Positions 1-64,000 of a DNA stretch of 64,000 nucleotides are shown here, one piece after another. Location: contig CP075493.1 of assembly GCA_021613535.1 (NCBI GenBank), positions 12,586,001 through 12,650,000 on the forward strand, given 5' to 3'. Every line of letters starts with the position of its first letter. Position 1 is the first letter of the stretch. The stretch comes from Adineta vaga. Lineage: Eukaryota; Animalia; Rotifera. The notes beneath the pieces were generated by a model. It had not been told where the DNA came from. It did no database searches and was given only the letters and a program-made list of their open reading frames with translations. The position numbers and the translations under genes are program-made.

Positions 1-2336
1 TGCTGCCGTCCATGGAACAAAATCCGTTTCTCGTTTCAAATATTGAATAAGTTCGTAACCATCGGTTGCGTTCATAAAACCTGCACGTGATATAGCAAAT
101 GTATCATCGATCAGAGCACCACGATTAATATTTGGAATGCGTGTGTGATCTGTTTGAAGTTGATTAATAATAAGACGAAAATTTTGTGGATCATACTTCG
201 CACGATAAATGCCCATATATTGTGGATTAGCTAAGATCCAATCGGTATTTCCTGTGTTAATATTCAATGTTCTAGATGTATCATTCAACCAGAAGAGTTC
301 ACTTTCAGCCGATTTCTAAGTAAAGAATTGAAGAAGAAAAAAAAAGATATACAAGATCGTAATTGAATCTATTTACTGTATTCATAGTTTGATAAATATA
401 TTTAAATGGAATCCACCATTTATCTTCTTTTGTTGTTGATGAAAGAATACTAAATGGTCGTTGATTAATAACCATACGAGCTCCATTTGTATCATAAATT
501 CGATTAATTTCAACCATTGGATAACCTGCTTGCCGTATCCAACCATTCATAATTCGTTCAACATCGATAGTATTACCCGTAGCTTCGCTGAGAGATTTCC
601 ATAAATCTTCTTGTGTTGCTGAACCATAACTATACGTTTTTAAATATGTTTGAATTCCACGTTGAAATATTTCTGCACCTAAAAACATTGACATCATCCG
701 AATGACTGCTGCTCCTTTACTATAAGTAATGGAATCATACAATTGAAATATATCGGCTGGATTTGTTGATTGAATACTAATGGGCCGTGAAGTGGGCAAT
801 GAATCAGCTTCTATAAATGCAAAGATTGTATCAACAATAAATTGTTCATCTTGTTTCCATGATGGTTCAAGAGAATCAGATGCTAATGTTTCCATATAAG
901 TCGCAAATCCTTCCTTTAACCATCTATATATAAATCAACAAACATCAAATGAGCAATAACAATAAAATATCATTAAAACTTACAATTCACCCCACCAAGC
1001 GGGAGAAACTAGATTACCAAACCATTGATGAGCTATTTCATGATATATTAAGTTAGTAATACGTTGTTTTAATGATGCTGGAACTGTTTTTTCATCGAAA
1101 AATAATCCGATTTCCGTATAGATTAACAAACCTAGAACGACAAACAATTCCTCAGTAGATTCAATTGATATGAAAACAAGAGATAATATTTTACCATAGT
1201 TTTCCATCGCACCACCATCAAAATCAGGAACAGCAAAATGTTCGATTTTTGTCAATGGATAAGTAATATTAAAGTATTGATTGAAAAACTCTAAAGTTCT
1301 ACAAGTAACATCATCAGCATAGGCCAACTGTGGAAGAATATCAGCACGTCCACATACTCTCGATCTAATATTTGTCGAATTAATAAGACGATATGGTCGA
1401 CAAGCGAAATCAGATGTTGGTGCCATAATCATTGCTAAGATAAATGTCGACATTTTTAATGTTGGATTAAAATGTGAAACTGTTTGACCATTTTTTAATG
1501 TTTCAATACGTTCAATATCTCCATTGGACCATACACTATAGGAAGAATCGTGTCGAATACTAATCTGAAAAATAGCTTTCCGAGCTGGTTCATCAAAACA
1601 TGGAAGAACACTTCGTGCATAAGTGGGTTCCATCTGAGATGTCATAAAAGTACGCTCTTGTCCGTTGATATCAACATAATCACTGATGTAGAGGCCATGC
1701 AAATCACGAGTGATAACACCTTGATAGACAATACTGATTGTATAACTGTTCTCTATTTGAAAATTCGATGAAAAATTCATTATCATAAATTCATTGTAAT
1801 TATCATAGGTCGACGAATGAAATGTAGGTAGTGAATTCGATGATGAATTAACAATATGTATACTTGAATTATCAATAATTAAGTTTGTCATATGAAGAAA
1901 TATTTGATTTGTTGTCTTAACACACTTAAAAGTAAAGAAAAGTTCACCTACAATAGATAAAATTGTTAAGTAACTCTTCAGATCAAACTTTATATTTACC
2001 TCCAAATGTTTCATTAATCAAATTAGGTGTAATCGTCAATTGATACAATTGTTGTTCCAAATCATTTGGTATACGTGTAATTGGTGGTGAAGGTGTTGTA
2101 GTAGCAGTTGTAGTTGTCCCAAATGAAGACAATGTAGTGGTTAATGTTGTACGTGATTCATTATCACTATCATTCGAACGTTTTTGATTAACACCGAAAT
2201 AAATTGTTAATACGAGAAGAACAATAAGAACTGCAACAATACCGGCTAACACTGGCCAAAATACTTTTTTTGACACTCGATATGCACTTGTTGAAGTAGA
2301 TTCTTCACTAGAATCATCCAAATATCTTCTTGACAT
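1..2336 (-). CDS. Membrane-anchored M1-family zinc aminopeptidase (aminopeptidase N-like), multi-exon, 3' end runs off the window
   Basis: N-terminal TM anchor and Thr-rich stalk (ORF 1983-2336); SQMEPTYARSVLPCFDEP, GAMEN, HEIAHQWFGNLV (HEXXH), WLKEGFA near 900-925, YSKGAAV; short GT-AG introns join the ORFs. Confidence 0.95.
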
Positions 2337-3607
2337 TTCTATTTAGGAAAAAAAAGAAAGTTTTTCGAATTCTGACTAGGATCGAAACTATGAAAAAAGA
2401 ACTAAATCTATTCTAACAAAAATATACATATTATCAATTGTATGATAATCCTATTTTATATCACTAATCTTTGCAAATGTACATGCAATATATCACTATA
2501 TCATTAATCTTTCAGTTGACTCATATGTAAATAATCGACAAAAAAGAGTCCTCCGTTCTTTTACAATATATTCTCAATCCATTTCATCAGTGCAAAGACA
2601 ATTGCTTTGATTCAGCTATTCCGCTACGAAAAAAAAAGTTATAAAGAAGATAAAAAGATTTATGATTTGACATTAACAGTACTTGATCTTACATTTTATG
2701 ATATTTGATTTTGTTTCTTGCACAGTACTTCAGATATGAAAGCAATCTTTTGTAAATTATATTTGAAGATTTTAGTAATAAATCACAATTAAAGATAAAT
2801 CTGAATATTCTATAGTATGTATAATAACTGTCCGATATATTTTAAATTTCAAATCTATAACGTCACTATTCATGATTTAAACCTTGATTCTTTTCAGGTC
2901 TTTATTTCGTATGCAGATCAATCAACATAATAATATACGATCTAAAGATTTCATTATAAGCAGAAGAAAACGATATTTGAAAATCGAAACATTTTCTTTT
3001 CAAAAATGTCACTCGAGTACAATGGGTATATTCTATTATTTTTATATAACTACTTATCAAATAATATTATATTTATTTATGTATATAAGAACATTAACAT
3101 TTACTTATGAAAAGTTTGCATATAAAAATACAAAACAACATGTGATTCTTTGAAATATCTATCATTTGATGATTGCTATATTCTTCCAAATTTCAAAGAA
3201 CACATGGTGCACGAGCAAAAGCAATCTGTTGGGCTGCTATAGCTTCGTATTGTTATGAAACAATGAAAACTTTATTTTAATCTCGATTTTTGATTATATT
3301 TACAGCCATGCTATTATTTTGAAAGTCTGTCGAATGAATCGATTATCGAGTCGTATATCTTCAATATTCAAGAAATGTATGAGAACTTACGACATCTGTT
3401 TCATATTTATCGATAAGTAATATATTTAACTATAAAAGATTTGATTTTTAATTCGAATTTATGTATCTCAACATAACTATCAAACAATCAAATTAAATAT
3501 GATTTTATGATTGGATATTTCTATGTACTCATCTTCTATCTTTTCAACGTTACGCATCAATAAATATTCGATTATTAAGAATCATTCGATAAGATATCAA
3601 TACAGAC

Positions 3608-3964
3608 ATGACGAGCCGCGCAAGTGATAATAATAAAGTATATGCATGTGCTATCCAAAACGATTCGGATAGTGATATTCATGTTGTTCTCACATATGCT
3701 GGAATTCCAGATGTACGTGGAGATATCAAGCAAACACGTGTTGAACAAGATGTACCAAAAGGTCAACGAAAATACATCTATCAACGACTTGTTACTCGAC
3801 CAACGAGTAATATTATTGAAGTTATCGAACGTCTTGATGTAACAAAAGCTAATGGTGGCAAATTGGAATTAAAAGCACCTTTTGCTGGTGTCAAAGGTCG
3901 TGTTACAGAGTGGGTTTTTGTGGTTAATAATACAGAAATAAAATCTGGCGAAAGCAAAAAATAG
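3608..3964 (+). CDS. Small hypothetical protein (118 aa), single exon
   Basis: ATG-to-stop ORF with protein-like composition and higher GC than flanks; no family recognised. Confidence 0.7.
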   Translation: MTSRASDNNKVYACAIQNDSDSDIHVVLTYAGIPDVRGDIKQTRVEQDVPKGQRKYIYQRLVTRPTSNIIEVIERLDVTKANGGKLELKAPFAGVKGRVTEWVFVVNNTEIKSGESKK

Positions 3965-4443
3965 ACTCATTTTATTTTATTTCTTTATTGTTTTTTATTT
4001 TGTTTGTATTCATTTTATGAACGAAATACAATAAAGAATCATTCATGAAACTGATTTTTTTTCTCTTGATATTCAATGCGAAAAAGCAAATATTATAATC
4101 ATCATAGGAAAAGAATAGAAAAAAATAATGTTTTACCTTCAGACGCATCGTAACGAACATGTGAGTTTTGTTCTTGTAGTGTAAAGCGATTAAAGGTATG
4201 AAGGCGTATTTAGAAACCATTATTATGAAAATATTTTCAGGGATAAATGTTTCAATAGCGTTTTTTTGTTTCTCTGAGAAGATTGGGTTAAAAACGTGTG
4301 TGCTGTTATACTTAGACTGAAAATAAATCATAATAAAAAATGCATATTAAAATTTAGTTTTTGTATTAATTTCAGAGAAAAATAATCGAAAACTATCAGT
4401 TTGTACATCTGATTTGTTATACATCCTGATGCAAGTTCACATT

Positions 4444-5466
4444 TTATGGTAGTATACGAAGGCGATCATTACTTCCATGAAGACAGACATTTAGTTGCCA
4501 AGGAAAAGGACAGTTAATTAAGTCAACATTGATAGAATATAGCTTTTCTGTACGATCATTCTCTAAAAGAATCATATGTTGATCACAGTTTAATGTTAAA
4601 TAAATTGTATCATTTTCTATAAAATTTCCATCATGTTCATAACTGACACGTTTACCATTAGAAATAATGTAGCCATGCTTAGTCCAACCATACGCTGATA
4701 TCGAAGCGTAGGAGTTCTTCTGCAATATAGCTCCATGTGATATAATACCCCAGAACATCCACTGATTTTTAAACATTTTCTCAATCTTTAAATTGATTCT
4801 ATGAACACCTGTTGAGTAAGTCTTGAAACCACGAGCGTGTGCATGACCAGCAGGATCGTCATGCCATGTTACTAAGCCATTTTCTATCATTTTAATATCA
4901 CCGACAAGTGCTTCGAACTTCTCACTTAACTGTGTTGAAACTGTGAGTCGTTGTATCCATGTACGATCGTTCACCTTATTTAGAGTCACGGTATGCGGTT
5001 CCATAAGATCATTTTTCAATCTTTCAAGTGTCTGTAACCAACGATTCAAATCCTTTTCAGAGTAATCATCCATTTCTTTACTTGCTTTTAGCTGTACACG
5101 TACTTTTTCCAATTTCTTTTGTATTGCTTTTTTACTATCATTGAATGCTTCAAGAAACTTTCGACGAGCTTTGTCAGCCGTGATTTGGATCTTGACAATA
5201 CTTTCTTGTTCCCACTCATTAATTTTCTTTACCAATGAATGTTCCTTTATGTTGATATTTTCGTTAGCAATTTCCTGTTGAAGGAGATCGTGGTGATAAA
5301 TAATATGTTCCATTTCTTTCGAAAGTGCAAAGCTGTGTTCTGTTGAGTGTTTTCTGCAAAATAATTGTTGACATCCTTCACATCTGAATACCCCAGCTGC
5401 TTTGTTACAAATAGCACAGAGATATTTTGATTCTACTGCTTCAGCCATTTTAATACTCCTCTGCAA
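4444..5466 (-). CDS. B-box zinc finger + coiled coil + B30.2/SPRY-like protein (TRIM-like, no RING)
   Basis: CAICNK...CEGCQQLFCRKHSTEH B-box pattern, long heptad-rich middle, beta-rich C-terminus (GVHRINLKIE...NDTIYLTLNCD...PWQLNV); likely start is the second Met (MAEAVE). Confidence 0.75.
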   Translation of the reverse strand: MQRSIKMAEAVESKYLCAICNKAAGVFRCEGCQQLFCRKHSTEHSFALSKEMEHIIYHHDLLQQEIANENINIKEHSLVKKINEWEQESIVKIQITADKARRKFLEAFNDSKKAIQKKLEKVRVQLKASKEMDDYSEKDLNRWLQTLERLKNDLMEPHTVTLNKVNDRTWIQRLTVSTQLSEKFEALVGDIKMIENGLVTWHDDPAGHAHARGFKTYSTGVHRINLKIEKMFKNQWMFWGIISHGAILQKNSYASISAYGWTKHGYIISNGKRVSYEHDGNFIENDTIYLTLNCDQHMILLENDRTEKLYSINVDLINCPFPWQLNVCLHGSNDRLRILP

Positions 5467-6287
5467 AACAAATTCTTATTACACGTTTGTTTTGTTTTGT
5501 GTAAAATAAAACATGTAACAGTGAATGTTTGTGAATCTAAAGTATTTTTTGTTTTATGTTTTCTCTTCAGGTTGTCACAGAACAGAATAAGCTTCACTGA
5601 TACAAAGTAGATAAGACACAATGAGTCAGATTTTTCTACTTCTTTTATCTTCGAAGTGCAGTTCTCTAATTTCATTCAATCATATGTCAAATTCTTATTT
5701 TCTTCATGTTAAAATGCCGAGTTAATTATCACAAATTAAAATGTAAGAAAAACACTCATCAAATGAGTTTTTTATGGATTGATTTGAATTAGACATCAGT
5801 CGTTGCTTGTACAACTTCAACTGGAATATATATTGATCGGCGAGTTTGTGATTTTTTACTCTTCTCTATTAAGAAAACACATAGAATATATCCAAACAGC
5901 AATTCCTACAAGAAAAAGTATCAGAAAAGCAAATGATAAAAATGGAACGCTTAATCAGCTTATTTGTTTCGTTAAGAATGAAGCAAGGTCATAAGGTCAA
6001 AAAGAATGAAAAGGATAGAAAAAGAAAGAATGTATATATATTTTATTACACGATGATTTCTTCTTCATATCAAACAAGAGATGATATAGATTAAACGTAA
6101 GTTACATTTTGTTTTTTCAAATCTGTTTTTATTCAATGCGAATGAAAAGAAATCAATGCAAAATAACAACTATTGATAAGAAAAATCGAATGTATGATAG
6201 GTTATTAGAATGGAAAGAGCAAACAAGAATTAATTTAAAAGTATTATCATTTTTGTAGAGAATCGAATCTATCAAGTATACAAAATT

Positions 6288-8228
6288 ATGAGTATACTAA
6301 CATCGAGACGTCCTATACGAATTGGTAATGTTAGTGGTGCTTATTTTGATTCTGGATATCATATGTATAATCAAGCAACAAAAGGATCTATCGATGCATT
6401 GACAGGAGATTATCTAGCTGAATTGAATTTAGCTTCAAATGCACAAGCCTATCGAACTGGTCAACATTCAGGATGGGAAAAAACTGCCGAAGATGGAATT
6501 ATGCAGACTTTAGATGTTATTGTCACAAAACGAATTAAAGTAACAAAGATGAAGATAATTATTTATTGATATAAGTTCGTTTTTTTTGTTTTAACGAAGG
6601 TTGTTATCAATGGTGGTGCATTGAATCCATCAGGATTAGCTCAACATATTGTTTCTGCTGTTAATGAAAAACAATTTGATCTGAAAATTGCTTACATAAC
6701 TGGAGATAATGTTTTACCTTCTATTGAAAAATATCTAACTCCTGAATATGGATTAAAACATTTAGATGGAGAAAATGTTAATATTGAATTTGCTAAAGAT
6801 ACGGATAATTTCTTAAAAGATTCAAATCGACAGATAGTATCTGCTAATGCTTATCTTGGTTCTCGAGGTATTCAAGGTGCTTTAAAAGCTGGTGCTGATA
6901 TTATTATCTGTGGACGTGTCGCTGATGCATCGCCAGTTGTTGGTCTCGCTGCTTGGTGGCATGATTGGAATGAAAATGATTTTGATAATCTTGCAGGTGC
7001 ATTCGTCGCTGGTCATTTAATTGAATGTTCAAGTTATGTGACTGGATGCAATTTTTGTGATTTTGATCGATATCCTATTGAAAAATTAATTGATGTTGGA
7101 TTACCCATTGCCGAAATTGCACATGATGGTAGTTGTGTAATTACGAAACATGAATGTCTCAATGGAATAGTTAATATTGATACAGTTAAATGTCAATTAT
7201 TATATGAACTTCAAGGAAATATTTATTTAAATAATGATGTTAAAGCTGATTTGACTAATATCAAAATTATACAAGAAGGTCCAAATCGAGTATGTGTTAC
7301 AGGAACAAAAGGATATCCACCGCCATCGACGACTAAACTTGCTATATTTTATATTGGTGGTTATCAATGTGAAATGACTGTGAATGCGACTGGTAGAAAC
7401 ACTAATGCAAAATTTGCTTATTACAAACGTCAAACTGAACATGGCTTGAAACAAACCGGTACATTTGATCAATTTGATATTTTAGATTTTCAAGTCTATG
7501 CAAAAGCAGAAGATAATCCAATTAATCAACAACGTGGTACATCTTACATGCGTGTTTTTGCTCAAGCAAAATCGGAAAGAATTCTAAAAAGTTTAAATTC
7601 AGTTTTTGCAGAATATTTAATGCAACATTATTCTGGTATGCATTGGTCTACTGATATGAGAAATTTTGTACCAAAACAATATTTAGCTTATTATCCAGCT
7701 GTAATTTCTCAATCAGAATTACGAGAAACTGCAGTATTGTTGAATAAAAATGGTGATAATGAACAAACAATTGATGTTGGTCATGTTTCTATTACTGAAC
7801 CATTAACTCCACGTGCCAATTATAATACAGCAAATGCCGTTGATTTAATTAAATTTGGTCCTAGTGTCAATGTTCCAGCTGATATTGTTATACTTGGTCG
7901 TAGTGGTGATAAAGGTGGTAATGTTAATATAGGATTATTTGTTCATGAAGAAGATGAATATGAATGGCTTCGTACTTATTTTACTCGAGAAAGATTACAA
8001 ATATTAATTGGAGAAGATTGGAAAGACTCTTATTTTATTGAACGAGTCGAGATGCCACATATCTATGCGGTTCATTTTGTTGTTTATGGAATACTTGGTC
8101 GTGGTGTTAGTTCAAGTACTAGTCTCGATTCTTTAGGAAAAGGATTTGCAGATTATATACGAAGCAAATATATTGATATACCGGAAATATTTGTTCGTCG
8201 ATATAATGGCAAAACATACCAATGTTGA
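6288..8228 (+). CDS. Acyclic terpene utilisation AtuA-family (DUF1446) protein, 2 exons
   Basis: RPIRIGNVSG, GDYLAE, GADIIICGRVADAS, AGHLIECS, RSGDKGGNVNIG, DSLGKGFADY motifs; 60-nt intron 6540-6599 joins RIK to VVINGGALNP in frame. Confidence 0.9.
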
Positions 8229-8804
8229 TCTGGTTAATGGATTCTTGTTTTTATTTGTAGAGATATCATTTACGATTTGAATTATTTACTTTCTTTCGAT
8301 CATATTTGCTACATAGCTTTAGATTATTTTTTTGTAAATACCGCTTGATATCTATCATATTTGTAATTGATTGATTCATTAGCTTCAACGACTGATATTT
8401 GAGATGATTTGAATTTGTCAATTATAGTTTTCAGATGTGTATTCGTGAATGAAACATTAGTTACTCAATAAATGTTAGTGACGGTTTTGAGTTAATAGAA
8501 CGTTCAATCTTATTTATAAGTCGCTTCTCTATACGAACTTAAATATGCTGATCATTTCATTTTTCTTCGTAAATGTTATTATCTAAGATCTTGCTTCATT
8601 ACTCTTTTTCAAAAATATTTATGATTTTACTATTTTAGATTTAACTGTATATCAATACATATTTTCAATCACTGAATATGAATGTTACGTTCTTCTCGCG
8701 TCCATATCAACAGGGATATGCACCGTGTAGTTTATCTTTTATAAAGGATAGATGTGATTACAAAAGTTGAGGATATATAAAGAAATGAATAGTTATTGAC
8801 CATA

Positions 8805-10639
8805 TTATGGTAGAGGCAATGTCATTTTTAACTTCTCATATCTGTTTTTTGGATCATTCATTTTACGATTTACACCGTAGTCTTGTAATATTTCTCTCTC
8901 ATACGTTGATCGTTGTTGAGTTGTCCATTGATTTGGATTTGTTGGTGCATTACTATTCTTTTTATAAAAAGTATTTAATGCATCAGCGACATCTCTTGCT
9001 ACTAGAGCCGGTTTATTGATATGCTGATCCAAGGCAGTGGCTTGACCCAGATAAGATTTAAAATAATCAGCAATTGTGTATTGATAACCAGTTGGAGCTA
9101 TTTTCATTACTGTATGAAGACGAGAAATAAAATCTTTTACTTGTTTCATTTGAAATTCCGGAGTACTAATAGCACAGACAAGTGGACCAAGTGCTTCAGA
9201 TGTATCAACTGAACCTTTTTGGAAATTTTGTCTCAAATACTGTTTTAATGTTGAACCTGTTTTTCCTCTAAATGACATTTGTTTCGTTGAAGATACACTC
9301 CAACCACATTTCTCAAATTTTTCATTATAAACTTGAGGATGTTCCTGTTTAAATTCATACACTTGTTTTTCAAATTCACCTCCGCCGGTGTTCCCAATAA
9401 TCTTTTGCATAGCACCAGCCGTTACAATTGCAGGATCATAAGATTGTACACTATCAAGATTTCCTTCATTGTTTGCCATACTGCTAACAATGACTTTCTC
9501 AGTTTTAGTCGCTTGTCCCGCATTTATCAATGCTGACCATTTAGAATAGTTAGACAGCTTGATATTGCCACTATACAAGGGTCCATAAGCTCCCTTGTAG
9601 GATACAGCCGTAAAGGGATTGTCTTTGATACATGTTGCACAGTCTATTAGTGCAAGATCAGAAAGGATGGTTCATGAGATGTAAATCGAAAACTTTACTT
9701 ACTGTTACATTGATACTTAAATATTGTAGTTCCAAAAACTGCTCGGTCAGTGGAAAGCACATAGAGAGAACCATCGTTATCCATTTGTATAACATTTTTA
9801 TAGTTGATGCCTAATACGAGACCATTAGTTTGATTGATGTTTATAACTGGAAAACTATCGTTTGATTTGGTCGGCCATAGAGTGATTTTATTGAACTCAC
9901 CGATATATATATTTTCTTCATCATCAACGAATAGTGTCGTAGGATGATTCAGCTTTGTATTTCGTGTTAAATAGGTCGTCACACCATTTGTCCATTTTCT
10001 TATAGCAGTGTCATCTGGGCCAACCGAATATACAGAACCATCATTACCAACAAAAAAATCGGATATGTCCGAAAAAGATTGTTTCGCAGCAATTAAAATT
10101 CCATTTGAAGGGCCATTACCAAATGATGTCCATTTTCGCAGTTCATAACTTTGACTATTCGTAGAATATCCATAGCTATAGATATTTTTATCATTATCTA
10201 CAATTGTTGCTGACCAGAGCATGAAGCCATTTTGTCCATCAACACGTCGAACTTGAGACACTACATCATTATTAACTGAGTATCCAGTGATTTTAGTTTT
10301 CCCATTTGGAGACACTAATACATCTTGTAAAAGCGATGGTACACCATTTATACAAGCACTAGTAATTAAGTTTGCTTGTGAACTGTTCACTGGCCATAAG
10401 AGAAAACGCCGTTCACATGTAGCGGAAGCAGATCGATCAAGAAGATATAGATTTTTTGCATCATCAACATAAAATCGATCAGTAAAGAATTGATTTAACC
10501 CAGATCCTATATCGTTACCACCAGCAACAACTTGTCCTGTTCTCTCATAAGAAAAACAGCCAACTTTTCTTGCATCAACCGATGCAAAACATATACCGAG
10601 AAGTACGACAAGACAATGAGAAAACATTTCTATTGCCAA
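8805..10639 (-). CDS. Secreted fusion protein: signal peptide + NHL-repeat/beta-propeller region + C-terminal bacterial-type lysozyme-like domain, 2 exons
   Basis: 59-nt intron 9644-9702 (GTAAGT...TAG) fuses ORFs 9695-10639 and 8805-9578 in frame (...KYQCN-NCATCIKDNPF...YGPLYSG...). NHL-like motifs VVAGGNDIGSGLNQF and LNHPTTLFVDDEENIYI; C-terminal NEGNLDSVQSYD...TAGAMQK. Confidence 0.75.
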
Positions 10640-11963
10640 TGTCTGATCATTTTATCGTTTTCTTATACCCCCTTTTATAGTAGTCAAAGCTTATGGTCCG
10701 AAAAATTAGATTTTTTTCGTCAGGAGAAGAACGAAAAGAGAAATCGACACTCTTTTATTTTTCAATATCATATTACTCTCTCTCTCTCTTTCTCTTCTCT
10801 ATATGTATATCCTTATTCCTTCTTCTTAACATGCACTTTTCTTTTATTTATTCACTTATTTATTTATTTTGTTCTTTTTCTCTTCTCATTCTCTCCTATT
10901 TGTGAATCTTGTTATGGCGCAATAAAATTGAATGAAAAAAAAATCAGATTTTCAGTTTGCTCGATGTAAGTCGAATTTTTAAGGAAGTATAGAATAAAAT
11001 CAATTAAGAACCACCTATGATGTAATAGCAATATTTATATAAATCTAGAGTATACTTCATTTCATATGCAGCACAAACAATATATTTATTTAGCTATATT
11101 TGGAGAATTATAATACTGAATTCGATTCATTTAATGATTCTTTTGGCAAATGAAAAATATTTATACAATTACGAATAATCCATTGCAGACCACCAACTCA
11201 CTGATATAGCCCCGTGATTGAATTTTCAAGAGTTAATTATGAAAAAATCGGCATAGAAAATCTCAAATTGCATCAATACTGAAACACAGACTTCGTTGGT
11301 AGTGAGCAAAATTCGGAGATATTCATATAATATATCTGTGCATATCGATGACTGTTTCAACAGTTGTATCTGATCTTTCTTCTTTTATTGATTCACACTC
11401 TTATGTCAGTCAGAATATGATTAAAACATCATTTTATAAAACAACTCGTATGCATAGTCTCTATACAGTGCATATGTCAATGTTATGTGTGTATTCATCT
11501 GTTCTATAGAGTATCAATACACCTTTTATGAATCAAAAACTTTAAATAAAATACTAATGGACATAAATAATTTATTGACCAATCGATTTTATTCAAATGC
11601 AATAAATACCTTTATGATTTCGATTTGATAGTTTCACGTTTTTTTCTCTTCAATCATCACACCATACTAAAGAAAAGAAAAAAAGAAAAAAGGCGACTCC
11701 TATGACATTCTAATAATTTTTGTATGGTATTAAAGAAATGTAAACAATTGCTGAGTCATTCATTCGGAGAGTTTTTCTATGCATGTCATTTTATTTTTAT
11801 TTAAAGGTTATTGTAAAGAAAGTAAGAAACAATAATCACAAAATATCTCATAATCAAAAAGTTTTTCCTCTATCGACAACAAATTGTTTTGATGTTGAAT
11901 CTAATTATCCTTATGATAATCTTTTGTAGGTAAAACAATTGATTTTTCGAGTTTTAATTTAAA

Positions 11964-14900
11964 ATGATATCAAAACGTAGAAGAAAACGAAGAAGATCAA
12001 AAAAGCAATCAACCACCATTAACATTAAACAAAATGAAGTGAACGTTCTCAGAAAAGAGATAATATTAGAAAATAACAGTCAAACAACAGATTATATCAA
12101 AAGAAACAAATGTAGTAAAACAAAAATATCTCGTAATGGATCGGTTTCACACAAGAAATTAAAGCGCGAACCACATCAAACACAAGCTGACAATGGTATT
12201 ACAATCGTTTGGCTTGATATTAAAAATAGTGATTATTTAAATCGAGAAGCAAGTTTACATTTAATTTCAAATTATTTGAAACTATTCAATAATATTGACT
12301 CATGTATTGATTATTTATTGTCGTTAGAAATTGATAATAGTAAACAGAAGATATTTCTCATTCTCTCTGGTACACAAGGAAAAACAATTCTTCCACTTGT
12401 TTATGAACAGTTACATATCATTCATATTTACATATTTTGTTCACATAAAGAAAAACATGAAAAATGGATTAACAAATATTTAAATAAAATCAAAGGAATT
12501 TTTATTGATAAAAATGAATTAATCACGGCACTTAATGATGATATTTTGTTTTATACAAAAACTATCTCAATGTCAATTTTCTCACCAATTACTTCTGTTA
12601 GAAATGAAATATCTATAAGAAATTTAAACAAACAACATGCTTTATTTATGTGGTATCAATTATTAATTGAAACATTGAAACGAATGCCCTTAACATTAGT
12701 ATCACGAAATGAACTTTTAGCAGAATGTCGAGTAGAATATTCGAACAATCAAATAGAATTATGTAAAATTCAAGAATTTGCAGATACTTACAATTCAGAT
12801 AATGTAATTGGCTGGTACACCCGAGATTCGTTTCTTTATCGTTTACTAAACCGAGCATTGAGAAGTCAAGATATTCGTATCATATATAATTTTCGTTTCG
12901 TACTTGTCGATCTTCATAATTGTTTGACACAATTACATTCGAAACATATTCATTCATTAAAGACAAAACCTGAAACAAGTTCTGTATTGACTGTCTATCG
13001 TGGACAAGGATTACCTGTTGAAGAACTACAAAATTTAAAAGATAATATAGATGGTCGTATTGCAATGAATAGTTTTCTTTCTGCAAGTCTATCTAGTGAT
13101 ATTGCACTTGGTTTTACTGGTAATGGAACAGGTCGTCCAATGGTTGAGTCAGTACTTTTTGAAATTAACTGTCCGACAAAAGAATATTCATCAAAACCAT
13201 TTGCGAATATTCAAAATTATAGTCATTTAAAAACGGAAAATGAAATTTTATTTACACTTGGAACAGTATTTCAAATTGATTCTGTCGAAATCTTAACAGA
13301 CGAGATTTGGCATGTTAAACTTACATTATACGATGAAGATGATGATATGGATCGAAATGAATTAATTGATAATTTAAAATCGGATATAAAAGATACATCA
13401 GAAGTTTCAACATTAGCAAAATTATTAATAGAAATCAATGAAATTGATAAAGCTGAATATTTTTATCATTTAATACTTAAAGATCTTCCATTGAATCATT
13501 GTGATAGGATAGCTGTTCAAAATAATATTGGTGCAATACATGCATCAAAGGGAGACTATAAAACTGCTTTGAAATGCTATAAACAATCATTTAAACTTAG
13601 TCAAACATTATTACCATATGATTTTGTCACTGTATCGATGATATTAAATAATATTGGATATGTTTATAATGAATTAGGGAATTATATACAATCAATAAAA
13701 TATCATCGAAAAGCATTTCGAATACAAAAAAAAGTTTTTCCATTGAATGATATCGAATATGCTACTACATTCAATCATTTAGGAGTTGTATACGGATGTA
13801 TAAGTAAATATAATTTATCTTTAAAATATCATCGAAAAGCAAAAAAGATTCGAATGATGTTTCTTCCAGCTCAACATCCTAATCTAGGCGATACTTTTAA
13901 TAATATTGGTGAAGTTTATCTTTCAAACGGAAATTTCAAAGCAGCACGAATAAATCTGGAAAAGTCACTTGAAATTCGGCTTAAATCATTGCCTGATAAT
14001 CATCTAAGTCTATCAGCTACTTATACAAATCTCGGATGTACATACGATCGAATGGGTGATTCTGAAAAGGCACTTGAATATCATAAAAAAGCATTAGATA
14101 TTTCTCGCAAATCTTTGCCTAACAATCATCCTGATTTGGCAACAGCGTATAATAATATGGGTGAATGTTATAGTGAACTTGATGATTATACATCTGCTTT
14201 ATTATGTCATAAAAAAGCGTTAAAAATCCGTATTAAATCTTTACCTATTAATCATCCAGACATAATTACATCGTACAATAATATTGGTTCATTGTATAGC
14301 GACAATAATAGGAATAAATTAGCTTTACGATATTTAAAGAAGGCACTTTCACGATCATCGTTCACTACAAACAAAGAATTGTTGGCTCGTATTTATTTTA
14401 ATTTAGGTGTACTCTATGAAAACAAATGCAATATTGGAATGACTATAAAATATTACAAAATAGCAATTAATCTTGAACTTGCATGTCAGGAATATAATAC
14501 AAGTCCAAGTTTAGCTATTACATATATTTCATTAGGACAAGTCTATTTAGAAGAAAATGATTTAGAAAATGCGTCAATTCAATTTGAAAAGGCTTTGAAA
14601 ATTGCAGAGAATTGTTTGATATTTGACGATAATCCAATTCAATTAGTATTATCGAATATTGTCGAAGTTTATAAGAGAAAAAATGATTATACAAATGCAT
14701 TAAACTATACGAATAAACTTCTTGATATACAATTAAAAAATACTACTATTCCTTCCGATGAATTAGCTACAACATATTTTGATATTGGTTATATAAATGA
14801 TTGCAAAAAAGATTGTAAACAAGCAGAAAGAAATTATCAAATAGCTTTAAATAATGCATCGTCAACTCATTCAAATCTAGGTCAACTATATTATTATTTA

Positions 14901-15551
14901 GCATGTATATATAACGATCGACAAGATTTTGATATTGCACTTGTAAATTATGAAAATGCTCTAAAATATTTTTCTGATAAAGATGATTATTTAGCAAATA
15001 TACATAACAATATTGGTTTTATTTATCGATGCAAACATGATTATACGAAAGCATTGGATAGTTATTATCAAGCGTTAAAGATAAATATGAATGATATGAA
15101 TTTAACATCGACTATTTATTATAATATTGCAGTTATTTATGATGATAGAAAGGATTATAATCTAGCATTGTATTATTATCAAATAGCGCTTGATGTAATA
15201 CGAAAAAGTAAAGAAATGGATGATAATTTATATATTAAAATATATAATAATATGGCGGGAATTTATCAAAACACTTTCAACTATCACAAAGGATTAAATT
15301 GTATTGAAAAAGCACTAGAATTACAATTAAACTCTGATATATTGTCTACAGATTACGAAACTATTGCTACTACTTATAGTAACTTAGGCACAATCTATTT
15401 TCGGTTATTCAATTACTCGTTAGCGTCAGAGAACTATAAAAAAGCTCTCGAAATCAGTTCAAAATTCTTACACAAAACTCATCCACATATTGCCGAATAC
15501 CGAGATCATGTTGCTGTTGTTAAAAGACATTTAAAATACTATAAAATCTAA
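11964..15551 (+). CDS. R-S-E class ADP-ribosyltransferase domain + long TPR array protein
   Basis: WYTRDSFLYRLLNRALR, VYRGQ (R), NSFLSAS (S), ENEILF (ExE), followed by many 42-aa-type TPR repeats (HPDLATAYNNMG...). Confidence 0.92.
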   Translation: MISKRRRKRRRSKKQSTTINIKQNEVNVLRKEIILENNSQTTDYIKRNKCSKTKISRNGSVSHKKLKREPHQTQADNGITIVWLDIKNSDYLNREASLHLISNYLKLFNNIDSCIDYLLSLEIDNSKQKIFLILSGTQGKTILPLVYEQLHIIHIYIFCSHKEKHEKWINKYLNKIKGIFIDKNELITALNDDILFYTKTISMSIFSPITSVRNEISIRNLNKQHALFMWYQLLIETLKRMPLTLVSRNELLAECRVEYSNNQIELCKIQEFADTYNSDNVIGWYTRDSFLYRLLNRALRSQDIRIIYNFRFVLVDLHNCLTQLHSKHIHSLKTKPETSSVLTVYRGQGLPVEELQNLKDNIDGRIAMNSFLSASLSSDIALGFTGNGTGRPMVESVLFEINCPTKEYSSKPFANIQNYSHLKTENEILFTLGTVFQIDSVEILTDEIWHVKLTLYDEDDDMDRNELIDNLKSDIKDTSEVSTLAKLLIEINEIDKAEYFYHLILKDLPLNHCDRIAVQNNIGAIHASKGDYKTALKCYKQSFKLSQTLLPYDFVTVSMILNNIGYVYNELGNYIQSIKYHRKAFRIQKKVFPLNDIEYATTFNHLGVVYGCISKYNLSLKYHRKAKKIRMMFLPAQHPNLGDTFNNIGEVYLSNGNFKAARINLEKSLEIRLKSLPDNHLSLSATYTNLGCTYDRMGDSEKALEYHKKALDISRKSLPNNHPDLATAYNNMGECYSELDDYTSALLCHKKALKIRIKSLPINHPDIITSYNNIGSLYSDNNRNKLALRYLKKALSRSSFTTNKELLARIYFNLGVLYENKCNIGMTIKYYKIAINLELACQEYNTSPSLAITYISLGQVYLEENDLENASIQFEKALKIAENCLIFDDNPIQLVLSNIVEVYKRKNDYTNALNYTNKLLDIQLKNTTIPSDELATTYFDIGYINDCKKDCKQAERNYQIALNNASSTHSNLGQLYYYLACIYNDRQDFDIALVNYENALKYFSDKDDYLANIHNNIGFIYRCKHDYTKALDSYYQALKINMNDMNLTSTIYYNIAVIYDDRKDYNLALYYYQIALDVIRKSKEMDDNLYIKIYNNMAGIYQNTFNYHKGLNCIEKALELQLNSDILSTDYETIATTYSNLGTIYFRLFNYSLASENYKKALEISSKFLHKTHPHIAEYRDHVAVVKRHLKYYKI

Positions 15552-16055
15552 AAATTTTCAAGAATGTGTACACGAAGTTTATAACTATAGATGTCAGTGA
15601 ACAATATATGCAATGAGTATGACACAAATCGTATTTATTGTAGTGGCATGTTTATGTTCTTTGTACCAAAACAATGATTTTTGTTGCACTTGCATCATAG
15701 CAGATGTTGTTAAATAGATGATCAAATTCTCCAAATATAGAGTCAAATCAAATCTGCTCGATCTTAAATAATCTTTTACATAGATAAATCTCGAGAAAAT
15801 CATATGAATTGATAAAGAATAGAACATTTAACAACATGTGGTATCTTTATATACAAATTAAAGTTTTTTACTGGAAAATAAATAGGTGATTCATTAGTTG
15901 ATACTTTAACGTAGAGGTCTTTGAATTTGATGTCTCCTATATAACACACGTGTTGTGCAATTCTGTTTTCTTTCTTTAATAATCATAGAGAAGGTAAAAA
16001 CATAATATTTCACAAGAACATCGTCACATTTGTCTAACACAATACTTTCACCAAA

Positions 16056-17644
16056 ATGCTGACAGATACAGGAATAATTTTACCAAATTTTACAGAATTA
16101 CGTGTATATCCATCGTTTACTGAAATTCGTCAACAATATAATGCACCAAAAGTAAGTTTTATTTATTGCGAAAAAAAAACAAAATCGATAAAATCACATT
16201 TTATAGAATTTCAAAATGTATTTTACACGAGATGTTTATTCAAATATTGTTCGAGGTTCGTTATCGATCGAAGGTATTCCAATCGAATCCAAACAATTAG
16301 TTTCGAAAGCAAATAATCTTGAGAATCAAATAGTCTTTCTTCGACGTTCTGTAAATGAACAACCACAAGAATGTCGTGTTATTCAAGGTGATGATCTTCT
16401 TTTGCAAGATAATCAAACAAAACGCTATATTCACGCCCAACGTAATGAACTTGAATATGTTACAACACCAGAACAAGAAGGAACTGAAATAATCTATGTT
16501 TTAAAACAACAAGGTAAAGCAACATTAAGTTATCAAATGCATGGTAAGTGTATGACATCTAGATGAGAATAGAAGAATATGTGTATGATGTATTAATATG
16601 TTTTTTTCAAGGAATTTCTTGGTCGACACAATATGAATTGAATATTCTCACGGATGATTGCCAACATACAATACAAGCATTTGCTGAAATAATCAATGGA
16701 ACGAAACAAGAATATAATATTGATCGAGTAGAATTACTTGCTAATGATGTGATCTTACAACGAGAAAGTGGATTAAAACGACGTTGTTTTCGTCTCCGAT
16801 CACGAAGTCGTAGTCGAAGTCGAAGTGACAGTTCTGATGAATATGACGAAGATTTTGACGAGCTTGATCTAACACCATCGGTAACTGTACAAAAGGAATT
16901 AGCAGGTAAACTTTTATTATTTTACTTTTCATTTACGACATATGATGATATTTACTAGATTTTCATCTTTATTCAATTAACCAACCATTTGTTCTCTTAT
17001 CAAAATCAACATTTAGTTTACCATTTCTCAATCCAACTATTCAGATCAGTAAATTTGTTGGTCTATCACTGCCATTTACAACTTATTCGCAAATACAAAA
17101 ATTAGAACGGAAATATCGTATTGAATCCATTGATAAATTTCTTCCTGCTGGACCAATAACTATTCGAGAACAAGGTCGGTTAGTTGGTGTGATCAGTTTA
17201 CCTGATATGACTGTGGGTGATAAACATACTTTGTCTTCTGGACAAGATTCTGATGTAAGTTAAAACGATGTCCTCACTAATCATCTATTTTACAATTCTT
17301 ATATCATTTAGGTTTCCTTAAATCGTCAGGTAAAATTAATTTCGAAAGAAAGACATTCAGCTGTCTATACCGTTCACTTGACATTCAAAAATGTTAAGTC
17401 TATACCTGTTAAATTCGAGTATGAAGAAATAATTGACAACGAAAATATACATTTTAAAATCATTGTCAAAGGATCCGATGAACAACGAACTGACATGCAA
17501 GTAACAGCAAATGGTATTCAAATAGAAAACAAAAATAGTTTGTTGGCAGCTAATGGTGGTCAACAAATCTATGAATATGAAGTTCATACGAAGAATATTA
17601 AGAAGAGGAATAATACAATGCATAAACGAAAACGAAAAGACTAA
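16056..17644 (+). CDS. DUF4139-like protein, about 5 exons
   Basis: Overlapping ORFs joined by short introns (first 16152-16206, giving PK-NFKMYF); ELRVYPSFTEIR N-terminus, SYQMHG-ISWSTQYEL, FLPAGPITIREQGRLVG resemble bacterial DUF4139 proteins. Confidence 0.55.
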
Positions 17645-17785
17645 AATCATCAATACAGTTACAAAATTTATAACAGAATCTGTTTTTGTCATTTCTTTAT
17701 CCAAATAAAAAAATTTCATCATCTTTTGAAACACAGGAATGTTAAAAGAAGAAAAATAAAAATAATAGCGCATGCTTTGATGGTA

Positions 17786-18271
17786 ATGTCGAATAAAATC
17801 ATGGTTTCTCTTCTTAAACTACCAGCAGAATTAGTCTATCGAATACTTGATCATCAAAAGGATTTTACTGTTCTATCAAATATGATAAGATCGAAGAAAG
17901 ACATGCGCAACATTTTGTAGAGATTTTACGAAATAATACGGTAAGATTTTACTGTATAGCCGTAGTGTCTTAGTAGATCAGTTCTACTCATTTCTGAATA
18001 CAGACAATTATTTCACTTGAGCCCGAAGACAATATTTTGAAAGATGCGGGTACACAATATTTGGCAAATGTATTAGAAAATAATATCGTATGTTTCTTTC
18101 TCTTTTCATTGCTCTCGTAAATTACTCTTTTTTCCTACTTAGATATATCACTCATTTTGTTTTTTATTTACTTAATTTTTTCAAAAAGACACTCACTACG
18201 TTAGATCTTGAATATAATCATATAGGCGAAAAAGGTGCACAACATTTAGCTAATGCTTTACAACATAATAC
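17786..18271 (+). pseudogene. Degenerate F-box-like + RI-type leucine-rich repeat gene
   Basis: SLLKLPAELVYRILD (F-box-like) followed by exon-sized LRR units (TLTTLDLEYNHIGEKGAQHLANALQHNT); reading frame is interrupted and only about 2 LRRs remain. Confidence 0.6.
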
Positions 18272-18449
18272 GGTAATATTCATTTCTTTCTTATATATAA
18301 TTCATTCGCATTTCTGCACTATATCTCGGAAGAAACCAAGTTGGATATGATATCAACGATCAGTTGATGAGTTGATTCGCCGGAACAGAAGGTTACTAGA
18401 GTCATCTTTTGATAGTGAATTTGAATAAAAACATGCGAAGAAACTTCCA

Positions 18450-19020
18450 GTTAGTTTCTGTCAACCTTTTTTCTATAGAACTTTCGATGCCAATGAATCA
18501 TTGTAAAAATCACCTATAATATATAGACTATTTATTCATGAAAGATGTTGAACACAGACAGGATCGTTTATTTGACACTGCATTTGATAATGAGTTGTTT
18601 CTCGATTGTTTGAAACTTATCAAAGCCTTTATATTGTTTTTTAATATGATCAATTAAATAAATCCAATCTTTTGCTATCACAGTATCAGGAAGATATACA
18701 ATTATATACGGCGAATGGTGAGTGGATTGACTGAATGCTAGTGTATTCATACATATTGTTTCAATATTTGAATTTGAGCTCGCTTGCTTTCGAAATTTAT
18801 CAAGCATACCTTGTGATTGATGTACTTTTATGAACATAAAACAATATAAAAACTATGGTAGCTATTTGTAAAGCTTGCCTAAGATATGATCGGAACTGTT
18901 CATTTTATTGAGTAAAGATATTGATTCAAGACCTGGACCACAATCCATATCAACTAAACAATGATTTGACTGAATTTCTAATGAATTACAGATCACCAAT
19001 GATATCCATTCATTATGTAG
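18450..19020 (-). pseudogene. Degraded class I SAM-dependent methyltransferase
   Basis: Minus-strand translation gives CLVDMDCGPGLES (motif I, normally D-x-G-C-G-x-G), then HQSQGMLDKFR...IETICMN (motif II-like); stops and frameshifts present. Confidence 0.45.
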
Positions 19021-19183
19021 TGGTAAGTTGAAAATAGTCTGTTTTCATGTTGTACTGCTCATGCAAAGATTCTGTCATATTATTGTTTTATTCAGTGTTT
19101 TACTTGCTCCTATTCTTTAGAGGAAAATCTTATCAAAAATAAGTATTCAAGAATTCGCTTGTAAATGAAATAAAAACAAAAGT

Positions 19184-21214
19184 TTAAATTACAATTTCTT
19201 TAATCAATATTCCGTATGCTCGGATACTTTCAGGATGTAATGCAACCCATATATCATCAGTAGCAAATTTTACATCATCAGGATTAACAGCTACTTGTAA
19301 CATAATCTTAAACTTTTTTGATCCAAATTTTGTTTTAATTTCAGCATCGCCGGCAAAACCGCGCTCTACAAAACTTGGCTTTGGAGAACAATAAACACCT
19401 GGACCATGGAACGTCGATTTTGCTGCATGAAAGCCATCATTATGAATGTGAGAAAAAGCAACGAGAGACGCATCTTTAGCATCATTCAGATTTGTAGCTG
19501 GCGCATATTTTGTTCCATGAAAAGCTCTATACCAGTTTGCAGGATGTCGAAATGGACGAAGCCATGTATCATTATTAAATTTGCCTAGTACTTTTAATCC
19601 GTATCTTGTATATCCAACTGGTGTATAGTACGTTTTTAATCGTCCAGGTGGTCCAATTTCATGTGTCTCTTGAGTAGTAAATGCGTTATTTCCACGTTCA
19701 TCAAATTGTGATATATCAAATGCAGGTCGAAATAACAATGGATGAATTTTTGCAGCTACAAATTGTTTAAATTGTTCTTTTAGTTTTTTTGAAGCACCAA
19801 TTAGGTTTTTAATTACATTAGCTTTTAAATCTAATATGGAATAAACTATACTAAATGTTCCCAAATAAACTGTTTTGATTACAATATTTTCTTTGTTAGT
19901 ATTATGTGCTTTTGATAATCGTTCGAGTATATCTTCAACAACGGCATGTGTTTTCTTTTGTTCAATTAAACGATCTAATGTTTTTATCACTTTCAAATCA
20001 TAATCAGCATCTGTCGGATCTTTCTGAGTAATAAAATCATTATTATTACTCAATTTCAATACAAATGGTTTGTCTTGTACATCTAGATCACCTAAATTTG
20101 CCGAAGCATCATAAAGATTTGTACCTTGACGAGAATCAAAGAATAGACATGATTGATCTTCATTTCCAAATAAATTCTTAATAGCATGACAAAGTGTACT
20201 TCTTTCAGATACATCACCTGACGGTTGTTCAGATAATATACTTTTTGTTAATTCTTCAGCTTGCTTCACATCGGGTGTATTTCGATTCATAACATCGTCA
20301 ATATTTGGAAAAGTATCGTAAAATGCTCGTAATTCTTCTTGTTTTTTCAAAAATGATCTTTTTTCATTTGGTCCTATTTGATCCCATTCTATCGATATAC
20401 ACATGGCAGATTTCATAGAGTATATTTTTAAAACTTACTTGGTGGAGGTGGACGAACACGATTGAGAAAAACTTCCTCGGATTGCCGTAATCCATTGATA
20501 GACAATGGTTTTTGATTTCCATCACTTTCTTGAGCAACATCGTTAGCTGTACGTTGAAAAATGTCGATGACATTAACATTCTCTAGTGTAAGATTTTTGA
20601 GTAAATGTTTCGTAAAGAAATTTTTTCGAACTGTTTCATTTGCAGCACAAGCAAATTGAATAAATGCACCTTCAATTGGTTTCATTTCTTGCAAACCTTT
20701 TCGTTCACTTGATGAAACTAAAAAAAAGAAGAAGAAGACTTTTGCGTACAATGATTGTGATTGTAAGAATCATACCTCTCAATAAATAAGTTCCACAACA
20801 ATCTAAGATGAATATATTGGCAAATGTTGGGTTTATAGTTACTATACGTTCGACTATTTGCTCAAAATCAATACCAAACTCTTCAACATGTTTCTCTCGT
20901 TCGATTGAAGCATCACCCACCGGTATTAAATAATTTTTACCTGAGACTTGATAGACATGACCACAAAAGTAAAATAGAAATAAATCACCTTGATTAATTC
21001 GTTTCGAAAAATCAAAGATTCGTTTTTTCAGATCATTGATTCCTAAGTCATTTGCTATTGTAACATTGAATCCAATAGTTTTAAGTGAATTACTTAGAAC
21101 TTTCACATTTTCTCCTGAACTACTCAGACGATTATCTGGCCGATAGTAATTACCGTTACTAATCAGTAGTGCCCAGTTTTGACGTCGAGATCCACTACTA
21201 ATTGCACTTGCCAT
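19184..21214 (-). CDS. Caspase-like (peptidase C14) domain fused to a C-terminal NEURL4/PARP-like ADP-ribosyltransferase-fold domain, 3 exons
   Basis: ALLISNGNY, FYFCGH...NYLIP, FILDCC, FIQFAC, FTKHLL caspase-fold motifs; introns 20718-20775 and 20389-20438 restore one frame; C-terminus YTPVGYTRYGL...WYRAFHGT...GVYCSP...MLQVAVNP. Confidence 0.8.
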
Positions 21215-22308
21215 TGGAATTATATTAAATAATCCTCGTCTTGCATAGTAACAAATAATAAATGAATATTTTAACGTTTTTAAACGCAATTCTTTTGAAA
21301 AGTTGACAATTCTTTTTCTCCAACATAAACAAAGTTTCAATAAGTGTACAAAAACAAAGAAAAACTTTTTTATTTATTCATACAATTACCACCAAAGACG
21401 ATAATACGATGATTCACATCCTTAAAACATTCAATAGTCAATGTGATAGATTGAATTATATTCTCATTTGGAACGGAGAGAAATTTATTATTAAATTTTA
21501 CTAATAAATAAGATAGAATTTGTAGTAAACATTTAGCAGTCAAATTTATTGTGAACTGTTCTAATTTGCATCGATTTGATTTGTTTAATGAAATCGACAT
21601 AAACATTTGTAATTAATACGTGCCATATAAAGATTTCACCTAATATTGAATAGAATAATGCGTTTCGAACGGAATATTCGTTCAAGACTGAATGAAGTTA
21701 TTATTTTCTTATTACTAAAAGATTCTATTATATTGATAAATTAATCAATCATTGAACATCATCAAAAGACATGTGTTAAATTAGTCTAAACTGTTATATA
21801 AATGTTTAGTGGTAACATTTTCGATGCAGTTAGATATTTAATCGACGAATATAGACTGAAATGATCTGTTTATAAAGATCAATTCGATTGAGAAGAATTG
21901 AGCAAAAAGATTTCCAAAACGTTTATTAAATGAGTGAATATAGACTTATTTTTTGATTATGAAATCTCGAGAGACAAAAGATGTATGTAGTTTTTTTTCT
22001 TCCTTTTGTTGACACGAAAATGATGGTACACGAAATAATTCATCGCAAGAATGGAAGAAATAAGTTTAGAAGATCAAGTTTTTTATCCTTCTGAAACATG
22101 ATGTTGAAAGTTACGAGAATAATTCTTAACTATGTCATATAAGACGATAAGAAGAGATTGTCTATGTGATATCACTATATGCATTGGAATTTTCATTACA
22201 TTATATAAAAACGATCAAATATCATAAAATCAAAGTTTTTTTTATATATAACATCTCTCCTGAATACATTATGGTACATTTGAAATCCTGTTTTCGGTTG
22301 TTTTAGAA

Positions 22309-22977
22309 ATGGCAAAAACTGCAGCATCGATTTGGAATTGGTCGCTACCTGTGTTACCATTCACAGTTATTATTACTTTGATAGTTGCTTTTTTCACAGA
22401 CCGTTTGATTGACAATCATTCAATGTCAAGAAAATCATTCTTTGAAATACTGGTTGTACGTGTATCTGCAAGTCGTGTGTATTTCTTTTTCGGCATTTGT
22501 TTGTTTCTTCCTCAAGTATTGGCAATAATCATTGGTCGATTTCAATTTTTATTAAAAACTCAATCAATGATTAATCGAACTGTTCTGTTCATTATTCATA
22601 TCTTTATTCTTGTACCTTTTGTGTATCTACTGGTATATATGATAATAAGTAATAATCATCCTAATATATATCAAATGAGTATCTATGGAATTTTCGAATC
22701 TATATCATTATATTGTTTAGTTCATACTATTCTAATTTTCTATCTCTATATACGTCGATCGAATGCTTCGCAACATGCAAACATTATCTGGCCAATTTGG
22801 TTTCTTATTTGTATTATTTCGCTCATTGTCTTTTATGTCATCTGGACTCGTTCGCACAACTATGTTTCAGGATTTATTGTAATTCTGTGTCCTTTTCTAT
22901 ATCTTTTGGGTTTTGTACATCAATTTTGGTTACAAGCAAGAGCAAAACAACGATATTTTGCTGTAGTCACAGCATAA
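22309..22977 (+). CDS. Polytopic membrane protein (about 6 TM), single exon
   Basis: 222-aa ORF with six hydrophobic segments; family not securely recognised (possibly Frag1/DRAM-like). Confidence 0.65.
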   Translation: MAKTAASIWNWSLPVLPFTVIITLIVAFFTDRLIDNHSMSRKSFFEILVVRVSASRVYFFFGICLFLPQVLAIIIGRFQFLLKTQSMINRTVLFIIHIFILVPFVYLLVYMIISNNHPNIYQMSIYGIFESISLYCLVHTILIFYLYIRRSNASQHANIIWPIWFLICIISLIVFYVIWTRSHNYVSGFIVILCPFLYLLGFVHQFWLQARAKQRYFAVVTA

Positions 22978-23091
22978 TCAATAATCTTTAAGATATAATT
23001 ACAAGCAAATGAATGAACTCTTCTCGTATATTTAAAGAAAATAAATTTTAAGAAAGTATAAGTATTCAATAATATATGATTATGATTATCT

Positions 23092-25107
23092 TTAATCTGA
23101 TGAAGAGATTACAGTTGAGTGTTGTATCATAACATCGATTAAACATTGAGCTTCTGGTGGAATAGCTCGTGGAACTTTGAGTTGTTCTAAGTGAGAACCA
23201 CGGGCTATTTGAGCTAAAAGATATCACAAGATTTCGCTTATTCATAATGTATAGGTATCATCTTACCTCTTTGCAAAACATGAAATGCTCCTTTTCGACA
23301 TATACGAATATGGAGAGGTTGAAGACATGCCATCTCACGAAATTCGACGTAGAATGTATTTTTAGTGCACAAACCCGTATCAATCTGTGCCGCAAATATT
23401 GACCAATCCATCTCTTCTAGTTCTTGTTCACTAGGACTTGGTGTCAACTCGATAAAAACAGTATAATAAAATGAACAATCACGGTTGATTGATGTAGCGC
23501 AATAATCAACTAATGCTCGTTGAGGCCCAACATTGTTTGTTTTGTTCAGCTCATTGATTGCTTCTAGAATGGATTGCATAAGTTGTTCTTCAGTTACTTT
23601 CTCGCCAAAATGATTAAGAAGAGCACCTCGACGGTAGCAAAGTTGAAAGACTGGTACTGATCCGACGACCGTTGAATCAAGTTCAACGTATTTGATCACA
23701 TCACCCATCCGATAGCGATAGAGACCATTCCAATTAGTTGTAACAATTTCGTATGGTCGATCTATATATTGAATTAAAGTAATAGTTAACAGAATTTGAT
23801 TTCATCTTACTTATTTCAGCGGCATCAATCGAGATGCACTGAGGATTTTCTACGAACCATTGATCTTCAGGTAACAGTTCCGTATAACCATACAGAATGG
23901 CATGGTGAAATCGATTGATAGCTGTATAGTTTTCTTGTATACCAAGAAGAGCTTCGGAAGCAGCATAGTTTTCTCCGAGACAATGTACATCTTCACCAAC
24001 AATCATCTCTAATTTAGCACAGTGATGTTCAAATGTAGTTGCTGCAGCTGACTGTGTAATGAGTAAACCTGGAAAGAGTAATTTTCCCCAACCAACAGGC
24101 AATACATCATGATTCATTATATTTTCAATTGTTCGAGCTAGATCTTCGTCAGGTGGTTGTAAAAGTGCAATCAATTTATTACGCAGTTCTTCTGGTATTG
24201 ATTTCCATATAGGAGAATTTTCTGTGTCTGGTTGACCAGTACGTATATCATGCACGATTTCACGCCATTTCATCTGTATCATATCGAATAGAAGAATGAT
24301 GCTCGTAATGAATATACCAACAATAGTACGCACATGACGACCATTCTTTAAACCAAACAGTATATGCATATAGTAAGGTTCCATAAGACCATAGTCCAAT
24401 ACTTCATATGCTTCTGGTGGTGATGCATAACGCCAGATTGGTGAAAAAGAGCAATCTACAGAGAAAGCCATACCAGATGTGTCTTGCAATTGTTTCAAGT
24501 AATGTATATGCTCCTTCATCACTTCATAAGTGTACATTGTAATTGAACCGATAAATTTTCCATCTGATGCTACTTTCATAGAATCTTGACTGTAGAGAAA
24601 TAGTTCTCTGCTTTCAACATCGAACAATTGTGGATATTTTTTATTCAATACGTAGGCTTAATCATTCATTTGTGTTTGAATAATACGCATGCCTTGTTTA
24701 TGAACAGCAAATCTTTTGGATTTACTAGTAGTTCCAGTAGTTTCAGCATATAAAAGTACTTTATCGGATGGTATAAGAAGATCAAATTCCAGTTTATTAT
24801 TGATCATTTGATTGACATAATCTTCAATTTGTTTGTATGTTGAAACTGGTACACTCGATGTAAATAAAGTTACAAGTCGATCATCATTACCATCTGATAA
24901 ACGTAACATATCATTTAAATGATGCATTTGACCAACGACGGTATCTTTAAGTTCTGTTAAAACTATACGTAACTGCTGTTTATTTGTTAGATATGTATTT
25001 TTCGTCAAGTGTTTAATTTCTTCGTGTGTTCTTGCCCATTTTGTTAACTGTTGATCGAACCAAAGTTGATAAAGTGCTGTTGCATTATCATGATTCCAAG
25101 CCATCAT
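23092..25107 (-). pseudogene. GH3-family acyl-acid amido synthetase-like gene with one in-frame TAA (24658-24660)
   Basis: ETTGTTSKSKRF (P-loop-like motif), YAASEA, GLYRYRMGDVI, GEKVTE, QLKVPR; introns 23762-23810 and 23214-23266; ORFs 24658-25107 and 23734-24648 share a frame, separated only by TAA GCC TAC GTA. Confidence 0.85.
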
Positions 25108-25324
25108 GTACGTAGACCGTTTGTTGAATTACCTTCTCTTTATCTACAATATTAAATAGAATGTCAATTGCTTCTTCCTCATACTCTTTCGTTTTTTTGT
25201 CATTTCGAAAGTCATGTTTCGATAGGAAGATCCAGATCGTATTTCTATCAATTGCATCAATTGCATACAGATCATAATGTAAGCAAAAAAAATATAAGTG
25301 AAAAAAAACGGATGTGGGTGTGAT

Positions 25325-28300
25325 CTACGGTTCTCTTACACATTGTAATGATTTGTAATAGAAGCCTTTTTTCATTATTAATTGATGATGTGTTCCACTT
25401 TCGATAATATAACCATGATGAAGAACACAAATCAAATCAGCATCTTGAATAGTCGATAGACGATGTGCGACAACAACCGAAGTACGACCAATCAGTGTTT
25501 TAGCCAATGCTTCTGTTACAATCTAAATCATCAATTCTTCTAAGTTTTCAGCCATTCTGTATGAATAATATTCTACCTTTTCACTTTCATTATCCAGTGC
25601 TGATGTTGCTTCATCAAGTAAAATTACTTTTGGATTTCGAATCAATACTCGACCGATTGCTATACGTTGTTTTTCACCACCTGATAGTTGATTACCTTTG
25701 GAACCAACACATGTTTGATAGCCCTATTACAATAAAAGTAAGGTTTTCATTTAAGAGCAAGAAAACGTTTTCAAGAATTACTTGAGGTAATTGTTGAATA
25801 AAATCATGGATATTAGCTTGTTTTGCTGCTTCAATAATTTCATCCATTGACACATGCCGAGATAAGTCTCCATATGCAAGATTTTCTGCAATGGATGCAT
25901 TGAAAAGAATCGGTTCTTGTGTCACTAATCCAATTTGAGAACGCCACCAATTTAAATCCATATCTCGAAGATCTTGCGAATCAATTAACTATAGATAGAA
26001 AAAAATCATCGAACGATGAGATAAACATTCACAAAGTTCTTTTCGTACTATTGATCCATTTTGAACATGATAAAATCGTTCGAGAAGATGAAAGAGTGTA
26101 CTTTTTCCACTTCCACTGCTGCCTACGCGATAATGTATTTCATTCTATTGTCTATTTTCCATCGTATAAACTTACCTACTAATGCAATTCGTTGTCCTAA
26201 AAAGATTCCGAAAAAACGTATTAAAATATCGAAAAAGAATTCATTCATACCAGTTTGAATATTCAGATTGAAATTATTCAATATCGACACGGATGGTCGT
26301 GTTGGATAAGCGAAACTCACATCTTTGAATTGAAGATCACCAATGTAATTTTTCTATAGAAAAAAGAATGTTCATTATAAAATATTCTCAACATTGATTT
26401 CAATTCGACGAACTAATTTTAAACCATGGGAACCAATAGAAATAGTTGGATCTCGAGCAAATAATACGAGCAATTTTCGTGCAGCTGAAACAGCTTTACC
26501 ATAATCAGGTGCTCTTTATAGATATAAATGTACAATAGATTCATTATTACTCTACACTTACAATGCAACATTTTCTCCAACAATTTGAGCTCCAAATATG
26601 ATACAATTGAAAATTCTACGACAAACAAAGCATAATTTTATCTTCGGATATGAAAAGTGCATTCTTACATTAAAACATCTTTGAATGTCATAATATTTTG
26701 TTCGACTAAGATTCCACCATAGAAAAATACAGCTGCCATAGCAAAAAATATAGTCGATGATGTAGAACTGTAAATAAGAGAAAAGACAAAGATGCGTTTC
26801 AATGATGATCTAAACACGAAAGAGAGAGATATGATTGATCATTGATTATTGTATTGAATAAACCTGTAAGGAATATCTAGTAGTTGACAATAATTATTGA
26901 GAAAATGTTCTTCAATCATCAATTGTCTAACTGTACGAATATTCTCCAATGTTTCTGTAACTAGCTGAAAATTAAAAGTTTCATATTAATTGATGAATAG
27001 GACTATGGGAATAAAAAAAACACCAACTGCTCCGGCACGTTCGAAAGATTGACTATCTTGAGTAAAGAATCCTTGCATAAGATAAGTTTGTAGTAGGGCA
27101 CCAATTAATATAAATGGAATGAAAGCAAGAGCAATCAAAGTTAACCTCCATCCAAATAGAAACGCAATAATTATTCCAATACCTAAATTAGCAAAACTGG
27201 ACAAGATCGTTCCCAGTCGAATTCCTGCAACCTATGCAATTTATTCTCAAATGAGTTACACGAGTATAGTTGTAATTTAAATCTACGTACTCCTTGAACA
27301 GCGGAAGTATCTGTTGATAAACGTGTACAAAGTACACCAGTATTATTATCGGAATGATCGAACCAAGTTATTTCTTGTCGTAAAATTGTTTGAAATGCTC
27401 GTGTTCGTAGACGTTTTGTTAAAGATTCACCTGAATAAGCAAATATAAAGTCCTGAAAAGAGGATAAGAATAACATATTGCGATAGTTAATTGTTCAAGT
27501 CAAATATTTGAATACTTGGGTAAACATTGTTAGAAAAGTAAGAATAGCTAAGAGAATGAAGCAGATAACATAAAATTTGATTTCCTTATCTTGAACTTCT
27601 GTATCACATTCTTGATAAACCTTTAAATGGAGAAATTATTTTATTTAGGCAAAAAAAACTTTCAGTATACCGTTATGATTTCACTTAGTAAAACAGATGT
27701 TAATGGTTCAAGACCTCCATTATAAACAGATGCTAATGTACCGATAACAATCGACGGTAATTCAGGTCGATTCAATTTCAATATAGCCAATGATGGCCAA
27801 CGCTTAAGAAAAATCAAAAAGATTTCATATGAATTTCCAAATGAAAACGAAAATATCTTACAGTTTTCTTTTCGATATCGTCTGTAGTTGTCGATCTATT
27901 CTTTGTAAATGTAGTAAGTTCATTGTCAGATGTCGAATCATCGAAATCTTCTGAAAAATTCAAATTCGACATCAATAACTGTGATTCATCGTCATCAATA
28001 TGTTCTTCTAATAGTTGAGCTTTCACAAGATGATAATAGGTTGATCGATAACTCATCAATGTTTCATGATCGCCTTCTTCAATTACGGAACCATTATCAA
28101 GAACAATGATCTTCTGTGCATGACGCACTGTAGATAGTCGATGAGCAACTATAATTGTAGTTCTATCTACACAATAGATGAAATAGAACAGAGAGAAATT
28201 TCAATCGAAAAATACCTTTCGATAGATTTTTTAATACTTCTTGAACTATTTTTTCACTTTGATTATCGAGTGCACTTGTAGCTTCATCCAATAATAATAA

Positions 28301-30347
28301 TATCGGATTCTTTATCAATGCTCGTGCAATAACGATACGTTGTCGTTCACCACCAGACAACTGTGTACCACGTTCACCAACGATCGTGTTATAAGCCTTA
28401 ATACAATATACACCTCTAACATTTTCATAGTTTCAAATCACATACTTCAGGTAAAGACATGATAAAATTATGAGCATTGGCTGCCATAGCTGCTGTTTGA
28501 ATTTCATCAAATGTCGCATTCGGTTGACCGTATTTAATATTTTCCAAAATTGTTGTAGAAAAAAGAATCTAAACAAAGATCAAACTGATTTGTATTGTAC
28601 TTTTGAAAACAATACGTACAGATTCTTGATTGACAACACCTATGTTTTGACTTAATTCTTGTGAATTAAACTGTTCAATTGGTTTATCATCAAGTAAAAT
28701 TTGTCCTTCAGCAGGTTTATAGAATTGTTGTAATAATTGCATACATGTCGATTTACCTATAATGAAACAAATGAAGAGATTTTCGAAATGTATGAAAAAT
28801 TAATCATCCTACCACATCCACTCGTGCCTACTAGGGCTATTGTTTCACCAGATGTGGCTTCAAAATTCAATCCATGAAGAACATTTTTATCTGGTCGTAA
28901 TGGATACGAGAAATGAACATTATCAAATTTAACTCTTCCACAAAATTTCTTCTGCGACTTTTTCGTATTCATTACACATGTTGATTTTTTCTAAAGACAA
29001 ATTCAATATAATTATTAACTACGAAGAAATGTTTCGTTATACCAAATGAAGAATGTCTTGTATCGAAACAGCCGCAATCATAGCTTGATGAATTGATTGA
29101 CGGTATGTTCCTGTTTGTCCAAGTGAAAATATCGCCACAATAACAGATAAAAATACCTAATTATCTGTGTATGTACATTATCGTTAATATATGCGTATAA
29201 ACTTACAAGAAAAACATTGGCAATATTGTAGGTTTCATTCTGAATTAATCGATGCCCATACCAGAAAGCAAGTGCATAAGAACATAAGAGAACGGTATAC
29301 ATCGAACCGGAGAGTAATCCAGCGATTACTCCTTTGTTTATACCTTGTTGATAAACGAATTCAATTTCTTTTTCATACCTTAATCAAAAGAAAAAAAATC
29401 AGCAATTTGAATAAAAACAAACTACCGTGCTTGTTCATGTTCAACACCATTAAATGAGAAAACGGTGCGTATATTACTAAAGACTTCTTCCGCGATTGTA
29501 CCAGCACGTTCATATGCTTGTAATTCTTGTGTAATTACTTTCGAAGTCATCTAATAAAGCATGGAAAATTACTATTGTCTCGTTTCTCACAGAAATGTAT
29601 ATATATTTACTTTTGATGAAATCAAAAGAACAATCCAAAGAATAGGTGCTAATGAAAGTATGACTAATGTCATTTTCCAACCATAAATGAATCCTATCGT
29701 CATACCAATGATAAATTTCGATAGAAATTGAATAGTTAAACCAAGTTTTTCACCAATACCATCGTGAATTTTATTGATATTACTAAAACATTAAAATAGA
29801 ATAGTATTACGACGAAAACGACTTACTTATTGAGAATCGTTGTTAATTCGCCCGTTGTATGTATATCAAAATAAGATATCTCGGCTTGTAGAAGAATACG
29901 AAAAACGTTTTCTCGTAGTTTTCTTATTTGACGTTCACATGATAAAGCAAAAGTGCTTGTCTGTACAAAAGTTAAGACTATCGAAATGCAACCAATACCT
30001 ATAAACAAAAGAAATCTGTTGTTTATTGAAAACCAAAAGTTTAGTATACCGCTAAGATATAATGCTTGAAGATGCAGTTTTTCTCGAAAATTAATGGTAC
30101 TTGAACTGAAATGACATGCATTACTTTATATCGATGTTGATATTTATTGTCATTACCTCGATGATTGTTCAGTAAAATTTAATTGACAAAGATTACTTGG
30201 TTGATCAAGAAATGTTCCGATCATAGTGGAAAGAAAATAGGCAATCAATGGTTCAATAGCACCATGACCAATAGCACTCAGTACACCAATGAGTAATAGG
30301 AAAATATCAAATCGAGTTGTGTAATGAAATAGATTCATTTTTTCCAT
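25325..30347 (-). CDS. ABCB-family full transporter (P-glycoprotein/MDR-like), many exons
   Basis: Two TMDs and two NBDs: GTSGCGKST / LSGGERQR / [11 protein letters not shown] and GSSGSGKST / LSGGEKQR / [16 protein letters not shown]; many short introns. Confidence 0.95.
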
Positions 30348-30650
30348 CGGTATTGATTGATTGAATGAAATATGAAAATAAACGCCACGTCTTTTGAGAA
30401 TATATAGATATTGTTAGTTTTCCTTCCTTTTTATCAAAGGTCATTTCAATGAGATCAAACTGATAAGGAAATGACGAATAACAATGATCAATTCTAATAT
30501 CAAAGGTTACAAAAGTCACTTCCGTACGTATATGTAATGAAATCGTTTGCCAATATCTTACTCATATTTTTTCGTACCAAGCTTCTGAAAAAGGAAGTGT
30601 AATAGGAAAATACCACTAGATCACTGATATATAGAGTGATGTGAAATAAA

Positions 30651-32441
30651 ATGTTTAGTTTAAAAATCATGTTTTCATCAAATACAATTTATAATTCTGA
30701 TCTGAGTACGTATCATCTATTTCATCAATTGGAAGGAGAATTTAATCAGTATTTATCAACTGTTGATTGGCGAAATAATTCATCGAAAGAATATTTTGAA
30801 ATTTCATCCGATTTTGTACGAAATATTATCTATCCAAAAATGAAACAAGAAGCAGAAATATTAGCTGAAAAACTAGCGAAAAATGCAAGTATGCAAAAAG
30901 ATCGATGGAGATCATATTCATGTACAACACTAATTCATCAAATTATGGAAATTTTATTCAATAAATGTATTCGTCGTGGTTCGGTTCCAACTAATAAAAA
31001 CGATTTATCCATTCGTGAACAATTAATTAAAGATGCTCTACTAAGTAATCATGGTCTAAGATTTTCTATTCTTATGTTACCAAATCGAGATTTAAATAAA
31101 GCAAAGAATGATGGTTATCTGCCAGATTTAGGAGAAACTATTGTACTTTTACAATTATGGTCTATTATTAAAGCTATGTTATTAGTAACAGAGAAATATT
31201 CTCATTTATTAATAACAATATTTAATAAAATTAATCCATCTGTGCGAACAATTGTCGATATACAAGATAATATTAAACATATGATAAAACCAAAAATACA
31301 TGATAATAATAATCGTTCCGAATATTTGAATAATGGTAGCCGAATGGATCGTTTAAGAGATGAATTAAATCGAAATTACGATATAATCAATAATGAAAAA
31401 GCTGAATTACTCATACGTGAATTAGCTCGTTGTAATCGTACATTTCTTTGGTTTTTACAATCGATTGAAGAAGTTTTTCAAATTCAAACGAAATCAATTC
31501 GTCTTTTTGTTGTACAAGATGCTCATCGATATCCATGTTTTGATACTGATTCGAAAGAACACATCGAAGCGTATTCAACATATTTAAAACAAATAGCATT
31601 AGAATTGAATATTCATGAACATATTATCTTAACATCACATGCAAATTTAGAACGTGAATATTCATATCAACAAAATTTACAGATGTTTATTCAGCTAAGA
31701 AATGAAATTTATTGTGAAAATTTTGAAAAATATTCCTTTCCATTTTATCAACGAAAAACTGATTTATTTGCTTGTAAAACACGTGAAAGTTTTTTAAATT
31801 TAATCGATCAACTTTCATTGAATAAGAATATTTCACAATTGATCGAACCAATCTTACATGGACGAAATCATCCCGAATTAATAAATGCACAACTTTCAGT
31901 CAGTGATGAATTATTACTTTTAGCTCAAATCTATCAACCACAAACAAACAGTCAAAAACGTGAATTATTGAGACAAGACTTATTATTTTCAAGTTTAATC
32001 AATGCGATTAAATATTCATGTGCATACGAATCACAAACAGCAACAAAGAATAAATATCAACTCGATGATATACAACTTTTGTTGCCGGATACAGTTCGTT
32101 TAAGTATTCATAATAAACCATCAAATTGTGGACAATTTCTTATAAAATGTGGTCCAAATTTACATCGACAACCATGGCATGGAACGGCTGGACTACGATT
32201 AAGATCTAATAAATCATCACATTTCATGACATACGAAATTCGATTAAGTTTTGAATATAAAATTAATAATTATATTCCAATATTTATTAAGAAAGAATCA
32301 ATAATCAATGAAAATTATCTATCAAATTTAGTATCTATTCATCAACCAATTGTTTGGATTCATAAAGATTTAATTCAAACGTATGTGAATGATGATCTTC
32401 ATCGAATTTTTGATCGAACAAATCATATTCGAATGATTTAG
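30651..32441 (+). CDS. Dit1/PvcA-like isocyanide (isonitrile) synthase family protein, intronless, divergent
   Basis: Ordered motifs N-x2-K-x2-G-x-LPDLGE-x3-L-x2-L, VRLSIH and PWHG match the PvcA/IsnA/Dit1 signature order; the PAFP-x-KS and SDG motifs are divergent (LMLPNRD, QDAH). Confidence 0.65.
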   Translation: MFSLKIMFSSNTIYNSDLSTYHLFHQLEGEFNQYLSTVDWRNNSSKEYFEISSDFVRNIIYPKMKQEAEILAEKLAKNASMQKDRWRSYSCTTLIHQIMEILFNKCIRRGSVPTNKNDLSIREQLIKDALLSNHGLRFSILMLPNRDLNKAKNDGYLPDLGETIVLLQLWSIIKAMLLVTEKYSHLLITIFNKINPSVRTIVDIQDNIKHMIKPKIHDNNNRSEYLNNGSRMDRLRDELNRNYDIINNEKAELLIRELARCNRTFLWFLQSIEEVFQIQTKSIRLFVVQDAHRYPCFDTDSKEHIEAYSTYLKQIALELNIHEHIILTSHANLEREYSYQQNLQMFIQLRNEIYCENFEKYSFPFYQRKTDLFACKTRESFLNLIDQLSLNKNISQLIEPILHGRNHPELINAQLSVSDELLLLAQIYQPQTNSQKRELLRQDLLFSSLINAIKYSCAYESQTATKNKYQLDDIQLLLPDTVRLSIHNKPSNCGQFLIKCGPNLHRQPWHGTAGLRLRSNKSSHFMTYEIRLSFEYKINNYIPIFIKKESIINENYLSNLVSIHQPIVWIHKDLIQTYVNDDLHRIFDRTNHIRMI

Positions 32442-32619
32442 AGTTTCTTTTTTTTTTCATTGGAAAAGCGAGCCATTGCATCTATTTAGACGAAAGAAAA
32501 GGAATCTTTTCTTCTATAAAGAAATATTATACAACAATTACAAAAGAAAAAGAAGATATCGAAAATGAATCGTTGTTGAATAAATGTTTTTGTTTCTTTT
32601 GTTTTGTAAATGAATCTTT

Positions 32620-32838
32620 TTATGTCGATCTACATCCACAACCATGACAACAGATAATTAGAAGTACAGTTGATATAATTCCACTACTACCAGCAACTAG
32701 AGATAGTATAGTCAGAAATTCCGAACGTTCACAATTAACTGGTTTATGAATATAATGTATAGCAAAGCTGATTTGTGTTATGCATATACCAATTGTAATG
32801 AAACACAGAATACCAAGGAGAATCGTTTTACAACACAT
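32620..32838 (-). CDS. Small two-TM Cys-rich membrane protein (72 aa)
   Basis: ATG-started ORF with two hydrophobic helices; resembles the N-terminal half of the 34810-35473 gene. Confidence 0.5.
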   Translation of the reverse strand: MCCKTILLGILCFITIGICITQISFAIHYIHKPVNCERSEFLTILSLVAGSSGIISTVLLIICCHGCGCRST

Positions 32839-33003
32839 TCTTATTTTGATGAAAATGTTTATTAAAATGAAAATCTTATCATATCAACTGCAAATACATG
32901 TGCGCATGATGAGTAAGAATTTGTTTTTATCTTCTTCCTTTTTGTAGAAGAAAATATATATTATACAAGAGTAAAACATGATAGATATGAGAAAAAGATA
33001 AAA

Positions 33004-33671
33004 TCACTTGTGATAAGTACCAACAAAACCGGTTAAAGAATTCACAGGTGTATTGGCATTTTTCAACCAACAGTTGAGTCTTTGCCATTCATCTGTATTA
33101 TTTGGATAACCCCAAGTAAATCCACGACAATTCCCGTTTGTTAAACATAGATTGCAACAACTTGCATAGGTTTGTTGAGGATAGTTCTCCAAGTAATCAG
33201 GACCACCAACATCAGCATTGTGTGCAATATTCATATTTCCACATTTCCATGGATCTTTGACAAAAAACAAAAAAATAGAATTTTCATTTCCATCGATCGA
33301 ACGAAATAAACGTTTCAGATATTAAATCAATACTCACCCATCGGAAATCTTGTATCTGTAATTGCAATCATAGTATCAGTATCATTATCAACCAACATAT
33401 TAGCAATTTCTTTGGAAATATCAGTAAATAATTGACAGTTGAAAGTTGTTCGATGAAAACTAAGAGCTTCACATTGATTTTGAGCTAGACAAGCTAGTTC
33501 ACATTCGAAACTATTTAGTTCAGTGAGATCACTAAATGGTAAACAAGTTGTTTGAGCACAAGAAAATTTCCTATCAATTATTGAGAACATTTGAATCGAT
33601 CGGAAATCTTCTTCAACTGACTGACTAATTGTCATAAATAGTAGCAAGAAACACTCCATTTGCAAAGACAT
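33004..33671 (-). CDS. Secreted protein with two PAN/Apple-like domains, 2 exons
   Basis: Signal peptide; CELACLAQNQCEALSF...CQLF and CCNLCLTNGNCRGFTW...CWLKN; 83-nt intron 33255-33337 joins the frames (FPM-DPWKC). Confidence 0.8.
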
Positions 33672-33954
33672 AATCAAGAAATTCTTAAAAAGAATATTTT
33701 TTGAACATGTGTGTTAGATGTAGATACTATTTTATTCTTTCTTTTCTTTCCGTGATTTAATTAAGAAAACAAAGTCGGCGATTGTTATTCTTTATTCTAT
33801 AATTCATCAAACAAAAATATCATTCTAAAGATATTCTCTAAGAAGTTCACACAAGGATATGTGAGTATAAATAGATGATGGTCTCTTATTTATTTTACCT
33901 TCACACCTACTCATTCTACCGCAATACTCTCGAAAACATATCGAATATAAATTA

Positions 33955-34560
33955 TAATTTCTGTTGCACCCGCTCAGAGTTATTTCGATACGTTTCTAAC
34001 AACGAAGGGTTTGAGGATAATGATTGTCGTTCAATTTCCATAGTACGTTGAAAGAAATACCGAAGTATTGATCATAGACAGGAAAAACAGTTTGATAAAT
34101 TTCAAGACATTTTTCGTAATAAGAGAGTGCTGTCGAATAATTACCCATAATGGAATATATTGAACCAATGTCGTTGTAGGATTTAGCTAAATCAAGATGA
34201 TTGGAAGGAAGCGATTGTTCTCGAATCTCAAGAATTTTGTTGTGATGACGATATGTGCCTTTTTATATTTACACATATTTAGATACATACTACTGATTAG
34301 CAGCCAATGATTGTTGTTGAATTTTGATCACATGTTCAAGAAATAGAAGTGCTTTTGGATGTTGATTCATTGAAAAATATGTTAAACCGAGGTCATTCTA
34401 GGACAAAGCTAAACTAGGACCATCAGGCGAAAGAGCTTTTTTTTGTTATATTTTATTGCCTCTTGATATTTTTGTTGCATATCTTTAACCGAGCCAATTC
34501 GATGGTAAACTGTTGCTTCTTCCAACTCATCTGTTATCTCACTGAGTAGATACCAAGAGG
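33955..34560 (-). pseudogene. Degraded TPR-repeat gene fragment
   Basis: Minus-strand ILEIREQSLPSNHLDLAKSYNDIGSIYSIMGNYSTALSYYEKCLEI and a terminal ...LETYRNNSERVQQKL* resemble the TPR array at 11964-15551; frameshifted. Confidence 0.75.
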
Positions 34561-34809
34561 GGAAAAGCGAGACAACCATACTTCCGAGATACTTTGAAGT
34601 ACGGAAGTCTCGCTTTTCCCTCCATGTCACCCACCCACACCCATTTAAAAAATTCATCCAGTTGTATAGGTGAATAAAGTATTTAACACATTGTATAGAT
34701 TATAGTGTGTTTAATTCGTATCAGTTTCATAATCACAAATTCAGTGTGAAAAAGAAAAATATGAGAATTATTCTAAACAGTTTATCCATGAACATTTATT
34801 GATGAGTAC

Positions 34810-35473
34810 TTAATTATCATCATCATCATCATGTGAACATAGAATGGCAAGGCAAGATACACAACATATGCAACAGCATACTAAACCTATGCAAGAATAA
34901 GAAAAAATAATTATACCAAAAATAAAATTAAACATCTGTTTTTCGCAGTAAGTGTTCAGCATGGAATCGTTGAATTGAACAGTAGGTTTAACTTTAAAAA
35001 CCCAAACGCTACCCTAATCAATATTTTATTAAGACAATAATATATTTAATTACATAATTTGACTTACAAGAATCAACCAGACGAATGCAAAGAGGCCGAA
35101 AGGTGCATTGATTAGTTTTACACATAGATCACATCCTTTTTCTGCCACTTCTGATGAACAACATAAACATTTTATAATTGCCTAATCCAAATACAGAAAT
35201 ATTATAGAATCCGATTATAATTAATCGAATGATTTAACATACTCCAACGATTGTTATTAGACTAGTCGTAATTCCAATTGAACCATAAACAATTAACCAT
35301 GTTGGAATCTTTGTTTGTATAGGGCATTCAGATTTTCTTGCTATGCCGACCCATAAGGAAGCAATTGATAAACTGGAGAGTACTAATGTAAAAACAATTT
35401 GAAATATTGTCTTATACATAGTAGTGACATGTCTGCTAAAAGTTTCAGCAAGATTTCTTACACCTTTCCCCAT
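34810..35473 (-). CDS. Four-TM membrane protein (TMEM272-like), 3 exons
   Basis: ECPIQTKIPTWLIVYG, FVWLIL/GSVWVF, YCEKQMFNF motifs; Cys-rich and poly-Asp tail; two short introns. Confidence 0.7.
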
Positions 35474-36072
35474 TTTAATGGTCAAAATTGCCCTAAAATA
35501 AATAATAGATAGAATCTTGAGGAAGAGAGTGTGAGTGTAAATGTGGATGCGATTATTTTTTTTTTCAATCAAATTCATATCCTTAGTTTTAATGAAGTTA
35601 TTAAAATGAAATGTAATGGATCCGAATAAGATGAAACTGGGACGAATTGTTAACTGAAGAAATTCAAGGTGATGGATTATAATTAAAACGAACTGACACG
35701 TAGGGATACTGTAGATATTTCTGAAAGTTTTTGAAAAATAAATGTCGAAATTCGCGTTACGAAACTCTTTTTAAAGGTAGATAACAAACTCTAACTATGT
35801 GTAATTTATTACGATGAAAATTCCGCGAAAACTACATACTCAGTTATTCGATGTTTTATGTTAACTTAAGAGCCCATATTTACCTGAAAAGACATGTGAA
35901 GCAGTATCGCTCTTATCTCATCGTTTTTTTACAACTTGGAAGAAAACGTTACTCATACATGAGAACACTTTGTTTGGATGATATACATAGCAAACGATAG
36001 AGATCACGTTAAATAAGAAAAAAAAATAAATCTTTAACAAATCAGAGACCATATTTACTATCAGTTTTTACA

Positions 36073-37242
36073 ATGGGTGGTAAGCATTCAACGAAAAATA
36101 AAAATGCCGAAATTGGTAAAGCGAGTGAATTCTATTGGGCATGTCGTCATGGTAATTATGAAAAAGTAAGAAGATTAATAAGAAACATGAATTATGAACA
36201 AATGTGTCAAATTGAACCGAACGGAAGTACGGCACTGCATGCCGCAACTTATTATGGTCATCACAAAATTGTAGAACTGCTTCTCGAACAAGGATGTTCT
36301 CGTACAACATTGAATCGACATGGCAATACTCCTTACGAAGAGGCTCAAACAGAGGGAATGCGTTCTATTTTTCATCGACCCACTTCTCAGCGATTTATTG
36401 ATGAAGAACCAAGTCAGTCATTCAAATTAAAGTCTGATTCCGATGAATCCGATGAAATCAGTGAAGATGTTCCTGATGATTGGGTGAAAGGATATGCAAC
36501 CACGAGAGGTGCACATGAGGCTAATTTAATGCATGCAATAGCGCGAGCACCACTATTAATGAGAAAATTCTTACAAACTCGATTAGAAGCAGATTGTAAG
36601 GAATCGTTCGAAAATTTTCTTCATGAAACTCTTGATGAAGATGATCCTTTTCGCATTCGTGTTATTAGTCTCTTTAACGAATATAAACAGCAACGAGCAA
36701 TTGAACCTTTATTTACATTGTATACATTGGAAACACCAATCTATGGAGCACTACAAGATGATTGTGAAACACTTACTGCGCTACTTTACATGCATTTACC
36801 TGCTTTGAGAGATCGCGCTTATAAAGGTATCGCTTATCGTGGTGCACGAATGACACATGATGATATCCAAGCATATCGATGGACATTTTCGCAACAGGGA
36901 CGTGTACTCGAAACACGTACACTTCAATCCATGTCGAAAAAGAAAGAAAAAGCATTGGAATTCGCAGGAAAATCACACAGTTCAAAATCGTTTTCCGTTC
37001 TATTCATATATGATTTTCCGGAAGTTTGTCGAACAGCCATTGATTTAACTAAAATATCCGATACAAAATCAGCATTGTCGGAATTTCAAGATGAAGAAGA
37101 AGTTACTTTACTACCTTTTACTTTATTTAAAGTATGGGACATGAAAACTGACAGTAATAATAATAAACATTATCGAATAACATTACGTAATATTCCAGTA
37201 CAGAAGAAATCGATCGCAGCAGCTATGTTAAATATGAATTGA
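36073..37242 (+). CDS. Ankyrin-repeat + R-S-E ADP-ribosyltransferase protein with N-myristoylation motif
   Basis: MGGKHS start (MGxxxS); NGSTALHAATYYGHHKIVELLLEQG ankyrin; AYRGA (R), QSMS (S), EEEVTLLPFTLFKV (ExE). Confidence 0.88.
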   Translation: MGGKHSTKNKNAEIGKASEFYWACRHGNYEKVRRLIRNMNYEQMCQIEPNGSTALHAATYYGHHKIVELLLEQGCSRTTLNRHGNTPYEEAQTEGMRSIFHRPTSQRFIDEEPSQSFKLKSDSDESDEISEDVPDDWVKGYATTRGAHEANLMHAIARAPLLMRKFLQTRLEADCKESFENFLHETLDEDDPFRIRVISLFNEYKQQRAIEPLFTLYTLETPIYGALQDDCETLTALLYMHLPALRDRAYKGIAYRGARMTHDDIQAYRWTFSQQGRVLETRTLQSMSKKKEKALEFAGKSHSSKSFSVLFIYDFPEVCRTAIDLTKISDTKSALSEFQDEEEVTLLPFTLFKVWDMKTDSNNNKHYRITLRNIPVQKKSIAAAMLNMN

Positions 37243-38384
37243 AACGATAAACAATCAACTTCAAAAACATATCTTTAGATCAAAAATCTATATATAAAGG
37301 GGGCTTCATAATAACTAAGGATAAATTCTAATACGTATGTTTCATACTACTGTTTGACCTAGGAGGCTGATATTTTTATCATATGTATATCTCATCATGA
37401 TCTTTTATTTTCGAGAGTTTCAGCTCTCTAGCATTAACTAATGGTGGGTATGCGTCAGCAATAAAAGAGAGACCTTAACTGCCAATCACACTTTCAATAT
37501 GCAAACAATCATCAATGAGCGTAACCACCTGAAGTGTTGTTATGAATCCTATTGTGTTATAGGTGGAATATTGACATGATTGAGAAGCTCATTCAGCAAA
37601 ATAAAGATCGAAAGACATGGTATAATATTTCAATGGCTGTATTGGCAAGTGATAATGAGGAATAAGAATTATGGTTTCGAATTATGAGTTGAGATAAATG
37701 AATAGTAAATAACCTAGCAGGTATTCTAATATACTTTCTATTAAAGATTCAATTTCTGAAATAAATCTATGATATTTGAGAGTTGTATGTACATGGACAG
37801 TGAAATGTTGATAAATATTGATCAGAAAATTGAATAAAATCTATGCATGATGTAAAAAGAGTGAGAATGAAAAAAAACAAAAATCATCAGTATTAAATAG
37901 ATACTTGTGTAGTGTATACATTATTGTCAAACAACATTTTCTTTTTATGTTGGAGGAATACTACTGAGATAGTTTAATGCGCTCAGTTTCCGTTTAATTA
38001 ATTGCCGGGATAGATATTGCTTAATGATTATAGAAGTACCAGTCAGAACTAGAGTTTGTGCTGTTAAATCATGAATTACATTGAATACTCTTAAAAAATA
38101 ATTTGAAATCATATCGATAAAATACCTATATAGTAATGTGCTATTATTGTGTAACGACGTTTTACTAAAAGAAATCTAATTGAAAGAAAGATTTATTTAT
38201 TAAATTATTATATATGAAAAAGTAACCATGACATGATTGAATTTAGAACGTTGTTAGATTGAATAACTTATATAAAAAGAAAAGAACAAAGAAGATTTGT
38301 TCGAGGGTGAGGATAAATGAATTTAGTAGCTAGTATATATATGACTGATAGTTCACTCTATCGCATTGATCAGTCATGTGCTAT

Positions 38385-39138
38385 CTAGTTTTGTGATTGA
38401 TCACCATGTGTGCCGAATATTTGATCTAAATATTGAGCAATACCATAGTTAACAGTGAAATGTGTATGATGTTTGTTATGAAAATTGTCGGGAATAAAAA
38501 ATAAATTCATTGAACTATGTCCTTCGACATTGTACACAACGCCAACAATAATCCAAGCGAGAAATTGATTTATACTACAACCGAAAATTATAAATGGTAA
38601 AATATCACTTGTAGTTATAATAATCGATTCAAGAAACGATTTATACTCAGCAATATAACCGTTAACATCAATATATTGATGATGTTTTTTATGAATCCAA
38701 TAGAATTGTCGTTGATGAAGAAGCCAATGAATGATGTAAAAGAAAAAATCTGCTGATACGATGCAGAAAAAAACCATACTGTATTTTTAAGCAATGATTG
38801 TAATCGATTAAATGTAAAATTGGATAAGTATAGCACAAGCCTAAAAATAGCAATTCACCAGGAAGAATATCGATTAGTTTGAAATCAAAAGTTTGCTTTT
38901 TTATATTCTTAGGTTGAATAGTTCTGTACTTTTGCAAAAACGATGAATCTTTTATTTTAACGGATATATAACCAGCAGGATAATAGCATATGAAATTTGC
39001 TAACCAATGGAAAAATGGATAATAAATCGATGAATATTGTTGATTAATATTCAAATATTTATCGAAGAATAACTGAACCAACACACATGCGAGAGAAATT
39101 TTTATAAAAAATACTAAACTTTTCAAATAAGCATCCAT
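38385..39138 (-). CDS. Fatty-acid hydroxylase / sterol desaturase superfamily membrane enzyme (split frame)
   Basis: His boxes HWLLH, HKKHH, H...HNKHH and NYG...LDQIFGT; the two ORFs can be joined by a 58-nt intron 38779-38836 with a weak GTGCTA donor, otherwise a frameshift. Confidence 0.8.
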
Positions 39139-40166
39139 TATTAGAATGTTGATCTGAAAGAAGTAAAAAAAGAAGAAAACATGATGTTGTTTCTTTTCTT
39201 TTCATAAAATTGGCTGAGATCAGGCGAGGGTATACATTAAGAAAAAAAAACACTAATTACTATAAACGAGCGCGAAGTATAAGCTTAAAAACATTCGGAA
39301 ACGTGTATTTTCGTTCTTTGTTTTGATTTTATCGCAAACAAACTATGCAACAGAACAACTGAAAATAATCATCAACTCTTGATTATTCTGAAGCAATCAC
39401 ACAAGATGACTACGAATTGATGGTCGGAGAAAATTTGATTCGACGTAAAATCAACTAAGCAACGAACGACAAACTACGTATCTTAAGTAAAAAAGTACTA
39501 TCCTAGTTTCGAATATGTTCTGTCGATTGTAATTGCGTTAAACAGTTGATGAAAAAGGTAATGTTTCTTGAAAGATAGACTATTTATATCATTTAAACTG
39601 ATGTAACGATAAAAAAAACTTTCGATGAACGTTCAAGAGGTCATAATTACATGTAAATCTACATCACATGCATAATCACTCTATCACTTCATCTTTATTT
39701 AGAGTCACACCTAAGTGAACTACTGTTTTATCCAAACATACGCTTCGATATTGCGCGGAGGCGAAAAATATTTTCTCTTTGGAATGTTTTTGTTCATGTG
39801 ATATTCTGTCCTTTAGCGTTATGTAACGATATCATAATATTGTTTTGTTTTTTTATACATACTCATATTTCCGACGGCGATAAAAACAATTGAAAAATGA
39901 CTATACATCTATCCTTATCCTTTGATACAGTTTCTACTCTGTCGTTTTTGTCGTCTCCGATACTAAATCGTCCATTCGTATAGTCGTAGATTGACACGTG
40001 TCTTATTGTTTATTTAATGTGTTTGTATCGTTCGTTGACGTTTCTAAGACCGTGAAAAAAACAAAAAAACTTAAATTATATTTTAAGTTATGTACGGCAG
40101 AATAGTGGTGCAAGGTGAGTATATGATTCGAATAATGCTGAAGAAATTTTAATGAATTAATAAGTT

Positions 40167-41630
40167 TTATTTTGCAGACAAAGAAAGACAAAGACAGAGA
40201 AAAAATAATGATATGACTAACGTCATATTATGACTATTACTAACATTTATAGAAAGTAAATCCATTGAGTATATCTCGCCTGGCACTATTCCGATATTTG
40301 TGAAAACTATTGTATTTTGTCCCTTTTGCAATTCAACAGAAATTAAAATTGAACTCCAATTGTCTGAATAGAGAATATCAATCGTTTGAGTAGCATTATT
40401 ATTGATCGTAATCAGATAATTCGTCGTATTGGTACGCTCTTTTGAACGAACTTGTACTATGACAGTATAGAATCCTGTTATGTCTACGTCAACATTGAAT
40501 GTAACATGTTGTGCTGATGGATATAACTGATAACGTTGTCGTCGAGGTTCACCTTGAGGTAGAGGAATAGGCTTGTTAGGATCTAAGAGTTCATTCAAAA
40601 TTGGTGTTCCATCTTGTTTATTCCATATAAATGGTTGAATTCTAATCTGTCTTGTCCATCCTGATCCATTGTATGCTGCCGTATGAAATATTAACCAGTT
40701 ATCACTAGTTAAACTTCCATGACCTGGTCCAAATAAACCATTTCCACTTTTGAGAATAGGTTCCGATCGTTTTTGCCATGATGTTGAATTCATTGGATCA
40801 GCATATTCATTAGCAGTTATCAATCCCATACAATAATCATTTGTCCAACTGCCTGAAGCAGAAAAGACTATACTAATAGTTTTATCGTAAATAATGACTT
40901 CAGGGCCTTCATTAACGTGTGGTGAATGATTAATTTCCCAAGGATAGTTGGGCCTAGCAATTTCGACACGCTTTGAATCAATGGTATATGGATTAGACAT
41001 ATGAGCGATGTATAGAATCTTACACAAAAGAAAACATAATTAAAGTGAATAGAAGGACTGAAATCTTACTTGCATAACATCAACATCTCCCTCCCATCCG
41101 GACCATATAAAGTACAAATTATTTGTCAGTGGATGTTCAAATACTGTTCCATCAATTGCCCATTTATTTGAGTCATCTGTTAGTTGACCTCGGAATGTAA
41201 ATTCACCTTGAAATGGATCATCATTTTCATTTTCCAAAACAAACATTCGATGATTTGCATTATTACTATCACAAGTAGTAGCAGCGAAATAAACATACCA
41301 TTTCTTTTGAATAAGATGAAGTTCAGGTGCCCAGACATCTCGGCATGCTGTCGTATTGTTTGGTAACCAAATAATTTTTGGTTCTCCTAGATCAAGTGTA
41401 GATAAATAACGCGATCGCCATATGATGATATTGATCTGAGTAGATTTCGTTGCATAGTAAAAACCATTCGTGGGATGTTTATATACCCATGGATCAGCAC
41501 CATCTTGAGAGATAAACGGATAGAATGTATCAACAATAGTATAATTACTAATTGTTTTCGAAGTTTTGAAATATGCACTGTGAACCAGTGTAATCAGAAA
41601 TAGAAACAACAATACACGTGTCATTATCAT
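40167..41630 (-). CDS. Secreted GH43 glycoside hydrolase (arabinofuranosidase-like) with C-terminal CBM-like beta-sandwich and hydrophobic tail, 2 exons
   Basis: GADPWV, WAPELH, WAIDGTVF, VNEGPE, GPGHGS motifs; 51-nt intron 41019-41069 (DVMQ-ILYIAHM). Confidence 0.93.
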
Positions 41631-42184
41631 TGAAGAACACGAGAATATGATCTCTTTGCATGTATCTTTACATCTATCTTCAAGTTAGAATCGTATATTT
41701 TTCTCTGCTATGTCATATAAACTGATAAGATTCCTTCGCTTTCTATTTCAATAATTGTAAAAAAAACATAAAATACACTTATTGCACTCATTAATGCATT
41801 ATAAAAAAAAAGATTTTCGATTGTAATGAGCGAATATATCGTCGTCATTTTTTTACTTAACAATAGAATGTTAATGAATTCGGAGAGCATTACATTTTCA
41901 ATGTACATATGTATTTTTGCATTACCATTACGTTTTTAATTCATTTTGCTTTTTTTCATCTATTTTGTGTCAATTTATTTTCCTATTTTTCTTAGTCATG
42001 CAAAGTATTACCCTAGCTCAAAATATTTATTTATCTTTCTCATCAATCGTCACAATTAGCGACATGAGAGCCTGATTTTTTGCTCGCACGGAATAAAATA
42101 TACTTCCTTGTGAATATCTCAGCATATACTTGGTAGTAATATAAATATCAACACTATTTCTTTCATTTTTCAAGTGGATAAAAA

Positions 42185-42421
42185 TTGCATGTATTAACTA
42201 CAGTATTAGTTCTGCTTGTTTTACTTACAATTTCCTGCTATAAAAACGTCGAAGGTGCTTCTTGTGGCGCTTATAATTCAGCGTTTTACACTTGCTGCAA
42301 TGGTGTACTTACGTTTGGTATAGGACAATCATGCTGCGGTACGAAAGCTTACAGCTTCGCATTCTCTACATGTTGTAATGGTGCCCTTACATTCGGAAAA
42401 CGTTTGTCATGCGGTAAGTGA
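42185..42421 (+). CDS. Small secreted Cys-rich peptide with two tandem CC repeats; start codon uncertain
   Basis: Hydrophobic leader, then AYNSAFYTCCNGVLTFG..SC and AYSFAFSTCCNGALTFG..SC; ORF opens at TTG directly after an in-frame TAA AAA. Confidence 0.7.
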   Translation: MHVLTTVLVLLVLLTISCYKNVEGASCGAYNSAFYTCCNGVLTFGIGQSCCGTKAYSFAFSTCCNGALTFGKRLSCGK

Positions 42422-42649
42422 TAACAATCGATAACTTCAACAATAACATTTAAAAAATTTTCACTTTTGTATTTTTTCTTAATTTCAATTTTTAACTACT
42501 TCTAAATTCTATATACGAAAAAGAACGTATAAAACATTTGCTTTTTTATGTCTTATTTATATACACCCGCATTTTTTTGCTTTGTTTCAAAAAATAAAGA
42601 TTATTTTTATTCCAGAATATATTGATAAAATATTAATATAAATGATATT

Positions 42650-43096
42650 TCACTCTTTTCCTTTAACACAAAATGCTCGCACTCCTTTTGGAACCATAAA
42701 CGATGATCCATCATCAGAATATGATATATCACATTTGATCGCTTTTAGTTGTGGATACTGATCCAAATTGTCAATAATCTGTGTTAATGCTTCCTCAATC
42801 ACCTTTGGTTCAAGTTGACTTTGTCGCATATGTCCATTCTTGAATTGTGCAGCAATAAATTGGGCAGTACAACCATTTTTTCCCACCATCATACTATACA
42901 TACCGTCAGTAAGTGCATGATATAGAGCATCGATCACTTGCTGTAAATCTTCTGATTTCAATCGAGTTGTTGTTTTCGAATGATCAGGTAAACGTGAAAA
43001 TTCATTTTTATCAAATGCTAATGAACCACTAGCTGCATTCATAGCAACTGTCAATTCACAGACTCGTCGAAATGCTTCGTCGTTTTGATTAGACAT
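42650..43096 (-). CDS. Hypothetical protein (148 aa), single exon
   Basis: ATG-to-stop ORF with protein-like composition; no family recognised. Confidence 0.7.
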   Translation of the reverse strand: MSNQNDEAFRRVCELTVAMNAASGSLAFDKNEFSRLPDHSKTTTRLKSEDLQQVIDALYHALTDGMYSMMVGKNGCTAQFIAAQFKNGHMRQSQLEPKVIEEALTQIIDNLDQYPQLKAIKCDISYSDDGSSFMVPKGVRAFCVKGKE

Positions 43097-43750
43097 GAAT
43101 AAATATCACTGTCACTAAAATATTTATCTTAAAATTGAAACACAAGTCAGAAGAAATGTTTTTATATCATGAAAGAAAGTGCTAAAAGAGAAAAACAAGA
43201 TATGAATGTTACGTTGCAGTCTACACCCACCTTCAACAAACAATCAACAAGAGAGAAATTTGATGATTTCATATTCAAAACAATTCTGTTATTTATTTAG
43301 GATATCAAGTGAAAATAAAGGAAGTAACACATGGCTAATAAAAGTTATGACGTCAATTTTCAATTTATTTTGGGATTCAGACATATTTAATTCTACTGAA
43401 TTACCTTTTGATATTTACTGGAACAGAATTATTGAATTTGGAAATAACAGAAAGTGAAACGATTATCATTGACTATCCTTTTCTACTATTCACACTTTAC
43501 AAGCTATAGATGGCGGAATATGGCGAATCCTCGATATTCGTTGTTCTCTATCATAAGCGAGCCTTGTAATCATATACACACTCTCTCTATCAGTATAGAA
43601 GATTTATTTTAAATTTATTCTTTTTCCTTCTTATCGTATCAATCGAAATGTCGCACAGATTTATCAGGTCAAATTTTTTTATGCACGCATAGAGAAAGAG
43701 AAAAAAGATTATTCTGTGCTTTAACTTATTCGTTATTATTCTACGAAAGG

Positions 43751-45913
43751 ATGAAGTCACCAACATTGAATATTGTTGATTATATTGTTCTGGTAGTATT
43801 ACTATTATTGTCGGCTCTCATCGGTGTTATTTTTGGTTTCATTAAGTCAAAGAAAACGTCGACTGAGGAATATTTTCTAGGTATGTTGTGTACATATACG
43901 TAGAACACTTTTAAAATAATTTTCATTACCTTATATTTTAGCTGATGGAAAAATGCATGTATTTCCTACAGCATTAAGTATCATGGTTTCATTTCTTTCT
44001 GCTATTACTATATTAGGTACACCAAGTGAAGTATATATGTCAGGAACAATGTTTTGGTATCAAGGTAAGAGTGACTAAAATGATACTGTAGACTTGTATT
44101 TTCTCGTTTTTAGCTGCTGCGTGGAGTATTGCATCTATGATGACAGCTTTTATCTTTATGCCAAAATTTCGTGAAATGAAATTTACTAGTATCTATGAAT
44201 ATTTAGAAAAACGTTTTGATCAATCTGTACGAATATGTGCTTCTATTACTTTTACAATCTATATGGTGTGATTCGATTCGTTTCTATACACTCATACATA
44301 TACTTGATATTCTTGTATTTTTACAGTTTATTTATATGGCTCTTGTACTTTATGCACCAGCATTAGCATTAAGTCAAAGTATGCTAAAGAAACCGTAATA
44401 TTGTAGTTGATATGAAAATTAATTTGTAGCTACGGGATTAAATAAATGGGTGTCAGTGGTTTCTATCAGTGTTGTTTGCATTTTTTACTCATCCGTGGTA
44501 GGTATATATGAAAACAAACAAGAAATTCATCAGTCGACGTGCATCAATATATGTATATAATAGGGTGGTATGAAAGCAATTATTTGGACAGATGTTTTAC
44601 AAGCATTGGTTATGTATGCTGGTGTTCTTATTGGCATCATACATGGTCTAGTTCTGGTGGGCGGTTTCGAGCGAGCATTTTTAATTTCTCATCAAGGTCA
44701 TCGAATAGAATTTGATAAGTACATTGATTCATTTATTGATTAGTAATAGAAATTGATAGAGATAAGATATCTTTTAAATGTATTTTAGTATAAGTTTTGA
44801 TCCTCGAACACGTCATACAGTTTGGTCACTTTTAATTGGTAATTCTTTTAATGCATTATTAACCTATGGCTTTAATCAAATGCAAGTACAACGTTATATG
44901 TGTGTAAAATCGACACGAGGAGCACAAAAAGCTCTTTTCATCAATATGATTGGTGTTGCTAGTCTCATTCTACTTTCATGTTTAATGGGTGTTATTCTTT
45001 ATGCATATTATGCTGGTTGTGATCCATTTACAGCTGGTCGAATTCAAAATGTCGATCAAATTTTACCCTATTTCATTATGGAAACATTAGGTGATAAAAA
45101 AGGTATACCGGGATTATTTCTTGCTTGTGCATTTTCTGGCTCACTTTCGACTATATCATCTGGACTCAATAGTATGGCAGCCGTTCTAATTGAAGATATT
45201 TACAAAGGACTTATGGGACGAACATTGAGCAATGAACGTCAAGGTTATGTAGCCAAGCTAGTTTCCGTGGTTATCGGTATGATGATTGTACTTCTTACTT
45301 ATTTTGTTAGTCATTTGGGTTCGGTAATCAACGCTGCAATATCATTATCTAGTACACTTTGTGGACCAATCATGGGTGTATTCTTTCTTGGCTTTTTCTT
45401 TTCTCGAACAAATCGGATAGGTGCTTTAGCTGGATTCTTTGTTAGTTTAGCATTGCAATTATGGATTTTTATTGGTGTACAATTAACAAAACATCAACGA
45501 AGCAATCATCGATTACCATTATCAATACTCAATTGTACAGATATTGATGTTTTGACTAAAATGAATACTAGCACGACAACACCAATAAATAGCACGTAAG
45601 CATTGAAATTATCAATATGATTCGTTATATACTCTAAAGTTGTGTGCAACCTTCTAGATTTAATCCATTGCTTAATCTTTATTCAGTCAGTCATATGTGG
45701 TATACGCCAATTGCTGTAGGTACTGTCGTGATTGTTGGTATCGTCGTATCCTATCTCTACCATCCATTAAAACCAAATGAAGTCGATTCGAAATTAATTA
45801 TTCGTATGAGTGATATATGTCAATATTGTTGTTGGTCAAAGCGATGCCAAAATGCGAATAGTAATGTCGTGACCGCTGAAGATCATGACAAACAAGAAGA
45901 ATTACTTTCATAA
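43751..45913 (+). CDS. SLC5 sodium:solute symporter (SMVT/SMCT-like), multi-exon
   Basis: EEYFL-ADG, SFLSAITILGTPSEVY, SIYEYLEKRF, GGMKAIIWTDVLQ, NQMQVQRY, SGSLSTISSGLNS. Confidence 0.93.
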
Positions 45914-47578
45914 GACTTTTTTTCTACTATTGTCTTCTAGTTTTTCGAATCTGTATGAAAAGATCAATTGTTATAATTAGAATGCCATCAGTGAAAGTTG
46001 TTTTGCGTGACATAAGATAGTTGAATCTTATACATTTCATAATGCTATTTAAAAAAAAAGATATGATTAGGACAGAAATTTGTTTTAATTATCTATGAAA
46101 AATCTCCAAACATCTTTTCTTTATCATGTATATACTTTTGTGAAAGGAATGGTAGCAATCGTAACTGATCACACATTTACTTACTTATTGTCTTTCGTCT
46201 CGTTCTGTCTGCCTTCTATTTCGGACATACATTTATGAGATACTGATACTTTTTTTTCAATTTGCCATCTGTTTCTAAGTTGTTTTTTTACATATTTCAG
46301 CTCTCGTAAGTATATGTTTACAACGTCTCTAATCAATTGATAGAATTCTCCCTTTTTATTTAAACACTTGTTAAATTCTATTTCTTTTGTCTAATAATAA
46401 TTATGAAACGAACAGTACTCTTTTATTGAATAGATATTTCAAGACTATAGGAAGGTTTCTATGTTACTTGAAAAATAAAGCTACTACAAGATGATATACT
46501 TCGACGAACTGATCTTTAGATTAGAGAGTTCAATATTTCTGATTGATCGAATAGCTCGATCGTTCTATGGCAAGAATCTATCGAACTGCATTTTTGTTCG
46601 TCGATCATTAGGAAAAGGGAAATAGGATACTGGACTGCTAGATAGTATTTGTGTGGTCAAACATCACCATGCGATTGGCTGATCATTATCGTTTTTTTGC
46701 TGAAATAAAATAAGGAATTTTGTATTCATGTATATGTGGGTTTATAAGTTTGATGTGTCCTGTATGACGCAACTTCGAAGAGTGAGTGGTAATGAAGGTG
46801 AGGGCGAATATGAAGAAGAGATGCTGATGTCTATCCACCCTCAATCCCAATAATAACTTGGTAATCAAGCCGATCGATTAAATAGATCATGTAATGCAAT
46901 ATGTAATGTCATAGTATCTACTTTATACACATTACTGATGATAGATAGTACACTTAGGTGTAACGAGTGATCTGTAATCTTATATTAATCAAGACAAGTA
47001 TCAAATAAAAGTACATTATTAAAGTGCAGGTGTGAGTTAATAGAATATCCACTCACATCTACGCGCCCTCATCCCGACTACCTGCGGCCACTCCGGTTTA
47101 GAGCATAATGTTACACAGATAAGGATTTTAGAAATCATTTAGAGGTTTTACACATATGTGATAAAAGTTTGGTCTATTCTGTGTGAAATCTTGAATAGCA
47201 TATTACGAAACTCCTGCTCGTTTCACTGATCCTCTAGAGCTTCGGTATATTCGATATTGAACCATTTGGTAGTTTTGTGAAGTTTTGAACGGTTTGGTAT
47301 CTCTTACACGAAACCAATCATAGTTTCGTAGAGCAATATTAAACCTGTAAAGTTCGGTATAATACCTTTTTTTTAAGAATGTAGTCAGGCGACGTTCTAA
47401 CAATTTTTGAAAATGATGAATGTAAGCATTATCATCAAATTGCACTCTCTTCACTCCGTCGAATTGAAAGGAAAAAATAGATTGATGAAAATTTTTCCAA
47501 TATTTTTCACTGAATTCATAGTTAGACATTTTAGCATATCAACTTGTAAAAAAAACTTAAAATCATCTTTTACGCTAT

Positions 47579-48418
47579 ATGTCATTCAGTTATTATCGTC
47601 GTTCATCATGCATTTTTCTTGTTACAATCGTATTGTTTCTTGCATATAGTATTTGGAAATATCCGTATATATCTTCTCATCTTCAAATATTAATTGATCT
47701 GCCCACAAACGTAACTTCTCGCGCAAATGAAAAGTTATCTAAAATTATTGTCGTTTCGCATTTTAAAGAAGACTTAAGTTGGCTTGATCTGTATATCGGT
47801 GATCGAATCGCACATATTGTTTATACACGATCATCGAATGCTTTGATCAATCATGGTATTTGAGTAAATAAAGGTCGAGAACCTGTTGCTTATCTTCAAT
47901 ACATTGTTGATCATTATTCCAATTTACCATCATTGATTGCATTTATACATGGACATCGAACTTCATGGCACCAAAAGGATCCGTCAGATATTGTCGTTGC
48001 ATTACGGGCTTTGAGATGGAACAAATACAGTTTTATGCCACTAACAAGTGTAACCACGCATGCACTATTTCAACCAAACAGTTCATCTCTACAAGAAGTA
48101 GTTAATTATCAATTGTGGAGAGATGTTTTACAGGAAGAACTTGGTTCACCACCCGCAAATGGAACTAAAGGACATTGTTGTGCAACATTTGCTGTTCGAA
48201 AAGAAGAAATTCTTAAACATACAAAAAATTTCTATACAAATATTATTGATTATATTCTTGCTAGTTCACATTCGGATCAATTGACTGGCCGAACTCTTGA
48301 ATATACTTGGCATATGATCTTCGGTCAGCCTTCTGTGATTCATTTTAAGCCGTGTGATTTATTTTTTTGTGACGAACGAGGCAGCATTTCTGTAGAACTA
48401 GCCAAAACATACCAATAA
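47579..48418 (+). pseudogene. DUF3431-family type II membrane protein with one in-frame TGA (47861-47863)
   Basis: IVVSHFKEDLSWL...NHGI*VNKGREPVAYLQYIVDHYSNLP...FIHGH..SWH...CCATFAV...GRTLEYTWHMIFG; both ORFs are in the same frame. Confidence 0.85.
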
Positions 48419-49958
48419 TAATTATTTACAAATTCATTTGCCGAGAAATTTTAATCCTAGTTACGGGACCTATATTTTGGCAGATGCCCTTTTTTTCGAG
48501 CATCAAAAAAGTAGTTCCTACACTAATCGTCGATCTTACCTCTCGTCTTGCTAGATTCTTGTCTGAAAAACAAGGTGAACAGAATCTTGACTGACTGATC
48601 AGGACAGTAAGAATCTAGAAAGAATCATAATAAAGTAAAACTTCCCATATATGGGCACTCTTTACACTTTTTCAAGTCGCCCATTTAATGGCGGTGCCCT
48701 TGTCATAGAAGTTTTTGTAAATAGCATACAGAAACGTTTTGGATGAGAGTGTAGGCGAGAGTATATTCTCTTGACTCTCACCCACACCCTCGGAACTTAA
48801 AATCGTTCAGTGGAAGCATAGAGAACCTTTGAGGTTCAGTAAAACACCAATTTTTTTTACAGGGTAGTACCTCTTTTCACTCTCTATTATACTCACAATC
48901 TTGTTTCTTATGTTCTCTTTTCGACCCTAAATTATGTACGCTGTTTGTTTTTCCTCGTTCTGTTATCGTATACATTAAGCTTTATAGTCATTTGGGAGCG
49001 TGTCCCAATTAGAGGGCAAGGTGTGCAAAGAGAAATGACAAACATCCTTTTGAATGAAACTTCTTTTGTCCATTTCAGTAATACGTAATCTTTTTTCTCT
49101 GCTTCCGATTTCCTCTTTCATTTCCGCTCGATATATATTGTCTCTCGTTGCATTTTTTTCAATATCATTCTTCTTCGCTCTCTCTCTCTCTCTCTCTTTC
49201 TCTGATATATTCTGTCAAACGGGTAGTTGGTATTTATATTCAGTGCTAGTGAAACGTATTAAAAACAAGACGAAGGGTAGTCTCGAGGGAAGTCATTCTG
49301 CACTGAGACTCGAAAACAGAATAAGAGTGTGAACATGAAGTTTGTACAGAGAAAGTATATCTATACAAGCATAATCTTTTTTCTATTCTTGTCGTGTTAA
49401 TTCAATATAATTATTGTTATTCTATGTTATCTATCTTATTATTATCATTCAATAAATCATTACGTTTCGGTGTTGTCCGAGTGCTTTAAGTGATTTCTAT
49501 TCTAGTGATTTCTATTCATCGATCAGAAGTATTTTCTGTTACACTTTATCTATTTACCTTTTTCAAAAAGTAAAAGTGAATTGCTACTCCTAACGTGTAC
49601 ATCGATTATGAAAACTAATATTGAAGTTTTCAAAATCTAATTTCTTAGAATTGATGGCAACGAGCATATTCTGAATAAACAATATTTTAGACAAACTATT
49701 TACTATTGGTTTTCTATATTTTTTCAAAATGTTTGTCGAGTTATAATTTTGGAAGCATGAATCGAATATTGACACATGCAAATTTGATGTTGACTATCCT
49801 ATTTGAGTTATAACAGCTTGTAATGACATAACAATGAACGCTGACGTAGTTTGATATTTACAGTTGCATCTGGCTTTCTTTTTACATAATCAACAAAGGA
49901 AGAAGGACGAAAATTAACAAACTTTTTTCTTCATGTGTAAAACTAAAATCTTTTCAGT

Positions 49959-52900
49959 ATGAGTATGGAACAATTGTATAGATCAAAATTTACGCGGATC
50001 CACTTTTTTCCGAAGCAGATGTTGCTGGATATTCTTCTTTTATTATTTTATGGGTACATTTCGTCCGTAAATTCAGTTAATATTCGACTGTATGATACGG
50101 TACGTAGCAAAGAGAATGCTGCTTTTGATTGTTTTAAGGCTATGCACGTATTTGCATCGGCTATAGTAACACATCAATTCAGTTCAACTTATGAAACTCA
50201 TTACTATTGTCGTTGGTCTACAAGTAAGAACAACCAACTCGTGATGCCTAATGAAAATATAGTCAATGGTGTACCATTCCCATTTAAATACTTGCGTGAA
50301 ATGAACATCTCGGCTAGAGATCTCTTCGAGTGGTATGCACCAATCGATGTAATCGAAGAATACGAATCGGGTAGTGAGACTGGATTGTTTGTCAATTGTT
50401 CGAATCAAGACAATGTGTGGTTTGGAAGCAACTGTGAGTATGCATATGATTCCGATAGAGAACCAATTGGTTTCATCTCGGGACGACTTGAAGACAGGTA
50501 TGAAGTACCGGATAATATTTTTTCGATCACAAACGGCACGTGTTATGAGATGAATGGTAGCGAATGTCAGTCGGTCTTATGCTTAGATTGGCGAGAAATA
50601 TGTGATGGTGAGTAAATGAGTTCTTTTCCTAACGAGACGGATGTTAGGTTTACTCAAAGTTATGTTACCAGATACCGAATAATACGTAATGAAAAGTTTC
50701 TAACTTTATCAAGGAAGGGTTATTTTGCCAAAAAATAACCATATCGTATAAAATTCAATCAAAAGTTTTCGATCTTGAGATTTTCATTAAGAAAAGGATA
50801 TTTCTTGAAGACAACAATACCACTAAATTTTAGAAATCGTAGAGATTCGGATTTACCGATCCCCAAAATTTTGATCAAACTTTCTGAAGTACCTTTGTTT
50901 TCGAGAAATAGTCCTTTTCTTTATAAAGTCAACTATTTTCGATTACCAAAGATCTTATAACATAACTGTATATTAACGGCGATTTCGATTACTAGTAGAT
51001 AGTATTCTGGATAGTCGTTAAGGGTCAGAGGTGAGCACACGACAAACTTTTTCATCCTGTCCTGCCGTGCGGACAGGGCAGGACAAAAATTGAAACCTTT
51101 ATCTGCAGGACAGGATTTTAGCAGGACAAATATGAGTTTTTAGTCTTTTTTTCAATTGAATTTGATACTAAATTTTACATCTATACTTCTTTCAACTTGT
51201 TCCGGCAATATAGATGTGCGAAAGTTGTGTTCTAAATAATAATTACGAGAATCAACCCAAAATAAAATAGTAGATGACCTGTTAATAAAATATGTACTAT
51301 AACATGAAAAATACTATATAATACGAATTAAAAATAACGCATTATATTGAAACGGTTAATACACTTAGATAACAAAAATGAGTAGATTTGGACCTATTTG
51401 CTTTGAGAAAGGAACTGTTACTCAAAGAAAAGGTTGATGTACATAAAAACAGACAGTCGTTAGTCAAATAAATACTCATATGTTTGTATGGATCTGATGA
51501 GTAAAATATTTTCTAACTGTTAACCCTTTTAACTGCTTTTGTCCCTATTGTATAATGAGTTCCGTTTCAAATAGTTGTCTCTACGCTTGAACCAGTAGCT
51601 GGTTATACAAAAATACATGGAGAGTAATATGAGATAAGTGAGAAAAATTGAAGGCTCTGGCTGAGAGTTCAAAACAGACAAGCAACAGGGGCTATCGCTT
51701 ATAATCTGCACATTCGAAGGATTTTATTTATGTTGTAATCTAAAGCGCTTTATAAAGCATGTTTTCGTTCAAAGTGTCTAGCCGATAAAATAGCGATATA
51801 AAACATAGACTTAGGTCATTTATAGATTTTTTATGTGGTTTTTGCTGACATAAGATCCACAATTTATGGCTATCACTGCTTAAACAATGTGTTTAACATG
51901 CTAGAACCTCGAAAAACTCAAAACCAGTGATATGAGCGATTTTAAAGTGTTAATTTCACTTGTTTTACTGCTTATGAAAAGCTTACGCAAAAATGTCATA
52001 TAAAAGGCAGAACGAGAGAGTTCATCCTGTCCTGCCTGCCGCTCCGACTCATTCATCCTGTCGTGCGGACTGGACAGCAGGGCAGGACGTGCGGTATGTC
52101 CTGTCCTGTGCTCACCTCTGTTAAGGGTACCATCTCTCTTCTTTCACGATTTTTATACCTCAAAAACGGTACGTAGAATCGTGTTGAAATTTTTACCACA
52201 GATAGAGCACTTAAAATAACGGGATAGGTGTTCGAGAAAAATTTTTTCGAAAGGAATCTTCCCGATTTTTTCTATCGGTCTCAACTTGACACGGCACGAT
52301 CTCACCTAATTTTGCTCGATTCGGCTGAAAATATTTTTGGAAACATTTATGACTATATCTGAGAGATGCTTTTAAGAGTATTCACCACTCTTTTCTTGGC
52401 AAAATTTAAAACCTTTTCTCTGTGCTCAGCAGATTCTCCATCGAAAATTGTTCGGAAATTCGTTGAAAAAAATTCAGACACTTCCCGAACTAATTTTTCG
52501 CAAAAGTCGTGTTTTTTTCCAAATTGCGAAGTTGAGACACGCAAAACCGCTCTTTAATTTTGTCCGATAGAGCTAACCTTTTTACCAGTAATACTTTTAC
52601 CTATTATCCCGAGGTAGTTTTGATCGTTTTCAAAAATATCATTTACTTTAGTGTTAATATCAAAACTACGAAAAAGGTTTTCGAAAGCGAGATTTCTCAA
52701 CTTTACGAAACCTATAAATCGGGATGAAAAGATCAGAAACAGAAACGACCGATTCTATCTCTAGCCAAGCCGAAAGAGATTTTATAGAAGGACGCGTTTT
52801 TCAGAATCCTTGTTGGCTTGAGTGGAGAATATTTTAAAGTTTCTGTGGTAAAAACTTCATCTCATTCAGACAAACTTAAAGGAGAGCCGCATGTGACACG

Positions 52901-55900
52901 AGTGAACGCTTGGCGTGAATAACTGGAGTTTGAGTAAAATGCGAAATAAGTTTTAGACGTTTATTTCGATATAGGGGTGTAGTTTGAACTTGCGCACGAA
53001 AATCTCATACTATTTTATTTCTTTAAGCCTCCCTCCCCCAGCTTGTGGTGTCTATTTTAGGTATTTTTCTTACAAAGAATTTTTGAAGTGTACTTGAACT
53101 GAACAAGAATGTTAGTATATGACATAAAGAATCCCCGTCGCCTTCTCAACAATTTTGTATTTCCTGAATTCATCCATTATTGTTCACTCCAGAAAAACCG
53201 GCTCAATGTCGAAATGGAGTCTAGAGCTTGCTCTACTACTGAACACAGAAGGATTTGTTTTGTTTTCCTTAGATATTTTTCTGGTTTTCTGTAGATCTTT
53301 TTCAAACATCACCATTCCTAGTAATCACTCGATAATTTATCATATACACTTTCTGAAAGGACAGTTTAAGGAAGACAAAACATATCCGGCTTTGTTAAGT
53401 TGTAGAGCAAGCTCTGTTCTTCATTTTTGCATTAAGCCCGTTCTTCTAGAGTGAAAAATAAGGGAGAGCTTTGGAAAGTCTGATTTTAAAATCGAGAGTT
53501 TTTTAAGAGTAAATGACAAATATTCGCTATGACTTACACTAACATTCTTGTTCAGTTCAAATATTTTTCAATAATTTGTTGTAAGAAAAATACCTAAAAT
53601 AGATAGCGCATGGTGGAAGGCCTCAAACGAGGTTTCTTTTTGAATAATTGTTTGTAGCAGATACATGTAAAAATGTTTGCTTTTTCACATGACTATTGAT
53701 TAAAACCAATTAGCTGATTACTTAAAGAGTAATGAGCGAATATCTCTCTAACCGTATGAGAAAACAATCCTAAAGTTTGAGAATGAACTATATAACACAA
53801 GTCACATAAATGGTAAAAATATCTCCAAAAAAGTGGTTCTGTAAAGATCCCATAAAGTTTGAAAAAGAGATTTTTATTTTATCATAATCTAGCGAGTTTG
53901 AAGAAGTATTTGTATACTTTGAGATTGTTTTGGAACTTCTCGCTAGATTATACGAGTGTTTTTTCAGTTGCTCAGACGTACTCTATCATGTCGCTTAGGA
54001 AAACTTTGAGTAAAGATTTTATAACCTTAGGAATGGTCTACAGAATACATCAGTTAGCTTTGAAGAACAATTGTTTCAATTCAGAGTTTTCTTAAGCAAA
54101 ATGGGAAAAGCAGTAATTTATGTCTATTTTACAACACCTCGCTAACACTACTTTTTCGGTCATAGCCCCTCTGAACAAAAAGTGGTTTTAGGTGATTTTT
54201 TCAGAGTATATAGAGTAGGTTAAATACGTACAACATATAAAAACTAGTCGTAGAAAACTTTATCAGTCTGCGACATTCATCTTGTAATTTTTCGATGTCA
54301 TGGTGCTAATAAATGATTTTGCCTATATAGAGCACTAAAACAAAAACAACTGAAGATGTGGGTGAAGAATAGATACCTTGACCCACACCCTCAGTAGCTG
54401 TGAAAATACCCTCCTCTGCCCGTCCGTAGACCTCACATCTCTGCTCATAAGAGAATGTTTCTCTGTGCCCAATCAATTTTTTGGCAGAACATGCGCACAA
54501 ACCATTACTGGATTTTGGTTTATGATTATAAGATTCTTCTGAGTATCTGAATGATCAAATATCGAACTAAACTTTCATCAATCGATAAGTCTCATAAATA
54601 CTAGAAACTTCCCAGAGTTTGAGGCAGAACGAACGAGTGATGTGATAATACCATTACGCTGGGTATCTTTCTTAAAATAGAGCAGTGTATCTTCTGAAAA
54701 GTGAGGAATTTGAGTGAATTTGGTTATAGTCGATGCCTAACAGTACTGATGTGGAGAGTACTTCACGCTATTGAAATGGGAAAGATCTAATGTAACAATA
54801 TTTGATGCCGCGTTAGTCCAGCAACGTTTGTTTGAAGATGAGGAGATCTTTTTCAGTGTATTACGAGCTGGGTTCTAAAGAAGAAACAGGGTCTTCTCTA
54901 AAGAATTACCGATTTTTGCAACACTCACGCTTTGTGCTTTGCCTACTGGTCGGGCCTTCGCTACACCCACAACCAATAGATTGACAGAATGAATTTAAGG
55001 CACGATGGTGTTACTAGTTACATCTGATTTAATCTCGACGTTATAAAACTTTCTCATCAATATACTACGTAACAAAACGTTTATTAGCTATGAAGTACTG
55101 AGACCTGCAATAGAAAACGAATGCACGGAATCAAATGCTATTATAAAATCTTTCAAAGGCATGATAAAATTATTGGGCAATCAGATCATCTGACCAAATT
55201 TCTGAGGTTTTGAAGGATATAGTTTGGTTATTGCGTAACGAGATTGTCTGGCTGTATGTATTTGGTTACCCTGTTGGGTATTTAGACGTTCGGTTCTGAA
55301 TACCCAGTGTAATGACATTACGACAGCTATGGAATGAACGCATCCTTATTGAGATGCTATCTTGTCATTAAAATGTCCCTATTTTTCAACAAACATCGAA
55401 ATGAGACATTTTGCCTATCCAGACAGTCAAGATCTCATTTATATGCGATGTTTCCATTATCTTGTAAACTCGTAGAATGAATATTCGAGATCCAAATACA
55501 GATAGCTGATAGTAAAAATATTTTCATAGGTAAAATCGATTGTGTCAATGGTTTGGATGAATATCAATGCGATGCACTTGAGTATAATGAATGCGATCCT
55601 ATAACGGAATTTCGTTGTTTAAATGGACTATGTATTGACAAAGTGTTTCACATTGATAATGAGTACGACTGTTTGGATGGATCTGATGAAACAGAAACGC
55701 AAAACTATGACTGCAGCGATCGAATTAGTTATGTCTGTGAAGACCGATCATGTCACCGATCAGAATTTTCATGCGGTGATGGATTCTGTTATAACGGGCC
55801 AAGTACAATAGATGGCTGTCCTAAATATCCACGAGATATTCTCTACTTAAAACAAATGCCATCGTCAACATTCATTCTTTTTGCACACATAGTTGTCACA

Positions 55901-58900
55901 TACAATAATAACACACCATTATCGGTCTGTTTCAATGAGACTATATGCCCATATCTCGCTAAGAGTCAGAATACGAAAAGCTTATTTTGGCTTCATGGTT
56001 TACTATGTCAAAAATTTGATACATTTACAAACCAAACATACGATAATTTCGCTGCTATGATTAAAGATGTCAAACGCTTGGTGCACTCTTGTGCGCTTAT
56101 CTATTTCCCACGTGCTAGTGGTAATCAATCTGCATTGTTTCAATGCCATGATAATATAACTTCTATCTCACACCATCGACTTTCTGATGGTGCATATGAT
56201 TGTGCAAATGGCGAAGACGAACATCAAACAAACACATGTTTGTTAAATTTACCTTCTAGATATAGATGTGATAGTGGAGCAAGGTGTATTCATACATCGG
56301 CCATCGACAATAATATCGTGAGTATTTATCAGGTCGAAGTGTGAGACTGCAAACAGATTATTTCTGCTTAACTGGTTAATCCTTGATTAGTGTTTCTGTT
56401 GTTAAGTTTACTACAATCTATTTTCAAATTGATCTCTGAGCAATAAATTCATCTTAATGGAGGAATTTGCAGTCCTAGTGCAAATACCGAAGAACTGCCA
56501 CTGACAGGTCACACAGTTGTGCACTGACTGAGCTCGAACAATACCAATAGACGACGACCAAATTATGTGCTTGCCTGTCTGAATTATTCTGTTAAGTCTA
56601 CGATAATGAAACCGATATAGTATAGTTATCTTTCTCTTTTAAAATTTATTTCCAATGGATAGATACAGGCGCCGTCGAAATAGCTCCAAAGTGAGATTTG
56701 TTCGGTCGTAGGCGAGTATTTGTAAAAAAAGCGAAAACTCACAATGACATCCAAATTGACAATTGATAATACAAATAGATAGAGCCCGCTGAGCTGATTC
56801 TATAAAGACCCACGGAGACCCAAAATAGCAAAAAAAGACTTTCTGATAAATATTCTTTTTTCCAATATACGAAGAGCCAAATCTAGGATTTTCGATCAGT
56901 ACCAAAGGTAAATCGGTCAATCGATTGGTGAAGCGATTTGACTCAACAAGCTCTACCTTCTGGTATTATCAAAACTAGATTTGTGGATCTTCCTGGGTTA
57001 TCGTTTGTTTTATAACTACTCCGTCCTGGTCTCGGTGAAACTGTTTCCTATAGATTTCGTCTCTGATACGTAAATATGGTTTTGTTTATAATCTATACGA
57101 GTAATTTCAAATCGGTTTTTGAAGTTCACTTTAAATGCATGAAACTGACTGGTAGCTGAACTGAGGCTATTATTTTCAGCATGAGTTTTAGAAGAACCTT
57201 TGCAACACTATTCATAAGCTTTATAGTAACTTTTCTTGTTCAAAAACCATTAGAATATCTTCCGCACTCAAATTAAGAAAACAACAAAACTACAGTCTCA
57301 ATGCTAGAAAATTGTGACAATATGATAAAAAGAATGAGCAAAGATACAGTTCAACCTTCCTATGTGGACACCTCCGTGTAGTGAACACTTTAAAGCGATC
57401 CTTGTATTGACCACTATAGAGACATTATACTGTATGCTGAGTATTTTACTGAATCAAATATATCAAACTTCCACTTTATACACTCGAACATTCACACAAA
57501 ATAAGGAAAAACACAACGTAGTATACACGATATTAGAATTTGTCTGCAAGAAATGCTGATATCGAAGATAGTTAGCGATTTTTTAGCTGCATGAGTTTTA
57601 AATCACATTGAAATAATTATTTTCCTTTCAATGTTTCTTGTATAGTCCACCATCTTTTTTGTTTTAAAATTTGATCGAAAACTTTTGCACTGTTATAGTG
57701 GAATTGCGTCGATGGAAGTGATGAAGGTACTTTCTATCGTTATTCATGCGAGAACGTAGATTCCGATCAATGTCGGATCTACCGTCATGAACCAACTCAT
57801 TTCAACTTGAATTTTGGTCACATTTGCAATGGGATTATTGAAAGTATACCCGATATCGATAATAACACGGATGAATCGAACTGTATCATGACCCAATGGT
57901 ATCATGATGCATCTCATAACAAATGCAATCGTGCATGGAATCTTCTAGACGGACGTGATGAACTCGGTTGTTTCCCGTTATTGCATCAAACCGTGGGTTG
58001 TAATCGCACTCAACATATATGCTTTGATCCTCAGACGGGCTACCCACAATGTTTGCCGATTTCGAAAGCTAATGATAATTTCATCAATTGTTTGGGCTCA
58101 GTTGATGAACGACGATTCTGTCGTATCCATTATCAAGATAATCTTATGCGTCGCTATCGGTGTCGAAATTCAGATCTGTGTATTTCGCCTATTCAAGTCT
58201 GTGATTGTCATCAAGATTGTCCGGAGAATGATGATGAAACTACTGCATGCAAATGGCTCTACAGTGGAAAAGAGTTATCCTGTAAAATTGGCCTAATTCG
58301 TTGCCGTGATGGTTCTGTACGTAATCCTAGTGCCCGTTGTGATAATAGATTCCAATGTCACGGCGGTGAAGATGAAATCTTCTGCGAGCTCATCGATCGA
58401 ACATTAGTAGAATCAATAAATCTCATGCATTTTTCAAGCTATCCGGAACAGCGTTCAGAAAAAATAATAGCAAGTCAAATCGGACAAAGTCGATCATTAT
58501 TTGACGATTCTATTCTGTGGCGCTGCAACCGCGGAATACATATACGTTCATCAAATAATCCTCCTGGTTTCTATTGTTTCTGTCAAGATCACTACTATGG
58601 CGATCGATGTCAATTTCAGCGCAGGCGCCTGGTATTCATACTTCAATTACAAATCATGGGTTCGATTGATCATCTTGATCCTCTATCATCACTCTTTAAA
58701 GTTGTTATTCTCTTAATACGTAACGATTACAACGGTTCTATTATTTCATATGAACAAATTATTTTCAAACCATTATTTGATTGTTTGCCTCGCTATATAA
58801 TCTATTTGCTCTATCCAATCAACGAATCATCACTACTTTACAATCATTCAGTGTTTATTCATGTGTTTACATTCCAAGAACTTGAACATCGTATATCATG

Positions 58901-60896
58901 GAATTTTTCTGTTCCATTCGAATTTTTACCAGTCAACCGAATAGCAAAGCGGTTGATCATACCTGATACAGCAAAGGTATCAGAAACAATGCAAATAACG
59001 TTCAAAAATAGTCGTTGTTCATCATGTTCAAACGAGTCTCTCTGTCTTGGAAAAGATAGTCAGCTCAATCGAGATATATGTGTATGTCCAGCGGGGCGTA
59101 TTGGTAGCCGATGTTTGATTCCATTCGATCCATGCACCCGTGCTATTTGTAGTGGAAACGGTCGCTGTATACCGATAAATGAATTAGAATCTGGAAGGTA
59201 CAAAACATTTGAATGTCTATGTGATTTAGAATGGGTTGGTAAACGGTGTGAAAGTCGTGCACCACGAATTCATGTAACATTTACAAAAGACACTCCTATT
59301 CCATCATCGAAAATTGTATTCATTCACACTTTTTTACAACTATTTTTGACCGAACCGAGTCACTTAGTCTATTTTCGGCGTCTTCATCGAGGTATATCAA
59401 ATTTTACATTTTTTGTCAAAAGTTCTGAGCGAATACCATCACTTGTTTTCATTCAATTGTATGAAGATCGTGATCAATTTGAATATTATCTCTTGGTTTT
59501 ATGTGCAACGTATCCTTGCAATAAATTTAATGAGATAGATACTAAAATACAATCATCCAATCGATGTCATCATATTCGAGAGCTGTTACATCCTACTGTT
59601 CTCGCTCAACGTCCACTACAACGCGTTAAGAGCTATCAAAGTTTGTGTCTTGAACAGTTATACAAAGGAAAGAGATTGACTTGTTTTTACGATGATGAAC
59701 TCATGTGTTTATGTAATAATATCAACCATACAGATTGTGTGAATTTCAAGACAACAAAGTATGAATGTCGATTAAACACGTGTAGTGGCCAAGGCATGTG
59801 TGTCCAAGATCATGAAATTTGTCCAACTACTTCTGTGTGCCTCTGTGACCCATGCAGCTACGGAAATATATGTCAATTCTCAATGGCCGGTTATACTCTT
59901 TCGCTTGATGGTATTATCGGTTCCTATATACTACCGACTGCAACTAGTATTCTTTACCAGTCAAGTGAGGTTAAATGGACTATTGTTTTGGTTTGTATCT
60001 TGGTCGTTTTTGGATTGATACTTAATGGTCTCTCCACGAGCACATTTATTCAAGAAAAAGTACGAAAATCTGGCTGTGATCGTTATTTATTATTTTCATC
60101 TTTAATCGGGTTGGTCAATATGATAACACTTGTGTGTAAAATAATCTTCTTGTTCAGTCAGAAGCAGAATAACGTTAGCTGTTCACTCATTGAGTTTCTA
60201 TTAAAATGGTGTCCGGCAAGTTGTGAATGGCTTAATGCTTCCGTAGGCATTGAACGGACAATGGCCGTTACACGTAAAACCCGGTTCCAGACTGCAAAAA
60301 GTAAAAGCGTAGCCAAATGGGTCATTCTAGCAGTGTTTATCCTAGTTGGTCTCTTTTGCACGCCAGAATTAATTTTTCGTCGAATAGTAAATGATACGCA
60401 GGACAACCAAGAGTGGTGTGTACTTACAATCAATGCTGATCGACCAAGTTTTCTAACCGTTTATTCAACTTTAAATGTTTCGTTATTTCTACTACCAATA
60501 ATTTGTAATTTTGTCAGTAGTGTCATCATTATTATAGGTACTCTTTCATCGAAGCGACAGGCAACTGCACACCCAACCGCTAATAAGAACGTGACTGGTA
60601 ATTTACTATTTGTAGACATAAAAAAACAAATTCGCAAACACAAGCACATACTCATTGCGCCTGCAATTCTTGGTTTACTCGCTCTACCTCGTCTCATTTT
60701 GACTTTCATCTTTGTGTGTAATAAAGTTGATCGAAGTCCTCTTCTTATTGTACTTAGTTATCTCGTCGGATTTTTACCATCAATGTCGGTAGTCTTTGCA
60801 TTCATTCTGCCATCACAGACTTATAAAGCAGCATTGCTGATAATCATCAAAAAGATTCTGCCTCAACGCATGATCAATCAAATGTTTACTCGTTGA
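49959..60896 (+). CDS. Large LDL-receptor class A / EGF-repeat protein with C-terminal rhodopsin-like 7TM domain, 3 exons (49959-50607, 55530-56317, 57699-60896)
   Basis: Splices CLDWREICD-GKIDC and IDNNI-WNCVDGSDE are in frame; LDLa DCxDGSDE motifs, EGF Cys patterns, seven hydrophobic helices with IERT at TM3. Confidence 0.9.
51026..52120. mobile_element. Non-autonomous hAT-type DNA transposon (MITE), 1095 bp, in receptor intron 1
   Basis: TIRs CAGAGGTGAGCACA(C/G)GACA (18/19 match), exact 8-bp TSD TTAAGGGT at 51018-51025 and 52121-52128, subterminal CAGGAC/GTCCTG repeats at both ends. Confidence 0.93.
53025..53624. mobile_element. Foldback-type MITE (about 600 bp) with long imperfect terminal inverted repeats
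   Basis: TCTATTTTAGGTATTTTTCTTACAA...TTGAACTGAACAAGAATGTTAGT at about 53050-53125 is mirrored at about 53530-53605; outer ends are degenerate. Confidence 0.75.
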
Positions 60897-62436
60897 CATA
60901 CAATTTAATTGATTAGAAGATATCTATCGACAATATTTTGTGGTTAAATGATTATCATTTTCTAAGTCGATGTTGTAACTCTGTGCCTTTTGTGTGTGAA
61001 GGACATTTTTTTGTAAAGGAACATTTGCTTTTATATCATAATCATCTATCAACAGACTTTCGCTTTCTATTTTGTTATTCGTGTCTCTCTTGCTGTTTGT
61101 CGATGCCTTGTGATTTATTCAATTAAATAATCAAAAATATATTAGAAAATAAGAACAACATACAGTTTTTAAAGTCAAATTAATTTCACAAAGAATAAAT
61201 GCGGAACCTTCGGATTTCATCCGAAAGTTATGTGTACTGCAAAAAGTGTATGAGAGACTTGAGTCATGCTGAAATATCTGCGCATCAAAATTATCTTGAG
61301 AGTGTGAGTGTTGGTGGGTGGGTGGGTGTAGATGATAAGCTAGTCTTCACCCCACACCCACCCCTCGAGTTTCCGCTTTTTACGTATTTAGGACAACAAT
61401 AGTGATGAAATTGGGGTAGGGCATGGGTAGACGACGTCTGCCCGCCAGTAATTATTAAAAAAGCGCGAATGGGAATCAGATTGTTGTTTTTGTCTCCTAT
61501 CATAACACTTTCACACAGTATGTTCCCAGATTCGATGCATTTCTAGTATCGATGAGAAACTATGAGAAATAATTTGAACGCTTTTACATTTAATTATTCA
61601 TTTTTAGCTCCCATACACCACTGATCAGTCTTTCTCACTCATGCTGTATCATGATAAGTATTAGGACTCTCATCTGTGTCTTGTTCTTCATATAAGCTTT
61701 TAATTTATTGATATTATCATAAATAAATAGATCATCTATAGAGAGATGAGAAGGAGGAAGATTATACAATTGCAGAAAAAATACCAAAAGGAAAAAGTAC
61801 AAAAAACATAGGGTCTGAATGCAGATCTGTTTAGCCAGAGAATTTCTTTCATCTTGTACATAAAATCACGTGATTACATACAAATTAACATAATCAATAA
61901 ATAACGCTCGTCGAACCTGACTCGCTTGATCCTCGACCTAATTCTCTCTATTCAGCCTTCGTTATGTCTGCCTTGAATGCATTTTAAAAGCTTTCATTCT
62001 CAGGTTCACGAATCCGACAACGAATCCTATATCTTCTTCGCTTATACCCTCACGCACACGCACACGCACACCCTCAAGTAGGTGGCAACATTGAAGTGCG
62101 CAAAGATTATCTATGACTTTACAATTGTTAAATTTAATAAAACATCAACATATATTTGTGCTAGGACTAAAACATGTTGGAGCAATTGATCCAACTCTAT
62201 ATATAAATAAATCAAAGTAATGTCGGATTAAGCGATATCAACATTTGTAAATATTCTTTTTGAAAACAAACCATTTAATAATTTATAGTTAACAAATAAA
62301 ATTAGAATACAGACTTTTATGACTTTGTTTGAATACTATACGAATGAAGTTTTGATAAACTATTTTACCTGTTGAAATTTTAAAGCAAAAACTTATCACC
62401 AAAAAAGATAAAAACTCACACTCGCAAAATGCTTCA

Positions 62437-63181
62437 TTACTCGATAGCTTGATCATTTTTTTTTAATTTCATTTCAAATTTATCCTGCCCACTGTATTTA
62501 TTCGTTTTAACAAACCATTTTCCTTCAAATTGATGTTGACTTGAATTCCAAGAGAGTTGAATGATGACATTGTGTCCAAGATTCTGCCTGAGATCACCTG
62601 TTCCCTTTCGATATGTCTTTATCAAGCCCATTCGATTTGTTTTTGTTGAATAGATACCTTCAATGGTATATTGGCCAATATCATCAGAGCCATTACCAAT
62701 CACTTTCGACATTTCCGAATCGAATTTAAGTGAACATTGATATGGTCCATGCCATGAACTGTATTGATAATATTGACTTATCCAAAAACCAGATTCAAAT
62801 TGATTTACATTTTGATATTCAATTTCAGTCGAAGGTAATTGAATATAGACTTCATTCGAATATTTTGGTTTTCCTTGTTTCGATATATAATAGAAACCGA
62901 GAAAAAATAGAGCACATATAGAACTTATAGTAATATATTCTGTCGTTGTAGTTTCTTTTTGTGGACAGTTGTCACCTGTACACGTCTGTCCTGTACGGTA
63001 AAAATTAGCTATAAACAGAATATATTCATTTGATCATTTTAATTTCTTTCAAAATAGAAAAATTATACTTACTTCGTATACTTCGACTTCGGCTACTACT
63101 TCTAGAACCACCACCACCCTGACAATGAATAACAACGGTCAGAATTATGAAAGTGACTAGTATGCGCAGAATAAGATGCAT
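62437..63181 (-). CDS. Small single-pass membrane protein: signal peptide, Gly/Ser/Arg linker, TM, C-terminal beta domain; 2 exons
   Basis: MHLILRILVTFIILTVVIHCQGGGGSRSSSRSRS; 64-nt intron 63009-63072; open frame continues through YYQYSSWHGPY into ORF 62437-62712. Confidence 0.75.
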
Positions 63182-63619
63182 TTTTTGTATTCTGTCCAAA
63201 TCAAAGACACATTGAAGACAGTTTATTTTATAGCGAGTGAATATTTCAAACGTACAGTATGGCTTAGAAGGTAGTTTTTATTTATTCGTTTTCATCATTA
63301 AGACTATACACATGGAAAGGAACGAAAAAATGATGAAATACAGCGTCGAACATCATAATTATTACTCATATTTGCATTAAAAACAAAACGAAAAATATAC
63401 GACGTTTCTCGTCAATTGCCGTTCGTCAATAAAATAACTAAATAAATGCGAATCAAAAAGGAAAGTACATATACGAATACAAACTAATTACTAAGAATGA
63501 ATCATTCTTTTCCATATATGTTTTAATAGGAATATGTACGGTAAATCGCAAGAATTATATAAGAATGTGTATTATCATACTTTTTTTCTAAATTAAAAAG
63601 AATTCTACTATTGTTATTA

Positions 63620-63748
63620 TTTGAGGGTGTGGGTGTGAAGTGCAATGCTGCCACCTCTTTTGCTTTTTGAGTGTGTAGGTGAGAGTGTGAGTCTTATTCG
63701 TTAATATATACCTACCCTCACCCATATTGCCATACCCACACCCTCAAA
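63620..63748. repeat. Short palindromic element with telomere-like arms
   Basis: Exact 15-bp inverted repeat TTTGAGGGTGTGGGT ... ACCCACACCCTCAAA; related hairpins at 48745-48791, 54357-54392 and 61298-61366. Confidence 0.7.
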
Positions 63749-64000
63749 AAAAGAATACACAAATATATAAGTAGAAAACGTAATAATAAGAGATAGACAT
63801 CAGATTTGTCTCAAGTTAAAATAATCTTGTTTATTTATTTTGAAAAATACGTTTCAAAAAGAAAGAAAATCCTAATGATGTAAGTTGATACTTGGTCTCC
63901 ATCTTCCCATACTTAACTAACGTTTGCCTCATACGAATTGGGTTGTTCACTTAAACTTTACGTACGATAGCTTGTTCGATTGCTCCCATTTCTTTTTCGT

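Follow-up and report, generated by a model that had tools for sequence, protein, structure and literature searches.

Isonitriles and N-formyl amino acids are known from microbes, where they bind metals, serve as antimicrobials and cross-link walls. The characterised relatives of the rotifer enzyme described here use tyrosine or tryptophan; among them are PvcA of Pseudomonas aeruginosa (PDB 3e59) and PIsnA (9dh4, 9dhm), bacterial Tyr/Trp isonitrile synthases. In yeast, Dit1 works with the P450 Dit2 and the MFS exporter Dtr1 to supply N-formyl-tyrosine for the spore wall. In the fungal isocyanide synthase (ICS) clusters, a backbone ICS gene has a transporter as neighbor (Lim et al. 2018, PMC5974471; Nickles et al. 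2023, PMC10153163). An MFS gene is present in about 60% of the fungal clusters and an isocyanide hydratase gene in 21% (Nickles et al. 2023, PMC10153163). Bdelloid rotifers, moreover, carry horizontally acquired PKS/NRPS clusters with ABCB1 and MFS genes on their flanks; these are multimodular synthetases that a fungal pathogen strongly induces (Nowell et al. 2024, PMC11258130). The text of that report and the first 200 of the 206 files in its supplement make no mention of a Dit1/PvcA or a GH3 gene, and a literature search turned up no account of a Dit1/PvcA-type isonitrile synthase encoded by an animal.

Here, we describe a locus on chromosome 1 of the bdelloid Adineta vaga at which a GH3 ligase gene, an ABCB transporter gene and an isonitrile-synthase-like open reading frame lie side by side. 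All three were confirmed at the positions in Table 1, which are numbered within the 64,000-nucleotide stretch that was analysed (the window). A first-pass annotation had identified the three genes correctly, as judged by Pfam, motifs, nearest structures and fold, and the gaps that it put at about 220 bp and about 300 bp measured 217 bp (GH3-ABCB) and 305 bp (ABCB-synthase). Genes of backbone, tailoring and transport type are indeed physically adjacent. The annotation went further and proposed a linked pathway for isocyanide biosynthesis and export. We conclude instead that these are probably three intact, independently evolved genes that have come to lie side by side only in the A. vaga lineage, and not a conserved cluster.

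Table 1. Features of the A. vaga locus (positions within the window)
Feature	Position	Strand	Basis or remark
222-codon ORF, Frag1-like membrane protein (Atlas lead)	22309-22977	+	end 114 bp from GH3 stop
GH3-family (acyl-acid amido synthetase-like) gene	23092-25107	-	Pfam GH3/GH3_C, motifs, start/stop read
GH3-ABCB spacer, 217 bp	25108-25324	.	ABCB stop to GH3 start; genes tandem on minus strand
Full-length ABCB (P-glycoprotein-type) transporter gene	25325-30345	-	about 20 short exons, TMD1-NBD1-TMD2-NBD2
ABCB-synthase head-to-head spacer, 305 bp	30346-30650	.	start codon to start codon
"Long" Dit1/PvcA/IsnA-type isonitrile-synthase-like gene, intronless	30651-32441	+	Pfam, profile, predicted fold

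The locus resembles each of the described systems in part. With PvcA and PIsnA the rotifer protein shares its fold and three motif blocks, but no PvcB/IsnB-type dioxygenase gene was seen near the rotifer synthase. With yeast Dit1 it shares a Pfam family (PF05141), and Dit1 offers a eukaryotic use of such an enzyme in which an N-formyl amino acid is exported. Unlike the yeast system, however, the rotifer locus has no P450 partner, its transporter is an ABCB rather than an MFS protein, and the synthase belongs to a long, mainly proteobacterial subfamily and not to the fungal one. A backbone gene with a neighboring transporter is common to the fungal ICS clusters and the rotifer locus, and the fungal accessories, MFS and isocyanide hydratase, recur beside bacterial relatives of the rotifer gene. 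The window nevertheless lacks the usual fungal accessories (MFS, P450, hydratase and transcription factor), and the neighbors of the rotifer synthase are not conserved across species, in contrast to the fungal cluster families, for which conserved colocalisation is the defining feature. In the bdelloid PKS/NRPS clusters, too, a foreign biosynthetic gene adjoins a metazoan-type ABCB gene, and in the same animals.

The synthase-like gene is the core of the locus. The ORF has 596 codons, and the database model begins at codon 7 (30669) and predicts 590 aa. Pfam DIT1_PvcA (PF05141) matched the protein at 36.4 bits, above the gathering cutoff of 26.4 bits, but covered residues 474-514 only. The same family was matched by 30 of 31 aligned homologues, with a best E value of 5.7e-27, and a profile of the homologue family reached PvcA at E 1.1e-20 in three collinear blocks. 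PvcA was reached by the family profile only, and the single rotifer sequence had no relevant match among solved structures. The decisive evidence is the fold match of the AF2 model (pLDDT 91.9, pTM 0.92). In Foldseek the top eight matches of the model were PIsnA or PvcA, each with a probability of 1.0, and the ninth had an E value of 0.6. VIA-align superposed the model on PvcA with Z 24.7 and an rmsd of 3.7 over 292 of 305 residues and on PIsnA with Z 23.2 and 22.7, while the next fold scored only Z 7.5. Identity in these structural alignments was 18-19%, with 284-292 residues aligned, nearly the entire solved chain. On the predicted structure, the ORF product truly has the Dit1/PvcA/IsnA fold, as had been claimed for 30651-32441.

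Conserved residues agree with the fold. The three blocks common to the synthase and the solved enzymes are collinear: PD-x-x-E, D-x-R and RLSIH...PWHG (in detail, P-x-x-x-x-x-x-K...PD-L/M-G/A-E; D-A/G-R; and R-L-S-I-H...(T/Q)-P-W-H-G). Residues E162, D290, R293, Y308, Y455, R483, I486, H487 and K489 are invariant in the 31 homologues. The window protein, in which P-W-H-G occupies 508-511, retains E162, D290, R293, R483, H487 and K489. In size the protein departs from the compact PvcA and PIsnA (~300-330 aa), as it is about twice as long (596 versus ~320 aa) and carries large insertions. In the long form, the N terminus is extended by ~90 aa, a helical segment of ~100 aa is inserted after the PDLGE motif, a second insertion measures ~55 aa and the C terminus is longer. 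By homology, the synthase would condense the alpha-amine of an amino acid with C2 of ribulose-5-phosphate to give an alpha-isocyano acid, which might serve as such or become an N-formyl derivative, as with yeast Dit1.

The long subfamily is rare, with 49 matches among 1.84 billion representatives, and its members are of ~590 aa (relatives 580-635 aa). It is spread over Pseudomonadota, eukaryotes from soil, a single nematode and every bdelloid genus sampled. The members with a name belong to Thioclava, Acidovorax, Variovorax, Aureimonas, Bradyrhizobium and, for the nematode, Acrobeloides. In a tree, the rotifer synthase nests among Pseudomonadota and other non-animal sequences, and the bdelloid sequences form a single clade (SH-aLRT 100) that includes at least two lines of paralogues. 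Its sister is a set of sequences without a taxonomic name, one of which lies on a contig that also encodes an Alg9-like mannosyltransferase. The common ancestor of bdelloids would have gained the synthase gene from a non-animal donor, and the gene would then have duplicated and persisted in Adineta, Rotaria and Didymodactylos. Horizontal acquisition, which the first-pass annotation proposed for part of the locus, fits the synthase, which is intronless and so placed in the tree, but does not fit ABCB, an intron-rich, metazoan-type P-glycoprotein gene. The intron counts of zero (synthase), three (GH3) and about twenty (ABCB) argue against joint acquisition.

What surrounds the bacterial members of the subfamily is informative. 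A single synthase protein searched against metagenome contigs gave no match, and related loci were instead collected with narrower homologue alignments, which gave five bacterial and three unnamed loci. In two independent bacterial contexts a DJ-1/PfpI gene directly follows the synthase, and its best solved relative is isocyanide hydratase (E 3.8e-26). In three further contexts an MFS gene and a DJ-1/PfpI-like gene follow the synthase, and in Thioclava, the sole one of the three with domain calls, the latter is a fusion of DJ-1/PfpI to an AraC regulator. That the bacterial gene often has a neighbor of either kind, isocyanide-hydratase-like DJ-1/PfpI or MFS, lends indirect support to isonitrile chemistry in the long subfamily. 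DJ-1/PfpI, CntK and bacterial-type MFS genes were searched for in the window and at the rotifer loci, and none was found.

The two neighbors of the synthase differ in kind. The GH3 gene consists of four coding pieces in the open frames 24658-25107, 23734-24648, 23238-23708 and 23092-23214, separated by three introns, and runs from an ATG at 25107 to a TAA at 23094-23092. The pieces match Pfam GH3 (E 1.6e-15 and 6.9e-15) and GH3_C (E 1.9e-9), and the database model (P0066, "hypothetical protein I4U23_004116 [Adineta vaga]") matches plant JAR1/GH3 structures at E 8e-25. The translation carries a P-loop-like TTGTTSKSK and a YAASE; the third adenylation motif spans a splice site. The best non-rotifer matches are 24-27% identical, and both named clusters among them are bacterial (Bacillota) GH3 proteins, while the relatives among solved structures are plant GH3s. 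Read from these matches, the gene is a divergent, bdelloid-conserved, putative adenylating ligase. The ABCB gene is read from about 20 short open pieces in the order TMD-NBD-TMD-NBD, in which Pfam ABC_membrane and ABC_tran match in the expected order, with a stop at 25325-25327 and a likeliest start at the ATG at 30345. Walker A of NBD1 is split across two exons and that of NBD2 reads SGSGKST, and each half has the signature LSGGE(R/K)QR and a Walker B motif. Among solved chains, ABCB4, ABCB1 and ABCB11 are the closest (E 2.5e-21 to 3e-18), an assignment made from exons searched one by one. By these sequence features it is an ordinary metazoan-type pump, predicted to move drugs or lipids, from a family that is large in the A. 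vaga genome.

The locus is rotifer chromosome and not a contaminant, because in an independent DNA run from 2013 a single contig spans 26900-31319 with zero differences and joins the intron-rich ABCB gene to the synthase ORF, and because the ORF has a host-like G+C content of ~28%. Linkage of the three genes in related genomes or homeologs, on which the cluster proposal depended, was not borne out. Neither an ABCB nor a GH3 gene lies near the synthase orthologues at five other bdelloid or bdelloid-like loci, over the 2.7-10 kb around each (Rotaria socialis, Rotaria sp. Silwood1, Silwood2, Didymodactylos and a bdelloid-like metagenome contig; the set is drawn from outside Adineta), and at three loci with a GH3 orthologue the upstream side has no ABCB gene. 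The synthase and GH3 genes are each single copy in the A. vaga genome, and thus there is no homeologous copy to compare. A homeologous block was sought around the nearest ABCB paralogue (contig 2, ~12.65 Mb; 45-60% identical), which shares no other window gene over 40 kb. An MFS gene lies head to head with the Didymodactylos paralogue of the synthase and was considered as a sign that a pairing of synthase and exporter recurs in bdelloids. This candidate was rejected because its exons carry sugar-porter (GLUT-like) motifs and have no match to the bacterial MFS neighbors.

Spacing does not set the three genes apart. The Frag1-like ORF is unrelated to them, yet lies at a comparable distance, and beyond the synthase the confirmed exons of a PAN-domain gene start ~565 bp past the stop, or 178 bp past it if the unconfirmed ORF 32620-32838 is the last exon of that gene. 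The 217- and 305-bp gaps appear no tighter than these flanking gaps (114 and 178-565 bp), and the adjacency of ABCB and GH3 to the synthase is best read as the normal tight packing of the A. vaga genome. A shared pathway is unproven, because among the loci compared the three genes occur together only in A. vaga and at ordinary gene spacing.

A functional pairing specific to the lineage is improbable but deserves to be weighed. In its fullest form, the 305-bp spacer would drive synthase and ABCB together, the pump would export the isonitrile or N-formyl product or protect the cell against it, and GH3 might conjugate the carboxylate of the product to an amine, as in the first-pass annotation. 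The head-to-head arrangement looks as a shared promoter would, and the spacer could house one. Transporters and isocyanide hydratases recur beside the subfamily in bacteria and in fungal ICS clusters (PMC10153163), the ABCB1 genes that flank bdelloid PKS-NRPS clusters are co-induced with them (PMC11258130), and family motifs are kept in all three genes. We nonetheless regard such a mini-cluster as unlikely. Its linkage is missing at every other bdelloid locus examined, its genes are spaced no more closely than an unrelated ORF, and ABCB genes are numerous (at least 26 ABCB-type TMD exon matches in the genome). Moreover, no P450, dioxygenase, MFS or isocyanide hydratase gene was found near the three genes in the window, and a literature search found no precedent for GH3 in isonitrile pathways; that GH3 amidates an isocyano acid is a proposal drawn from adjacency. 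Probable RNA assemblies (X5, X7 and X11, whose RNA status is guessed) also showed nothing of 26900-32800, which holds the 5' part of ABCB and the whole synthase ORF, with GH3 outside it. Lack of conservation would, however, also be exactly what a cluster recently built in the Adineta lineage shows. That A. vaga recently assembled an isonitrile pathway from an anciently acquired synthase and a native ABCB under one divergent promoter, with GH3 tailoring downstream, is very unlikely in our judgment.

The synthase of A. vaga might instead be under relaxed constraint or in the course of being lost, and the intact allele a dispensable relic with no pathway operating. In the 2013 run, the sole contig shown over 31290-32455 differs from the window at 17 places, 14 of which alter the amino acid. 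Among the 14 are L254F, at an invariant residue, and CGA to TGA, which turns codon 506 in the invariant H-R-Q-P-W-H-G stretch into a stop. Another contig of that run joins at ~31275 from unlike sequence, and thus the 5' part of the synthase gene may be missing from the second haplotype. Next to none of the synthase gene's words occur in the probable RNA assemblies, and the terminal branch of A. vaga is the longest in its clade (0.33 versus 0.10-0.25). Logan contigs, however, can be mosaics of two haplotypes, and absence from contigs of runs whose RNA status is guessed is no proof. The window allele, moreover, stays open over its full length and keeps all residues found invariant in the 31 homologues, and in this asexual diploid the loss of a single allele is frequent and leaves the second able to function. 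A relic is quite unlikely, and we retain as the probable reading three intact genes that are neighbors in the A. vaga lineage alone.

Why the locus matters depends on which claim is made of it. The cluster is the more exciting idea, but the comparison of synteny came out against it. Were a recent A. vaga pathway real, it would be the first animal-encoded unit for biosynthesis and export of an isonitrile (or N-formyl amino acid), and a cluster formed within an animal genome from genes of different origin. The synthase is a worthwhile target in its own right, as it is fixed in a rotifer chromosome, is kept in three genera of bdelloids and represents a long, uncharacterised subfamily, and it bears on a possible capacity of animals to produce isonitriles or N-formyl amino acids. 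We note that a synthase start at 30669 would widen the head-to-head spacer to 323 bp, and that ahead of the ABCB start a short upstream reading frame begins at an out-of-frame ATG (30444). Finally, three hydratase-like DJ-1/PfpI ORFs are encoded elsewhere in the genome, on contigs 3 and 5.

By motifs and predicted fold, the open reading frame at 30651-32441 encodes an enzyme of the Dit1/PvcA family, as the first-pass annotation had proposed. Pfam DIT1_PvcA matched it at 36.4 bits against a cut-off of 26.4, covering 41 residues, and PF05141 was matched by 30 of the 31 aligned homologues. Nine residues are invariant across those 31 sequences, and the window protein keeps every one in the alignment. 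A search of solved structures with the single sequence found no relative, and a profile of the homologue alignment matched PvcA (3e59; E 1.1e-20) and PIsnA (9dhm and 9dh4) in three collinear blocks: P...K...PD-L-G-E, Q-D-A-x-R-Y and R-L-S-I-H...P-W-H-G. An AlphaFold model built from that alignment reached a pLDDT of 91.9 and a pTM of 0.92. Foldseek placed PIsnA or PvcA structures in the first eight ranks for the model, each at probability 1.0; the E value at the ninth rank was 0.6. Moreover, VIA-align placed the model on PvcA with a Z of 24.7 (292 of 305 residues; rmsd 3.7) and on PIsnA with Z of 23.2 and 22.7, whereas the next fold, tyrosyl-tRNA synthetase, reached 7.5. Within the Dit1/PvcA/IsnA family, the rotifer protein is a new, long variant: at about twice the size of PvcA and PIsnA, it is extended at the N-terminus, longer at the C-terminus, and carries some 100 inserted helical residues separating blocks one and two as well as a further insertion before block three. 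PvcA, IsnA and Dit1 are the characterised relatives behind the proposed chemistry. By analogy with them, the synthase would join an amino acid, through its alpha-amine, to C2 of ribulose-5-phosphate and so yield an alpha-isocyano acid, and the product may possibly end as an N-formyl amino acid.

Coordinates of the genes and reading frames discussed (L-numbers are fetched loci in their own coordinates; all others are window positions)
Feature	Position	Strand	Remarks
GH3 gene	ATG 25107 to TAA 23094-23092	minus	four coding pieces
ABCB full transporter gene	25325-30345	minus	upstream of GH3; ~20 short exons
Synthase ORF	30651-32441	plus	intronless, 596 codons; database model starts at codon 7
Frag1-like ORF	22309-22977	plus	222 codons
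ART-TPR open frame	12000-15548		ADP-ribosyltransferase domain, then many TPR repeats
GH43 open frames	40170-41684	minus	two adjoining frames, jointly spanning the domain
ART-TPR gene, Rotaria socialis	L009:14901-18479		downstream of synthase paralogue
Long Dit1/PvcA-like gene then DJ-1/PfpI gene, bacterial MAGs	L005:10001-13652, L006:10001-12615, L007:403-3017, L022:2492-4824
Synthase linked to MFS and DJ-1/PfpI-like genes: Thioclava, Aureimonas, Pseudomonadota MAG	L004:10001-14039, L019:965-4626, L021:2832-6659
DJ-1/PfpI ORFs, A. vaga	L029:1397-2098 (contig 5); L030:1343-2032, L031:1359-2027 (contig 3)		intronless, 222-233 aa

The synthase is conserved across bdelloids. Searched exhaustively with HMMER, 1.84 billion representatives yielded only 49 relatives, and the closest, at 43-64% identity, come without exception from bdelloids (Rotaria socialis, Rotaria sp. 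Silwood1 and Silwood2, and Didymodactylos carnosus), together with two metagenome contigs of rotifer-like G+C content. Distant relatives (22-40%) are 580-635 aa proteins of Pseudomonadota (Thioclava, Acidovorax, Variovorax, Aureimonas, Bradyrhizobium and several MAGs) and sequences from soil, where the presence of an Alg9-like mannosyltransferase gene marks one contig as probably eukaryotic. The nematode Acrobeloides nanus contributes one protein of 823 aa (P0012), which points either to contamination or to a second animal lineage that has the gene. We note that its UniRef label is DUF2357-containing, and that in both this protein and a similar metagenome protein on an ENA contig (P0015, 824 aa) about 230 extra N-terminal residues precede the long Dit1/PvcA-like region. 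In a maximum-likelihood tree, the bdelloid synthases form one clade (SH-aLRT 100) of at least two paralogue lineages, sister to a soil group and nested among bacterial sequences. As the root was set at the midpoint alone and long branches occur in several rows, we read the tree as supporting a single, old acquisition by bdelloids and not as naming the donor. The synthase is single-copy in the A. vaga genome (100.8 Mb in six contigs, G+C ~31%, with the window at 12586001-12650000 of contig 1), and it is a further horizontally acquired biosynthetic gene of bdelloids, beside their PKS/NRPS clusters. The literature searched yielded no mention of a Dit1/PvcA-type gene from an animal, rotifers included.

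The bacterial neighborhoods of the long subfamily, that is, of relatives of roughly 580-635 aa, offer indirect support that it also makes isonitriles. Two of eight contexts have a stand-alone DJ-1/PfpI gene immediately downstream, the best solved relative of which is isocyanide hydratase (E 3.8e-26, versus ~1e-7 for other DJ-1 proteins). In three others an MFS gene accompanies a DJ-1/PfpI-like gene, and the remaining three show neither arrangement; in Thioclava, the sole MFS context with domain calls, the DJ-1/PfpI-like gene is a fusion with an AraC regulator. The commonest accessory genes of fungal isocyanide synthase clusters are likewise MFS and isocyanide hydratase genes (PMC10153163), and the shared accessories thus lend independent support to isonitrile production by the long subfamily. 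The pairing of synthase and DJ-1/PfpI genes in MAGs looks like an undescribed small isonitrile operon. At one of these loci (L005), a CntK_N (histidine-racemase-like) gene comes next after the DJ-1/PfpI gene.

The first-pass annotation had also joined the synthase to a GH3 ligase and an ABCB exporter in an isocyanide biosynthesis and export cluster. The three genes do lie where it placed them, with 217 bp separating the ABCB stop from the GH3 start and 305 bp lying between the ABCB and synthase starts, as read from the sequence, and the GH3 domains that it expected were matched along with DIT1_PvcA. GH3 and ABCB were searched exon by exon. The first two GH3 pieces matched the Pfam N-terminal domain (E 1.6e-15 and 6.9e-15), the third matched GH3_C (E 1.9e-9), and the translation shows the adenylation motifs TTGTTSKSK and YAASE. 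Along the ABCB pieces, ABC_membrane and ABC_tran matches follow one another as TMD-NBD-TMD-NBD; each of the two nucleotide-binding domains retains its Walker A, signature and Walker B motifs, and ABCB4, ABCB1 and ABCB11 are the nearest solved proteins to one TMD2 exon. Upstream of the ABCB gene, a reading frame of 45 codons starts from an ATG at 30444 that is out of frame with ABCB and runs over the ABCB start codon (30345); no intron signals join that frame to the ABCB frame. In the database, the GH3 gene product is entered as "hypothetical protein I4U23_004116 [Adineta vaga]."

The enzyme assignment stands on fold and motifs, and the cluster failed the synteny test. When all GH3 and ABCB exons were compared by tblastn with 10 kb on each side of synthase orthologues, where the contig allowed, neither gene was found near the synthase in R. 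socialis, Rotaria sp. Silwood1 and Didymodactylos (two assemblies each), in Rotaria sp. Silwood2, or in the 2.7 kb upstream of the synthase on a 60%-identical metagenome contig. Nor was an ABCB gene found upstream of GH3 orthologues in Didymodactylos (1.7 kb), on a 66%-identical metagenome contig (0.5 kb), or across 10 kb of a 310-kb contig of 44% G+C. The nearest ABCB paralogue, on contig 2, has no other gene in common with the window and GH3 is single-copy in the genome; thus, there is no homeologous copy of the trio. A head-to-head MFS gene beside a Didymodactylos synthase paralogue has sugar-porter motifs and is unrelated to the bacterial MFS neighbors.

We therefore consider it probable that the trio are unrelated neighbors. 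Gene packing here is not special relative to flanking genes: the Frag1-like ORF (Atlas match to a Frag1-like membrane protein, score 0.93; no Pfam match) has its end within 114 bp of the GH3 stop, and on the other side 178-565 bp separate the synthase stop from a PAN-domain gene. ABCB-type exons are frequent in the genome (at least 26 matches), and the wider neighborhood holds ART-TPR, caspase-domain, ankyrin and GH43 genes and no P450, dioxygenase, MFS or hydratase gene. The synthase has no intron, GH3 three and ABCB about twenty, and the three genes did not arrive together. A functional pairing particular to this lineage, mainly of synthase and pump, is unlikely on these grounds, even though ABCB1 and MFS genes flank the PKS/NRPS clusters of bdelloids (PMC11258130). 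What makes the locus interesting is the enzyme, with its long subfamily, rather than the three-gene arrangement.

That the synthase is a decaying or dispensable gene is a reading we consider about as unlikely. Four sequencing runs, all of one 2013 study, contain the ORF, and the one compared (X1) behaves as DNA. One of its contigs, of 11.6 kb, is identical to the window over 26900-31319, which ties the gene to the rotifer chromosome. Over 31290-32455, the single contig shown has 17 differences from the window, 14 of them amino-acid changing. One is L254F, at a position that does not vary among the eight closest homologues (alignment A3); another turns CGA into TGA (32166 C>T) and so places a stop at codon 506, within the invariant H-R-Q-P-W-H-G stretch. 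A third contig is joined at ~31275 from unlike sequence, and the depths of the contigs are 61, 62 and 97. These data suggest that the second haplotype carries a disabled, perhaps truncated, copy. Polarised against orthologues, derived states fall on both the window allele (456, 525 and 561) and the other (237, 254, 261, 506 and 530), and constraint on the synthase in A. vaga may thus be weak. The window allele is a complete open frame. Six runs guessed to be RNA contained next to none of the ORF's words, and three such runs gave no real contig over ABCB or synthase within 26900-32800, an absence that is not proof of silence.

Other genes deserve brief mention. An ART-TPR gene accompanies the synthase both in the window and in R. 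socialis, probably by chance, because the family is large in bdelloids. Glycoside hydrolase family 43 is typical of bacteria and fungi, and the window member is probably another acquired gene. Finally, A. vaga has three DJ-1/PfpI ORFs unlinked to the window. Among solved structures, the two compared (L029 and L031) are closest to 3mgk, a ThiJ-family amidase, and next to isocyanide hydratase (E ~2e-17); all three ORFs may be either hydratase partners or additional acquired genes.
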